Source: Anthoceros angustus
Lineage: Eukaryota > Plantae > Anthocerotophyta
DNA: 64,000 nucleotides
Direction: 5' to 3'
Assembly (NCBI GenBank): GCA_010909165.1
Contig: MU008170.1
Span: 744,001-808,000 of the forward strand
Shown here: in pieces, positions 1-64,000 of the stretch
How the letters are laid out: each line of letters starts with the position of its first letter
Numbering within the stretch: the first letter of the stretch is position 1
The notes under the pieces: model-generated
The model's input: only the letters and a program-made list of their open reading frames with translations
What the model was told of the DNA's origin: nothing
Database searches by the model: none
Translations under genes and position numbers: made by a program

Positions 1-542
1 ACATCTTCTAATGCACAAAATTATGTGCATCTTCATAGATGCAACCTACATAGGATGCTCTGATACCATAACGATTTAAGAGGACTATGTAGATCCATTA
101 AACATATAAATGAATAATTACATTGTGTCAATCAAGAAAAAAAGAGTTAATTAACTAAACATGAAAGACAACTTAACTTAAACCCAAAAGCTACGTCTAT
201 TCAACCTAGGGAAACAACCCTAATGAAAAGGTATGACTATTGGTATTCTACCCTAGGTAGATATCATTCACTGTGCCGTAAATGGTCAGCACTCATATTC
301 TCTTCAAGACTTATACAATGTGACGACTGTGAATGAGGAGGTGGGTTGTGTGGCCCTATCGGCCCTACTGGCTAATAGGACTTCTAACAGAGGCTGTTTA
401 TATACTTCAATATAGGGCCCAACAAGGCCCAGCAAGCTTTCTTGCCTTAGGGTGTGACACTGTGGGTGTGTTAAGGGACTCAAAATCATATCAAGTGGTG
501 TATGTGCGGCTCCTGAATGCGGGGCTAAGGGGTGAGGCCTAG

Positions 543-1010
543 GTGACACCATTGCTCCTCACCTTACCTTTCCCCACTGACCTTCACCTCTCCAACAATA
601 GCTTAACAGCTTTTTCTAATGTGCTTTACGTTCCTCACTTGAGTAGGAATATCATATTAGTCGGTCAAGCTATTGAGTCCGGCTATACCTTTTCATTTGC
701 TCCGGACCGGTGTAGCTTTTTCGATTCCTCTCACCACCTTATTGTCACCTATCCCCCGTCCGGTAGGCTCTTTGGTCTTGATTCTAATCTTCCTTCCAAT
801 GACATCACTAACTTCTCCCTTTTTCCGAGTTATTCGCCAGTCCCGCCTCGTTCGTTCCAGTCTTTGCTTGGCTTTCCTTCGGAGGAGGACTCTAGAGTCA
901 ATGCTTGGGGGGAGGTAGCACGGGAGGAGGCACCTCTGCAAGTGAAGTAGCAGCAGCTTGTTGTGCATGTGCACCTCTTCATCCTGGCCATCGACCTGAG
1001 GGGGAGATAC
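543..1010 (+). mobile_element. Ty1/Copia LTR-retrotransposon remnant (post-protease segment, then PPT-like tract)
   Basis: ORF 543..950 contains SNVLYVPHLSRNIILVGQAIESGYTFSF, matching the Copia 'DVLYVPxLxxNLISV' segment. TGAGGGGGAGA at 997-1007 resembles a Copia polypurine tract. Confidence 0.65.
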
Positions 1011-2436
1011 CCACTTAAGGAGAAGACGAAGACCGAGAGCCTATGGCATGATCAGGACTTTGCATCCTCAGCTACGAGGCAGGAGACCAATGACTATTCT
1101 TCTAACATGCTGCATCTGAGGGAGAGTATTGGAGTATACAGAGTCCCGCCGTTAAGAGCTCTGTTAGGCAATAGGGCAGTTAAGGCCACACACCCCATCA
1201 CGAGGAGACACACCCCCCTCATCCACAGTTGTCACATTGTATAAGGCTCATTGTGAGCCCATCGTGATCTAATTATTCTCTCTTCTATCCTCCCTGTTGC
1301 ATTCTAGCCTGCCTAATTTCCTACAGCCTAGGCCCCGTTGCAGGTTTTATAACTGTACATGTCAAAAGCATCCTACATGCCATCCCTATGTAACTCCTAT
1401 TTGCATGTTCTCAAGACAGTCTTTGTACTTCACTTGCAAAAAGGCGATCATGTGACTTGACTTGCGTTGGTCTCATTAGTTCAGCAGTATGCCAAAAAGA
1501 GTTCTCCCACCTTCGCATACCCGTACTATTTATGCATAAAGCAAAAGGAGGGGCGCATATTATTTGGTTGGTTCTCCCATATTCAGCAAATGAAACAGGA
1601 AACGAGACATTCCACACTCCAGCTCTTCCGCCACTCGACATAAATTCACTTGATCAGTACATCAATTGCAACCATGTTGTTGTATCCAGGGAAAAATGCT
1701 TCCTATTAAAAGATCTGAGTATCACATGTCGTGAACATGTCTTCAGACTGTTGGCTCTCGGAAATTGAATCCTAGCCTATGCCGTTCTACACCAGCCAAG
1801 AAAACTATACAATGCTGTACATCTAGAAGGAAAAGGACTATCAGCCATTGCCAAACTCAAGCGCTTTTCGATATGAAAATGATTCAATAAAGAGGATAAG
1901 TGGGTGTCATACAACTCTTGCAATCTTCATGAGATATTTGATAGACAACCCACTGAAATGAACTATAGTACCATATTTTCAAGCATAAAATATAGTATAA
2001 GAGGTCTTTCAAACTACCATAAATATCGTTTTCTTCTGGAATCAACAAAGCGTTTTTTGGATGAGCACGTGGAGAATTTCGGAAAAGGGCATCCAGGATT
2101 CCCTGGGCATCCCTGGCAGTATCGCATTAGTACAGTATCGCATTAGCATGGCCATAAAAAGGCATAACTTGCTAGTCGTTTGTTGCCCATGATGCGCTTG
2201 CATCATCGTGAGCCATGGCTGTGTGGAGGTTGATAGGTATTCTTTGGTTGAGCTCCCGTTCACCTCTTTTGCAAGCACAAGATAGAGAATTGCTTCTACT
2301 GCTTGCAGCCTAGGCATCACCAGCGTGATTGCCTCAAGAGACAAGCGGACGTGAGAGAGCCACCCTCTACCAACAATGTCACTCACAGCGCTCGTTGTTT
2401 CTCACGTGCTCTAACCCGTTGTTGGATTTCCACACT

Positions 2437-2630
2437 TGGTTTGTGGATACAGGTGCAATCCACCACATGATAAGCCTTTGAGATTCATACATCTCCTTCC
2501 AATCCAGCACAATCACAAGTTACATTCATCTTAGTGACCACTCTCGCTTTGCCATCCAGCGCTCTGGTCCAACGGCCATCGTTTTGCATTGAAGCATGTC
2601 AAGAACACATCCATCACGTCTTGCAAGTTG
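2437..2630 (+). mobile_element. Ty1/Copia aspartic protease remnant (degenerate)
   Basis: Manual translation from 2437 gives WFVDTGAIHHM (Copia WxxDSGATxHM). An in-frame stop follows, then HIHHVLQV, resembling LxDVLHVP. Confidence 0.7.
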
Positions 2631-4555
2631 GTACCTACTACGAGAAACAAGCATTCGCAATAGTAGGTGTCAGAAGAACAAGTCTATCTGGAAGCCTATC
2701 GTAAGAACATGGACAAGGATCTAGAATAAGAGTCATCTTAGATTACACATTTCTTTAGGATAGAGTCTACAACGGAGAGAAGCGAAAATACAGCAAGTCT
2801 CTTTGCCCCCACAGACTCACCAACTTCATGGAACTGGTTTTCATTATATAGCCTCGGTCAGATCGATCAAGGTAGCTTTGGAGGAACTTCACCGTCTCTT
2901 CTCCATGTCTTGAGTAGGAACCCACATAAACTTGAATAGGCAGGTGGAAGCTGGTCAGCTAAACAACCTCCTGGGACTCCTCATGTTGGAAGCCAAGAGA
3001 ACGGTTGCCTACCTTTACTTGTTATCCCACTATATACATTGTGTGAAAATGTTTTGCACTAAATATATTGTGTAGAGATATTTTGTACTAAATACATTGT
3101 GTGAAGATGTTTTGTACAGTGTGACGGTGTGATGGAAAATTCACATACTTTATACAATAAGGAGTTTTATCGAGGGTGCAGTGTTCAAGTAGATAGCTCC
3201 TCAATCCAATAATGTTCATCAACAAAGTTCACACGTGAGTCGATTATATGACTTGTTCTTGATAGTCGTTTGTTGTCGTAAGCATCCGAAGAGACAAAGG
3301 ATGGTGAGGGCATGTCATAATCTATGTGATCGTCCTTGCTGAGAGCCTTCCTTAATACTTGAGCTCATGTTACATTACATTCCCACATACAAGTAAATTT
3401 GATGAAAAATATGTCTTGGTAAATGACACTCTTGTGTGTCTTACGATATTTGTTCGAAAGCCTTTTTGATTTCCATATTCATTTCATGTCTATAGGATGT
3501 TTATACATCACATATCTTTATGTATTAACCTATCCAAACTTGGAATCCTTCTTTTTACTTTGAAAGGTCTATCAATTGTTTGTCAATCTTATTATAGAGG
3601 ATATATAACTCTACGAAATTTATTCCATATTTGTATAAATTATTTTCAAAATAAGTTGTTTAGAATAGGGTCATAATATGGTTAGTGCAATATTCGTATG
3701 ATCTTTACATGAACTCCATGTGATCTCTGTAAGCAGAACTCCATATGATCTTTATCTCTAATATTGCAATAAGTGGCTTCTCGAGAAGTCTCCGTATCGT
3801 ACTCAACTCTTTAACCACTAAATCCTCATTTAATCAATAATTAGTAGTGTACCATAGCCTTGTATAATCCTAAGGTAATTATTTTCTAATTATATGTAGT
3901 TAGATGTAACGTTTGGTTGGATGATGATGAAAAACTTTTAACCTTTCAAATTCATTATTTATAGAAGTTCTAATTATTTGTAGTTACAGTAGATATAACG
4001 TTTGGTCGGATGATGTTTAAAAATCCAACTTTTCAAATTCATTATATATTGAAAATATTCACAGACTCTTATACATGTTTCATTTTTATATAAATTCAAG
4101 CATTACTAGCTTATTGAAATAGATGTGTGAGTGATGAGGTTCACGAGTGCTACTCATTGTAAGAACCTCAATATTTGTATGAACCCTTTATTAATGATTA
4201 TCTAGGGGACTACTAAACTATTTACCTAATGAAATATGTATTATAAGATTTTTATTATTTTTTGAAAGCTTACAGATATATATGTATTTATATCAATTAG
4301 AGGCAAAAATAGGATTGCTAAGTACATAATTTTGCTCAAGATGGCCGAAGGTCCATGGTTGAAGCTGACTTGGTTGAAGCTGAACGTTTTAGACGTCATG
4401 TCCAGCAATGTTGTAAGGTATGACTTGGGCCACCAAAAGGCTAGTTTGGATCATTTCTTTCTTGTTTTGTGGTGAAAATTCTCGGGATTGACTGGTTTGG
4501 ATGATTCGATTCCGTTCCTTACAACGCCCTAACGTTTTGTACACACCTTGAAAGT

Positions 4556-5737
4556 TTGGTGAGGGGGAACGCAGCAGTACCGGGAGCCATTCAATCCTAC
4601 ACGGCATATGCAGGCATTTCTTGGGTGTTCAAGAACAAGCAAGCCAGGCACAGAAGGGTGAGCATCCATCTAGTATGGTCTCCCTCGAAGCCTTCCTCCT
4701 TCTACCGGCTCAAGAAGCGTTGCATTATAAAACAGCCAAAAGCCACGAGGCCGACCGAGTCCATGCAGATCGACCTGGCGGGGCTGCAGCAGGAATGCGG
4801 CCGCCCGAGACGGATGTGGCAGGCCCTTCACCACGGCTTCGTGTGCGCCACGGTGGGAAGGAAGCGCACCATCTGCGTCATGGACATAATGGGTGGCACT
4901 TTCTTTGAGGCCCCACGCCTGTACGAGCGGCAGCAGAGGGACCGCCCCATCCAGGTCTGCAATCTGCAGCTCTCTTCGGATCCCGAATCGGGCGTCGTCA
5001 AGGTCTACTTGGGCTGGATATCGACCGTAACATCTTTCAGCGCAGTTCAGTTCACCTTCGGTTTACGCTACGTGCCCCGGCCGCGGCGCGTCGCCAGGGT
5101 GAGCGTCTTCAGTTGCGACACCGAGGAATGGAGCACGGTCACCCCGATGTCCCTCTCCCTGCGACGCAGCTGTTGGGATTGGGCCAGCAAGTTCGTGGTG
5201 TGCCAAGGCCTGCTCTACGCCCCGAGCAACACCGGGATGGATATCTTCGTTGTGAACCCGATCAACGGGGCGGTGCTGAGGAGAATCCTCACGCCCGAGT
5301 TTGACGACGCCTGGGCAAAAATGTATTCATCAGAAAGACGTTGCTTGATGACGCCGCTCGGCAGCCGGCTCGTGGTGGCGACCAGTCGGGGGTTTGGGAT
5401 CACGGTGGCCAGAGGTCATGGGGCGTGGAACCCAATTCCCCAGCCTCCTAAGTGCGTGCAACTGGAGGTCCTCAGGAGCTCTAGGGACCCGGGAACTGGC
5501 ACTTGGCCGGAGGATTTGCACGTCGATTTTGTTGAGTCTGCTGGCCAGGACCTGCTCTTTTTCGTCTTCTACGACGCCCGTTACAGTTACGTCTGCCACT
5601 TGGCTTATCACATCGGAAACTCTCACTGGAACGTGGTTGTGGGCAAGCCGGGAATGCAGTTTCTGCAGCTCGGTGATCAGAGGATAAATTTGCCTGTGGA
5701 TGACGGCTGCTATCGAGTTGCAGTCCAAGCCTGGTGA
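4556..5737 (+). CDS. Intronless unknown protein, possibly F-box-associated/beta-propeller type; first in-frame ATG at 4763
   Basis: 393-codon open frame with GC-rich coding-like composition. Motifs GFVCATVG..ICVMD, EWS, KFVVCQGLLY and YHIGNSHW are typical of plant F-box C-terminal regions. No clear F-box motif seen. Confidence 0.5.
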   Translation: MVRGNAAVPGAIQSYTAYAGISWVFKNKQARHRRVSIHLVWSPSKPSSFYRLKKRCIIKQPKATRPTESMQIDLAGLQQECGRPRRMWQALHHGFVCATVGRKRTICVMDIMGGTFFEAPRLYERQQRDRPIQVCNLQLSSDPESGVVKVYLGWISTVTSFSAVQFTFGLRYVPRPRRVARVSVFSCDTEEWSTVTPMSLSLRRSCWDWASKFVVCQGLLYAPSNTGMDIFVVNPINGAVLRRILTPEFDDAWAKMYSSERRCLMTPLGSRLVVATSRGFGITVARGHGAWNPIPQPPKCVQLEVLRSSRDPGTGTWPEDLHVDFVESAGQDLLFFVFYDARYSYVCHLAYHIGNSHWNVVVGKPGMQFLQLGDQRINLPVDDGCYRVAVQAW

Positions 5738-6117
5738 AACCCTTGTGGGTATGTATCTTTATCTTTCGCTTAATTTTATGCTGAGTTTTTCACTAAACGA
5801 AATCAACGATCAACGCCCTTGGGGTTTAGCTTGGGCTGGCACTTCTCTGCCCTAACTGGAAATAATGAGCCTGGAATGTGCTCAGCGAAGGCGGATTGGC
5901 GATCGGGTTTGAGGTCGGAATTGGCATCTAACAGCCATGGAGGTTAGGGGCTTTGGTCCGTCCTGCTGCGAGATGACCTTGATTGTGTAGCTGCTGGATG
6001 CTCTTCATTCGTGGCTGTTTCTGGAGATCACGGTCTCATCAGGTCGGTTGGTCTGGCGCACAGTCGTTTTGATGCAGGACTACTGGAGTCCGGCTTAGTG
6101 TGGAATTTTACGGCAGG

Positions 6118-6873
6118 ATGGGGACGACGAAGGTGCAAGTGTGGAGGGTTCTTGTGCGGTCCATGCATGACACGAGCTTTGCGGAGCTTTTTCGCAAGAG
6201 CAATTCCAGCTTCAGCCCTATTCGTGGCAAGGCTGTGGAGTGTACAGTGAGACCCTTGCCTCAGAACATGGTGTCGGTGGATACGGGGTTGAAGGCGCCG
6301 ATTGTTTGTTTTCAACATGAGATGGGAACCACAGTGACCGAGAAGATGAAGGTGGCTTTCGGGGTTGAGAAAGTGGAGTCGTTTGGAGAACCAGTGATGC
6401 TGCTGCCTAAGCAACTTCAGACGAAGAATAGGGGTCTGCTAGCGTGGGAAGAGCTGGAGAAGACATGGAAAGAACGGGGTGTGGTGAAGGGCTTCTTTAT
6501 GAACAAGGTGAATGGGGGTTACGCTGTGGCCATAGCAGGGCATGTGGCTTTTGTTCCCCGCACTCTCATGAGGCAGAGGCGGATCTATCCTCATAACCCG
6601 TGGAGGATGTTCAACATCCTAAGCATGAACAAGAAGCTCGGGAACATTGTTGTGAAGGAGGCGTTCAACAGGATGGACACTTTGAACCCTACTGCAAGAA
6701 GGCCATGGTTGTCCGCTGGAGATGGTAGCCGAGGTTTAGGTTCAACACCGGGTGCGGTAACTGCATCATCGTGGGGCCAAACGCGCCCGAAGCTGCGACC
6801 AGTCGGGAGGTTGAGGACTCCATTGCCCGATACCTTAAACAAAAGTCCTGTCGCCAAATTCTTCGACCAGTGA
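6118..6873 (+). CDS. rps1: Nuclear-encoded mitochondrial ribosomal protein S1
   Basis: SFAELFRKSNSSFSPIRG, VDTGLKAPIVCFQHE, FGEPVMLLPK, VKGFFMNKVNGGYAVAIAGHVAFVP and WRMFNILSMNKKLGNIVVKE are colinear with the bryophyte mitochondrial Rps1 as I recall it. There is a short N-terminal extension (MGTTKVQVWRVLVRSM) from ATG 6118. An upstream exon cannot be excluded. Confidence 0.85.
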   Translation: MGTTKVQVWRVLVRSMHDTSFAELFRKSNSSFSPIRGKAVECTVRPLPQNMVSVDTGLKAPIVCFQHEMGTTVTEKMKVAFGVEKVESFGEPVMLLPKQLQTKNRGLLAWEELEKTWKERGVVKGFFMNKVNGGYAVAIAGHVAFVPRTLMRQRRIYPHNPWRMFNILSMNKKLGNIVVKEAFNRMDTLNPTARRPWLSAGDGSRGLGSTPGAVTASSWGQTRPKLRPVGRLRTPLPDTLNKSPVAKFFDQ

Positions 6874-7754
6874 AACTCTGGTCGTCTTGTAACGGAGCGT
6901 TCTCTGTTCTCTCTTGCTCTGTTAATACTTTAGTTACTGACATCTTTCCTCAATACATACTTCTCGGCAACACCATGTGTCAAGGCAGGCACAGGCCAGC
7001 ATCATTTCAGCAATATGCTAAGCTAGCTTACACCTTGACTCCGGGGGGTGAAAGGCACACAGGCCTCTCATCTCCCGCTGTCAGTAGTCACTGGAAAATG
7101 AAACTGAATGCCCATTCCCACCACTCCCATAGACCTAGAGATCTGGCTGTTCGAAGTCTGTCAACCTCTGGCTCGACAACCCTACAGACCTAAAAATGAC
7201 TTGAAGACGACTTCAAAATTGGTTAGAAATTTGCCGAGAGACTTGGGCCGGAATGTAGATATCAGGAGCAGCTCAACCTTGCTCCCATTTCCTTTCCTTC
7301 CAGTGTCCTCCCGTACCTTCCTTTGTCAAGTGTCTGTTAAAGCCTGTCTTCGCCTTCAGCTGTGGGTTGGACTGCATCCTCGGGCATACAAGCTCAGCCT
7401 GTCAGCTGGGTTTCACAGCATCTTCAGGGAGTATGTCACCCGGCATCCACTGCATCCACGGGCAAGGGCCTGCGCCAGCCGGGATATTCAGCAGAAGGTA
7501 GTAACCTTTGTATGTTACCAGTAAGAGCTTGCCGCAGGCGTTGTTCCTCCCGAAATGGCTTTGCAGTGAAGATTTCCTCCTCCGTTAGTCAAAGTTTCCC
7601 TACTGTAGGGCAGCGCGTGCACTTTGAGCGGTAGGCTACTGGGCATTCGCCTCAAGGTTCATCACCGCTGACCACACCGGAAGGCCGCAGTTGATTCACA
7701 CTCTCTGCAGCAGACTCGGACCACCCAATTCCCAAACCAGTTACTCGTAAAAGC

Positions 7755-13282
<5,528 letters not shown>

Positions 13283-13559
13283 CTACTCCCGCTCACGAAG
13301 AGCTTGCAGTGACACAAGGAACCCTAGAAACCCCGCTGATGGGGGTCCTTCTTTTGAGGTGTATAGCGTTCACCCCCTCTCTCCCCCCTCCATCAAGGAT
13401 ATACTTAGTAAATTCATGGCTTAGCATGTAATTACTAACTTAGTGCATAACTGAAGGGGGGAGCCAGCAGCCAGGTAATGTTCCACTAAAACATGAATAA
13501 TTAACCAGTTGCTTTATCTGCTATTTCGAAGCCAAGGGTCCGTGCCCGGCACCGGCCCG

Positions 13560-14430
13560 GGCCGCGCCGAACATTGCCTAAGTGCTTTGACCGTATCGAC
13601 CATGAGGCCTTGCTTGAAAAGATCAACCCTTCTCCCACCCTGAGACGACAGATTAAGGCCGGACTCGAAGAAGTGGACATCATGTCTAAATTAGCCGCCG
13701 ATAGACTTAAGAAGTCCATCGAGCTTGGCCATAAAGGTACGTATCATCCCTTTCCTACTACCCAATATAGCTCCTCCGCATGGAGTGAAAAACGCACCGA
13801 ACAAATGGGCCAAAGTTTGTTGGATAGAAGACCAAGTCACGCTTATACGATATGCTCACGACTTCATTATAATACGCAATGACTAATCGGTAGTATTGGC
13901 AGCCAAGGAAATCTTATCGCCAAGGCTAAAAGCCTGGAGGGGAGCTTCCTTTAGAGAAGACACAGGTGGTCACATTAGTATTGGCAGCCAAGGAAATCTT
14001 CTCGCCAAGGCTAAAAGCTTGAGGGAGCTTCCTTTAGAGAAGACACAAATGGTCACGTAGTTTTGATGCCAAGGAAATCCTATCGCCAAGGCTAAAAGCT
14101 TGGAGGAGCTTCCTCTAGAGAAGACACAGGTCACGGTAATATTGGCAGCCAAGGAAATCTTGTTGCCCAGGCTAAAAGCTTGGAGAGGAGCTTCCTTTAC
14201 GTAACATAGGTGGTCACGATTGGAATGGGCTTCCGCTTTCTCGGACACGACATAATTCACCTTACTTTCAGCTAAGGCCCCGTATAGAGAAAGATCTATT
14301 CGAAAGAATCGCAGCCGCACTGATCGAGGAAACTCGAAGATCATAGATTCATGAGGGTAATTGGCACCAAAGGTAGCAAATCGTTGGATTCAAGGAAAAT
14401 ACCTTGGTTGAGAGATTAAGGGTCCCGTAA
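13560..14430 (+). mobile_element. Degenerate group II intron reverse transcriptase/maturase fragment (copy 1)
   Basis: Frameshifted motifs in the correct order: KCFDRIDHEALLEKINPSPTLRRQIKA (RT3), GIIP.LL.NIA..HG (RT4), LIRYAHDFII (RT5, TATGCTCACGAC at 13851-13862), a repeated AAKEILS...ELxLEKTQVVT (RT6) and GFRFLGHDI (RT7). Confidence 0.85.
13893..14217 (+). repeat. Four tandem ~80-85 bp units (gtattggcagccaaggaaatc...agagaagacacaggtggtcac)
   Basis: Unit starts at 13893, 13978, ~14060 and ~14139. The same array recurs at 17036-17371. Confidence 0.9.
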
Positions 14431-15385
14431 AGGCGATGTGACGATCATCATACACCGGAGGTCGACACCGTGATTTAGACCTATTTCCAAGCGTGCTTGA
14501 CACGCTATGCTTAGCCTCTTTGAAAATTTTATGTATCACATAATTCACATTTCTCTAATTCGTGGTATATACCTTTTCCAAGGCAAATATAAATAATAGC
14601 GGTTGTTATAAGCTCAAATACATAAAGCCTTCTCTTGTGGAACTTGGGCGTGCCCAATGCCAGATTCTTCGGATTCTCTTTTGCTCTTCTTTACATAGAT
14701 TTGTCCTATATTTAATTCCATATATGATTTAGGGCTCTCAATCGATTCTCATAGTATAATGTTCTCTTTTATTTGAGTTTCAGTTTTGATTTCCTACTTC
14801 TAATCTATAGTTTCCTCAGACCTACATTCTTACAAATTCTCGAAATTCTTGCTTTAAAATTGCTTAAAATTGTGAGTTATTTATCTTACGCTCACTGTAA
14901 TCACTCTTTGATTATATAGGGCCTATTTTAGATAATTAGGATCTTATCGAGGGTTCATATTAGGTCTTTCCAAAGGAGAGCGTCCTTTCAAAGGAGAGGG
15001 TCCTTCATACCCTTTGAGATGAGAGGACTCATTTCTGCATGCGGGGCGTCTATAAAGGAATTTGGCCCCCACCTATTTGCTTCTGCCCGTAATCATAGCA
15101 TCCCTTCCCATCTCGAAGGCTGTACAGCTGGCGAAAGAAGGAAAATATTTCCAAGGGAGCTAAGATTATCGCTGAGGAGTTATTTATGAAATAGGCTGAA
15201 GAGATTCTCAAGTAGATGAGATCAGAACACCAAAACAAGACGATCATCCCTCTAAGCGGAAGCGCGCGCCTTAGTAGAATCTAAGGAAAAGACTCATATA
15301 GCCGCTAAAAACCAAGGATAATAAAAATATGAAATATTAGTTTTGTTTACTACACCAAGCACGCGGTGTATAAACCGTCATATTT

Positions 15386-18570
<3,185 letters not shown>

Positions 18571-18759
18571 TATCACAAGTTGACCATTCAGACCTCAAGT
18601 TCAAGTCTCAGATAATTCGAAGGCATTCGTGAGAACATAAACCTGCTACTGCCCAGGGTGAGTTCACATCGAGTATGTCCACTTAGCCCTTGCGTAGGTA
18701 GCAAGCTTATATTCCTCGTAGATATTCCATCTTTCGGTATGCTGTATAAAGTTGACATA

Positions 18760-19480
18760 TATACACTTGACCAATACCCACTGTCATTCTCTTTTGGGGC
18801 CTTAACCTCAGTATGGTTCGTTTTTTCCAAAATTTTGCAAACTCGCAAGAACAATCTTCATCTCTTCTTGCTGAACTTAGTTGGGTAATCGTGAGCCTTA
18901 CTTGGATGTGCTCGGAACTCTTTCTTATTGGCAGAATAACTAGATGGCTTTCACATTTTTTTTTCTTTTACTTGTAGTTTGTGTTGCGTGTTTGTGGGTT
19001 TTTAGCTAGCCTTTGTGGTTTTATGTAATGCATGTCATACTCTAACATAATCTGCTCTTTTTTGCAAAAACATGAAAATCCACTATCACTTGTGAAGGCA
19101 CCTTTTTTCTATTTACCTTTTGCACATGGTTCCGACAGTACTCCACTGGGTTATTTTTCGATGCTATGTCACGGATGTGATTGCTATCTATTCCTCCAAC
19201 TATATGGTCAATACCATGAATCCTCTCAAAATCTTAAACATACTTTTTCATTTTGTTGTTTGAAGGACATTATATATATAAATCATGCATTGGTGCGTCT
19301 TCCTCATAACAACATGATCATCAATAACTTTCCCTTACATTGTGAATACTCTTGTACCACATGTGTCTGCAACGCTCGTCAATAATTAAACATTGGCTAA
19401 CTTGTGAAGAGCAACAACAACTCGGATATCCTCCTTTCCTTACTTTTTTTGTACATTGGTATCTTGCTTCTTCATGTAAG
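18760..19480 (-). mobile_element. PIF/Harbinger (HARBI1/DDE_Tnp_4) transposase remnant
   Basis: Minus-strand translations RVVVALHKLAN (~19424-19392) and DFERIHGIDHIVGGIDSNHIRDIASKNNPVEYCR (~19235-19133) match 'RVAxALYxLA' and 'FExxxGIPxxxGAIDGSHI'. Stops and frameshifts are present. Confidence 0.8.
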
Positions 19481-20068
19481 GACAAAAATATTTTCAAATG
19501 TAGGACAAGTAACACGCATCCGCTACCTGAACATTTCTTCTATACAAGTACTAAGTATTTGGTTGTGCATAAATCCCTCTTAATGGCCGATTTATGACAG
19601 ATGATTGTCATGGGGTGCTTCCAACATGACGAAAGCTCTTCTATCGGGTGCAAGACGGGGATCCGCCTATGCAATGTAATTCGTGCTCAAATTTTTTAAT
19701 GCTGCTCGTCTCCATTGGGCCAACACTTGGAAAAGTTTGCTAGACACCTCCGTTTTGTGCTAGTAATCTTCTATAAAATCACGTATATATGTCTGGTGAT
19801 GGGAACGAATTTGGCTACCTAATACTATTCGTGGCTGGGGTGCGTGACTCTGAAAGGTGATATCACAGACTTACTTCAAACCACCTATTCAGTATAGAAA
19901 AATTCAAGTTCGCCGACCATCGGCTCATAAAGCGATTGCTCCTTACAAAGGATGTCTTGAGTTTGATGACTATGGTTCTTAACACGATTTTGTTGGCATA
20001 CTTGTATGATGCGATAAGCACTCGGATGGTTAAGGAATGTACATTTGGGATGTTGAAGTCAAGATTGG

Positions 20069-20383
20069 GTATTGGCTTGAAGCGACGTGATAACAAGCTC
20101 AAAAACATGTACACTACTACAGTATGAGCCTCACCGCTATGGTGTGAACATAAGCTCAAGAATATGTATACATGTATTGGCTTGAAGCGATGCGATAACA
20201 AGCTCAAAAACATGTACACTACTATAGTATGAGCCTCACAGCTATGGTGTGAACATAAGCTCACGAATATGTATACATGTATTGGCTTGAAGCGATGTGA
20301 TAACAAGCTCAAAAACATGTACACTACTACAGTATGAGCCTCACAGCTATGGTGTGAACATAAGCTCAAGAATATGTATACAT
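20069..20383. repeat. Three tandem 105-bp units
   Basis: gtattggcttgaagcga... starts at 20069, 20174 and 20279. Confidence 0.9.
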
Positions 20384-21974
20384 ATGTACAACATAGCTGA
20401 CGCATTGTGTTTGTAGCCTCACCTTGCGTGGATAAAGCCGTCCCCACCCCATTTCACAGTCGTGATTGGTTTGGTGTGGCTAGTGAGGGGATTAATTGTT
20501 GCAACTAGCATCATAATCTACGGTGTAATTTTCATAGTAGAATGATGAGAAATATCTTGAATTGTTGTAATCGACATTGTATTTTGCGTTGTAATTCGCG
20601 TCGTTGAATGATGAAACAGTCGCAACCTCATGGGACTACCAGACAAACAAACAGAACATACCTGCCATGCCTTGTTAAGAGATGACGCCTTCCCATAGCG
20701 GTCCCAAAAACTCGAGAGTTGCAAAGCGCTTGAGACCTTTGAATTGCAGCTGTGGAGGCCTATGCAGATCTGCTGGAGGCCGAGTATTTGTGCGAGGATG
20801 ATCATTGAGATCTTCGGATCAGCAACCTCTTACAAAATGGACCCTTTTAGTGAGTATGAAAATATGCACGTCGTGCTCCATATTCACATACCGATCTCCC
20901 TCCCTCCCACCTTGGTAGCGTGCCGAGGAACCATAAAAGATGCAAAGATGCCTGGCTGTATACTAAACTAAACTCCGGGCAGCTCCACTCCCGGTCATGT
21001 CCCAAATGCAAATGGACCGGACGAAGTAGGTACAGACAGACAACGGGAAGCGGAACCAAGCTAGCTTTTATTTGCACAGCGGAGTATCTTTTGGGTAACG
21101 GTGCGACTGATGACCCACAAGTCCGCAGCAACAGCGCCCGCAGCGCAGGCTGCAGGTGGGGTCCGTGCAACGCAACCGCGATTTCTTGTGCCTGCTGGCT
21201 GGCGCTGGCGCTGGCGACGCAAATCGCAATAGGATATTGCATCTCTTGCGCTCCGCGCTGCAGGCGCACATGATTGTACCTGTTCCTTCTCCCGCCCGCA
21301 CAGCAACACCCATCCGGCACCGCATCCGATATCATGCACCTCCAGAACGGGACGGGACGGGGCGGGCCGCTCCCCGGCGCCGTAGCCCGAATCCCGTGAC
21401 CCGTGGGCGAGATTCGAGAGCGCGCGGGTCCCGCCGGCCCCGGCCCCGGCCCGGGCTTCCGGCTTCCCGCGCTGGGCTGGGCTTGCTGGGCTGGCTCGCA
21501 GGCTTTCCGACATGCCTGCTCGAGAGAGGCTGCAGCCTGGACTGGGCTGGGCCTGGCAGAGGCCGCCTGCAGCGGGCCTCTGCAGCCGCAGCTGCAGCTG
21601 GGGCTCGCAGGCCCGGGCCCCAAGGCTACTTGCAGGCCTGCAGCCTGGCTGGGCGAATGTGGTGTCTTTCTGTCTGTTTCTGCGCGCCTCTGACCGGCGT
21701 CGCCTCTGGCCTGTGGCAGCTGGTGGTAGTGGTACTACTGTCTCCTGCCCGCCTCGGCCTCGACCCACGCGATTTCTCGTCCCCGTCTCCGCTCAATGCA
21801 CCCACCCCTCGACTCCCTCACACGCGTGTGCGTATGCACATGCTCCCCTGCACTCCAGTGTAGCCCAGTCCAGCCAAGGCCTGGTCCTGGCCATCCTGGT
21901 CATGGTCAGTTTCTCGGCTTCTCGTCTGGAAACGCGCTTCCGCCTTGTGCCCGTCTGGGTCCGTGCCAATCGCT

Positions 21975-22092
21975 TTGTGGGCGGTAGCAATCGCAGTGTG
22001 GGCGGTAGGAACCGCATTGTGGGCGGTAGCAGTCGCATTGTGGGCGGTAGCAACCTCGTTGTGGGCGGTAGCAAGCACGTTGTGGGCGGTAG
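21975..22092. repeat. Six 21-nt units with core tgtgggcggtagca
   Basis: Directly visible tandem array. Confidence 0.85.
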
Positions 22093-22188
22093 CACCCGCC
22101 AAGCTCCGGCGCGGATTCACCTCCTTGCCCGGCCCCTCGCAATGGCAGGGTCGAATTTTGGGGCAGGCTTGGGCCGGCATTGCGTTTG

Positions 22189-25100
22189 ATGAAGAATGCG
22201 GGTCGCAGAGGAGGAGGAGTGATGGAGAGCACGCTCCCTCGCTCCTCGCATTTGGTGTCCGAGATAGAGCTGGTGGACGAGTCGGGGGCCTCGTCCCAGG
22301 TGAATGGCGGGGGCTCGCTGGCCTCGTCCACGGGGCCGGATGTGAGAGCGCACGCCGTGGCCTCGTCCAATTCAGCTGCGCAGAGGAGCTCGGACGCGTC
22401 CACCAGCTTCAAGGGGGAGCCGGGACTGTACAAGAAGGTGCTTTACGTGCCGGGGATTTCTCCCTTCCCGCATTTCCCGACGGGGAGCAAGGCCACTGCG
22501 GAGACAGACGACGGGGCTGGATTGTGCTGCTGCTGCTTGCCCGGGGACGCAGGTCTGGATGGGGCGTCGGGGGGGATGTCTAAGCCGGAAGCCAGTAATA
22601 CAGGGACAAGGAAATCTGATGGGCAGCAGGACGGGGAGCAGGCGCAGGAGCAGGAGGGGGAGATCTTGAGGGGATTTGGGGCGTATTGGAGGGAGTGGGT
22701 GATTGGGTTGCAGAGCAGGACGTTGTATGTGGGTGTGCTCTTGGTGTGGTCTGGGCTGGTGCCTGCTCTGGTTTTCGGGACCTGGATGGGGAGGAAGACC
22801 GGGGGTGCTATTGGGACTGCCGAGGTTTTCATGTCCACCTTGGTGTGCGGGGTTTTGTTTGCGGTTTTCGGGAGGGAGCCTCTGGTGATTGTGGGTGTCA
22901 CTGCTCCGTCGGCTGTGTTTGTGGCCGCAGTTGCAAGCACTGCCAACAGGCTGTCTGTGGGGTTTGTGCCCTGGTTGGGGTGGATAGGCATCTGGTGTGC
23001 GGGAAGCTTGATGATTCTGGCAGTGGCTCATGCCAGTCGAGCTGCGGCGCATCTGAGTAGGTTCAGCTGGGAGGTGTTGCAGGCTTTCGTGGGGTTCACT
23101 TTGCTCTGGGATGGGACTCAGCTGGTTGTGGAGCTTTTCAGACCTGGAGCTCCCTTGGACGCTGCCATTCTCTCCCTCTGGCTTGCAACGTGTACAGTTG
23201 TGTTGGCAACGTTTTTGAGCGGAGCAGCAGGTTGGCAGTACCTGAATAGGGGGTGTTTGGAGGCTATACAGTTTCTTGGTCCGGCATTGACGATGATTCT
23301 CTTCACTGGTATGTGAGAGTCCTTGTCACATGCATTCGCCAGTAGGAGACTTGTTGCTTTTGATGATACGCAGGGAAGGGGTCTAAAGAGCTGCTTCTGC
23401 TGGCTTGTGTGGAATGCAGCGCTTCCACTTCTGCCGTTCCTGTCGCAGCCACAGCTGCTGCGGGTGGAGATGCCGGATCTGCCGTATCACAACAACAGAG
23501 TCTCCAAGTTTGGAGCAGTTGTGAGCTTGAGGGCCCTTCCACTGTGGACCATTTTCCTGGCTTTCATTCCAGGGTCTCTATTGGCCGGGTTGATCTTCTT
23601 CGACCACAATGCATCTGCCCTTTTAGTACAGGTGCGGTAGTCATCCAGGGTGCGCACATGTTTTGGATTCTCCATACTTGGCTCCTTCATCTGAGGGGAG
23701 ATTCTTCGTGTGATGTTCTGGAAGCAGGATGCAAAAGGGAGAAGAGAGTATAATTACAGGTCCAGAAGCTGGGATATGTTTGTGATCGCTGTATCCGTAT
23801 TGCTGTGCAGTTTCTTTGGCCTGCCTTTCAGCTATGGACTATCGACACAGGTGAGACAGTTCGAGCTCACAGATCTTTCGGTTTCTGGTCTGCAGTCCTC
23901 CTTCCAGAGATGTCTTGACCTTCATCCTTCCCTTTGCAGAGCGTTTCGCATGCTCAAGCTCTTGCTTGCAAGAACGGTGCTTGTGATCCGGAGAGCCAGG
24001 AAAAACCTGCGTCTAGAGCACACTACCAGCGTGTCTCCGCGACTATTGTCGCACTATCTTCAGGGATTCTACTTCTCCCAGGGTTGGTGCATCTTGTACG
24101 GAGAATACCACAAGGTGTAATTGCAGGCCTTTGTCTGCAGGTACGTGACATCTATGGTGCTGCACTTGTTGTTAACAGCCTGCGGTGTTTGGACAGCTCA
24201 ATTCCGTGGAGGTCTCTGAGGACCACGGGTCTTTGTGCAGGTCGCCCTCGCTTGCCTCAAGGATCTGACGCTCGTTGAAAGGATCAAATGGTTGTTTGTG
24301 GACTCTGTGAAGAATCCGTCTGCAGCAGAAGGATGCAATCTCACAGTCCGTGTGTACAGTATTGTGCAAGTGTCCTGCATCGTTACCATCTTTGCCGTCA
24401 GCAAAACTGCAGCGGCTCTCCTCTTCCCTCTGTTCTTGCTGGTCACAGTTTGGCTAAGGCACGATGTGTTGCACAACTTCTTCTCCAAGAGAGAGTTCCT
24501 CACCATCGACAAGCGGTTGCTAACAGCGGACATCTTTGAGGGCACAACTGCAAGTCATCCGACGGCCGGCAAGACTTCCAGGCGGCTGCGTAAAGGAGGT
24601 CCTCACTCTCTGAGGAAGTTACTTCGGGACAGAGTGGGTGTGTCGGGCCCGGCCGGAGCCTCCAAACTACACATGCAACTGGACAGTGAGTCTGCCAGGT
24701 CGTGTGAATCACCAGCTTTGCTTGCCATGGCCAGCAAACGGAGACTGAAGGAGAGATCAAGAAGAAGGAACAAGAGGAAGATGTCGCATGGGGCATCATC
24801 CTTTGAGACCACTTCTTCTTCCACCTTCACACTTCCCCTGCAGCCCAGTGACATGATGAAGAAGAAGCAGAAGAGCTCCGCACAGAATTTCAGGCCCAAG
24901 GGCACGCCTCACCATGTCGGTTCCAGATTTGGCAGACAGCAGGCCACTCAGAAGAGCAAACGTCAACAGGGAAGGGTTGGCACAGTCTCTGTTGTGCCGG
25001 GAACAGGCTTGAGTCCGTTCGGAGATAGCAGTTATCTCCCATCTTCTCAGGTGAACTTCTCTCCGAAGTCTAAGCCAATTCAAGAGATGGCGGATGTTCG

Positions 25101-26421
25101 TACTCCCAGGAGCAGGCCGATGGTGACCTTCAAGCCTGAGACTAATAGTCCATTCCATCAGTTTTCACCAAAGATGGAGATACCACTGCCTTCAAATATC
25201 TCCGTGCTCAGACGGACCCTTCCCAGTCCATTCAGACAGGTGTCCCCAAAGTCACAGATGCTGCATGCCAACTCTCTCTTTGACCCTCATTGGAAGGACT
25301 CTTCACCTCCTAACAAAAGCATGCAGGTCCATGAGAACCTGGCCTTCTTAACAGGTGAGGGCCCGGCTGCCAAATTTTCTTCTGGGCAACAGATAGCTGA
25401 AAGAAAGAAGTCTGTTCGATCTCCTAGAAAGTCTCCTCTCACTCTCAGGTTCTCTGCCCCACTCCTACCAAACCAGCCTATGTTGCAGGATCTACAGCGG
25501 CCTTGGGAAATGAGCTCATCTGCATGGACAAGGTCTGCACTCCCTGATCAATTAAGAGCCAGCAGCTTCAGACTGTGCGGTGACGCTCTTTTTAGTACAG
25601 GCGGCAGTGAGATATTGACCCTGGCATTGGCAACGACGGACATGCTTTCAAATGGAGGCAACGAACTCTCGAATACAGAGGACTGGAAAGAGGTCAGCTA
25701 TGTCCAGCCAGATGATCAAGGGGTCTCTTCAACTGCTGATCCACTACGCAGGGAAGCTGGAAGGAGTGAAAGGAGGACTCTGTCAGCCAGCTCTGTGACC
25801 AGTGGAGATCTTCTGCTGGACCCCGAGGAGAAGGGGAGCACTATGGTTCACGGCTGGGAAGCTGTGACCCATCCACCGGCGGAGGTCCGACCAAGCCGAT
25901 TCAAGCTGGCAAGCGAAGTCCTGTATGGAGAGACTTCTGGTAGCAGCTTTCATAGCTTGGAGACTGCCCCCAATGGAGTCCTGAGATTGAGAAGAGAGGA
26001 TGAAAACCGTGCTCTTCTGTCACGCTCGTGGGAAGAGGTTAATTACTCGCCCCATGAGGATTTTGCAGACACCAGTAGCAGTTCCCATCCCCAAGCTGCA
26101 GACGAGCCTTGGGTGTCCCAGCCTCCCAAGCCCAAATCTCGACCTAAAAGGAAGTCTGGCTCAGGCAATGAGTCGCAGCAGGGGACCCAATCATCTACGG
26201 GTCTGCAGCAACAACACCAGCGGCACCCACCCAGCTCAAAACCCCTTCAATGGACTCCTGAGCGGAATACCAGGAACACAAGACTGCGTTCATCATCTTC
26301 GGAGTTCACAGACAACTTTGAAGAGTTAGGGGCTTCCAAGCACCAAAGCCAGCATAAGTTGCCAAAGAGCCCACCGGTAACACATCCTGTCCAGCCTGCT
26401 GATCTCTTGCGGACCCTCTGA
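22189..26421 (+). CDS. Divergent SLC4/BOR-family (HCO3-/borate) anion transporter. Exons 22189-23308, 23420-23631, 23728-23850, 23940-24140, 24241-26421; true start may lie upstream
   Basis: STLVCGVLFAVFGREPLVIVGVTAP, WLGWIGIW, AFIPGSLLAGLIFFDHNASALLVQ, WDMFVIAVSVLLCSFFGLPFSYG, YQRVS and RIPQGV align to BOR1/AE motifs (GGQPL, YFDHSVA, DLLLLG, PPSNG, EQRVS). Splice phases are consistent. A ~620-aa S/K/R/P-rich tail follows. Confidence 0.8.
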
Positions 26422-26710
26422 AATCGATATGGTTCTCATAGTCCATGTATGTGACATGACAGGTCTGGAGATAGCGAGCCACGCATCGTTCTTTTTTCTT
26501 TTGCTGGGCCTTCTGGTCGTGTGCTTGTAACAGTCTCCACAGCATTAGCAAATGCATCCATCGAGAGGTAGAGGAAAGATTCCTCGTCGTGGGTAGGTCA
26601 GAATCCATGCCTCCAGCTTCGGACTCACTGAACCAGCACAGCAACACATCCATTGCTTTCGACTGTTTGGTCCGCAATTTCCAAACCATGTATGCATTGC
26701 TTGCGCATTT

Positions 26711-27829
26711 ATGGAGATGAAGTCATCCTCCTCGCGCAGAGCGCTGGCCATTCTGCACCACGTGCATCCTCCCGCCCCGTCGTCTCCAACTCGTTTTCTG
26801 TCGCCCACAAATGCGAGCTCCGTCGGAAGTGGCAGGGTGGCTGAGTATGGAGCTGGTGAACAACCTCCACAGCGTGACGGTGGCCTTGCGGATGCTGTCA
26901 CCTCTGGGAAGCAGGAAGAGCAGAAGCCGAGGAAGAAAAAGGTGGTGCTGGTGATCGGGGCCGGGGACGCGACTGGCGGGGCTGTGTCTCGCAGGTTTGC
27001 CAGGGAGGGTTTTGTGGCGTGTGTGGTGAGGAGACATGCGGATGCACTGCAAGGGCTTGTGGAAGAGATCCGGCATGAGGGGGGAGAGGCTGTGGCATAC
27101 GGAGTGGATGCTCGCAAAGAAGGTATGTATGTCGTGTAAGATCTGTTTTGGCAGACATGGACTGCCGGGATTCACAGCTGTGTTGACACGGGCTCACGGC
27201 AGAGGATGTGGTTGCTTTGGTCGAGGGGATCGAGGCTGAGGTTGGGGAAATCCATGTGGCTGTGTTCAACATCGGAGCTAACGTGAATTTCAGCATTCTG
27301 GACACCACTGCTCGAGTCTATTTCAAGGTAAGGGTAGCACTAGAGTGCTCTACCCAACTTGTGTGGCAATCAAGCAATTCTTCTTGTCCAGCAACCGAGA
27401 GAGCGCTGGGACTGCATCCAGGTGTGGGAGATGGCCTGCTTTTCAGGCTTTTTGATGGGGCGTGAAGTAGCCAAGCACATGGTGAAGCGGGAGCAAGGAA
27501 CCATCATCTTTACTGGTGCAACAGCCAGCTTGCGAGGTGGAACAGGGTATGCTGCATTCGCAGGAGCCAAGTTTGCGTTGAGGGCCTTGGCACAAAGCAT
27601 GGCAAGGGAACTAGGACCCAAGGGCATTCACGTTGCTCATGTCGTCGTCGATGCGGCTATTCTCACTTCCTGGACGCTGGAAAACGTCAAGAATGCCAAG
27701 GCAGCAAATTCCAGGCAAGGGTTGGTGATCCCGCAGGACATCGCTGAAGCATATTGGCAGCTGCATGTGCAGACGAAGACGGCATGGACCCATGAACTCG
27801 ACCTCAGACCCTGGATCGAACCATGGTGA
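26711..27829 (+). CDS. Short-chain dehydrogenase/reductase, bacterial-like. Exons 26711-27122, 27203-27327, 27422-27829
   Basis: VVLVIGAGDATGGAVSRRFAREG (Rossmann fold), DARKEEDV, FNIGAN, IIFTGATASLRG, AAFAGAKFALRALAQSMARELGP and WTHELDLRPW. Both introns are GT-AG and in phase. Confidence 0.9.
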
Positions 27830-28063
27830 AAAGTTGGCGTTTGTGTCCAAATCCAGTGCTGTCACATGTTTTTACACAGAATTAAATAGTTGAAAAGCGT
27901 GTTAAATAATGCTTATATGGACGCATACCCGGGATGTGCGCAAGCCTCCAGACGAGTTCTTATAACCATCCATCCACCATGTCTCAGTTTGGAGGAGGAT
28001 GCAGTTAAGCAAGCACATTCACCCCAACAAAGCAATAGCTCTGGCGGCTTTCTTCCATTATCC

Positions 28064-31000
28064 TCACGGTCTACCCTTACAACTGCAACAACCAGCTGCA
28101 AATCGATGCACACGGTAACCATCCCTTACGACAATGTCTCTCTGTTCAAGTCTTGACATGATCTCCGTGGAACTGTGGCAATCACTGCACATGCGTAGAT
28201 TCTTAGTTACCACCAGAGGTGTCCCACTCAGGTGTTCAAGAGACCAAACGCCAGAGCTAGCTTCTCAGCATGCCCACAAAGCATCTTCCTTTTCCTTCTC
28301 ACAGTGGTCTTCAACACCAGGTTTGTGTGAGGTACGTGGCCTCCTTCCTGCTTTACACGTGAATTCATGCTCTCTACCTTAAGTGCAATATCCTCTCTCC
28401 TTTCTCCCACCAGAAATTCATGTACCTCCTTATTCACCTCAATGCTCGCCACTGCAGGTTTCTTGTTAGCTCCAGCTACCGTTCTCTGTGTTTCAATCCT
28501 GTCTACATCGGCCCACCTACCTGCATCTGCATAGGCATTGGCCATGAGCACGTAGGCGGGTGCCTCCTGGGGGTCCAGCCTAACAATGCTTTCAAAACAC
28601 CATTTAGCCCTCTCTATATCTCCGTGACTTTTGCAGGCATTCAACAAAGACGTCAAGCCCACAACATTGCTTTGGCCCTCGCATGATAAGAGCATCTTCT
28701 CTGCCTCGTCTAAATGGCCAGCACGCCCAAGAAGATCAATCATGCAGGTGTAATGCTCAATAGTAGGTTTGATGCCATGCTGTTGAGCCATAGAATCAAA
28801 GTGCTTGAAACCCTCGTGGACCAGTCCCTCATGACTGCATGCTACTAAAAGGCAAGTAAAAGTAACATCATTAGGCTGAATACCGGCAACTAACATATCC
28901 TCAAAACAAGCTATTGCTTTGAGACCTTCATCACAAGTCCCATAGCCAGCTATCATGGCATTCCATGTGACCACATCCTTTGTGACCATGCTGTCAAACA
29001 CCTGGCGTGCATCCTCCAGTTCACCACAGTTTGCATACATGTCTACCAGGCCGTTCCCCAGAACTACGTTATCCAGCAGTCCTCTTTCGACAATCTCAGA
29101 GTGCAGCTGCCTGCCCTTCTGTAAGGCACCAGTGCTTGCACAGGCCTTCAAAAGGCAAGCAAATGTAACATGGTCAGCTAAAATGAGGCCCTCCTGCTCC
29201 ATTTGTCCATACAGAACAATTGCCTCATGTCCCAGTCCTTGCTGGGCATACCCAGCTATTAGGGCATTCCATGTCACCACATCCTTGGTGGCCATGCTGT
29301 CAAAAACCTGGCGTGCATCTTTCAGCTCACCACATTTTGCATACAGATATCAGGGCATTCCATGTCACCACATCCTTTGTGGCCAAGCTGTCAAAAACCC
29401 GGCGTGCAGCTTCCAGTTCGCCACATTTAGCATACATGTCCACCAGGCAGTTGCCCACAAGTACGTTATCCCGCAGTCCTCTTTCAACAATCTGTGAGTG
29501 CAGCTGCCTGCCCTTCTGTAAGGCACCAGTGCTTGCACAGGCCTTCAGAAGGCAAGCAAATGTGACATGGTCAGCCAAAATGAGGCCCTCCTGCTCCATT
29601 TGTCCATACAGAACTAGGGCCTCATGTCCGAGTCCCTGCTGGGCGTACCCGGCTATCAGGGCAGTCCATGTCACCACATCCTTTGTGTTCATTTTGTCAA
29701 AAACCTGGCGTGCATCTTTCAGTTCACCACATTTTGCATACCCAGATATCAGGGCATTCCATGTCACCACATCCTTTTTGGCCATGCTGTCAAAAACCTG
29801 GCGTGCTTCTTTCAGTTCGCAACATTTTGCGTACATGTCCACCAGACAGTTGCCAACAAACAAGTTAGTAGGAATGCCGCTGTGCAACACATCACAGTGC
29901 ACTTTTCTGCCAGATTCCAAGTCGGTGGCAAATGCACAAGCTTGAAGTGCAGCTACAAAGACGTGGGCATCCGCCTTCACTCCTGACCTACGCATCTCAT
30001 GGTAGAGTTGTACGGCCTCGTTAGGTTTCCCATGCTTAGCATATGCAGAGATGATGGAAGACCACGTGAAAGCATCTGGTTTGCCCACCCTGGAGAACAC
30101 ATCCATAACCTCCTGCAGACTACCTCCACATGCATACATGCGCAAGATATGGTTCCCCAAGTACGCATTCGACTCGAACCCAAGTTTGGCAGTGAGATCA
30201 TGAACTCGGCGCCCCACAACCAAATCCTTCTTAGCTGTACACAGTTTCAGCACAGTGCAAAACAGAGACTGCGAAATAGCGGAGTCTGTCTGAGCCAGAG
30301 ATTCCAGGGCTCCAATGGCCTCAGAAAGCTTCCCCTGCTGACATAACGTGCTCACGGTTACAGCCGTAACCACGCCCATTCCCGATCCTTCACGCCTGCC
30401 AGGTTCAGGCTTATTCGGACAGCTCACCTTGGAGGGAGAGGCACCATGACCCATCTGCATATCCAAGCAAACGAGCTGCTCATCAACCCAAGCTGGCTTA
30501 AACATGTGGTTCAACCACAGCACCTCGCCGGACCCCTTACGCCGGAAGTCAGGCGAACGGGATGTCTTCTTATCTCGTCTGTTGTCCCACCACATGGTAG
30601 GGTCCAGAAAAAATTGCTGCCACAAGTGCTCCTGCTCCTCGCAACGACCATCGCTGGAAACCCCGTCCCCACCCACACACTTTCTCGGGACTGGGAGTGC
30701 TGGGCTCCTTACACTGCTGCACCTGGAGGCCTTGTTTGCCAAGGTTTGACTCCCTAAGATGAGGTGCGCGGGAGCTCCTCTTGGAATCCCTGTACACACA
30801 CCAATTTGTTGGGCCCGCAACGGGTCCGGCTGCCATACTGTGGCCATCGTTCAGGGACTGCTGTCGGAGGATGAGTCTAACAACAGACTATGGCAGCATG
30901 CCCAGGTACAGTGTTTGACCACACCAAACGGGCGTGTAGGCAGGTTGGAGGTGCATGGACAAGAAAGCTGTGCTCAGGACCTGGCAAAATGCTGCAGCAT

Positions 31001-31119
31001 AGCAAGGCTGGACCGCACCTGGAGAAAGTAGCATTGGAACCTGGACCTGCACCTGCACCTGCACCTGCACCTGGAGAATGTAGCATTGGCACCTGCAACC
31101 TTCTTCCACAAATGGTCAT
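28064..31119 (-). CDS. PLS-class PPR protein with E domains, a DYW:KP (HAE...GRP) deaminase domain and an N-terminal OSB-type PDF motif; several frameshifts as assembled
   Basis: Repeated KDVVTWNALIAGYAQQGLGHEA motifs, E domain PTIEHYTCMIDLLGRAG, KKPAVASIEV and GHAEKLALAFGLL. After a -1 shift at ~28231: GTPLVVTKNLRMCSDCHSSTEIMSRLEQRDIVVRDGYRVHRFAAGCCSCKGRP*, with TGA at 28066-28064. Frame breaks at ~30870, ~29343, ~28290 and ~28231. Putative start ATG 31119. Confidence 0.85.
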
Positions 31120-31479
31120 TGTTGGATTCACTCTGGGCTGCTAAAGTCAGCGAATGAAGAAGCAAGTGCTACCAAGTTTGACGACTTCGACAAGGGTCTA
31201 GCAGGTGGCGATCACAGACACAGACACACAGAGCTGCGTTCAAAACTCTTGTGCTGTAAACTTGTATTGTCCGCAGACACAGACACAGAGCTGCGTTCAA
31301 AACTCTTGTGATGTCAAATTGTGTTGTTCGCAGACTTCCCTGACCTCAGCTCGTCTCACGAGTAGTTCACGACTTCCTCCAGCAGGTATTAAACGAAGAA
31401 GTCTATTCCATTGAGTCTACTTGCATGGAAGTTTTCGTATTATGGACTTTGGTACTTAATTTTTCAATTTTTCCTATAA

Positions 31480-32010
31480 TGGGACACTTGTACCATGGTG
31501 TGACTAGGCTACTAGAAGAAGAGGAAGAAGAATTTTATTAAGATGGATTTCCGTCATGGGACTTGGTACATAACAACTTGTACCATGGTGTGCCTAAGCT
31601 ACTTGCACCAAGGGCATCCACTCCTTTCAGGCACCCCATCTAAGTACCAATCTAAACGGTAGGATGCTTAATCACGATGTTCTTATAAATATTTTTCCTA
31701 TAATGGGACACTTGTATCATGGTGTGACTATTATAATGATGGGACACTTGTACCATGGTGTGACTAAGCTACTAGAAGAAGAAGAATTTTATTTAAGTCC
31801 ACTAAGAACGGATTTTTGTATAGGACTTGGTAAGTAGCAACTTGTACCATGGTGTGCCTAAGCTACTTGCACCAAGGGCATCCACTCCCTTTCAGCACCC
31901 CATCTAAGTACCGATCTAAGCGCAGGATGCTTAATCACGATGTTCTTATAAATGTGTGTCCATAGGCCTAAGCGATTTGGACCAAGGGCATCCACTCCCT
32001 TTAGGGACCC
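31480..32010. repeat. Cluster of short dispersed direct repeats upstream of the PPR gene
   Basis: gggacacttgtaccatggtgtgact (3-4 copies) and gcaccaagggcatccactcc (3 copies). The whole cluster recurs at 33830-34350. Confidence 0.75.
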
Positions 32011-32799
32011 ATTTAAGTACCGATCGAAGCATAGGATGTTTAACAGCCACGTTCGTGTGTCCATTTGGCCTAAGCCATTTTGGACACACATGCTTCTCCT
32101 TTCTCTGATCTTGCCAAGAGCCAGCAATTGCTATGCAACAAGAGGATCTTAACTATGCGGCCCGCTCATGTTTCTTGCCACCAAAGTTTGCAGGAGCTGA
32201 AGTGCTCTGAAGTTCACATCCTACTACTGAGAGCAGACATTTCGTACATGCTTCAAGCAGCATTCATGCTGTAATAAGCTTAAGGTGTCCGGGAAGCCTA
32301 ACTTTGTGCCCTTGTGAAAAGACACTCATGAATCCCATATTCACAAAATCCATCAGAGGTCCAAGTAGGCAGACACACTTAACCGTCTCCTCAAGAGACA
32401 TTATCACTTCTCTGTTGTGAAATCCCACCGTCAAAACGCAGTTGCTCAGAGTCATCTTCGCCCCTGGCCCATTACTGCTCCATACTCAGCTCTTCATGAA
32501 GGACAATCTGTTTGAAGCCATTGACAAGAGTGGACTGCCTGCTCCTGTGTGAGCACGGGGCCCTCCACGTTGTTATCTATCACTTGTAACTGATTTGTGC
32601 CTAAAACAGAGATACATTCTGTCCAGCCTCGCCCCTGGAGTCGTTTAGGGTCTGTGAAACACCAAAGAAGCACCTGCCGCTCTGGCTGAAACCAGAACAT
32701 CGCTTTGACATCTTCCGTAAGTCGTCATCCCTTTCACCAAAGCGACATCTGGCCAGGAAGGCTGCTTGCATTCCTCCAAAATACTCTTCCTCCACCTGC

Positions 32800-35180
32800 T
32801 GCCCTGGATTAGACGATGCGCTCATCCACCCAAGCTGGCTTAAACATGTTGTCCAACCACAGCACCTCGCCGGACCCCTTACGCCGGAAGTCAGGCGAAC
32901 GGGAGCTCTTCTTATCTCGTCTGTTGTCCCACCACATGGTAGGGTCCAGAAAAAATTGTTGCCACAAGTGCTCCTGCTCCTGGCAACGACCATCGCTGGA
33001 AACCCCGTCCCCACCACACACTTTCTCGGGACTGGAGTGCTGGGCTCCTTACACTGCTGCACCTGGAGGCTTGTTTGCCAGGTTTGACTCCTAAGATGAG
33101 GTGAGCAGGAGCTCCTCATCCTGTACACCAATTTGTTGGGTCCCGCAACGGTCCGGCTGCCATACTGTGGCCATCGTTCAGGGACTGCTGTCGGAGGATG
33201 AGTCTAACAACAGACTATGGCAGCATGCCCCAAAGCAACAAGTCTGTTGGCCAAGATGCCGCAAATTCGGCAGAGGTTGCACCAAGGGCATCCACTCCCT
33301 TTCACCAAAGAAGCACCTGCCGCTCTGGCTGAAACTCTGCCTCTTTCTGTCCAGCCTCGCCCCTGGCCCATTCCCAGAGGAAAACGGACATGCATGTCCA
33401 TGTCTGTCTGCAGCGGCAGATGCACCTGGAGAATGTAGCATTGGCACCTGCAACCTTCTTCCACAAATGGTCATTGTTGGATTCACTCTGGGCTGCTAAA
33501 GTCAGCGAATGAAGAAGCAAGTGCTACCAAGTTTGACGACTTCGACAAGGGTCTAGCAGGTGGCGATCACAGACACAGACACACAGAGCTGCGTTCAAAA
33601 CTCTTGTGCTGTAAACTTGTATTGTCCGCAGACACAGACACAGAGCTGCGTTCAAAACTCTTGTGATGTCAAATTGTGTTGTTCGCAGACTTCCCTGACC
33701 TCAGCTCGTCTCACGAGTAGTTCACGACTTCCTCCAGCAGGTATTAAACGAAGAAGTCTATTCCATTGAGTCTACTTGCATGGAAGTTTTCGTATTATGG
33801 ACTTTGGTACTTAATTTTCAATTTTTCCTATAATGGGACACTTGTACCATGGTGTGACTAGGCTACTAGAAGAGGAAGAAGAATTTTATTAAGATGGATT
33901 TCCGTCATGGGACTTGGTACATAACAACTTGTACCATGGTGTGCCTAAGCTACTTGCACCAAGGGCATCCACTCCTTTCAGGCACCCCATCTAAGTACCA
34001 ATCTAAACGGTAGGATGCTTAATCACGATGTTCTTATAAATATTTTTCCTATAATGGGACACTTGTATCATGGTGTGACTATTATAATGATGGGACACTT
34101 GTACCATGGTGTGACTAAGCTACTAGAAGAAGAAGAATTTTATTTAAGTCCACTAGAACGGATTTTGTATAGGACTTGGTAGCAACTTGTACCATGGTGT
34201 GCCTAAGCTACTTGCACCAAGGGCATCCACTCCCTTTCAGCACCCCATCTAAGTACCGATCTAAGCGCAGGATGCTTAATCACGATGTTCTTATAAATGT
34301 GTGTCCATAGGCCTAAGCGATTTGGACCAAGGGCATCCACTCCCTTTAGGGACCCATTTAAGTACCGATCGAAGCATAGGATGTTTAACAGCCACGTTCG
34401 TGTGTCCATTTGGCCTAAGCCATTTTGGACACACATGCTTCTCCTTTCTGATCTTGCCAAGAGCCAGCAATTGCTATGCAACAAGAGGATCTTAACTATG
34501 CGGCCCGCTCATGTTTCTTGCCACCAAAGTTTGCAGGAGCTGAAGTGCTCTGAAGTTCACATCCTACTACTCCGAGAGCAGACATTTCGTACATGCTTCA
34601 AGCAGCATTCATGCTGTAATAAGCTTAAGGTGTCCGGGAAGCCTAACTTTGTGCCCTTGTGAAAAGACACTCATGAATCCCATATTCACAAAATCCATCA
34701 GAGGTCCAAGTAGGCAGACACACTTAACCGTCTCCTCAAGAGACATTATCACTTCTCTGTTGTGAAATCCCACCGTCAAAACGCAGTTGCTCAGAGTCAT
34801 CTTCGCCCCTGGCCCATTACTGCTCCATACTCAGCTCTTCATGAAGGACAATCTGTTTGAAGCCATTGACAAGAGTGGACTGCCTGCTCCTGTGTGAGCA
34901 CGGGGCCCTCCACGTTGTTATCTATCACTTGTAACTGATTTGTGCCTAAAACAGAGATACATTCTGTCCAGCCTCGCCCCCTGGAGTCGTTTAGGGTCTG
35001 TGAAACACCAAAGAAGCACCTGCCGCTCTGGCTGAAACCAGAACATCGCTTTGACATCTTCCGTAAGTCGTCATCCCTTTCACCAAAGCGACATCTGGCC
35101 AGGAAGGCTGCTTGCATTCCTCCAAAATACTCTTCCTCCACCTGCTGCCCTGGATTAGACGATGCGCTCATCCACCCTGT
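32800..35180. repeat. Rearranged duplicate of the PPR 5' end (including the PDF motif) and its upstream region
   Basis: 32825-33130 matches 30485-30790. 33420-35180 matches 31070-32830. Fragments of 35540-36100 are inserted. Confidence 0.85.
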
Positions 35181-37376
35181 GTATCGTCATTTGCACGACG
35201 AGTCCAATCAGACGTGCATGCCCCAAAGCAGCAAGTCGACCGGTGGGCGAGGACAATGCCATTCTTGAGCTCAGCAGAGATATGGACAAAGGGATTTTGC
35301 CAAGTGATGAGAAGACTGGAGGGTAGGAAAGGATCGACCGGAGAGTAGGAAAGGATCCTCCAAACATATTTTTCCCCAAAAAGGACACGATTTAGAGCTG
35401 TTGCGCGAAAGACTGGCTTTCAAAGGGATGGGACATGTGCAAGGTGGCAGAGACTGGGTTTGCGGCTTTGACATCAGGCCAATTGTGATGGCAGGATGTA
35501 TGGGGGAGCCCGGCAGCAGCAATCTGTTTGTCCAACAAGTCTGTTGGCCAAGATGCCGCAAATTCGGCTACAAGAATCCAATCTTGCGGTGCAGGCGCTG
35601 GCGCTTCTGATTTAACGCTCGAAAGATGAACAGGCTGAAACTCTGCCTCTTTCTGTCCATCGATCGAGCTTCGGGGCAAAGCAGGGACTCGTACCAAGAT
35701 GCCGTCTTGCTCCCGCATCACTGCTCTCTGTCTCGGTGAGGTGAACAATTCCATAGCTGACTGCAGCAGGCTGATCGGAAAATGGTCCTGGTCCAGAGCG
35801 CGCGCCACACTGCATGCTCAAATTCGGCAGAGGTTGCACCAAATTGCGCGCCCAGGAAACTGCCGGAGGAAGTGGTGGAAGAAGCGCTGCTGCGGTTACC
35901 GGCGGCTCCAGGCCCGCTCCCGAGCTGTGTGCAAGAAGTGGCTTGCCCTGCTCACCAATCCAGAGCTTCTCCGGCGGAGTTTTCTCCAGACACTTTTGCT
36001 GACGTCGCCTCCCGGCATGCCCCATGGGCCATGGCCCATTCCCAGAGGAAAACGGACATGCATGTCCATGTCTGTCTGCAGCGGCAGATGCACCTGGCCT
36101 GGATTGCCCGGGACTTTCCCCCGACCTGTGTCCGGGGGACTTGTAGGGGGAATAGAGGAGGCGGGGTGAAGGCCCCTGAGGGTCGAAGGCCTCGTCCCGG
36201 CCCTGGCAGCCTTTGTGGGCACCGTGGATGGTGAGCAACTCGGATGTGGGAACAAAGATGTTGAAGACAAAGCTTTACCGGTGCATGATGCCCTGCATAC
36301 AATGCCATGTTGGACGGCATTTCTACCCAGTGCCTGCATCACAATGCAGGAGCTACTACCTAGAGAATCTCCTGAATTTCATCACAGGAATACCATGTCT
36401 TCATCCCCTTTCCAGATTCCCCCACCTTCTCCACCCTCGAGCTCAAATTCATGCACACAACATACCAGCTGGTTGGCAAGTTGGAGGTGCCATTGCCGTG
36501 CCTCCCTCAAGAGTCGTCCGGTTCTTGTGATGAGGCTCGTTAACCATGTCTACCAATCGTGGACCAGACAATTGCGGTACCCTCCGGATGCAGTACACAT
36601 CTGATAACCTGCTCAAGGTGGGCTGATGGACACACGCCTTTCCACTTGCCTGGGAGTGTGTGTACAGAAGACATCCTTGCCAGAGCCACGTACATACGTG
36701 TGGGGGCGGAGCCGTGTGATTGGCTGCGGTTTTACCAGGCTTTTGCACACAACTTGTGATTCCTGACGCCTGGCACGAGGACGGCATGGCCGTCTCCTAC
36801 TGTCGGGATCCGGTCGTGGGAGGTGGAGGTGGAGGTGGCCATGGCCTGTTGCGCTTCGCCCCGCATTGTTGGGATGCGCAGTAGCGCATTCTGCTCACCC
36901 GCCTCCATGCGGCTGCGCTTGCGCCAGGGTTTGTTTGCATTTGACAGTACGTCTGGTATCTGGTAGTCCTGCGTTATGCCATCGTCGTGCTTTGAAGCCC
37001 TGCAAGGCCATGCCGGCGCTGCTGCTGCTTGCGAGAAGAGCAAGGCAGGATTTCTCCACTCTTCCCTGTCTTCCTGCACCCGCGCCCCATGCCTGAGGAG
37101 GAGAGAGCCAGGTGCAGGCAGGAGGTAATCTTACGGGCCCGGGATAAAGATGGCACGGGGCAGGTGCAGGCGCAAACCGCAGCAGGTTAGGATTTGCAGC
37201 ATGAGGAGCGGCATGTCAGGGAGATGCTCTCGGTGCGGAGTGAGCTGTCGGGCCTGAAGGAGGACCGGGGGAATGTCCGAGCTGTACGGTTGGCCGAGGC
37301 TGCAATTCTGGCAGAGGAAGGAGCTGGAGCGGAGCTGAAGTGAGCTGGCCCTCGGGAGAATTTGCTGAAAGCGGAG

Positions 37377-39326
37377 ATGGCTAGCTTGTTTCCCCCGTTC
37401 GGGCAGGCGGCGAATATAGCACAGCTTGCAGGCGTAGATGCCCTGAAACTGATCGCTCTCATCATCTCTGCAGCGAAGAATGCACGAATGCACAAGAAGA
37501 ATTGCCGGCAGTTTGCTCAGCATTTGAAGCTGATTGGTATGCACCTGCTTTGATCTGGTTTCTGTGTTTTTCCGTCTGAGATTTGGAGTGGATTGCAGTG
37601 TAGCCTCATGGATGCCGTGTCCCTGTCCCTCAGGAGCTCTGCTGGAACAGCTCAAGTTGTCGGAATTGCGGAAGCGACCGGAGACAAGTGAGCCTCTGGC
37701 ACATTTAGAAGATGCGTTGAAGCGAGCTTTAGTTCTTGTGAACAGCTGCCAAGATAAGAGCTACTTGTATCTGCTGGCCATGGGCTGGACAATTGTCCAG
37801 CAATTCAAAGAGTGCCAGGCGGAAATCGACAAGTATCTCAAGCTCATTCCTCTGATTGCCCTGGTTGAGAACAATAGGGTAAGGCGGAAGCTGTCTGCTT
37901 TCTTGTGCCCGTTTTCCTGTTCGTCTGTCTGACAGGCTTCGTTAGGGCGGCAAAAGGCAGGTAGCTGACGTTGGTATTGATAGGAACATGCTTATGTTGC
38001 ATGACAGGATCGCATGAAGGCAATTGAGAACATTGAGAAGGATAAACGGGAGTACACTCTGGACGAGCAGGAAATGAAAGTGCAGAACACCATTCTTAAA
38101 CCAGAACGGTCTTACAGTGACTCAATCACCCTCTCAAGGGAGCTTTCCAGGAGCTATCCTGGGGTCCCATTGAATCAAGCTTTGAAAAAGGAGAATGCAA
38201 AATTACGAGCTGAGCTCTACCAAATGCAGGCCATGATGGCAACTGATCAGGTTGAGGTAATAGAGCATCTCATTGGGATAACGGAAGAAGTGGATCCGAA
38301 TGCCGTTGAGGCGAACCTGAAGGAGGCTGAAGATCTGCCAGTGGTTGTATGGGAGCCGGGTGTTCCAGAAGCCAAAAAGTACTTGCCCTCGGCCACTGCC
38401 AACTTCATCCTGCAGCAGCATGTGTCATTGAATTCTCCTGAGAAACGACTAGTTGTTGACACGAGCGTTTCATATCCATGTGGCAGACAGAGTAAGCAGT
38501 CGCAGAAGCACCAGGCGAACATTGAAGAGGGGACAGTAATTCAACAACGCAAATGGGAGTCGTCCTACGATTCAGAAGAGTGGCGGCATGGCCTGTTCGA
38601 TTGCTGGACAGCACCTTGTACATGTGGGTCTCTCCCCCATTTGTTTTCCTGGTCATTAGCGTTTGACATAAACTGGCAACATCGTGCTTCTCGTCTTGGC
38701 TACAGGTTTCTCGACTTGCTGCTATCCGTGTGGCACTTTCACCGATATTGCTGCCTTTGTATCTGTTGGAGAAGTCCGTAAGTACACCCTCCAGCCGTCT
38801 CTATCGTACTTTTTCTTGGTCACTATCTTCTTAATTTCACGCCAACTTGCATGTGTGGCATCGTGTGTCTGCAGCAAAGGAAGCTGCTTGCAATGAGTTC
38901 TGCTTCTACACGCTGTTCCTTGGATGTTTCTGTTACACAAGCTGCTTTCGCAGAAAAGTGCGAAAGCGGTACTTGATCCCAGTACGTACATACATCTCCG
39001 CCTGTGACTCACTAAGTTTGTCTCTGCCTGATCACTCTTATCTACAAGCAACGCCTGTCCATCTCCAGGGAACCATTTGTGATGACTTTTGTGCGCACAC
39101 ATTATGCTTCTGCTGTGCTCTTATACAAGAGTGGCGAGAGATCGAGTTCAGAGAGCTCAAGGGTAAGCCTAGTCCTTGGGTCGATCTCCTGATCAGGGTT
39201 GTGTTTAGCATGTAATTGATGTACAATACGGACCTCATCATGATTGACGATGTGCTATGTTCAGCGGTGAAGCGACGAGCGCAACAGTTGGAAGCCCCAG
39301 GCGAGGAGAAGATGTCAAGAAGGTGA
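37377..39326 (+). CDS. MCA1: MCA1-like mechanosensitive Ca2+ channel / PLAC8 protein. Exons 37377-37536, 37634-37878, 38008-38623, 38706-38777, 38875-38981, 39069-39162, 39265-39326
   Basis: QLAGVDALKLIALIISAAKNARMHKKNCRQFAQHLKLIG, SYLYLLAMGW, EYTLDE, EEWRHGLFDC, CYPCGTF and CCALIQEWRE. Splice phases are consistent. Confidence 0.92.
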
Positions 39327-39599
39327 CGGGCAGCCAGCCAACGGGTCACTGTTGGGAGTGGTTGTCACTCATGGTTACCTCTGGACAGCAGTAAGACTGA
39401 ACCATACTGATGGAGCTTCTGAGCTCCAGGTGCTTACCGTGCACTCCACTGGTACAAGTACATTCAAGGTTGGGTGATCACTCTATTCGTTGCAGGATGC
39501 CACCGTACTGAAGTGATAGCTCCTCTGCCTTGGCTCTATCTCTTGCTGGACTCACGGATGCTTCTCTTCCCTCTCAAGCTGCCACCATCCTCCTTGTGG

Positions 39600-42500
39600 C
39601 ACTAATTCAAACATGTCCCCCTCTTGCTCCACGCTCTCCTCACAAGACAATGACTTGCGGTTGGTTGTTCATTCCAGCAAAGGGGCTGTTGAAACCAAGG
39701 CCATTTCTTTCCTCAAGCGCGTTTTCCACGGGGAGGCAGAGCTTGCCGGGAGCCCAGGACCACAAGGCACCGTCTTTGGTGAAAAGTCTGGACTGTTGCT
39801 CCTCGAGAGATCTGGTGGTAAATGGAGCACAAAGTTGCCACTGTGCGCATGTGACCTTGTCGCCTCGGCCTGGAAGCCCTTATAGCAGTTCAGGGCGTGC
39901 AATCTAGATCCAGACATCCCAAGGGTGCATGAATCCTCGCCCCCCTGCTGCATGCATCCTTTGCTGCACTGACAGTGCCTTTGGTTTCCTCTCCCCTCCT
40001 CCCACAGGACGATGGATGCCTGACTCCCGCTGTGTGTGTGCAGGAGCCTTGTGATTGCCTCCATCCCCGAGGCTCGCTTGCAATCAAACATCCTCCATGG
40101 CTCCTCTCCCGTCCTCCATGCTACCACTGCTACTGCACCTGCTCCTGATCGCGGTGGACGTGAAAGCTGCTCCAGGCAGCTGGCAATTGCTAGTCCGAAA
40201 TGCGGGCATATCAGCGATGCACGCGGCCGTGACCCACCACAACACCGTCGTTCTCCTGGACAGGACCAACATCGGAGCCTCCCAAATCGCGCTCCCCAAC
40301 GGAGTGTGCAGGAACAACCCACTGGACCGCAGACTGAAACACGACTGCACCGCCCATTCCGTGGTCCTGGACCTGAACAACAACGGAATCCGTCCCCTCT
40401 TCATTCAGACCGACACATGGTGCTCTTCAGGTACGCCCGGCCCTGCTGCAGTCTGTTGCGCGAGACGTCTTTCAGTTCGTTCAGCTTTCACTCCATCTCG
40501 CATGCTCGTGAACCCATGCACTGATCGCCCACCAATTCTGCGCTGCGCAGGCCAGTTCGTGGGCGACGGCACGCTGGTGCAGACCGGGGCGACGCGGACG
40601 GCATCGACAAAATCCGGCTGCTCCGGCCTGCCCCGGCGGCGGAGCTGCAACTGGATGGAGAGCAGCCGGATGCGGCTCCAGGAGCCGCGGTGGTACGCCA
40701 CCAACCAGCTGCTCCCGGACGGGCGGCAGATCGTGGGAGGCCGCGGCGTCTTCACGCTGGAATTCGTGCCTCCCGCGGCCAGCCCCGTCCTCCTCCAGCT
40801 CCTCCGCGACTCCGTGACCCCCAGGCCGACAACCCCTTCGTCCATCTCCTCCCCAACGGCAACCTCTTCATCTTCGCCAACGCCGACTCCATCGAGTACG
40901 ACTACAATTCCAACACCGTCCTCCGCCACTACCCGCCTCCCTGGCGGCCCTCGCAACTACCCCTCCGCCGGCTCCTCCGCCATGCTCTCCCTCCTCCCCC
41001 AGGCGCCTGCGGAGAGTATTCCTGCAACAATCCTTCAAATTTCCATCTGCTTCTACACGCTGTTCCTTGGATGTTTCTGTTACACAAGCTGCTTTCGCAG
41101 AAAAGTGCGAAAGCGGTACTTGATCCCAGTACGTACATACATCTCCGCCTGTGACTCACTAAGTTTGTCTCTGCCTGATCACTCTTATCTACAAGCAACG
41201 CCTGTCCATCTCCAGGGAACCATTTGTGATGACTTTTGTGCGCACACATTATGCTTCTGCTGTGCTCTTATACAAGAGTGGCGAGAGATCGAGTTCAGAG
41301 AGCTCAAGGGTAAGCCTAGTCCTTGGGTCGATCTCCTGATCAGGGTTGTGTTTAGCATGTAATTGATGTACAATACGGACCTCATCATGATTGACGATGT
41401 GCTATGTTCAGCGGTGAAGCGACGAGCGCAACAGTTGGAAGCCCAGGCGAGGAGAAGATGTCAAGAAGGTGACGGGCAGCCAGCCAACGGGTCACTGTTG
41501 GGAGTGGTTGTCACTCATGGTTACCTCTGGACAGCAGTAAGACTGAACCATACTGATGGAGCTTCTGAGCTCCAGGTGCTTACTGCACTCCACTGGTACA
41601 AGTACATTCAAGGTTGGGTGATCACTCTATTCGTTGCAGGATGCCACCGTACTGAAGTGATAGCTCCTCTGCCTTGGCTCTATCTCTTGCTGGACTCACG
41701 GATGCTTCTCTTCCCTCTCAAGCTCATTCCTCTGCCTTGGCTCTATCTCTTGCTGGACTCACGGATGCTTCTCTTCCCTCTCAAGCTGCCACCATCCTCC
41801 TTGTGTTTCTTCTTCTGCCAAGAAGCTGTTTTATCTCCACTTCGAATCCCCTCCTGTTTTCTTCTGGTCAACAAAGCTTCGTAGGAACTCGCATGGCATG
41901 AAGATGCTTCCAACTTCGTCTTGCCTTTCTTCTTCCTTTGCTATCTTCATAGGAACTCGTATGACAGGATCGCATGAAGGCAATTGAGAACATTGAGAAG
42001 GATAAACGGGAGTACACTCTGGACGAGCAGGAAATGAAAGTGCAGAACACCATTCTTAAACCAGAACGGTCTTACAGTGACTCAATCACCCTCTCAAGGG
42101 AGCTTTCCAGGAGCTATCCTGGGGTCCCATTGAATCAAGCTTTGAAAAGGAGAATGCAAAATTACGAGCTGAGCTCTACCAAATGCAGGCCATGATGGCA
42201 ACTGATCAGGTTGAGGTAATAGAGCATCTCATTGGGATAACGGAAGAAGTGGATCCGAATGCCGTTGAGGCGAACCTGAAGGAGGCTGAAGATCTGCCAG
42301 TGGTTGTATGGGAGCCGGGTGTTCCAGAAGCCAAAAGTACTTGCCCTCGGCCACTGCCAACTTCATCCTGCAGCAGCATGTGTCATTGAATTCTCCTGAG
42401 AAACGACTAGTTGTTGACACGAGCGTTTCATATCCATGTGGCAGACAGAGTAAGCAGTCGCAGAAGCACCAGGCGAACATTGAAGAGGGGACAGTAATTC

Positions 42501-45500
42501 AACAACGCAAATGGGAGTCGTCCTACGATTCAGAAGAGTGGCGGCATGGCCTGTTCGATTGCTGGACAGCACCTTGTACATGTGGGTCTCTCCCCATTTG
42601 TTTTCCTGGTCATTAGCGTTTGACATAAACTGGCAACATCGTGCTTCTCGTCTTGGCTACAGGTTTCTCGACTTGCTGCTATCCGTGTGGCACTTTCACC
42701 GATATTGCTGCCTTTGTATCTGTTGGAGAAGTCCGTAAGTACACCCTCCAGCCGTCTCTATCGTACTTTTCTTGGTCACTATCTTCTTAATTTCACGCCA
42801 ACTTGCATGTGTGGCATCGTGTGTCTGCAGCAAAGGAAGCTGCTTGCAATGAGTTCTGCTTCTACACGCTGTTCCTTGGATGTTTCTGTTACACAAGCTG
42901 CTTTCGCAGAAAAGTGCGAAAGCGGTACTTGATCCCAGTACGTACATACATCTCCGCCTGTGACTCACTAAGTTTGTCTCTGCCTGATCACTCTTATCTA
43001 CAAGCAACGCCTGTCCATCTCCAGGGAACCATTTGTGATGACTTTTGTGCGCACACATTATGCTTCTGCTGTGCTCTTATACAAGAGTGGCGAGAGATCG
43101 AGTTCAGAGAGCTCAAGGGTAAGCCTAGTCCTTGGGTCGATCTCCTGATCAGGGTTGTGTTTAGCATGTAATTGATGTACAATACGGACCTCATCATGAT
43201 TGACGATGTGCTATGTTCAGCGGTGAAGCGACGAGCGCAACAGTTGGAAGCCCAGGCGAGGTGGTGATCATCAACGGCGCACAAACAGGATCCCAGGGCT
43301 GGGGCAACGCAGCCAGCCGGCATTGAATCCGTCCTCTACTCCCCAAACAACCCACCAGGAGCTATCCTGGGGTCCCATTGAATCAAGCTTTGAAAAGGAG
43401 AATGCAAAATTACGAGCTGAGCTCTACCAAATGCAGGCCATGATGGCAACTGATCAGGTTGAGGTAATAGAGCATCTCATTGGGATAACGGAAGAAGTGG
43501 ATCCGAATGCCGTTGAGGCGAACCTGAAGGAGGCTGAAGATCTGCCAGTGGTTGTATGGGAGCCGGGTGTTCCAGAAGCCAAAAGTACTTGCCCTCGGCC
43601 ACTGCCAACTTCATCCTGCAGCAGCATGTGTCATTGAATTCTCCTGAGAAACGACTAGTTGTTGACACGAGCGTTTCATATCCATGTGGCAGACAGAGTA
43701 AGCAGTCGCAGAAGCACCAGGCGAACATTGAAGAGGGGACAGTAATTCAACAACGCAAATGGGAGTCGTCCTACGATTCAGAAGAGTGGCGGCATGGCCT
43801 GTTCGATTGCTGGACAGCACCTTGTACATGTGGGTCTCTCCCCATTTGTTTTCCTGGTCATTAGCGTTTGACATAAACTGGCAACATCGTGCTTCTCGTC
43901 TTGGCTACAGGTTTCTCGACTTGCTGCTATCCGTGTGGCACTTTCACCGATATTGCTGCCTTTGTATCTGTTGGAGAAGTCCGTAAGTACACCCTCCAGC
44001 CGTCTCTATCGTACTTTTCTTGGTCACTATCTTCTTAATTTCACGCCAACTTGCATGTGTGGCATCGTGTGTCTGCAGCAAAGGAAGCTGCTTGCAATGA
44101 GTTCTGCTTCTACACGCTGTTCCTTGGATGTTTCTGTTACAAGCTGCTTTCGCAGAAAAGTGCAGTACTTGATCCCAGTACGTACATACATCTCCGCCTG
44201 TGACTCACTAAGTTTGTCTCTGCCTGATCACTCTTATCTACAAGCAACGCCTGTCCATCTCCAGGGAACCATTTGTGATGACTTTTGTGCGCACACATTA
44301 TGCTTCTGCTGTGCTCTTATACAAGAGTGGCGAGAGATCGAGTTCAGAGAGCTCAAGGGTAAGCCTAGTCCTTGGGTCGATCTCCTGATCAGGGTTGTGT
44401 TTAGCATGTAATTGATGTACAATACGGACCTCATCATGATTGACGATGTGCTATGTTCAGCGGTGAAGCGACGAGCGCAACAGTTGGAAGCCCAGGCGAG
44501 GAGAAGATGTCAAGAAGGTGACGGGCAGCCAGCCAACGGGTCACTGTTGGGAGTGGTTGTCACTCATGGTTACCTCTGGACAGCAGTAAGACTGAACCAT
44601 ACTGATGGAGCTTCTGAGCTCCAGGTGCTTACGTGCACTCCACTGGTACAAGTACATTCAAGGTTGGGTGATCACTCTATTCGTTGCAGGATGCCACCGT
44701 ACTGAAGTGATAGCTCCTCTGCCTTGGCTCTATCTCTTGCTGGACTCACGGATGCTTCTCTTCCCTCTCAAGCTGCCACCATCCTCCTTGTGGCACTAAT
44801 TCAAACATGTCCCCTCTTGCTCCACGCTCTCCTCCTCCAGCTCCTCCGCGACTCCCGTGACCCACCACAACACCGTCCTCCATGGCTCCTCTCCCGTCCT
44901 CCATGCTACCACTGCTACTGCACCTGCTCCTGATCGCGGTGGACGTGAAAGCTGCTCCGGCCTGCCCCGGCGGCGGGAGCTGCAACTGGATGGAGAGCAG
45001 CCGGATGCGGCTCCAGGAGCCGCGGTGGTACGCCACCAACCAGCTGCTCCGGCCTGCCCCGGCGGCGGGAGCTGCAACTGGATGGAGAGCAGCCGGATGC
45101 GGCTCCAGGAGCCGCGGTGGTACGCCACCAACCAGCTGCTCCAGGCAGCTGGCAATTGCTAGTCCGAAATGCGGGCATATCAGCGATGCACGCGGCCGTG
45201 ACCCACCACAACACCGTCCTCCTCCCCAACGGCAACCTCTTCATCTTCGCCAACGCCGACTCCATCGAGTACGACTACAATTCCAACACCGTCCTCCATG
45301 GCTCCTCTCCCGTCCTCCATGCTACCACTGCTACTGCACCTGCTCCCGGACGCGCGCATCCTCATCGCCGGCTCCAACACCCACGAAACCTACACGTTCC
45401 AAGGCCCGTTCCGACCGAGCTCCGGATCGAGGCCTTCTCCCCAGCTATCTCCACGGGAGGCAGAGCTTGCCGGGAGCCCAGGACCACAAGGCACCGTCTT

Positions 45501-46790
45501 TGGTGAAAAGTCTGGACTGTTGCTCCTCGAGAGATCTGGTGGTAAATGGAGCACAAAGTTGCCACTGTGCGCATGTGACCTTGTCGCCTCGGCCTGGAAG
45601 CCCTTATAGCAGTTCAGGGCGTGCAATCTAGATCCAGACATCCCAAGGGTGCATGAATCCTCGCCCCCCTGCTGCATGCATCCTTTGCTGCACTGACAGT
45701 GCCTTTGGTTTCCTCTCCCCTCCTCCCACAGGACGATGGATGCCTGACTCCCGCTGTGTGTGTGCAGGAGCCTTGTGATTGCCTCCATCCCCGAGGCTCG
45801 CTTGCAATCAAACATCCTCCATGGCTCCTCTCCCGTCCTCCATGCTACCACTGCTACTGCACCTGCTCCTGATCGCGGTGGACGTGAAAGCTGCTCCAGG
45901 CAGCTGGCAATTGCTAGTCCGAAATGCGGGCATATCAGCGATGCACGCGGCCGTGACCCACCACAACACCGTCGTTCTCCTGGACAGGACCAACATCGGA
46001 GCCTCCCCAAATCGCGCTCCCCAACGGGTGTGCAGGAACAACCCACTGGACCGCAGACTGAAACACGACTGCACCGCCCATTCCGTGGTCCTGGACCTGA
46101 ACAACAACGGAATCCGTCCCTCTTCATTCAGACCGACACATGGTGCTCTTCAGGTACGCCCCTGCTGCATGCATCCTTTGCTGCACTGACAGTGCCTTTG
46201 GTTTCCTCTCCTCCTCCCACAGGACGATGGATGCCTGACTCCCGCTGTGTGTGTGCAGGAGCCTTGTGATTGCCTCCATCCCGAGGCTCGCTTGCAATCA
46301 AACATCCTCCATGGCTCCTCTCCCGTCCTCCATGCTACCACTGCTACTGCACCTGCTCCTGATCGCGGTGGACGTGAAAGCTGCTCCAGGCAGCTGGCAA
46401 TTGCTAGTCGAAATGCGGGCATATCAGCGATGCACGCGGCCGTGACCCACCACAACACCGTCGTTCTCCTGGACAGGACCAACATCGGAGCCTCCCCAAA
46501 TCGCGCTCCCCAACGGGTGTGCAGGAACAACCCACTGGACCGCAGACTGAAACACGACTGCACCGCCCATTCCGTGGTCCTGGACCTGAACAACAACGGA
46601 ATCCGTCCCTCTTCATTCAGACCGACACATGGTGCTCTTCAGGTACGCCCCTGCTGCATGCATCCTTTGCTGCACTGACAGTGCCTTTGGTTTCCTCTCC
46701 TCCTCCCACAGGACGATGGATGCCTGACTCCCGCTGTGTGTGTGCAGGAGCCTTGTGATTGCCTCCATCCCGAGGCTCGCTTGCAATCAA
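39600..46790 (+). repeat. Mosaic of partial MCA1 and GLOX copies
   Basis: MCA 3' exons recur at ~41050-41730, ~41960-43260 and ~43355-44810. GLOX 5' region recurs at ~39600-41045, 44830-45470, 45470-46160 and 46160-46650. Confidence 0.9.
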
Positions 46791-46799
46791 ACATCCTCC

Positions 46800-47773
46800 A
46801 TGGCTCCTCTCCCGTCCTCCATGCTACCACTGCTACTGCACCTGCTCCTGATCGCGGTGGACGTGAAAGCTGCTCCAGGCAGCTGGCAATTGCTAGTCGA
46901 AATGCGGGCATATCAGCGATGCACGCGGCCGTGACCCACCACAACACCGTCGTTCTCCTGGACAGGACCAACATCGGAGCCTCCCCAAATCGCGCTCCCC
47001 AACGGGTGTGCAGGAACAACCCACTGGACCGCAGACTGAAACACGACTGCACCGCCCATTCCGTGGTCCTGGACCTGAACAACAACGGAATCCGTCCCCT
47101 CTTCATTCAGACCGACACATGGTGCTCTTCAGGTACGCCCGGCCCTGCTGCAGTCTGTTGCGCGAGACGTCTTTCAGTTCGTTCAGCTTTCACTCCATCT
47201 CGCATGCTCGTGAACCCATGCACTGATCGCCCACCAATTCTGCGCTGCGCAGGCCAGTTCGTGGGCGACGGCACGCTGGTGCAGACCGGGGGCGACGCGG
47301 ACGGCATCGACAAAATCCGGCTGCTCCCGGCCTGCCCCGGCGGCGGGAGCTGCAACTGGATGGAGAGCAGCCGGATGCGGCTCCAGGAGCCGCGGTGGTA
47401 CGCCACCAACCAGCTGCTCCCGGACGGGCGGCAGATCGTGGTGGGAGGCCGCGGCGTCTTCACGCTGGAATTCGTGCCTCCCGCGGCCAGCCCCGTCCTC
47501 CTCCAGCTCCTCCGCGACTCCCGTGACCCCCAGGCCGACAACCTCTACCCCTTCGTCCATCTCCTCCCCAACGGCAACCTCTTCATCTTCGCCAACGCCG
47601 ACTCCATCGAGTACGACTACAATTCCAACACCGTCCTCCGCCACTACCCCCGCCTCCCTGGCGGCCCTCGCAACTACCCCTCCGCCGGCTCCTCCGCCAT
47701 GCTCTCCCTCCTCCCCCAGGCGCCTGCGGGAGAGTATTCCAAGGTAACAATCCTTCAAATTTCCATCTGCTTC

Positions 47774-47846
<73 letters not shown>

Positions 47847-49800
47847 GCTTTTCCTCTTTCCTTCCAATCTGGTTGTGGGTCTCGTTGTTCTGCTTACTTG
47901 TGGGTCGTGTTGTTCTGCTTACTTGTGGGTCGTGTTGTTCTGCAATTGTGGGTCGTGTTGTTCTGCCTCTGGGTCTCGTTGTTCTGCTTAATTGTGGGTC
48001 GTGTTGTTCTGCAATTGTGGGTCGTGTTGTTCTGCCTCTGGGTCTCGTTGTTCTGCTTAATTGTGGGTCGTGTTGTTCTGCTTGTGGGTCTTGTTGTTCT
48101 GCTTGTGTCCGGCGTGTTGTTCTGCTTAGTTGTGGGTCGTGTTGTTCTGCTTGAGGGTCTTGTTGTTCTGCTTGTGACTGGTCGTGGTGTTCTGTGGGTC
48201 GTGCGGACATCTGCTTGTGGGTCGTGTTGTTCTGCTTGTGCGTCGTGCGGACGTCTGCTTGTGGGTGGTGTTGTTCTGCTTGTGGGTGGTGCGGATATCT
48301 CCTTGTGGGTGGTGTTGTTCTGCTTGTGGGTCGTTCTGTCCGGTTGTGGGTCTCGTTGTTCTGCTTTTGGGTCTCGTTGTTCTGCTTTTGGGTTTCGTTG
48401 TTCTGCTTTTGGGTCTCGTTGTTCTGCTTTTGGGTCTCGCAAGTTGTTCTGCTTTTGGGTCTCGAAAGTTGTTCTGCTTGTTCTTATGTTTTTCTTCTTC
48501 CCTTGTGTTTCCTTCAATCTGCTTGTTCGTGTTGCTTTTTTCTCTTCTCTTCTTGTCTTCTGTCGTCTTCTTGTTCTTCAGGGTTTTCTTCTCCGATCCA
48601 CGCTTCCAATCTTCTTCTCCTTGTGTTTCTTCTTCTGCCCAAGAAGCTGTTTTATCTCCACTTCGAATCCCCACTCCCTGTTTTTCTTCTGGTCAACAAA
48701 GCTTCGTAGGAACTCGCATGGCATGAAGATGCTTCCAACTTCGTCTTGCCTTTCTTCTTCCTTTGCTATCTTCATAGGAACTCGTATGACAGGAAGAATG
48801 CCTCCAACTTCTTGTCTTGTCTTGTCTTCTTCTTCTGCTTCTTTCTTCTTGTCCGAGGACCCAATGTGCTTCCAACTGTTTCTTCTTCTGCCCGACAAAA
48901 CACCATAGGAGCCGCTTTGACATGACCACTGCTTCGAACCTCCTCACTCACACTCCTGCTCCTTGCCAATCACCTAACTACACCAATCCTGTCCCCGGCG
49001 CTGCCGCTTGCTGCTGCCCACAGGCTGAGATCTTGATCTGCGGAGGAGCCCAATACGGCGCGTACCAAAGAGGCGACCCCACGGCCCCGGCGACGCAGAC
49101 CTGCGGCCGGATCGTGGCCACGGACGGGGACGCCGCCTGGGAGACGGAAACAATGCCGCTGCGACGAACCATGGGGGACATGGTGCTGGCACCCACAGGC
49201 GAGGTGGTGATCATCAACGGCGCACAAACAGGATCCCAGGGCTGGGGCAACGCAGCCCAGCCGGCATTGAATCCCGTCCTCTACTCCCCAAACAACCCAC
49301 CAGGAGCTCGCTTCACGATCCAAGCCGCATCCCCCATTCCCCGCATGTACCACAGCACAGCCAACCTGCTCCCGGACGCGCGCATCCTCATCGCCGGCTC
49401 CAACACCCACGAAACCTACACGTTCCAAGGCCCGTTCCCGACCGAGCTCCGGATCGAGGCCTTCTCCCCCGGCTATCTCCACGGCCAGAGGCCGGATATC
49501 CGAGCCACCGTCTCAAGCATCGCGTACGGAACGGAGTTCCGGGTCACCGTTGCCTCGCCCACTGCGGGCCTGGAGCTAGCTTTGCTCAGCGCGCCTTTCG
49601 CCACGCATTCCTTGTCCATGGGACAACGTTCCGTTACGCTCGCCGTCGTCTCCTCCGTTGCGGCTGGCCCCGGCGTGTGGGAGCTCGCGGCCCAGGCCCC
49701 GCCATCCGCATCCGTCGCGCCCTCGGGGTACTATATGCTCTTCGCTGTCTCGCGCCCGGAAGGCGTCTCAAGCCGAGCCGCCTGGGTCCATGTCGCCTGA
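46800..49800 (+). CDS. Secreted glyoxal/galactose oxidase-like copper radical oxidase (AA5, GLOX). Exons 46800-47132, 47253-47743, 49024-49800
   Basis: Signal peptide MAPLPSSMLPLLLHLLLIAV, then AGISAMH, DCTAHS, TDTWCSSG, RWYATNQLLPDGR, NLYPFVHLLPNGNLFIFAN, RNYPSAGS, RMYHS, PTELRIEAFSP and FATHS. Exon 1 of this copy has 1-nt indels relative to the 40097 copy. Confidence 0.9.
47774..48480. repeat. (TTG)n microsatellite (~24 units) grading into a degenerate ~21-nt GTTGTTCTGCT minisatellite in GLOX intron 2
   Basis: Directly visible. Confidence 0.92.
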
Positions 49801-49843
49801 CTTTGCTCGGAGCTGAGAGCTGAGTGCGGCGGGGAAGCGGGAG

Positions 49844-51528
49844 ATGGCTCATTCGTTCGCGCTGCCGGTCCTGAATCTCGGGAGCGCGCCGTGGTCTGGG
49901 AGTCGGGGAAGGAGCAATGTAAGGCTGCTGCATTCTCGGACTTGGAGGAATTTGAAATGCTCGGATCGATCGTTGCGGGTGCCGTGCAGGGTATGCTGTG
50001 ATGTAGGAGGGAAGGAGATGGGATTGGAGATGGTGGGCGGTAGGGTAGAGGAGCCAATTGGGAACGCCTTTTGTGGGTTCGGCCTGTCTGGACGAGAAGT
50101 GTTAGGTCGTGAAGTTGGGTTGTTTACCCGAGCTCGGGGAATTGATGGGCAGCAAGGTGGGGGTGGAATGTTTGTGGAGGTTTTGAGGCTGGTGGAGCTT
50201 CGGATGGTTCTGGTGGATGGAAGGGGTGTTCTGAGTTTGGCGCTCTCCGCAGGAGGCTTCACTGTGTTCGTCTGCTTTTTCTTTGAGGTGTTTATTATAC
50301 CGGCACTGGTTGCGTTGGTTGGGCCCCTACTGCTGTTGCCCCTGGTGGTGGTTCTCTTCTGTGTGGGGCTGTGTGTGCTTGTTTGGAGCTTACGCACACT
50401 CGTTGGGGTGGTGCGGTTTCTCTGGAAGGCAAGGGCTGGGAGACCCACTGTACTGAAATTTCAGGTCACTTACCTTTTGTGTTCGTTATCTTCACAGCTT
50501 AGATGACCTAGTTTTAAAAACCTTTTGTGTTATCTTCACTGCTTGGATGACCTAGTTGGAGGACAATGCTGTGTGTAGCTAGTTGTTGATTTTTCTTGGT
50601 CGCAGGTGGGGCTGATGGGGAGAATTGATACTTTAGAGCTCGAAGTGAAACATCTGTTTAATGCATTTGCTGAGCCTCATCACATGCTGACAGGTATTTC
50701 ATTTTGGGAGCTGTGTTGTGATGTCGCTTTTCCCATGTGTGCAGAAAGTACAGAGGGTTTCAGAGGGTTTATGAAGTTGAAAGTGGTTTCATTTTGGGAG
50801 CACCTGGCTTGTGCTGCAGATGCCGTTATTGCGCTTCTTAGGTACTCAGACTACTTCATTGCTGCCGATCATTCGGTACTGAACTGTGCTCCTCTGCTCG
50901 TCCCAGAGAATTTTACCTGTCTTGCAGACATTAATTCTTTTCAACCAGGTTCATCTGCTGCTTGCTAGCAATAAACAAAACCGACCGTTACCGTCCTGGC
51001 AGGTGTACAGAAATAAGAACATGGCAGCAGTCGAGGAGAAGTTCACATACTATTCTCTTGAGGAGCGGGGAATGAGGGATGAGGCATGGGAAGAGTTTCG
51101 GCCTTCGGGATTCCGATCAGGATATCAACCGCCCAGCGGCGAGGATGAGAGATTCCGGCATCTTGTGGTGAGCTATCCCGCAAGAACTCGTTGCCGCCAG
51201 TGGACTAAAGTTTTCCACCACGATGTTTTTTCATATTTCTTCTGCAGGTGACTGTAGTTGTAGTGGCCAAAGGCAACCGGAAACTTGTTGAGATGAAGGA
51301 GGCCAAAGACATCGAGGAAAACCTCAAGCAGCTAGGATGCATCAAAGCGGATGCAATTCAGGTAAACCTCTCAATCTTTTTGCATACTCACCAGACGCCC
51401 AATTAGGCATTTCGGCTGTTGCCTAAGGAAGCTCATCGCTCTGGATGCAGAATGTGGGCGTGTTTTGCACACCATTCAGTGATCAATTCAAGATGGCCTT
51501 GAAGTATCCGAACCTGAAATACTACTAG
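49844..51528 (+). CDS. DUF1517/FLAP1-like plastid membrane protein. Exons include 49844-50464, 50606-50693, 51003-51167, 51248-51361, 51451-51528; middle small exons uncertain
   Basis: Transit-peptide-like N-terminus and a hydrophobic TM segment, then FQVGLMG, AVIALLRY, FTYYSLEERG, HLVVTVVVVAKG, LKQLGCI and FCTP..LKYP. These match DUF1517 motifs LQVGLLG, LALLRH, SIEERGK, IVVTILVAA and LWTP. Confidence 0.75.
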
Positions 51529-51951
51529 CGCAACTTCTTTCTCACGGTATTTTCATAACAATGAATTCAGTTTCCGAGAGACTTCAGACTGACACATGTA
51601 CAAAGCTGTGCCACATAAATCTAAATTGCTTTCTATTTCTCGTCAATTGGCTGATATTCAGTTGTCACTGTACGTCTGACAGTCTGTACGGAATAACGTC
51701 AAACCCTAAAAAACTTGGCCTATATATGTACTGGAAAGGGGAAGATCGTCACTCCCAACCAGGACCCCTGATTAGAAGCTGCAGGCCCAGGCGCCTGGAT
51801 TTCCTGGTAACAGCGGTGCAGATGTATTTAAGACACAACGCAAGTGTATTCGAGCCTACATGTGTTTTGCCCTTGACATTGGTAGACCCATATTCCTACA
51901 CTTGCATTCCAAGTCTTCGTTGGAAAAGAAGGGTGATGACGTGTTTCTGCG

Positions 51952-53325
51952 ATGGCTTACGAAGGAGGCTATGGCAGGAAAGGCAGGCCTGGTGGGTGGT
52001 CGGATTTCACGCGCCTGCATCGCAGCGCAGGAGCAGCAGCGAGAGATGAAGATGATTTTCCATCCCTGGGGAAAGCTTTGGGCGATGGCAGTAGGAGGGC
52101 AGGTTCAGCGCAGGAGTCTGAGACCTTTGCAGCAGTGGCAGGGAAGGGAGTTCTTGCTCCCAGACAGAAGCATTACGATGCAAGGAAGAGGCACGAAGAT
52201 GAAGAGGCGAGCTTGGACCAGGAAGTGGAAGCAACAGCGGAAGCCCACGAGGCAGCTTTCGCGAATTTGAGCTTGCGCTACCCCTGGGCGGAGGGCAGCC
52301 TGTTGCAAGATGTCTTGGCTCAATTCGGGGGCGATGAAGAGATGGGTGCTGCGTATCTCCACTCCATGGCGGAAACCGAAACCTCGCACTCCGCTCCCGC
52401 AGGCACCCATAGCCCACCAGGACAAGCAGAGCCCGAGGCATCACAGCGGGAGGATGTGTACTGGAAGCACCGGAGGGAAGCCATCCGAGCTACCAGGTAG
52501 GGTGAATCCAGCAGCCGCACCCGCTGTTTTCATTTTGTGGGCGGTAAGGATAAGCCTCTGTCGTGGGTGCAGAGATCTAACCAACTGCTCCTGTTGTTGA
52601 AATCAGGGCGAGCCAGAAGCTGGGTCGGGGAGCAGCCAATGCCTACTCCGCCGGCCAGCACAGCACAGCCAAGATGCTGTCTGCGGAGACGAGGAAGCAG
52701 CGGGCGCTAGCCAAGGAGCTGAACCAGCAAGCAGCCCAGTGCATCTTCCGAGAAGTGAATCCCCATGGGCAGGCGCAGCTGTGGAGCCTGGATCTCCATG
52801 GGTTGCACGCTTCCGAGGCCGTGGCAGCCGTCGAGACCCGGTTAGCAGAGATGGAGAGCCTGCTGGCCACGAATCCGGCGGCAGCTCTGTCTCCCAGACG
52901 CTTGGATTCTGACCATCGCCCTCCTCGCCAGGTGGCCGCCAAACCGCGGAGGGTTCCAAGGCAACTGAAGATCATCACAGGTCGGTATTACCTGCCTAAT
53001 CCCGTCATTTCCCTTTCCACTGATGCAGGAAAGGCCAGTCGTGATTAACCGAATGCTGTCCACTGTTCTTTGCAGGAGTTGGAGCACACAGCAAGGGCGG
53101 TGCTTCCATCCCGTTTGCCGTCAAGAAGTTTCTGCTCGACAACGAGTAAGCACGACCGACCCGTCTCTCTTTCCGCCTGCTATTCTGAGAATTTTCACGG
53201 TACTGCCATTCCACAGGCCAGCTGCTGAAGAGACGCAACTGGGCCTGTACCTCTGCAGGTACAGATTCGAGGCACCTCGGGATGGCGTGTTCAGCGTTCG
53301 ACCGAAGGCTCGGTACCGAACATGA
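51952..53325 (+). CDS. Smr (small MutS-related) domain protein with DUF1771-like segment. Exons 51952-52496, 52607-52980, 53076-53145, 53259-53325
   Basis: DVYWKHRREA, AKELNQQAAQCIF, LDLHGLHASEA and LKIITGVGAHS. Splice phases are consistent. Confidence 0.88.
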
Positions 53326-53519
53326 CCCAAAGGGATTAGTGTACCATATGTACATGTCTATATGTATAGAGTGCTTTATGTATCTACACATGGGCACATT
53401 TATGTCTATCTAGCTATTTGTTTATGTACATAAAGTATTATATATACATTTATTTTTATTAAAATCTATAGTATTTTTTACAAGTTCTATATATGACACC
53501 TTTAAACTATCGAATTGCA

Positions 53520-53790
53520 CCCTCTAATTCTGGCAAATGCCCTGAATTGCACCCTCTAATTCTGGCAAATGCCCTTCTCTATGAGCTCTGTCCATAACAT
53601 GTGCCCATAGCATGTTCAATCTATGAGCGTTATTCATAATATATCCAACATTCGAAGGCCCATAGTATGTCCAATCTATGAGTGTTGTCCATAGCATGTC
53701 CAATATCCCAAGGTCCATAACATGTTCAATATCCGAAGGCCCATAACATGTTCAATATCTGAAGGCCCATAACATGTTCATTATCCAATG
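53520..53790. repeat. Degenerate short tandem repeats
   Basis: ccctctaattctggcaaatgccc twice; ccataacatgttcaatatc..aaggc several times. Confidence 0.7.
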
Positions 53791-55211
53791 TCCTTCTTAA
53801 GTATTATTCATATTGTGTTCTACGCTTTGATGTCTTTCTTCCTAAGTATTATGTATAGTGTGTTCTCTTCTCCTTTAGTAATTTTCATAGCATATTCCTT
53901 GATGCCCTTTCCCCTAAGCACTGTCCATAGTGTGTTCCATGTTCTTTTTCTTCAGCACTGTGCATAGAATGTTCCTTGTGCCCTTCTCCTCTTGAAGCAA
54001 TGTTTGTAGCATATTCCCTGAACATTGTTCATAGCATATTTCTCAACGCGTTGGTCAAATATTTAAGAATATGCAATGAACAACTTCATGTTAAAAGTTG
54101 TCAAAAGTTGTTTGACGTCTTCCTGAGAAAGTGACCTAATGCCCTCCATGATCTTGGAGACCTACTACAGGAGTTGTTGAGGAAGCATCATGTTTAAAGT
54201 CACATGTACATATATATCCACGTATAGACTCAAGTTTGCATGCATCTTAAGGACAATGACAACCGCTAAAAATATATCCTCAACAGCTCTAACAAGTACT
54301 AAAGATGTATCTCAATAGCTCTAAAAATATATCCTCAACAGCTCTAACAAGTACTAAAGATGTATCTCAATAGCTCTAACGGAACTATAGATGTATGTTC
54401 GAGAGTTTAGTAGTAAACATACCTTCCTTGTTCTCATGATCATAATAGTTTATGAAACTGTTCTATAATCTCTGCAAGGTAGATTTTTTTTCTCTAATAT
54501 ATGAAATGCACTACCTACATAGCTGAAAGGATTTGTGGCCTGGTATGTAGAGACACAGATCTTGTACACATCTTCCATCTTGTACACAAAAAACAAAATC
54601 CCATGCCCTGATCTTGTACCTCCTACGAGTACGTCATCCTCGAAGGGTCGGGGCCGGCGGGGGTAGGGGTCAACGGTGGAGGTGGGCAGGGCTCCCCTGT
54701 TGGAATCCACGGGGCCCATGTTCCGGGCGAGGTGAAGGGAAGAGAGGGTGAGCCTGTCTATCTCAGGCCTACTTGTACATCCATTTTCTGATAAATCCCG
54801 GGTGGGCAGGCCGGGGTTGGGTGCATGCCCATTGCCCATTGCCCATTGCCCATTGCCCATTGGGCCGAGGGGCCCGTGTTTCAGATGCCTGAGACTGAGA
54901 GCCAAGCTGGGCCCCTCGCGCCGGGCCCTGCCCCGGCCCCGCCCTTGACTTGCAACATAGCTGTCAGAGGAGCTAATTCTGGTGGCCTTCGATGCTATCA
55001 TATTCCAACAAGCCAAGTGGGAGATTTGGAAAGCCTTCCCCTTCCCATTTAAGCCCCGACAGATTCCCAACCCGTTTCCCTCCTGCTGTTGCTGCGCTGT
55101 CTCGGGGGCACGGAATGCGGCTACTGGACTGCACCGGGTAGCAGCACCCGCTGCTCTACGAGCACCTCGGCAGGTTTGGAATTCCTGGTTTGTTGGGTTT
55201 CGGAAACCAAG

Positions 55212-55812
55212 ATGGCGGGCTGGTGGAAGAGCTGGATCTCGGCCTGCGCCCTGCTGGGCTGCCTGGTTGTGGTGGTGGGCGGTAGCGAGCTGGGCTGCCT
55301 CTCCACCTACGATCCCGCCACCAATTACTTCAGCTACCTCACGGGGAACGTCACCGGCCAGGCCTTCGTGCTGCCCATCAATCTCACCATCGTTGATACT
55401 GCTAACGACTTTGCTGTCTCCTACGGGCCTTCCTGGAAGATCGCCAGGAATTCCCTCCGCGGCGCCAACTACCTCTTGAGCCAGGTCTGTTTGTGGTGCA
55501 CCATGTGGATTCTCTTCTTGTCTGGGTTTGGTATGGCTGTCCCGGATTTTGGAATTTTCCTTGCTTTGGTGCAGTGCGGAGCTCCTGCGCCCAACAAGCT
55601 GCAGCTCGGCCTCAACAGCAGCTCGCTGCAGTTCCAGATCCCCGTCGGGAACTACAGCATCGACTCCGACATTCCTGGTACTTGCCATTGCCGAATCTGC
55701 TCTGCGTCCAGACAGGGGATAAGTGCTGCTGCCCTTTTCCTTTCGTGACCCTCTGACATGTTGCGTGTGCTGTGAATCTGGTGCAGTGGCCTACTTGGAG
55801 GTATGGAACCCG

Positions 55813-55853
<41 letters not shown>

Positions 55854-57577
55854 TGTGGGTGTTTTTTGACCTGCGCGCTTGCAGCTACTGGGGGGGTTGA
55901 ATGCCTTGGCGGGAATCGACAGCAGCGCGCAGATCTCGTCCCCGTGCCTGCAGCAGTACGTCACTCAGGGCCTGGTACAGTCCATCAACGCCTCCGACCC
56001 TAGCGTGACGAACCAGTACACCGCGCTCTTCACCTCCCCCTATGTGGGAGCGCCTGCCGACAACAGGACCAACCTCGTGCTGTTTGATGCCACGCTCGAC
56101 CCGGGGCCTTTGAAGGTGTGCCTTCTATCTGCTGCTATCTCTTTGACCAGTTCTGTTGAGACGGACGTGGGGAAGACAGTTTTCATCTTGCCTTCTGCTG
56201 TGGGTGGCTGTTTTTGTAGCGTGCAGAATGGATCAAGTTCATCGCCACGTTTCTCAACCTGGAAGGAAGGGGATACCTTGTTTATGAGACTGTGAGACTC
56301 CTCCTCTCTCCGTCCATGCCTGTGCCGATCGTAAGGTTGTCTGCATGGAGTTGTTCATGTCATCGATGCGTTGCCTGCTTGGTGCTCACAGATCCGACAG
56401 ACCTACCAGTGCCTGAACGGGTCCATGAGCAACTCCTCCGCCAAGCCAACTGTGGCTTGGATGAACTACTACAGCGTGAGTGTGACCCACCTGTATTTCC
56501 CCGACTCTAAGCTGCTACGAGAGTTCCTTGCAACTGGTGGATAATCCCAAACATACTTCTTGCTGTGGCAGGATGTGTGGACGCTGGAAACCCCTTCCTA
56601 TAAGCTGCAGGTATCCCTTCTTCCGTGCCTCCTGAGCAGCGTTTCTTCATCGCCAGCCTACTGGATGATCGTCACCCACTAATGCTGGGACCTCTCGATC
56701 CAGCTTGTTTCGGATGCAGGTGGTGTGAACCTGAACGCCAGCCAGTCTACATACAACATGACGAAGCCAGCAGACGTGCTTGCTTTCCACAACATACTTA
56801 AGGTACTGCTCTCTTCGCGACATCCACATGGTGCAAGGGAATTGCAAAGACGAAAAACAAGGATCTTTACAGACACTTACTCGTGGAGGGATTGCTTCAA
56901 TGCCACGTCCAGACACTGAACGTCATCCTGGACGACTCGTACGCACCGTCCCCGGCGGACTACAAGTTTGCCAACTTCTGCAGCAATGCCAACATCAGCA
57001 TCAACGACCCATCGTACCCTTTCCTTGTCAACCAGAGTGTGTGGCGGAACGACAAGCGACTGGGAGACTCTCTGGGTTTAGGTCAGCTCGTCGTTGCCGT
57101 GTTCATCCATGTTCGAAAGAGTCTGCATTTGCATCAGTTTCTTGATTCTGTTGTCAAATGGGCGGTGGGCAGATTGGTTTGAAGGTGCAGTGGCCCAACC
57201 ACAGATCGTGCTACACGATCTGTTGGGGATATTCTATCCCAGCCTCAAGTACGGAGTGCCCTACTACTTCCGAAACATTGCCAAGGTATGTGTACATCAA
57301 TCAGCTCTGTGGCCGAGGCGCAGCCCTCTTCACATTTGCTTCATTTCCACTGACTGGGTGACTGACTTGCCGCCCATTCTGCTGTGCCCAGGACGAAGCT
57401 GTTGTGACGACATCATCTGAGGGCTGCACAAGGAAAAGCAACGAAGCTTTGGACCCGACTGTGTTTGCTTGTCCGGTGACCACCAAAAAGAACGGTGCCG
57501 TTTCCAGTGCTGCTGTTCCCAGTCTGCTTGGCCTCCTCCTGGCTTCCACTTTGCTCCTTGGTATTACGGTTGGATGA
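55212..57577 (+). CDS. Periplasmic-binding-protein fold (BtuF/CBA1-like) protein with signal peptide and GPI signal; 11 exons, 460 aa
   Basis: Exons 55212-55484, 55575-55677, 55787-55800, 55885-56115, 56220-56291, 56392-56475, 56572-56610, 56704-56802, 56913-57081, 57173-57285 and 57392-57577 splice in frame (1383 nt). Motifs: YLLSQCGAPAP, PLKRAEWIKF, PTVAW, DAGG, VWRNDKR, DWFEGAVAQPQIVLHDL, YFRNIAK. C-terminus NGAVSSAAVPSLLGLLLASTLLLGITVG. Confidence 0.85.
55816..55848. repeat. (TGC)n microsatellite in an intron
   Basis: Directly visible. Confidence 0.9.
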
Positions 57578-58639
57578 GATGAGTTTTTCTTGTACGTCTG
57601 TTAAATTATGAAAAGTACTTCCGGTGGAATCAAATCCCCTCCTCTTCCGTTTTTTGCCACTTCTGGGCGGTGGCACAGTATGTACGAAGAGGAAGTGGAT
57701 GACCTCATGTGGTGTTTCGCCTTGCATTGTACCCTATTATTGCTTTGGCTTTTGTCATGATGTCACCATGCAAGCTCATGTAAGCACCCCTTCACTCGGT
57801 GTGATAATCCATTATTCAAATTTTGGTATGATACCCAAGGCAGTTAAAGCGAAAAACCTGTCCACCTGTCCTTGTGTGAGTTGCTGCTCCTAGGATTCTT
57901 ATTATTAGGATGGGGGAATAGGCAGAAGGCTGATGTGGCCTCATTCATGAGCCCGCTTTATGGCCTCCGGATATGATACCGTTTTGGGAACTTAGGATTA
58001 AGATACGGCTAAACTATGCTTGATTGTGCTATTATAACTGACCAGCTAATTTTTTGCAGCATGCTTCCTTTGAATGAATAGAGGATTGAGTTAGCTTATG
58101 AGTTGAAATGGAGGAGTGAACTTATGAGTACAAGGATCCAGTAGCGTACATATACATGGGTATGTGACAAGCCAAGAAGGCCGCGCATACCGGTTTAACC
58201 TCCTTGTTCTTAGTCTTCTAGGCTAGACGTTAGGCTTTCCAGTTTTACTCAAGGTTCGTTGGGAGTTATTTCCTTTTTACAGTATTTATCCTAGTTTTAT
58301 GGGTGTTATTCTAATCATCTGCTATTCACCTAATTGTCCATCAATTACCTATTTATCAGCTATTATTCTAACCATCTACCTAGTCAGCTGGCATTAACTC
58401 ATCATTATTGGATCGGGAAATCGGTACTTTTGGTTTTCTGCGGTTCCCGTTGCTCGAGCGTGAAGACTGTGAGCAACTTCGGGTCCGAAACTGTTGGGCT
58501 ATGGAGGTCGCGGGATGGCCATTGGCCCGCGACCATTTCATTCTCCCCCACATGGCGAGGTTGGGTCCTCTTGGCCTGTGCAAACCTAGCACTTGTAGGA
58601 GGGTTGTGACCCCCACTCCTATATGGGGAGAAGACACCC

Positions 58640-59250
58640 TACCCGGGTGTGGTTGCTATGTGTAGAGTGAGTTGACGTTGCCCCAACTATGTGAGGGGGC
58701 TTGGGGGTGTGAAGAATTGTGTGGTTTGTGCTTTGGATATCAGTATCCGGGTGTGGTTGCTATGTGTAGAGTGAGTTGAGGTTGCCCCAACTATGTGAGG
58801 GGGCTTGGGGGTGTGAAGAATTGTGTGGTTTGTGCTTTGGATATCAGTATCGATACTGGTAACCTGCCAAATAAGAGTCTCATGGGACAGAACCTATTGT
58901 ACTTAGTGACTATGGAATAGGTGTGGCCACTAGAGGGCTATCTTGGGGGTCCCAAGGTCTACCTCCCACAGTCGTGATTGCCAACTCCGACCGAGGAGGC
59001 TAGGTCCTACAATTGTTTGTTGCTAGTTGTAGGTCCTGGGGCGATGATTCGACGTAGCAGCGCGGGAGCGGCATAGCTGCTACCCGAGTTGGTGATTGAG
59101 GATGCCCCAATCGTGGGAAGGCATTGGGAAAGGAATAGTAGGAATCATGGGGTGGATGATCGACGGCTGGCGCTTACCCGACAGGATTGAGGATGCCCCA
59201 ATCGTGGGAAGGCATTGGGAAAGGAATAGTAGGAATCATGGGGTGGTGAA
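58640..59250. repeat. Two pairs of direct repeats (~96 bp at 58642/58747; ~89 bp at 59096/59186)
   Basis: ccgggtgtggttgctatgtgtagag... twice; ttgaggatgccccaatcgtgggaagg... twice. Confidence 0.8.
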
Positions 59251-59599
59251 ATTGTATTGCGACGTAGGGGGTCCATATGCATACATGCATGCTATGCTTG
59301 TAGCCTAGTTCCCTAGCTTCACATGCATAGATGCATGCTATATTGGCGCAACATATGGTTGGTTATTTATGTTCCAAGTAATCTTATGGAAAATATTTTC
59401 TAATTTAAAAAACTTTCTAAATTAGTTAGGCAATGTAGATCCTATATAAAGGTGAGGGCAATGGTGAATAGTTGCAAGAGAATATTATTTATGCTGCTCT
59501 AGCTTCTCTTGCCTTCTCTGCGCTTTGCACATCATTAAAGGCTCAAGTGAAGTAGCCTTCCTCCTTATCATTAAAGCAACGAGGATGGACAAAACAAAG

Positions 59600-60140
59600 A
59601 TGGCGATTAATAAATTAATGAAGTGCGCTCACACTAAAAGAATAGAAAATGATCTTGAAGGAGCAAAAACTTGTTACTTCAAGCACAAAAACTTTTCCCA
59701 AGTATCTATTCGTGAAGACAACACTTTCCTTGTTTGTCGTTAATACATGGCACGTCCATGTCCATGTTTCCCTCTTCGTGCGAGGCGTAAATAGTGCACG
59801 AGAACTAAACACACTAATTGTTCCTTATAATCGTGAATGAACGATATTACTTACCTCCTCGCCATCTTGGAGGTGGAAATTGCAACAAAACAAAATAAAT
59901 TATCCTTGGGTTCATCAGGTCCCATGTATAACTGGTACGGGCTTCTCCAAGTTGATCCACTTGCGGATCGAATACCATTAAAAAAGGTACAAGAACCTAG
60001 CTTTCTTTGCTACATCCCGACAAGAACAAAGAAGATGGAGCTGCGAATGCTTTCCAACTAATTTTAGAAGCACAAACTATTCTTTTGGATAAAGGTGCGA
60101 GAGATTTTGATACTCAAATCCAAAAATCTCGCATGTCATA
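59600..60140 (+). pseudogene. DnaJ (J-domain) gene fragment, plant DUF3444-associated type
   Basis: NDLEGAK, (shift) AQKLFPS, LLAILEV, NWYGLLQVDPLAD, (shift) LLHPDKNKEDGAANAFQLILEAQTILLD. These match the family pattern DFxGAK..KAQ.L.P / DWYGILQV / HPDKN..GA..AF..I.EA..IL.D. Confidence 0.8.
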
Positions 60141-62511
60141 CAAGGCGATGAGGAACTACTACGCAAGCGTTCCACAATAAAACTTCTTGCAAGGAGCATA
60201 ATAATTTGCTGAAAAACTTAAAAAATTCAAAACAGCAAAATGAGTTCTACCAACGACGTAATCATAACGCTCCAACTCCAAGTTTTGACGAAGTTCAAAA
60301 TTATTATTCTAAACAAAATCGGATAAACAATATTGTGATGAAGAGTATTAAAGTGCCACCGGATGCTACATGCATATAAATATAAAACTTCTTTAACATA
60401 ACATGACATGCCCCATGATGCGGTGAGCTCTTTGTTTTTCTTTATACATAGTTTTATATGAGCGTTGTGAATTTGAGCTACATTAATAAAACATGTTTTT
60501 GTGTGAAAACTATGCATTATACTTGAAGAAAAATCATACGGTTTTCACTTACATATAATGTTAGAAAAATGTGCCTTTTGCAAGGACCTCTCACCACACA
60601 AACACTCAAACTTCTCGGGCACTACAACTCCTATGTTATGCTCATGCAAAACAAGATACACTCATTCCAAAATGCATTTCGATGTGACCTCTTCGCCTTG
60701 CCTCGTAGTTACTACTTCTTTGGGGGTTAAATTTGTGCTTGCGTTATAGTAGCCCGCCGCAATTCAAGGGTGGCGGTTCCGTGGCTGGTTCCACTCCACC
60801 TCCTCTTCTCCTTTGAGTGTCCTCCACATCCACCTCCACGTTTGCCTCGTCTTTATGCTCTTCAACCGATAATTTTTGCAATCCAGCTCATCGTCCACCC
60901 ACCTTCCTCACGGGAAGATGAAAAGTCCAACAATTTGTTGGAACATGCCGGCAATTCCCCTCCTCCCTTCCTCACCAATGCGAGCTTGCGGCTCCTGGTT
61001 TGAGGGTATCTTTGCCTCCAAGCTCGCTCCTATCCGCTGTGATTCTACAATTCCTTGCGCTCCTACACCGGGTTCTTTTGGGGGTTTGTAATTTCTCGTG
61101 CGCGTGCCTTGCTGGGATCTGCGATTTCTTGGTGCTCTTGTCCTCTCCTCCTAGATTGAAGTTGCCTTAGCCGAGTGTGCCTTCCCCTCTTGCTCTTCCT
61201 CCCGTGCTCCTTCCGCCTTCCTCCCTACCGCTTCTCGAACGGTTTTGGAATCAAAATTGCGGTTGCAGGCTTAAATGGTGTGTTCCGTTGTTCCTCACGA
61301 TTCCTTGGCTCGTGCAGCCTCTTCCTCTGGTGCCTCTCCTTTGCAGTGTGCCTTGCGAGCTCACGTGAAACCCAGCGTATGGGTGGCGCGGCGGTGAGCC
61401 ATGTGTATGAAGCTTGCCAAGGCGTCTTGCACCAACTCCGGACCCTAGCTTCTCTTGCCCGCTTGAGCTCGCTTCTTGCTCCTCGACCTTCTTCAACAAT
61501 TTTGCCTTGTTTGCCTCGCCACTTTTACCTTGTCCCATAGCGTGTCGCCCTTCTTCTTGCTTGCCATGGTGCGCCTCCACATTGTCCAAGATTGCTTTGT
61601 GACCCAAGAAAACCGTTGCGAATGTTGTCCACGCTCCTCCTCGCGTCGGTTCTCTCGACTTGAAACCCGGCCGTGTCTCGGTTTTAAAGCACTTCATCTT
61701 GTAGGTACTTTGCACAATCTCCTTCTTACATACAATCTTTGGCATACAAAAGCTTTGGTCCTTGTTTCTTCCTAGCCTTCATCACCCCACACATGCCTCT
61801 AACTTTTCATTGTTGCATCACCTCAACGCCCCACATTGTCCAAGATTGCTTTGTGACCCAAGAAAACCGTTGCGAATGTTGTCCACGCTCCTCCCTCGCG
61901 TCTCAACGACTTCGCGACTTGAAACCCGGCCGTGTCTCGGTTTTAAAGCACTTCATCTTGTAGGTACTTTGCACAATCTCCTTCTTACATACAATCTTTG
62001 GCATACAAAAGCTTTGGTCCTTGTTTCTTCCTAGCCTTCATCACCCCACACATGCCTCTAACTTTTCATTGTTGCATCACCTCAACGCCTCTGTATCGCC
62101 ACATTGAGATTTCGTAAAGTTTTCAAACATAGAATGTTGCTCAACTAAACTCACTTTCCTTCGCCAAAACTTTTGCCTTGTTAGTCTAACAAGAAATTCA
62201 ATTGCCTTCTATTCCCTTATCCTTTGAGTGGCCCATACACTATGTATAAAGTTTTACGTTGGTACCAAAGTTCACCCTTGTCCATTCCTCATGATTCCTT
62301 CTTCTTTACGCTAAGATTCTCGCCACCTTTCATAAAGCCTCTCAATGTCGGGCTGATTCCAATAAAATTAGACGTGGCTTGTCAATGACTCATGAAGTCA
62401 CGACACATGCGCGTGTCCACCTACGTGCATGTCGTAGGCCCACTCATTGGCCATGCGCACATATGGACTCCGCCGAGGCTCATTGGAGATGAGCACATAT
62501 GGGACATTGCC

Positions 62512-64000
62512 TCCATATGCATACATGCATGCTATGCTTGTAGCCTAGTTCTAGCTTCACATGCATAGATGCATGCTATATTGGCAACATATGGTTGGTT
62601 ATTTATGTTCCAAGTAATCTTATGGAAAATATTTTCTAATTTAAAAACTTTCTAAATTAGTTAGGCAATGTAGGTCCTATATAAAGGTGAGGGCAATGGT
62701 GAATAGTTGCAAGAGAATACTATTTATGCTCTAGCTTCTCTTGCCTTCTCTGCGCTTTGCACATCATTAAAGGCTCAAGTGAAGTAGCCTTCCTCCTTAT
62801 CATTAAACGAGGATGGACAAAACAAAGATGGCGATTAATAAATTAATGAAGTGCGCTCACACTAAAAGAATAGAAAATGATCTTGAAGGAGCAAAAACTT
62901 GTTACTTCAAGCACAAAAACTTTTCCCAAGTATCTATTCGGTGAAGACAACACTTTCCTTGTTTAAATTTAATCACGTCCATGTCCATGTTTCCCTCTTC
63001 GTAGACGTAAATAGTGCACGTAGAACTAAACACACTAATTGTTCCTAATAATCGGGAATGAAGCGATATTACTTACCTCCTTGCCATCTTGGAGGTGGAA
63101 ATTGCAGCAAAACAAAATAAATTATCCTTGGGTTCATCAGTCCCATGTATAAGCGTGCAGGCTTAAATGGTGTGTTCCGTTGTTCCCTCAGATTCCTTGG
63201 CTCGTGCAGCCTCTTCCTGGTGCCTCTCCTTTGCAGTGCCTTGCGAGAGCTCATTGGTGAAACCCAGCGTATGGGTGGCGGCGGTGAGCCATGTGTTAAG
63301 CTTGCCAAGGCGTCTTGCAGACCCAACTCCGGACCCTAGCTTCTCTTGCCGCTTGAGCTCACGCTTCTTGCTCGACCTTCTTCAACAATTTTGCCTTGTT
63401 TGCCTCGCCACTTTTACCTTGTCCCATAGCGTGTCGCCCTTCTTCTTGCCATGGATGGCGCTCCCACATTGTCCAAGATTGCTTTGTGACCCAAGAAAAC
63501 CGTTGCGAATGTTGTCCACCTCCCTCGCGTCTTGGTTCTCGCTCAACGACTTCGACTTGAAACCCCGGTGTCTGGTTTTAAAGCACTTCATCTTGTAGGT
63601 ACTTTGCACAATCTCCTTCTTACATACAATCTTTGGCATATGGCTTTGGTCCTTGTTTCTTCCTAGCCTTCATCACCCCACACATGCCTCTAACTTTTCA
63701 TTGTTGCATCACCTCAACGCCTGTATGCCACATTGAGATTTCGTAAAGTTTTCAAACATAGAATGTTGCTCAACTAAACTCACTTTCCTTCGCCAAAACT
63801 TTTGCCTTGTTAGTCTAACAAGAAATTCAATTGCCTTCTATTCTTATCCTTTGAGTGGCCCATACACTATGTATAAAGTTTTACATCGTTCGTGCAAAGT
63901 TCACCCTTGTCCATTCCTCATGATTCCTTCTTCTTTACGCTAAGATTCACGCCACCTTTCATAAAGCCTCTCAATGTGGGCTGATTCCAATAAAATTAGG
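62512..64000. repeat. Duplicate of 59272-59931 fused to a duplicate of ~61263-62400; also a ~255-bp tandem repeat at 61580-62090
   Basis: Near-identical sequence with small indels. Confidence 0.88.

What the first reader, a model, noticed from the sequence alone, without database searches (positions are those of the whole stretch)
26711..27829. Candidate bacteria-to-plant horizontal transfer: intron-containing SDR with a PTS2-like leader
Seen: the core runs nearly motif-for-motif with a proteobacterial SDR family as I recall it (GAGDATGGA, RRFAREG, DARKEEDV, FNIGAN, WEMACFSGFL, GATASLRG, QSMARELGP, ELDLRPW). It has two clean GT-AG introns and sits between plant genes, which argues against contamination. 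The ~75-aa leader contains RALAILHHV, resembling a peroxisomal PTS2 (R[LIA]x5H[LV]). Inference: a domesticated HGT gene retargeted to peroxisomes.
Basis: partly seen in the sequence, partly recalled or inferred. Interest (0 to 1): 0.75.

Follow-up and report, generated by a model that had tools for sequence, protein, structure and literature searches.

The report
Bacterial-origin reductase gene with peroxisome tag
A real, spliced and expressed gene of a hornwort-like plant encodes an enzyme-like protein of clearly bacterial type, but mosses share it, so the transfer from bacteria is ancient and apparently already reported for a moss; the new point is that its added front end carries a peroxisome import signal.

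Summary
RNA-like contigs of three related organisms splice at both predicted GT-AG introns. The neighbours are plant genes: a BOR-like transporter upstream and a PPR-DYW gene downstream.

The core is 70-72% identical to proteobacterial proteins, and its only close solved structure is PDB 3h7a. It is 46-52% identical to the diatom and picoeukaryote homologues.

It is not a hornwort novelty. Physcomitrium patens (XP_024372720.1) and a moss-like environmental sequence are orthologues. They form one clade with the two hornwort-type sequences (support 100/94). The moss gene shares both hornwort introns at the same place and phase. The transfer therefore predates the moss-hornwort split. Yue et al. 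2012 list what is probably this moss gene as a proteobacterial transfer.

The peroxisome idea gains support. The moss orthologues carry canonical PTS2 signals (RLx5HL, RIx5HL) at the aligned position of the hornwort RAx5HV and RTx5HV.

Caveats:
- An AU test does not reject a single eukaryotic clade (p 0.34).
- Presence in other plant groups could not be checked.
- The family lacks the classical catalytic Ser and Tyr, and its substrate is unknown.

The parts
26475..26710 (+). transcribed stretch between the stop of the upstream BOR-like gene (26472-26474) and the SDR start codon; likely the 5' UTR
   Evidence: One contig of the window's own species covers 26462-27120 without a break (table 8). 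The upstream stop was computed.
26711..27122 (+). exon 1: leader (residues 1-75) plus the first 62 residues of the Rossmann fold (GxGxxxG at residues 83-89; Arg107-Arg108 after strand 2, the NADP(H)-type signature)
   Evidence: Translation; Pfam adh_short on residues 77-136; column conservation.
26738..26764 (+). PTS2-like nonapeptide RALAILHHV (residues 10-18): R at position 1, Ile at position 5, His at position 8, Val at position 9
   Evidence: It aligns with RLNRIMRHL of P. patens, RISCIMRHL of P0471 and RTLVIFGHV of L081.
27123..27202 (+). intron 1, 80 nt, GT-AG, phase 1, inside DARKE|E
   Evidence: Joint 27120>27201 (cut +2) in runs X1, X2 and X12. P. patens intron 2 has the same place and phase.
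27203..27327 (+). exon 2, 125 nt (NIGAN cofactor-site motif)
   Evidence: The matching P. patens exon is also 125 nt.
27328..27421 (+). intron 2, 94 nt, GT-AG, phase 0, between K179 and V180 (K|VWEMACF)
   Evidence: Joint 27325>27420 (cut +2) in X1, X2 and X12. P. patens intron 3 has the same place and phase.
27422..27829 (+). exon 3 with the stop codon: substrate-side half of the SDR fold. It holds GATASxRG, Phe225 at the classical Tyr site, Lys229, IHVAH, Asp256 and the C-terminal AWTHELDLRPWIEPW
   Evidence: PDB 3h7a at E 1.3e-43; 61-71% identity to proteobacterial loci; conservation; alignment to FabG.
27830..28094 (+). 3' UTR as far as one contig of the same species reaches; it runs into the 3' end of the convergent PPR-DYW gene
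   Evidence: Run X1, record 3, covers 27420-28094 with no differences (table 8).

Best explanation
This is a functional nuclear gene of a hornwort-like land plant. It descends from a proteobacterial gene of the 3h7a-like SDR family. The gene entered the plant lineage before mosses and hornworts diverged. It then gained spliceosomal introns, two of which both lineages still share, and a new N-terminal leader of 50-100 residues. It has been inherited vertically since. The only conserved element of the leader is a nonapeptide near the N-terminus. In mosses it is a canonical PTS2 (RLx5HL, RIx5HL). In the hornwort-type sequences it is a near-consensus variant (RAx5HV, RTx5HV). The most likely working is therefore recognition by PEX7 in the cytosol and import into the peroxisomal matrix. 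A C-terminal PTS1 was probably not an option, because the last residues (E312, W314) are invariant or nearly so across the family. Inside the organelle the protein most likely acts as an NADP(H)-dependent reductase with an unusual active site: Ala and Phe stand at the classical Ser and Tyr positions, Lys is kept, and His249, His252 and Asp256 are invariant. In bacteria the gene pairs with a DSBA/HCCA-isomerase-like (GST-kappa-like) gene under HxlR or TetR regulators. That context points to detoxification of an electrophilic carbonyl, quinone or enoyl compound. Shown here: the gene model, its expression and splicing, the homology, the plant clade, the shared introns and the motif alignment. Inferred: the direction and date of transfer, peroxisomal import, the cofactor and the substrate class.
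For: Gene model and splicing. Plant neighbours and synteny. Core 70-72% identical to bacterial proteins but 46-52% to the diatom and picoeukaryote homologues. About 500 bacterial loci were found, the best being Alpha-, Beta- and Gammaproteobacteria. Careful ML tree: plants (2 hornwort-type, P. patens, P0471) form one clade at 100/94 and the algal eukaryotes a separate clade at 100/100. P. patens orthologue XP_024372720.1. Two introns identical in place and phase, and the exon between them 125 nt in both. PTS2: strict-consensus matches at residues 9-17 of both moss-type sequences, aligned with the hornwort nonapeptides, in leaders that otherwise share little; shuffled leaders match the strict pattern in 0.6-1.6% of cases and the relaxed pattern in 2-5%. 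The consensus [RK]-[LVI]-x5-[HQ]-[LAF], the first-40-residue rule and the hydrophobic position 5 come from PMC7710942. RAx5HI (ACX3, ACX6), RAx5HL, RLx5HI and RVx5HF are listed for the Arabidopsis/rice reference peroxisome proteome, rice entries being in-silico orthologue predictions (PMC3355810). NADP-type Arg-Arg and the family invariants. Ser>Ala and Tyr>Phe by alignment to FabG. SDR-DSBA pairing in 63 of 76 loci, with HxlR or TetR upstream. Prior report of a proteobacterial SDR transfer in P. patens: PMC3493653 Table 1.
Against: The AU test does not reject a tree in which plants and the algal eukaryotes form one clade (lnL difference 12.3, p 0.338). No branch between the plant clade and the base of the family is strongly supported in the careful tree, so the donor cannot be named beyond Proteobacteria. 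Presence or absence in liverworts, vascular plants and streptophyte algae was not established: the protein database holds few hornwort ORFs, not even the window's own, so blanks mean little. The hornwort nonapeptide fails the strict PTS2 consensus at positions 2 and 9. Val at position 9 appears only in a predicted oomycete case. The Cys that usually marks the PTS2 cleavage site is absent from both hornwort leaders. No localisation or enzyme data exist. Without the classical Ser and Tyr the protein might not be a reductase at all.
Confidence: 0.6

Rival explanations
1. The gene is an old eukaryotic gene, for example from the alphaproteobacterial ancestor of mitochondria or a very early transfer. 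It was inherited vertically and lost from most lineages, so bryophytes and stramenopile algae hold remnants of one acquisition.
For: Homologues with N-terminal extensions exist in diatoms (MMETSP Leptocylindrus, Extubocellulus) and on a compact eukaryotic contig beside TFIIS, La and Arf genes. The AU test does not reject one clade of all these with the plants (p 0.338). Several of the nearest bacterial sequences are alphaproteobacterial.
Against: The free ML trees separate the two eukaryotic groups, each with full support. Plant cores are 70% identical to bacteria but about 50% to the algal group. Known eukaryotic holders are few and scattered. Yue et al. found no Arabidopsis homologue. The leaders are unrelated, and the algal ones have no PTS2.
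Confidence: 0.12
2. The bacterial origin holds, but the leader is a mitochondrial or plastid presequence, or is dual-targeting. The PTS2-like nonapeptide of the hornwort is a decayed or chance feature, so the hornwort protein is not peroxisomal.
For: RAx5HV and RTx5HV fail the strict consensus at two positions. The leader is Ser/Pro/Arg-rich at its start, as transit peptides are. A relaxed match arises in 4% of shuffled leaders. No cleavage-site Cys follows the motif. In L081 the motif lies at residues 37-45 counted from the first ATG.
Against: The nonapeptide block RRxxxIxxH[LV]H is the only strongly conserved part of four otherwise poorly alignable leaders. Both moss-type sequences meet the strict consensus at residues 9-17. 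Position 5 is Ile in all four. RAx5HI is listed for the Arabidopsis peroxisomal proteins ACX3 and ACX6, and it differs from the hornwort motif only by Ile to Val.
Confidence: 0.25
3. A recent transfer specific to this plant's lineage, which is how the first reader's wording can be read.
For: 70-72% identity to living bacteria. Only one hornwort-type fragment turned up in the big protein searches.
Against: The moss orthologue has two introns at identical place and phase, and a homologous leader. The plant clade has 100/94 support. GC3 is 0.60, against 0.56 and 0.49 for the neighbouring genes. The family evolves slowly everywhere: hornwort to moss is also only 70%.
Confidence: 0.02
4. Bacterial contamination or a mis-assembly in the plant genome.
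For: Very high similarity to bacterial proteins.
Against: Two spliceosomal introns are removed in RNA-like contigs of three organisms. One contig links the gene to the upstream plant gene. Synteny holds in a second species. A eukaryote-type leader is absent from all bacterial homologues.
Confidence: 0.01

Closest known systems
PDB 3h7a, 'short chain dehydrogenase', 252 aa (a structural-genomics entry; I know of no published function)
   Same: Same family. Exon 3 alone matches at E 1.3e-43 and a family profile at E 1.3e-101. It has the same GATASLRG, Phe at the Tyr site, Lys, IHVAH and C-terminal motif.
   Different: It is bacterial, with no leader and no introns. The next best solved structures fall to E 1e-27 and are generic SDRs.
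[quoted passage not shown] 2012, Table 1
   Same: Orthologue: 70% identity in the core, two shared introns, a homologous leader with the signal at the same place, and the same C-terminus.
   Different: The moss gene has two further introns (one in the leader, one in GYAAFA|GAK) and a canonical RLx5HL, where the window has RAx5HV. I could not confirm that it is the very gene of Yue's Figure S28, because the supplement is not held.
Plant peroxisomal PTS2 proteins (thiolase KAT2, ACX3, pMDH, citrate synthase and others)
   Same: An N-terminal nonapeptide within the first 40 residues, with Arg at position 1, a hydrophobic residue at position 5 and His at position 8. Ala at position 2 also occurs in ACX3 and ACX6 (RAx5HI).
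   Different: Val at position 9 is not among the listed plant variants. No Cys cleavage motif follows in the hornwort. The known plant peroxisomal SDRs (IBR1/SDRa, DECR/SDRb, SDRc-j) all use PTS1 and are unrelated subfamilies (PMC10288848).
Classical SDRs such as FabG (3-oxoacyl-ACP reductase)
   Same: The Rossmann fold, the Gly-rich motif, the NxGxN region and the Lys of YxxxK. Pfam adh_short and adh_short_C2 both hit.
   Different: The catalytic Ser is Ala212 and the catalytic Tyr is an invariant Phe225. No NCBIfam model reaches its cut-off.
Diatom and picoeukaryote homologues (the P0165, P0187 and P0191 group)
   Same: The same family, nuclear, with an added N-terminal extension.
   Different: A separate clade (100/100), only 46-52% identical, with long presequence-like leaders and no PTS2. 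Diatoms are reported to lack the PTS2 pathway (title of PMC3178647 and text of PMC7710942).

Membership tests
SDR superfamily (Pfam PF00106 adh_short) | Profile match above Pfam's gathering score | tested here: met
   Exon 1 piece 29.7 bits and exon 3 piece 53.6 bits, against a cut-off of 26.6. The moss orthologue scores 122.6 bits.
SDR superfamily, classical type | Gly-rich cofactor motif TGxxxGxG at the N-terminus of the fold | tested here: met
   GAGDATGG at residues 83-90. G83, G85 and G89 are conserved in 84-86 of 87 rows.
SDR superfamily, classical type | Catalytic Ser ... Tyr-x-x-x-Lys | tested here: not met
   HMMER alignment to FabG 3tzh puts Ala212 at the Ser position and Phe225 at the Tyr position; only Lys229 is kept. 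Phe225 is present in 87 of 87 rows and Ala212 in 87 of 87. Tyr222, which would give a FabI-like Yx6K, is Phe in 64 of 87 rows.
3h7a-like proteobacterial SDR family (no curated name) | Full-length similarity and the family invariants (GATASxRG, F225, K229, IHVAH, D256, Q296, W301, E304, R308, E312) | tested here: met
   70-72% identity over 238 residues. All the invariants are present. The profile hits 3h7a at E 1e-101.
PTS2-targeted peroxisomal matrix proteins | Nonapeptide [RK]-[LVI]-x5-[HQ]-[LAF] within the first ~40 residues | tested here: not met
   The window has RALAILHHV (residues 10-18), with Ala at position 2 and Val at position 9. The feature is met by the orthologues P0512 (RLNRIMRHL) and P0471 (RISCIMRHL), both at residues 9-17.
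PTS2-targeted peroxisomal matrix proteins | Hydrophobic residue at position 5, and conservation of the nonapeptide among orthologues | tested here: met
   Ile at position 5 in all four plant sequences. The block aligns while the rest of the leaders barely does.
PTS2-targeted peroxisomal matrix proteins | PEX7-dependent import and DEG15 processing at a Cys-containing site | not testable with these tools
   There is no Cys in the hornwort leaders and one (Cys36) in P. patens. Import needs experiments.
Horizontally acquired plant nuclear genes | Resident in the host genome: introns, host neighbours, expression, orthologues in relatives | tested here: met
Horizontally acquired plant nuclear genes | Recipient clade nested among donor sequences, apart from other eukaryotes | tested here: inconclusive
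   The ML trees nest the plants among Proteobacteria and apart from the algal clade. The backbone is weak, and the AU test does not reject one eukaryotic clade (p 0.338).
Horizontally acquired plant nuclear genes | Absence from the sister and outgroup lineages of the recipient | tested here: inconclusive
   Only hornwort-type and moss-type sequences were found. The databases reachable here cover plants poorly. Yue et al. report no Arabidopsis homologue.

The most novel reading that the evidence does not exclude
A bacterial detoxification-type reductase, from an uncharacterised SDR family that works without the classical Ser-Tyr pair, was captured by the ancestor of bryophytes. It was sent into peroxisomes by a PTS2 that evolved from scratch on a new N-terminal leader, because its invariant C-terminus could not take a PTS1. 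The hornwort R[AT]x5HV form would then be a working PTS2 variant not yet on the plant list. This would be a bryophyte-specific peroxisomal function that searches starting from Arabidopsis have missed.
Probability: 0.4. Interest if true: 0.55.

Novelty: new member of a known kind. Interest (0 to 1): 0.4.

Why it matters
Transfer of bacterial genes into early land plants is already established, and this family was probably on the 2012 moss list, so the transfer itself adds little. Three things are new.

First, the shared introns and the plant clade date the acquisition to before the moss-hornwort split.

Second, the acquired gene has a conserved PTS2-type signal. This gives a simple, testable case of how a foreign enzyme is wired into an organelle. 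It also shows a peroxisomal SDR candidate that surveys starting from Arabidopsis, which found only PTS1 proteins, could not find.

Third, the parent family is widespread in Proteobacteria, has one orphan crystal structure and lacks the textbook catalytic residues. It is therefore an open biochemical problem with a tractable moss knockout system.

Tried and rejected
- Profile search (alignment A1). It returned only bacterial-length proteins, because the bacterial row dominated the profile. It gave no information on plants.
- Search with the diatom protein. It showed the algal group but no plants.
- Scan of JGI metagenome contigs with the moss protein. All 80 best loci were bacterial-grade (at most 67% identity), with no further plant orthologues.
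- ESM Atlas look-alikes. Only bacterial SDR clusters came up, which is uninformative on distribution.
- NCBIfam. No model reached its cut-off, so no name beyond 'SDR family oxidoreductase' can be given.
- Supplements of Yue 2012 and of the 2025 bryophyte pangenome paper are not held. The supplement of the A. angustus genome paper mentions only unrelated tandem SDRs. I therefore could not confirm gene identifiers in the published transfer lists.
- FabI-like Yx6K active site. Rejected, because Tyr222 is Phe in 64 of 87 family members.
- Fusion of the SDR ORF with the upstream ORF. Rejected: after splicing, the upstream gene stops at 26472-26474, 236 nt before the SDR ATG, and is in another frame.
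- Structure prediction. Not run: a close solved structure exists, and the spliced window protein cannot be passed by reference.
- The full 314-aa protein was never sent to the protein searches, because it has no reference. Exon pieces and orthologue ids were used instead.

Full report
**1. What is in the sequence**

Reading 26300-28300 and splicing by hand gives three exons on the + strand: 26711-27122, 27203-27327 and 27422-27829. The two GT-AG introns are 80 and 94 nt long. DARKEEDV spans intron 1. RALAILHHV lies at residues 10-18. The exon pieces hit Pfam adh_short above its cut-off. No NCBIfam model reaches its own cut-off.

**2. Is the gene real and plant-borne**

I laid contigs of four public runs on 26200-28400.
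- The window's own species (X1, no differences) and two related organisms (X2, X12, about 91-95% alike) each have contigs that skip exactly the two predicted introns (80 and 94 nt, GT..AG).
- A fourth run (X18) holds the unspliced DNA form.
- One X1 contig runs from the upstream gene, through that gene's own spliced 86-nt intron (26377-26462), into SDR exons 1 and 2.
- After splicing, the upstream ORF stops at 26472-26474, which is 236 nt before the SDR ATG. These are therefore two genes whose transcripts abut or overlap.

The upstream ORF is the C-terminal part of an HCO3_cotransp (BOR-like) transporter. The downstream ORFs on the minus strand are PPR/E/DYW proteins. A Logan contig from another run (L081) carries the same pair, HCO3_cotransp then SDR. 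Its exons are about 80% identical in DNA, its introns (106 and 140 nt) sit at the same two places, and it gives a 337-aa product. Contamination is excluded. No tool names the organism. The DYW-type neighbour, the short introns, the sister position to mosses in the tree and other agents' notes point to a hornwort.

**3. Relatives**

- Exon 3 alone matches PDB 3h7a at E 1.3e-43, while all other solved structures are at E 1e-7 or worse.
- A family profile gives E 1e-101 for 3h7a, against 1e-27 for the next structure.
- A scan of one genome per bacterial species found more than 500 loci. The best 80 are 61-71% identical over exon 3 and are mostly Alpha-, Beta- and Gammaproteobacteria.
- The full core (residues 76-314) is 70-72% identical to many 241-248-aa bacterial proteins.
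- The exhaustive representative search found 106 clusters at E below 1e-30. Only one was hornwort-like (P0001, 87% identical, the exon 3 ORF of L081).

Some hits have long N-terminal extensions. These are diatom transcripts (Leptocylindrus, Extubocellulus) and proteins from compact eukaryotic contigs that lie beside TFIIS, La and Arf genes. The hornwort core is only 46-52% identical to them.

**4. Moss orthologues**

I searched with the hornwort exon 3 via P0001. The best non-self hit is P0424 (73% identical). Its 90% cluster contains Physcomitrium patens XP_024372720.1 (P0512, 300 aa). P0471 (289 aa, from a JGI metagenome, 84% identical to the moss core) is a second moss-type sequence.

I mapped a P. 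patens mRNA contig onto the genomic locus. The gene has four introns. The second (VDARKE|E, phase 1) and the third (K|VWEMACF, phase 0) coincide in place and phase with the two hornwort introns. The exon between them is 125 nt in both species. The gene was therefore already nuclear and intron-bearing in the common ancestor of mosses and hornworts.

**5. Phylogeny**

- A quick tree of 118 rows put the two hornwort-type sequences inside a 43-row, mostly proteobacterial set (SH-aLRT 98). The diatom and picoeukaryote sequences fell in a separate clade (97).
- A careful tree of 87 rows and 243 columns (LG+C20+F+G4 PMSF) gives plants (two hornwort-type, P. patens, P0471) as one clade at 100/94. The algal eukaryotes form another clade at 100/100. 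Plants sit among Proteobacteria.
- The branches between those clades are weak. An AU test does not reject a tree that holds plants and algal eukaryotes together (lnL difference 12.3, p 0.338).

Bacterial ancestry is clear: the family is huge and has a conserved operon context in bacteria, while its eukaryotic holders are few. Independence from the algal acquisition is favoured but not proven. The donor cannot be narrowed beyond Proteobacteria.

Rows left out of the second tree: distant long-branch clusters, near-duplicates of the algal group, and the two far outgroups of the first tree.

**6. Prior knowledge**

Yue et al. 2012 (PMC3493653, Table 1) list 'Short-chain dehydrogenase/reductase SDR', donor Proteobacteria, no Arabidopsis homologue, among 57 families acquired by P. 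patens. The UniRef name of P0512 is the same phrase. I could not open their Figure S28 to confirm the identifier.

The A. angustus genome paper says two bacterial transfers are shared by all three bryophyte groups, and this SDR is not among the transferred genes named in its main text; the full list (Supplementary Table 31) was not seen. A 2023 survey of plant peroxisomal SDRs started from Arabidopsis proteins and retrieved only PTS1 proteins in the moss (PMC10288848). I found no paper on a PTS2 in this protein.

**7. The leader**

Bacterial homologues start 3-8 residues before the Gly motif. The plant proteins add 51-98 residues. The four leaders align poorly except for one block:
- window: RRALAILHHVHP
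- L081: RRTLVIFGHVHP
- P. patens: RRLNRIMRHLHS
- P0471: RRISCIMRHLHP

The strict PTS2 consensus is [RK]-[LVI]-x5-[HQ]-[LAF], within 40 residues of the N-terminus and with a hydrophobic position 5 (PMC7710942). Both moss-type sequences meet it at residues 9-17. The hornwort-type sequences do not: they have Ala or Thr at position 2 and Val at position 9.

Variants listed for peroxisomal proteins in the Arabidopsis/rice reference proteome (rice entries are in-silico orthologue predictions) include RAx5HI (ACX3, ACX6), RAx5HL, RQx5HL, RMx5HL, RVx5HF and RLx5HI (PMC3355810). The window's RAx5HV is one conservative change (Ile to Val) from the ACX3 signal.

Shuffled leaders give a strict match in 0.6-1.6% of cases and a relaxed match in 2-5%. 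Four aligned matches in otherwise drifting leaders are not chance.

The family's C-terminus is fixed: E312 is present in 87 of 87 rows, and position 314 is Trp or Phe in 86 of 87. This would explain why a C-terminal PTS1 did not evolve. That is an inference by analogy with the HIUase case discussed in PMC7710942.

The algal homologues have presequence-like leaders without a PTS2. In organism B the first ATG reads CTG, so Met3 would start the protein and the signal would move to residues 8-16.

**8. What the protein may do**

The Gly motif, and Arg107-Arg108 after the second strand (81 and 86 of 87 rows), are the NADP(H)-type signature of classical SDRs. That reading rests on established SDR knowledge, with conservation.

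The classical catalytic Ser aligns with Ala212 and the Tyr with Phe225. Both are invariant in the family. Only Lys229 remains. Other invariant residues are GATASxRG, His249, His252, Asp256 and the C-terminal AWTxExDxRP block. The chemistry must therefore differ from textbook SDRs.

In bacteria a DSBA-family gene (PF01323, the HCCA-isomerase/GST-kappa kind) follows on the same strand within 400 nt in 63 of 76 loci. A divergent HxlR regulator (Pyruvatibacter, Marinobacter, Parvibaculum, Psychrobacter) or a TetR regulator (Ralstonia) often sits upstream. Regulators of the HxlR type commonly control electrophile and quinone detoxification genes; this is my own knowledge. My best guess is an NADPH-dependent reduction of an electrophilic carbonyl, quinone or enoyl compound. 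I hold it with low confidence.

**9. Verdict**

- The transfer reading is right in kind but wrong in scope. The transfer is ancient, shared with mosses and probably already published for the moss.
- The PTS2 reading is the more interesting part and is strengthened by the orthologues, but it remains untested. The hornwort signal is off-consensus.
- Distribution outside mosses and hornworts is the main open point, and it could not be settled with the databases at hand.

Noticed in passing
window 24235-26474 (+): C-terminal part of a BOR-like HCO3_cotransp transporter with a Ser/Pro-rich tail of about 600 residues. Its last intron (26377-26462, 86 nt, GT-AG) is spliced in contigs of two organisms, and the stop is at 26472-26474. 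One RNA-like contig continues from it into the SDR gene, so there is either read-through or overlapping UTRs.
   Followed up: partly
window 28050-28400: Summed contig depth rises 1,000- to 10,000-fold over the C-terminal DYW-type domain of the PPR gene, with hundreds of partly matching contigs and many joints in all four runs. This is the signature of a very large paralogous family sharing the domain, not of high expression.
   Followed up: no
window 27830-28094: The SDR 3' UTR contig of the same species reaches 28094, inside the last coding part of the convergent PPR-DYW gene (its GRP-ending ORF spans 28064-28213). The two transcripts would overlap tail to tail by about 30 nt.
   Followed up: no
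bacterial loci L001-L080, L088-L092: The 3h7a-like SDR family has Ala and Phe at the classical catalytic Ser and Tyr positions in every member examined. It is paired with a DSBA/HCCA-isomerase-like gene in 63 of 76 loci, often under a divergent HxlR or TetR regulator. It is a widespread two-gene module with no assigned function.
   Followed up: partly
P0021 (loci L093, L094): A homologue on short AT-rich environmental contigs has an N-terminal RINRLLSQI (residues 3-11, a relaxed PTS2 pattern). It also has an in-frame insert of about 30 residues before the conserved RPYxE end that looks like an unspliced intron. It may be another eukaryotic holder of the family.
   Followed up: partly
window 26711: In the related organism B (runs X2, X18) the first ATG of the SDR ORF reads CTG. 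The start there would be the Met that is residue 3 in the window.
   Followed up: no
window 26378-26563 and 27827-27977: In the related organisms the intergenic stretch and the start of the 3' UTR are replaced by unrelated letters (85 and 142 letters between the joints), while the coding exons are kept. These are ordinary fast-evolving non-coding flanks.
   Followed up: no
L082 (ENA contig of 1.18 Mb): The algal homologue P0191 lies on a compact, apparently intron-poor eukaryotic contig between TFIIS and La-domain genes. The organism was not identified. If it were a green alga, it would bear on the vertical-descent rival.
   Followed up: no

Follow-up and report, generated by a model that had tools for sequence, protein, structure and literature searches.

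Positions 55212-57577 of the window, by which we mean the whole 64-kb stretch of hornwort DNA analysed here, carry on the forward strand an intact nuclear gene with 11 exons. The gene comes from a seed-free land plant and encodes a protein of 460 residues that belongs to the CBA1 (cobalamin acquisition protein 1) family. The ATG lies at 55212 and the TGA ends at 57577, exactly the boundaries given by an earlier reading of the letters without database searches (hereafter the sequence-only reading). All ten introns are GT..AG, and the 1383 spliced nucleotides make 460 codons with no internal stop. Three motifs named in that reading are all present, and each has an exon junction inside it (slash): L-S-Q/C-G-A-P-A-P straddles exons 1 and 2, P-L-K/R-A-E-W-I-K-F exons 4 and 5, and D/W-F-E-G-A-V-A-Q-P exons 9 and 10; its splicing was therefore correct.

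Homology searches were run with separate exon pieces rather than with the joined protein. Single pieces fall collinearly on positions 38-475 of a profile of 96 relatives (E 1.7e-16 to 1e-3), and the homologue P0001 matches all exons in sequence order by tblastn; judged from these alignments, the exon matches are not chance. Exon 1 (55212-55484, 91 codons; profile positions 38-101, E 2.2e-9) encodes a putative signal peptide (55212-55286, residues 1-25, cleavage likely after G-G-S), followed in the mature part by a conserved Y, K76 and Y..L. Exon 2 (55575-55677, 34 codons plus 1 nt; profile 102-132) begins inside the QCG motif, at C-G-A-P-A-P, and contains the conserved P114. Exon 3 is a 14-nt micro-exon (55787-55800; V-A-Y-L-E) that restores the frame and whose E-L-L-G motif runs on into exon 4; P0001 residues 131-212 align by tblastn at 55873-56115, an alignment across exon 3 into exon 4. 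The core of the N-terminal lobe is supplied by exon 4 (55885-56115, 77 codons), with conserved L132, G, C and D-P-G-P-L, and exon 5 (56220-56291, 24 codons), which matches the profile, contains R-A-E-W-I-K-F-I-A-T-F-L-N-L-E, the most conserved CBA1 motif (E206, F214, F215, N216 and E218 of CrCBA1, the Chlamydomonas reinhardtii protein Cre02.g081050). Exon 6 (56392-56475, 28 codons; K-P-T-V-A-W, CrCBA1 P251, V253 and W255) and exon 8 (56704-56802, 33 codons; D-A-G-G, CrCBA1 G289) also match the profile; exon 7 between them (56572-56610, 13 codons) has a conserved Y-K, recognised by reading against the family-conserved columns. The C-terminal lobe starts in exon 9 (56913-57081, 56 codons plus 1 nt; profile 340-394, E 1.7e-16), with V-I-L-D-D-S-Y and W-R-N-D-K-R. 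Exon 10 (57173-57285, 2 nt plus 37 codons; profile E 7.5e-11) holds (D)W-F-E-G...L-H-D, equivalent to CrCBA1 W394, F395, E396 and D408, which have been placed around the modelled B12 site (PMC10828217), and exon 11 (57392-57577, 61 codons plus TGA), matching the profile as well, encodes a Cys-containing stalk and then a GPI-type signal. All these features lie on the forward strand.

Adjacent to the gene lie a glyoxal-oxidase-like and a DUF1771/Smr-like gene. No BtuCD/FhuBC-type ABC permease gene adjoins it, the 64-kb window contains neither a CBA1 paralogue nor METH, and Rfam families including the cobalamin riboswitch gave no match between 53500 and 58500 at E up to 1. An origin by contamination from bacteria or by a recent transfer was rejected on the strength of the ten spliceosomal introns and the position of the gene inside the streptophyte clade.

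Exon 4 alone, searched with phmmer against 1.84 billion proteins, retrieved P0001 (E 5.9e-16) and the Ginkgo-type P0008 (E 1.1e-7), the latter identical save for two residues to Ginkgo Gb_31572, which is listed as CBA1 in Tables S4 and S5 of Sayer et al. 2023 (PMC10828217). With all exon pieces also in order on the 96-member profile, the sequence-only reading was right to place the product in the CBA1 family. P0001, from a Logan contig of SRR33208242, is the closest full-length relative, at 49-78% identity per exon, and a search for relatives with an alignment as query added almost nothing beyond the sequences already found. The searches for relatives returned neither the Chlamydomonas nor the Phaeodactylum CBA1, and CrCBA1 was compared by reading its sequence as printed in Sayer Table S4. 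Fifteen of the 16 residues starred as conserved in CrCBA1 by Sayer et al. 2023 (K78, P118, L136, E206, F214, F215, N216, E218, P251, V253, W255, G289, W394, F395, E396 and D408) are kept here, as K76, P114, L132, E210, F218, N220, E222, P250, V252, W254, G278, W363, F364, E365 and D377; the sole change, CrCBA1 F215 to L219, is likewise L in P0001. Family-conserved columns are identical at 47 of 55. A non-functional copy, or an artefact of exons read into noise, is extremely improbable, given 11 of 11 exons open between canonical splice sites and matching the family in order, the intact conserved columns, and a start with A at -3 and G at +4. Judged by sequence, and as far as identity alone goes, it is highly probable that the locus is an intact gene of the CBA1 family whose product has a signal peptide and ends in a hydrophobic tail.

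The fold was assessed on the orthologue P0001, standing in for the product of this gene. Its AF2 model (pLDDT 83.5, pTM 0.82) has two alpha/beta lobes with one long helix between them, as in class III periplasmic binding proteins, which it matches with a Foldseek E of 8.7e-10; against 4hn9 the VIA Z is 17.8 (rmsd 3.6, 271 residues aligned), and 174 structure chains match at Z >= 8. From this model we infer for the product a two-lobed solute-binding fold of class III (BtuF/FhuD/heme-type), which supports the secreted, BtuF/CBA1-like binding protein proposed at the outset. The solved structures nearest to the model are binders of iron, siderophores, heme or molybdate, and BtuF is absent from its 50 best structural matches in both rankings; identification as a BtuF orthologue was set aside, the fold being common to the whole class and BtuF not nearest. 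Among sequence profiles, Pfam gave no match even at E 10 with the nine exon pieces of sufficient length; 8 of 21 family members matched PF01497 weakly (E < 0.01) and no other Pfam family, the homologues scoring at most 24.9 bits against a gathering cut-off of 27.5, and a few relatives carry a precomputed PF01497 call. PDB sequence searches with exons 4 and 10 returned nothing, one with the family profile nothing significant (best E 0.52, to an unrelated protein), and NCBIfam nothing significant on seven relatives. Faint, non-significant profile hints lead towards the heme binder IsdE.

The product would enter the ER by way of a cleaved signal peptide and would be heavily N-glycosylated, with 12 sequons. 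The hydrophobic core of the signal peptide spans residues 9-22 (9-residue Kyte-Doolittle mean up to 3.4) and leads into G-G-S/E; hydropathy and the -3/-1 rule, by which it was called, agree with the sequence-only reading. At the other end, ...T-T-K-K-N-G-A is followed by V-S-S-A-A-V-P-S and a 17-residue uncharged hydrophobic tail (L444-G460), which ends the protein with 0 cytosolic residues after it. In a rule-based reading (small omega, omega+1 and omega+2 residues, a polar spacer of 5-10 residues, a terminal hydrophobic tail), this forms the GPI-type signal already proposed (57491-57574, forward strand; candidate omega N433-G-A, 8-residue spacer, 17-residue tail), and the product is probably lipid-anchored. 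Equivalent tails occur in streptophyte algae, many chlorophytes and some fungi; the seed-plant members examined end without a hydrophobic tail and therefore look soluble. That a GPI-type tail appears widespread in the CBA1 family but missing in seed plants is possibly a new observation; our literature search found no paper linking CBA1 to GPI anchoring.

Alternatively, the hydrophobic stretch might be a transmembrane or tail anchor, the protein working in the ER or endomembranes and not as a cell-surface receptor. We consider this unlikely, even though the tail is drawn as a helix in the AF2 model of P0001 and the uncharged stretch reaches 22 residues with A-A-V-P-S included, enough to span a membrane: nothing follows the stretch, the only nearby charges (K-K) lie on its luminal side, and a small N-G-A 8 residues upstream of the tail is the usual layout of a GPI signal. 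An endomembrane site would fit the tagged algal proteins: CrCBA1, for which a transmembrane helix was predicted at the C-terminus, was found at the plasma membrane and ER-like endomembranes, and PtCBA1 was localised to the ER (PMC10828217). The C-terminal fluorescent tags of the algal work would presumably mask or remove a GPI signal, however, and the images are therefore not decisive. Two points count against taking the cell-surface receptor of the sequence-only reading as established: GPI anchoring is called here by sequence rules, and algal CBA1 was seen chiefly at the ER and endomembranes, besides the plasma membrane (PMC10828217).

In the tree, members from gymnosperms and monocots form the sister group of the exon pieces plus P0001 (SH-aLRT 86), all inside the streptophyte clade, and the gene is therefore an orthologue of one kept by plants without B12. 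In this phylogeny, a check suggested earlier, the gene thus groups with seed-plant homologues that keep most of the conserved residues. The gymnosperm-type P0006 and P0008 retain as many conserved columns as the hornwort gene and two monocot members fewer, and the Q-C-G cysteine, kept here, is replaced in the seed-plant members examined. Seed plants have no B12 metabolism, Sayer Table S4 includes an Arabidopsis CBA1 entry, and Sayer et al. suggest a different function for streptophyte CBA1 (PMC10828217). The sister placement to seed-plant copies thus weakens a reading in terms of B12 only.

To our knowledge, B12 uptake in non-animal eukaryotes is poorly understood, CBA1 is the one uptake protein so far identified in algae, and functional data on CBA1 exist for no land-plant member. 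[quoted passage not shown] Hornworts, the only land-plant group reported to retain B12-dependent methionine synthase, are reported to keep METH, MTRR, CblB/C/D/J and CBA1 homologues (PMC11439496). By analogy, B12 capture by the product of this gene is plausible, and we tentatively favour, with a confidence that falls just short of even, a secreted, GPI-anchored CBA1-family binding protein with a B12 function. We envision that the C-terminal signal would be exchanged for a GPI anchor, so that the protein would sit at the plasma membrane facing outward, and that a corrinoid (cobalamin or pseudocobalamin) would be bound in the cleft lined by W254 and W363-F364-E365; corrinoid binding is suggested by the algal genetics together with the METH and cobalamin-trafficking genes reported in hornworts. 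The ligand would probably then be passed inward by endocytosis or to an as yet unnamed carrier, a route proposed because we know of no BtuCD-type ABC permease partner for CBA1-type proteins in eukaryotes. A B12 role is unproven here because seed plants, which use no B12, keep the same gene.

The same secreted protein could instead have a ligand other than B12 in land plants, doing the job of its seed-plant orthologues, for example by binding a different tetrapyrrole, heme or a metal chelate, whether on the cell surface or inside the secretory pathway; ligand, role and site alike, we regard this as possible but clearly below an even chance. It accords with a gene that lies within one streptophyte clade with seed-plant members, with the retention of most conserved columns by those members, which use no B12 (PMC10828217), with iron, siderophore and heme binders as the nearest folds and with the hints to IsdE. 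It accords less well with the distribution of B12 metabolism: hornworts, unlike seed plants, are reported to have METH and cobalamin-trafficking genes (PMC11439496), CBA1 is reported absent from mosses and liverworts, two groups without METH, and the hornwort gene retains an algal-type membrane tail and the Q-C-G cysteine lost in seed-plant members. Of the earlier interpretation, family, fold and GPI-type signal are supported, and the scavenging of B12, pseudocobalamin or iron chelates from bacterial or cyanobacterial partners stays a proposal: the gene's sisters are B12-less seed-plant homologues with most conserved residues in place, and the P0001 fold is closest to iron, siderophore and heme binders, not to BtuF.

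Returning to the B12 reading, one could imagine that CBA1 was ancestrally a GPI-anchored corrinoid receptor, retained by hornworts with METH and stripped of its anchor and Q-C-G cysteine in seed plants, although we think this evolutionary account improbable as a whole. In the ancestral protein, eukaryotes would have put the bacterial BtuF-type fold to new use, as a vitamin receptor tethered by a lipid and working by endocytosis. Hornworts house cyanobacteria, and their CBA1 and METH might draw on cobalamin or pseudocobalamin made by bacteria in the soil or by Nostoc symbionts; in seed plants, anchor and cysteine would have disappeared when B12 was given up and the protein was turned to other use. 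Both the occurrence of CBA1 homologues in hornworts and the idea of pseudocobalamin use are already published (Dorrell 2024, PMC11439496; 2026 preprint 10.64898/2026.08.07.738727); our additions are the exact gene model, the sister placement to seed-plant copies and the distribution of the GPI-type tail. With an intact, tractable CBA1 gene in a hornwort, the question of B12 uptake by a land plant can be approached directly.

Among known systems, the bacterial class III (cluster A) proteins YiuA, CeuE, PhuT/ShuT, HtsA, FhuD and BtuF (Peripla_BP_2, PF01497) have the same two-lobed, long-helix fold, with Z of 14.5-17.8 over 240-285 residues against the P0001 model at 9-15% identity; the hornwort product differs from them in being about 130 residues longer, eukaryotic, and predicted to be glycosylated and membrane-tethered. 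Algal CBA1 (Chlamydomonas reinhardtii, Phaeodactylum tricornutum) likewise combines a signal peptide, a C-terminal hydrophobic segment and the class III fold. CrCBA1 and this gene have in common Y-x-L-x-Q-C-G, D-P-G-P-L-x-R-A-E-x-I-K, F-x-N-x-E, P-x-V-A-W, D-A-G-G and W-F-E...D, and F-K-V-V-x-N of CrCBA1 reads W-K-I-A-R-N here; chlorophyte members are only some 30% identical (measured for P0001 against Trebouxia). Unlike algal CBA1, the hornwort gene falls in the streptophyte clade, and the seed-plant members of that clade cannot serve as B12 receptors. Those seed-plant CBA1-like proteins (Gb_31572, that is P0008, and the 'Plant/F12P19-7 protein' cluster, which we take to be the At1g65900 group) form its sister group, with most conserved columns in common and, for the cluster, a similar fold (Atlas TM 0.87 by matched cluster, 0.75 by query), but the members examined lack the hydrophobic tail and Q-C-G cysteine that it keeps. 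GPI-anchored nutrient receptors are familiar from mammalian folate receptor alpha and the fungal CFEM heme receptors Rbt5/Pga7; their folds are unrelated, and the likeness would lie solely in the proposed principle of capture at the surface followed by endocytosis or relay.

Splicing of the CBA1-like gene (CBA1, cobalamin acquisition protein 1, is needed for algal B12 uptake) was derived by reading the region 54800-58000. Its 11 exons, all on the + strand and spliced at canonical sites, lie at 55212-55484, 55575-55677, 55787-55800, 55885-56115 (exon 4, 77 residues), 56220-56291, 56392-56475, 56572-56610, 56704-56802, 56913-57081, 57173-57285 and 57392-57577. Each of the ten introns has GT..AG ends and a length of 91-110 nt, and the coding total of 1383 nt gives 460 codons plus TGA, counted from the first in-frame ATG (context accaagATGG). 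The gene is as the sequence-only reading described it, with motifs, a signal peptide and a terminal tail; since the three motifs quoted there are all found, each across an exon junction, the splicing behind that reading is correct. A (GCT)12 run occupies 55817-55852, inside intron 3, and about five copies of the 7-bp repeat CCCATTG lie at 54830-54862, about 350 bp upstream of the start codon.

The exons were used singly and unjoined for searches and tree, with P0001, the closest full-length relative, as the full-length stand-in. The single exon pieces gave no Pfam match. A phmmer search of exon 4 against 1.84 billion representatives returned P0001 (468 aa, E 5.9e-16, 59% identity), P0006 (425 aa, E 3e-8), P0008 (368 aa, E 1.1e-7) and P0010 (a fragment of 163 aa, E 2.3e-4); the seven remaining matches were low-complexity and multi-stretch. 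P0001 comes from a 2277-nt Logan contig without introns, i.e. a transcript, and by tblastn it matches all the searchable exons in their order; the boundaries fit the model, and identity per block is 49-78%, except for one alignment (29%) that spans exons 6-8 together with their introns. Word searches started from P0001 and a Trebouxia member gathered about 100 relatives, among them streptophyte algae (Mesotaenium, Spirogloea, Mesostigma), monocots and Cuscuta, many chlorophytes (Chlorella, Haematococcus, Tetradesmus, Polytomella and others) and early-diverging fungi (Coemansia, Umbelopsis, Haplosporangium). Because the nine exon pieces that could be searched line up in order on a profile of 96 relatives, at positions 38-475 (E 1.7e-16 to 1e-3), the gene is, judged by homology, complete, and its model is backed along the full length.

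Sequence comparison also assigns the gene to the CBA1 family, and here the earlier assignment was right. P0008 differs at two residues from Ginkgo Gb_31572, which Supplemental Tables S4 and S5 of Sayer et al. (PMC10828217) include among the CBA1 hits, and the sequences of CrCBA1 (Chlamydomonas) and PtCBA1 (Phaeodactylum) are printed in the same supplemental table as Gb_31572 (PMC10828217). Matching residues to CrCBA1 motif by motif, by reading, we find 15 of the 16 starred conserved residues retained; K78, in S-T-F-K-V-V-T-N, has its counterpart in P-S-W-K-I-A-R-N, and the sole change is F215 to L219, with P0001 likewise having L. CrCBA1 W255, W394, F395 and E396 have been placed around the modelled B12 position (PMC10828217), and all are kept, as W254, W363, F364 and E365. 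In the family alignment, 55 columns are conserved in 80% or more of the members, and the gene is identical at 47 of them, a count that takes in the exon 7 Y-K and a split-codon D read by eye. When conservation is defined on non-streptophyte members only, the gene retains 42 of 52 covered columns, gymnosperm-type members 43/53 and 46/55, and two monocot members 34/51 and 39/55.

A quick maximum-likelihood tree was built from 44 relatives and three exon pieces (the mature part of exon 1, exon 4 and exon 9) as separate rows. All three pieces cluster with P0001 (SH-aLRT 94), and this cluster has the Ginkgo-type and monocot members from seed plants as its sister group (86). Together with Mesotaenium and Spirogloea, all of these belong to one streptophyte clade (96, starred), with chlorophytes and fungi outside. 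The placement agrees with the vertical inheritance of CBA1 reported by Dorrell et al. (PMC11439496). The sequence-only reading had counted against itself a grouping with angiosperm homologues that lack the binding residues, combined with absence of METH, the B12-dependent methionine synthase. Because the gene groups with seed-plant homologues, half of that combination is observed, but the conserved residues are not missing there. METH is reported present in hornworts (PMC11439496).

The product bears the marks of secretion. Exon 1 opens with the predicted signal peptide, whose hydrophobic core reaches a 9-residue Kyte-Doolittle mean of up to 3.4 and is followed by G-G-S|E, and six exons between them carry 12 N-x-S/T sequons, which fits a protein of the secretory pathway. 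At the end of exon 11, K-K-N-G-A is followed by a spacer of 8 residues and then by a hydrophobic tail of 17 residues, with which the protein terminates; N-G-A offers small residues as a candidate omega site, no cytosolic residue follows the tail, and the sole charges close to it are on the luminal side. This layout reads as a GPI signal, from which we infer anchoring. The CrCBA1 tail was interpreted as a transmembrane helix by Sayer et al. (PMC10828217), and no connection between CBA1 and GPI anchoring was found in the searchable literature.

A terminal hydrophobic segment is common across the family, being present in P0001, Mesotaenium, Spirogloea, Mesostigma, most chlorophytes, Umbelopsis and Haplosporangium. 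It is absent from all seed-plant members examined (P0006, P0008, P0018, P0020, P0021, P0023), in which the Q-C-G cysteine is also replaced, from the Coemansia members, and from a Trebouxia-type group that carries a Cys-rich extension in its place. Within the compared set (P0001, P0012-P0015, P0019), tail and cysteine are both kept in the hornwort gene, P0001 and the streptophyte algae. In a large chlorophyte subgroup (P0026-P0031, P0041-P0068, chlorophyte and metagenome) the tail is near-invariant, A-A-P-A-V-x-L-L-T-x-L-I-V-F-V-E-A-L-I-N-F-C; as this conservation far exceeds the needs of a GPI or membrane signal, it suggests that the tail of that subgroup makes a specific contact.

The AF2 model of P0001 (from alignment A1) has a mean pLDDT of 83.5 and a pTM of 0.82, with low confidence in the signal peptide, loop 48-61 and the tail. 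Foldseek against the PDB gave 173 matches at E <=0.001, the best 50 of them all class III periplasmic binding proteins, including YiuA (E 8.7e-10), a Eubacterium eligens iron ABC binding protein, CeuE, and the heme binders PhuT and ShuT. VIA-align gave Z 17.8 against 4hn9 (rmsd 3.6, 271 residues aligned) and Z 14.5-17.8 over its best 50, whose ligands are iron, siderophores, heme or molybdate; BtuF is absent from the 50 best matches in both lists. The ESM Atlas matched two streptophyte clusters, one named 'Plant/F12P19-7 protein' (TM 0.87 by matched cluster, 0.75 by query), as well as a Mucoromycota cluster and an actinobacterial PF01497 cluster. By sequence the tie to bacterial proteins is faint: sub-threshold PF01497 matches occur in 8 of 21 family members, with no other Pfam family, and there is no significant match for the family in the PDB or NCBIfam. 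The proposed periplasmic binding protein fold is thus confirmed on the orthologue's model, but since matches of the YiuA, CeuE and heme-binder type lead and BtuF lies outside the 50 best, 'BtuF-like' holds only for the fold class as a whole. As modelled, the fold gives no information on ligand identity.

Near the locus there is neither an ABC-transporter gene nor any further B12 gene, the window holds no paralogue of the CBA1-like gene, and 53500-58500 has no Rfam match, cobalamin riboswitch included. Upstream lies a glyoxal-oxidase-like gene (46736-49800, +; PF07250 E 1.3e-87, PF09118 E 5e-24). A 489-bp unit in 3.0 copies at 99% identity (45666-47140) covers its 5' coding part; either the first exon was duplicated in tandem very recently or the repeat is an artefact of assembly. 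Its two coding blocks are separated by a (TTG)24 run and about 600 bp of 21-69-bp minisatellite (77% matches; 47774-48461), presumably intronic. Also upstream, ORFs at 51952-53048 (+), with DUF1771 below cut-off (E 2.3e-4) and a D-L-H-G-L-H motif that is Smr-like by eye, are probably a DUF1771/Smr-domain gene with no relation to the CBA1-like finding.

The best single reading, to which we give about an even chance, is that a secreted, glycosylated, probably GPI-tethered protein would capture a corrinoid and hand it inward. The B12 reading is favoured by algal CBA1 genetics, which now extends to pseudocobalamin (10.64898/2026.08.07.738727), and by reports that hornworts retain METH; it is weakened by orthologous copies in B12-free seed plants and by a fold that does not point specifically to B12. 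The finding of a hornwort CBA1-like gene is not new in kind: hornwort homologues with signal peptides, and the proposal of uptake from the cyanobiont, are in Dorrell et al. 2024 (PMC11439496) and the 2026 preprint (10.64898/2026.08.07.738727). To these the present analysis makes modest additions: an exact gene model, a tree position as sister to the copies of seed plants, and a survey of where in the family the GPI-type tail occurs.
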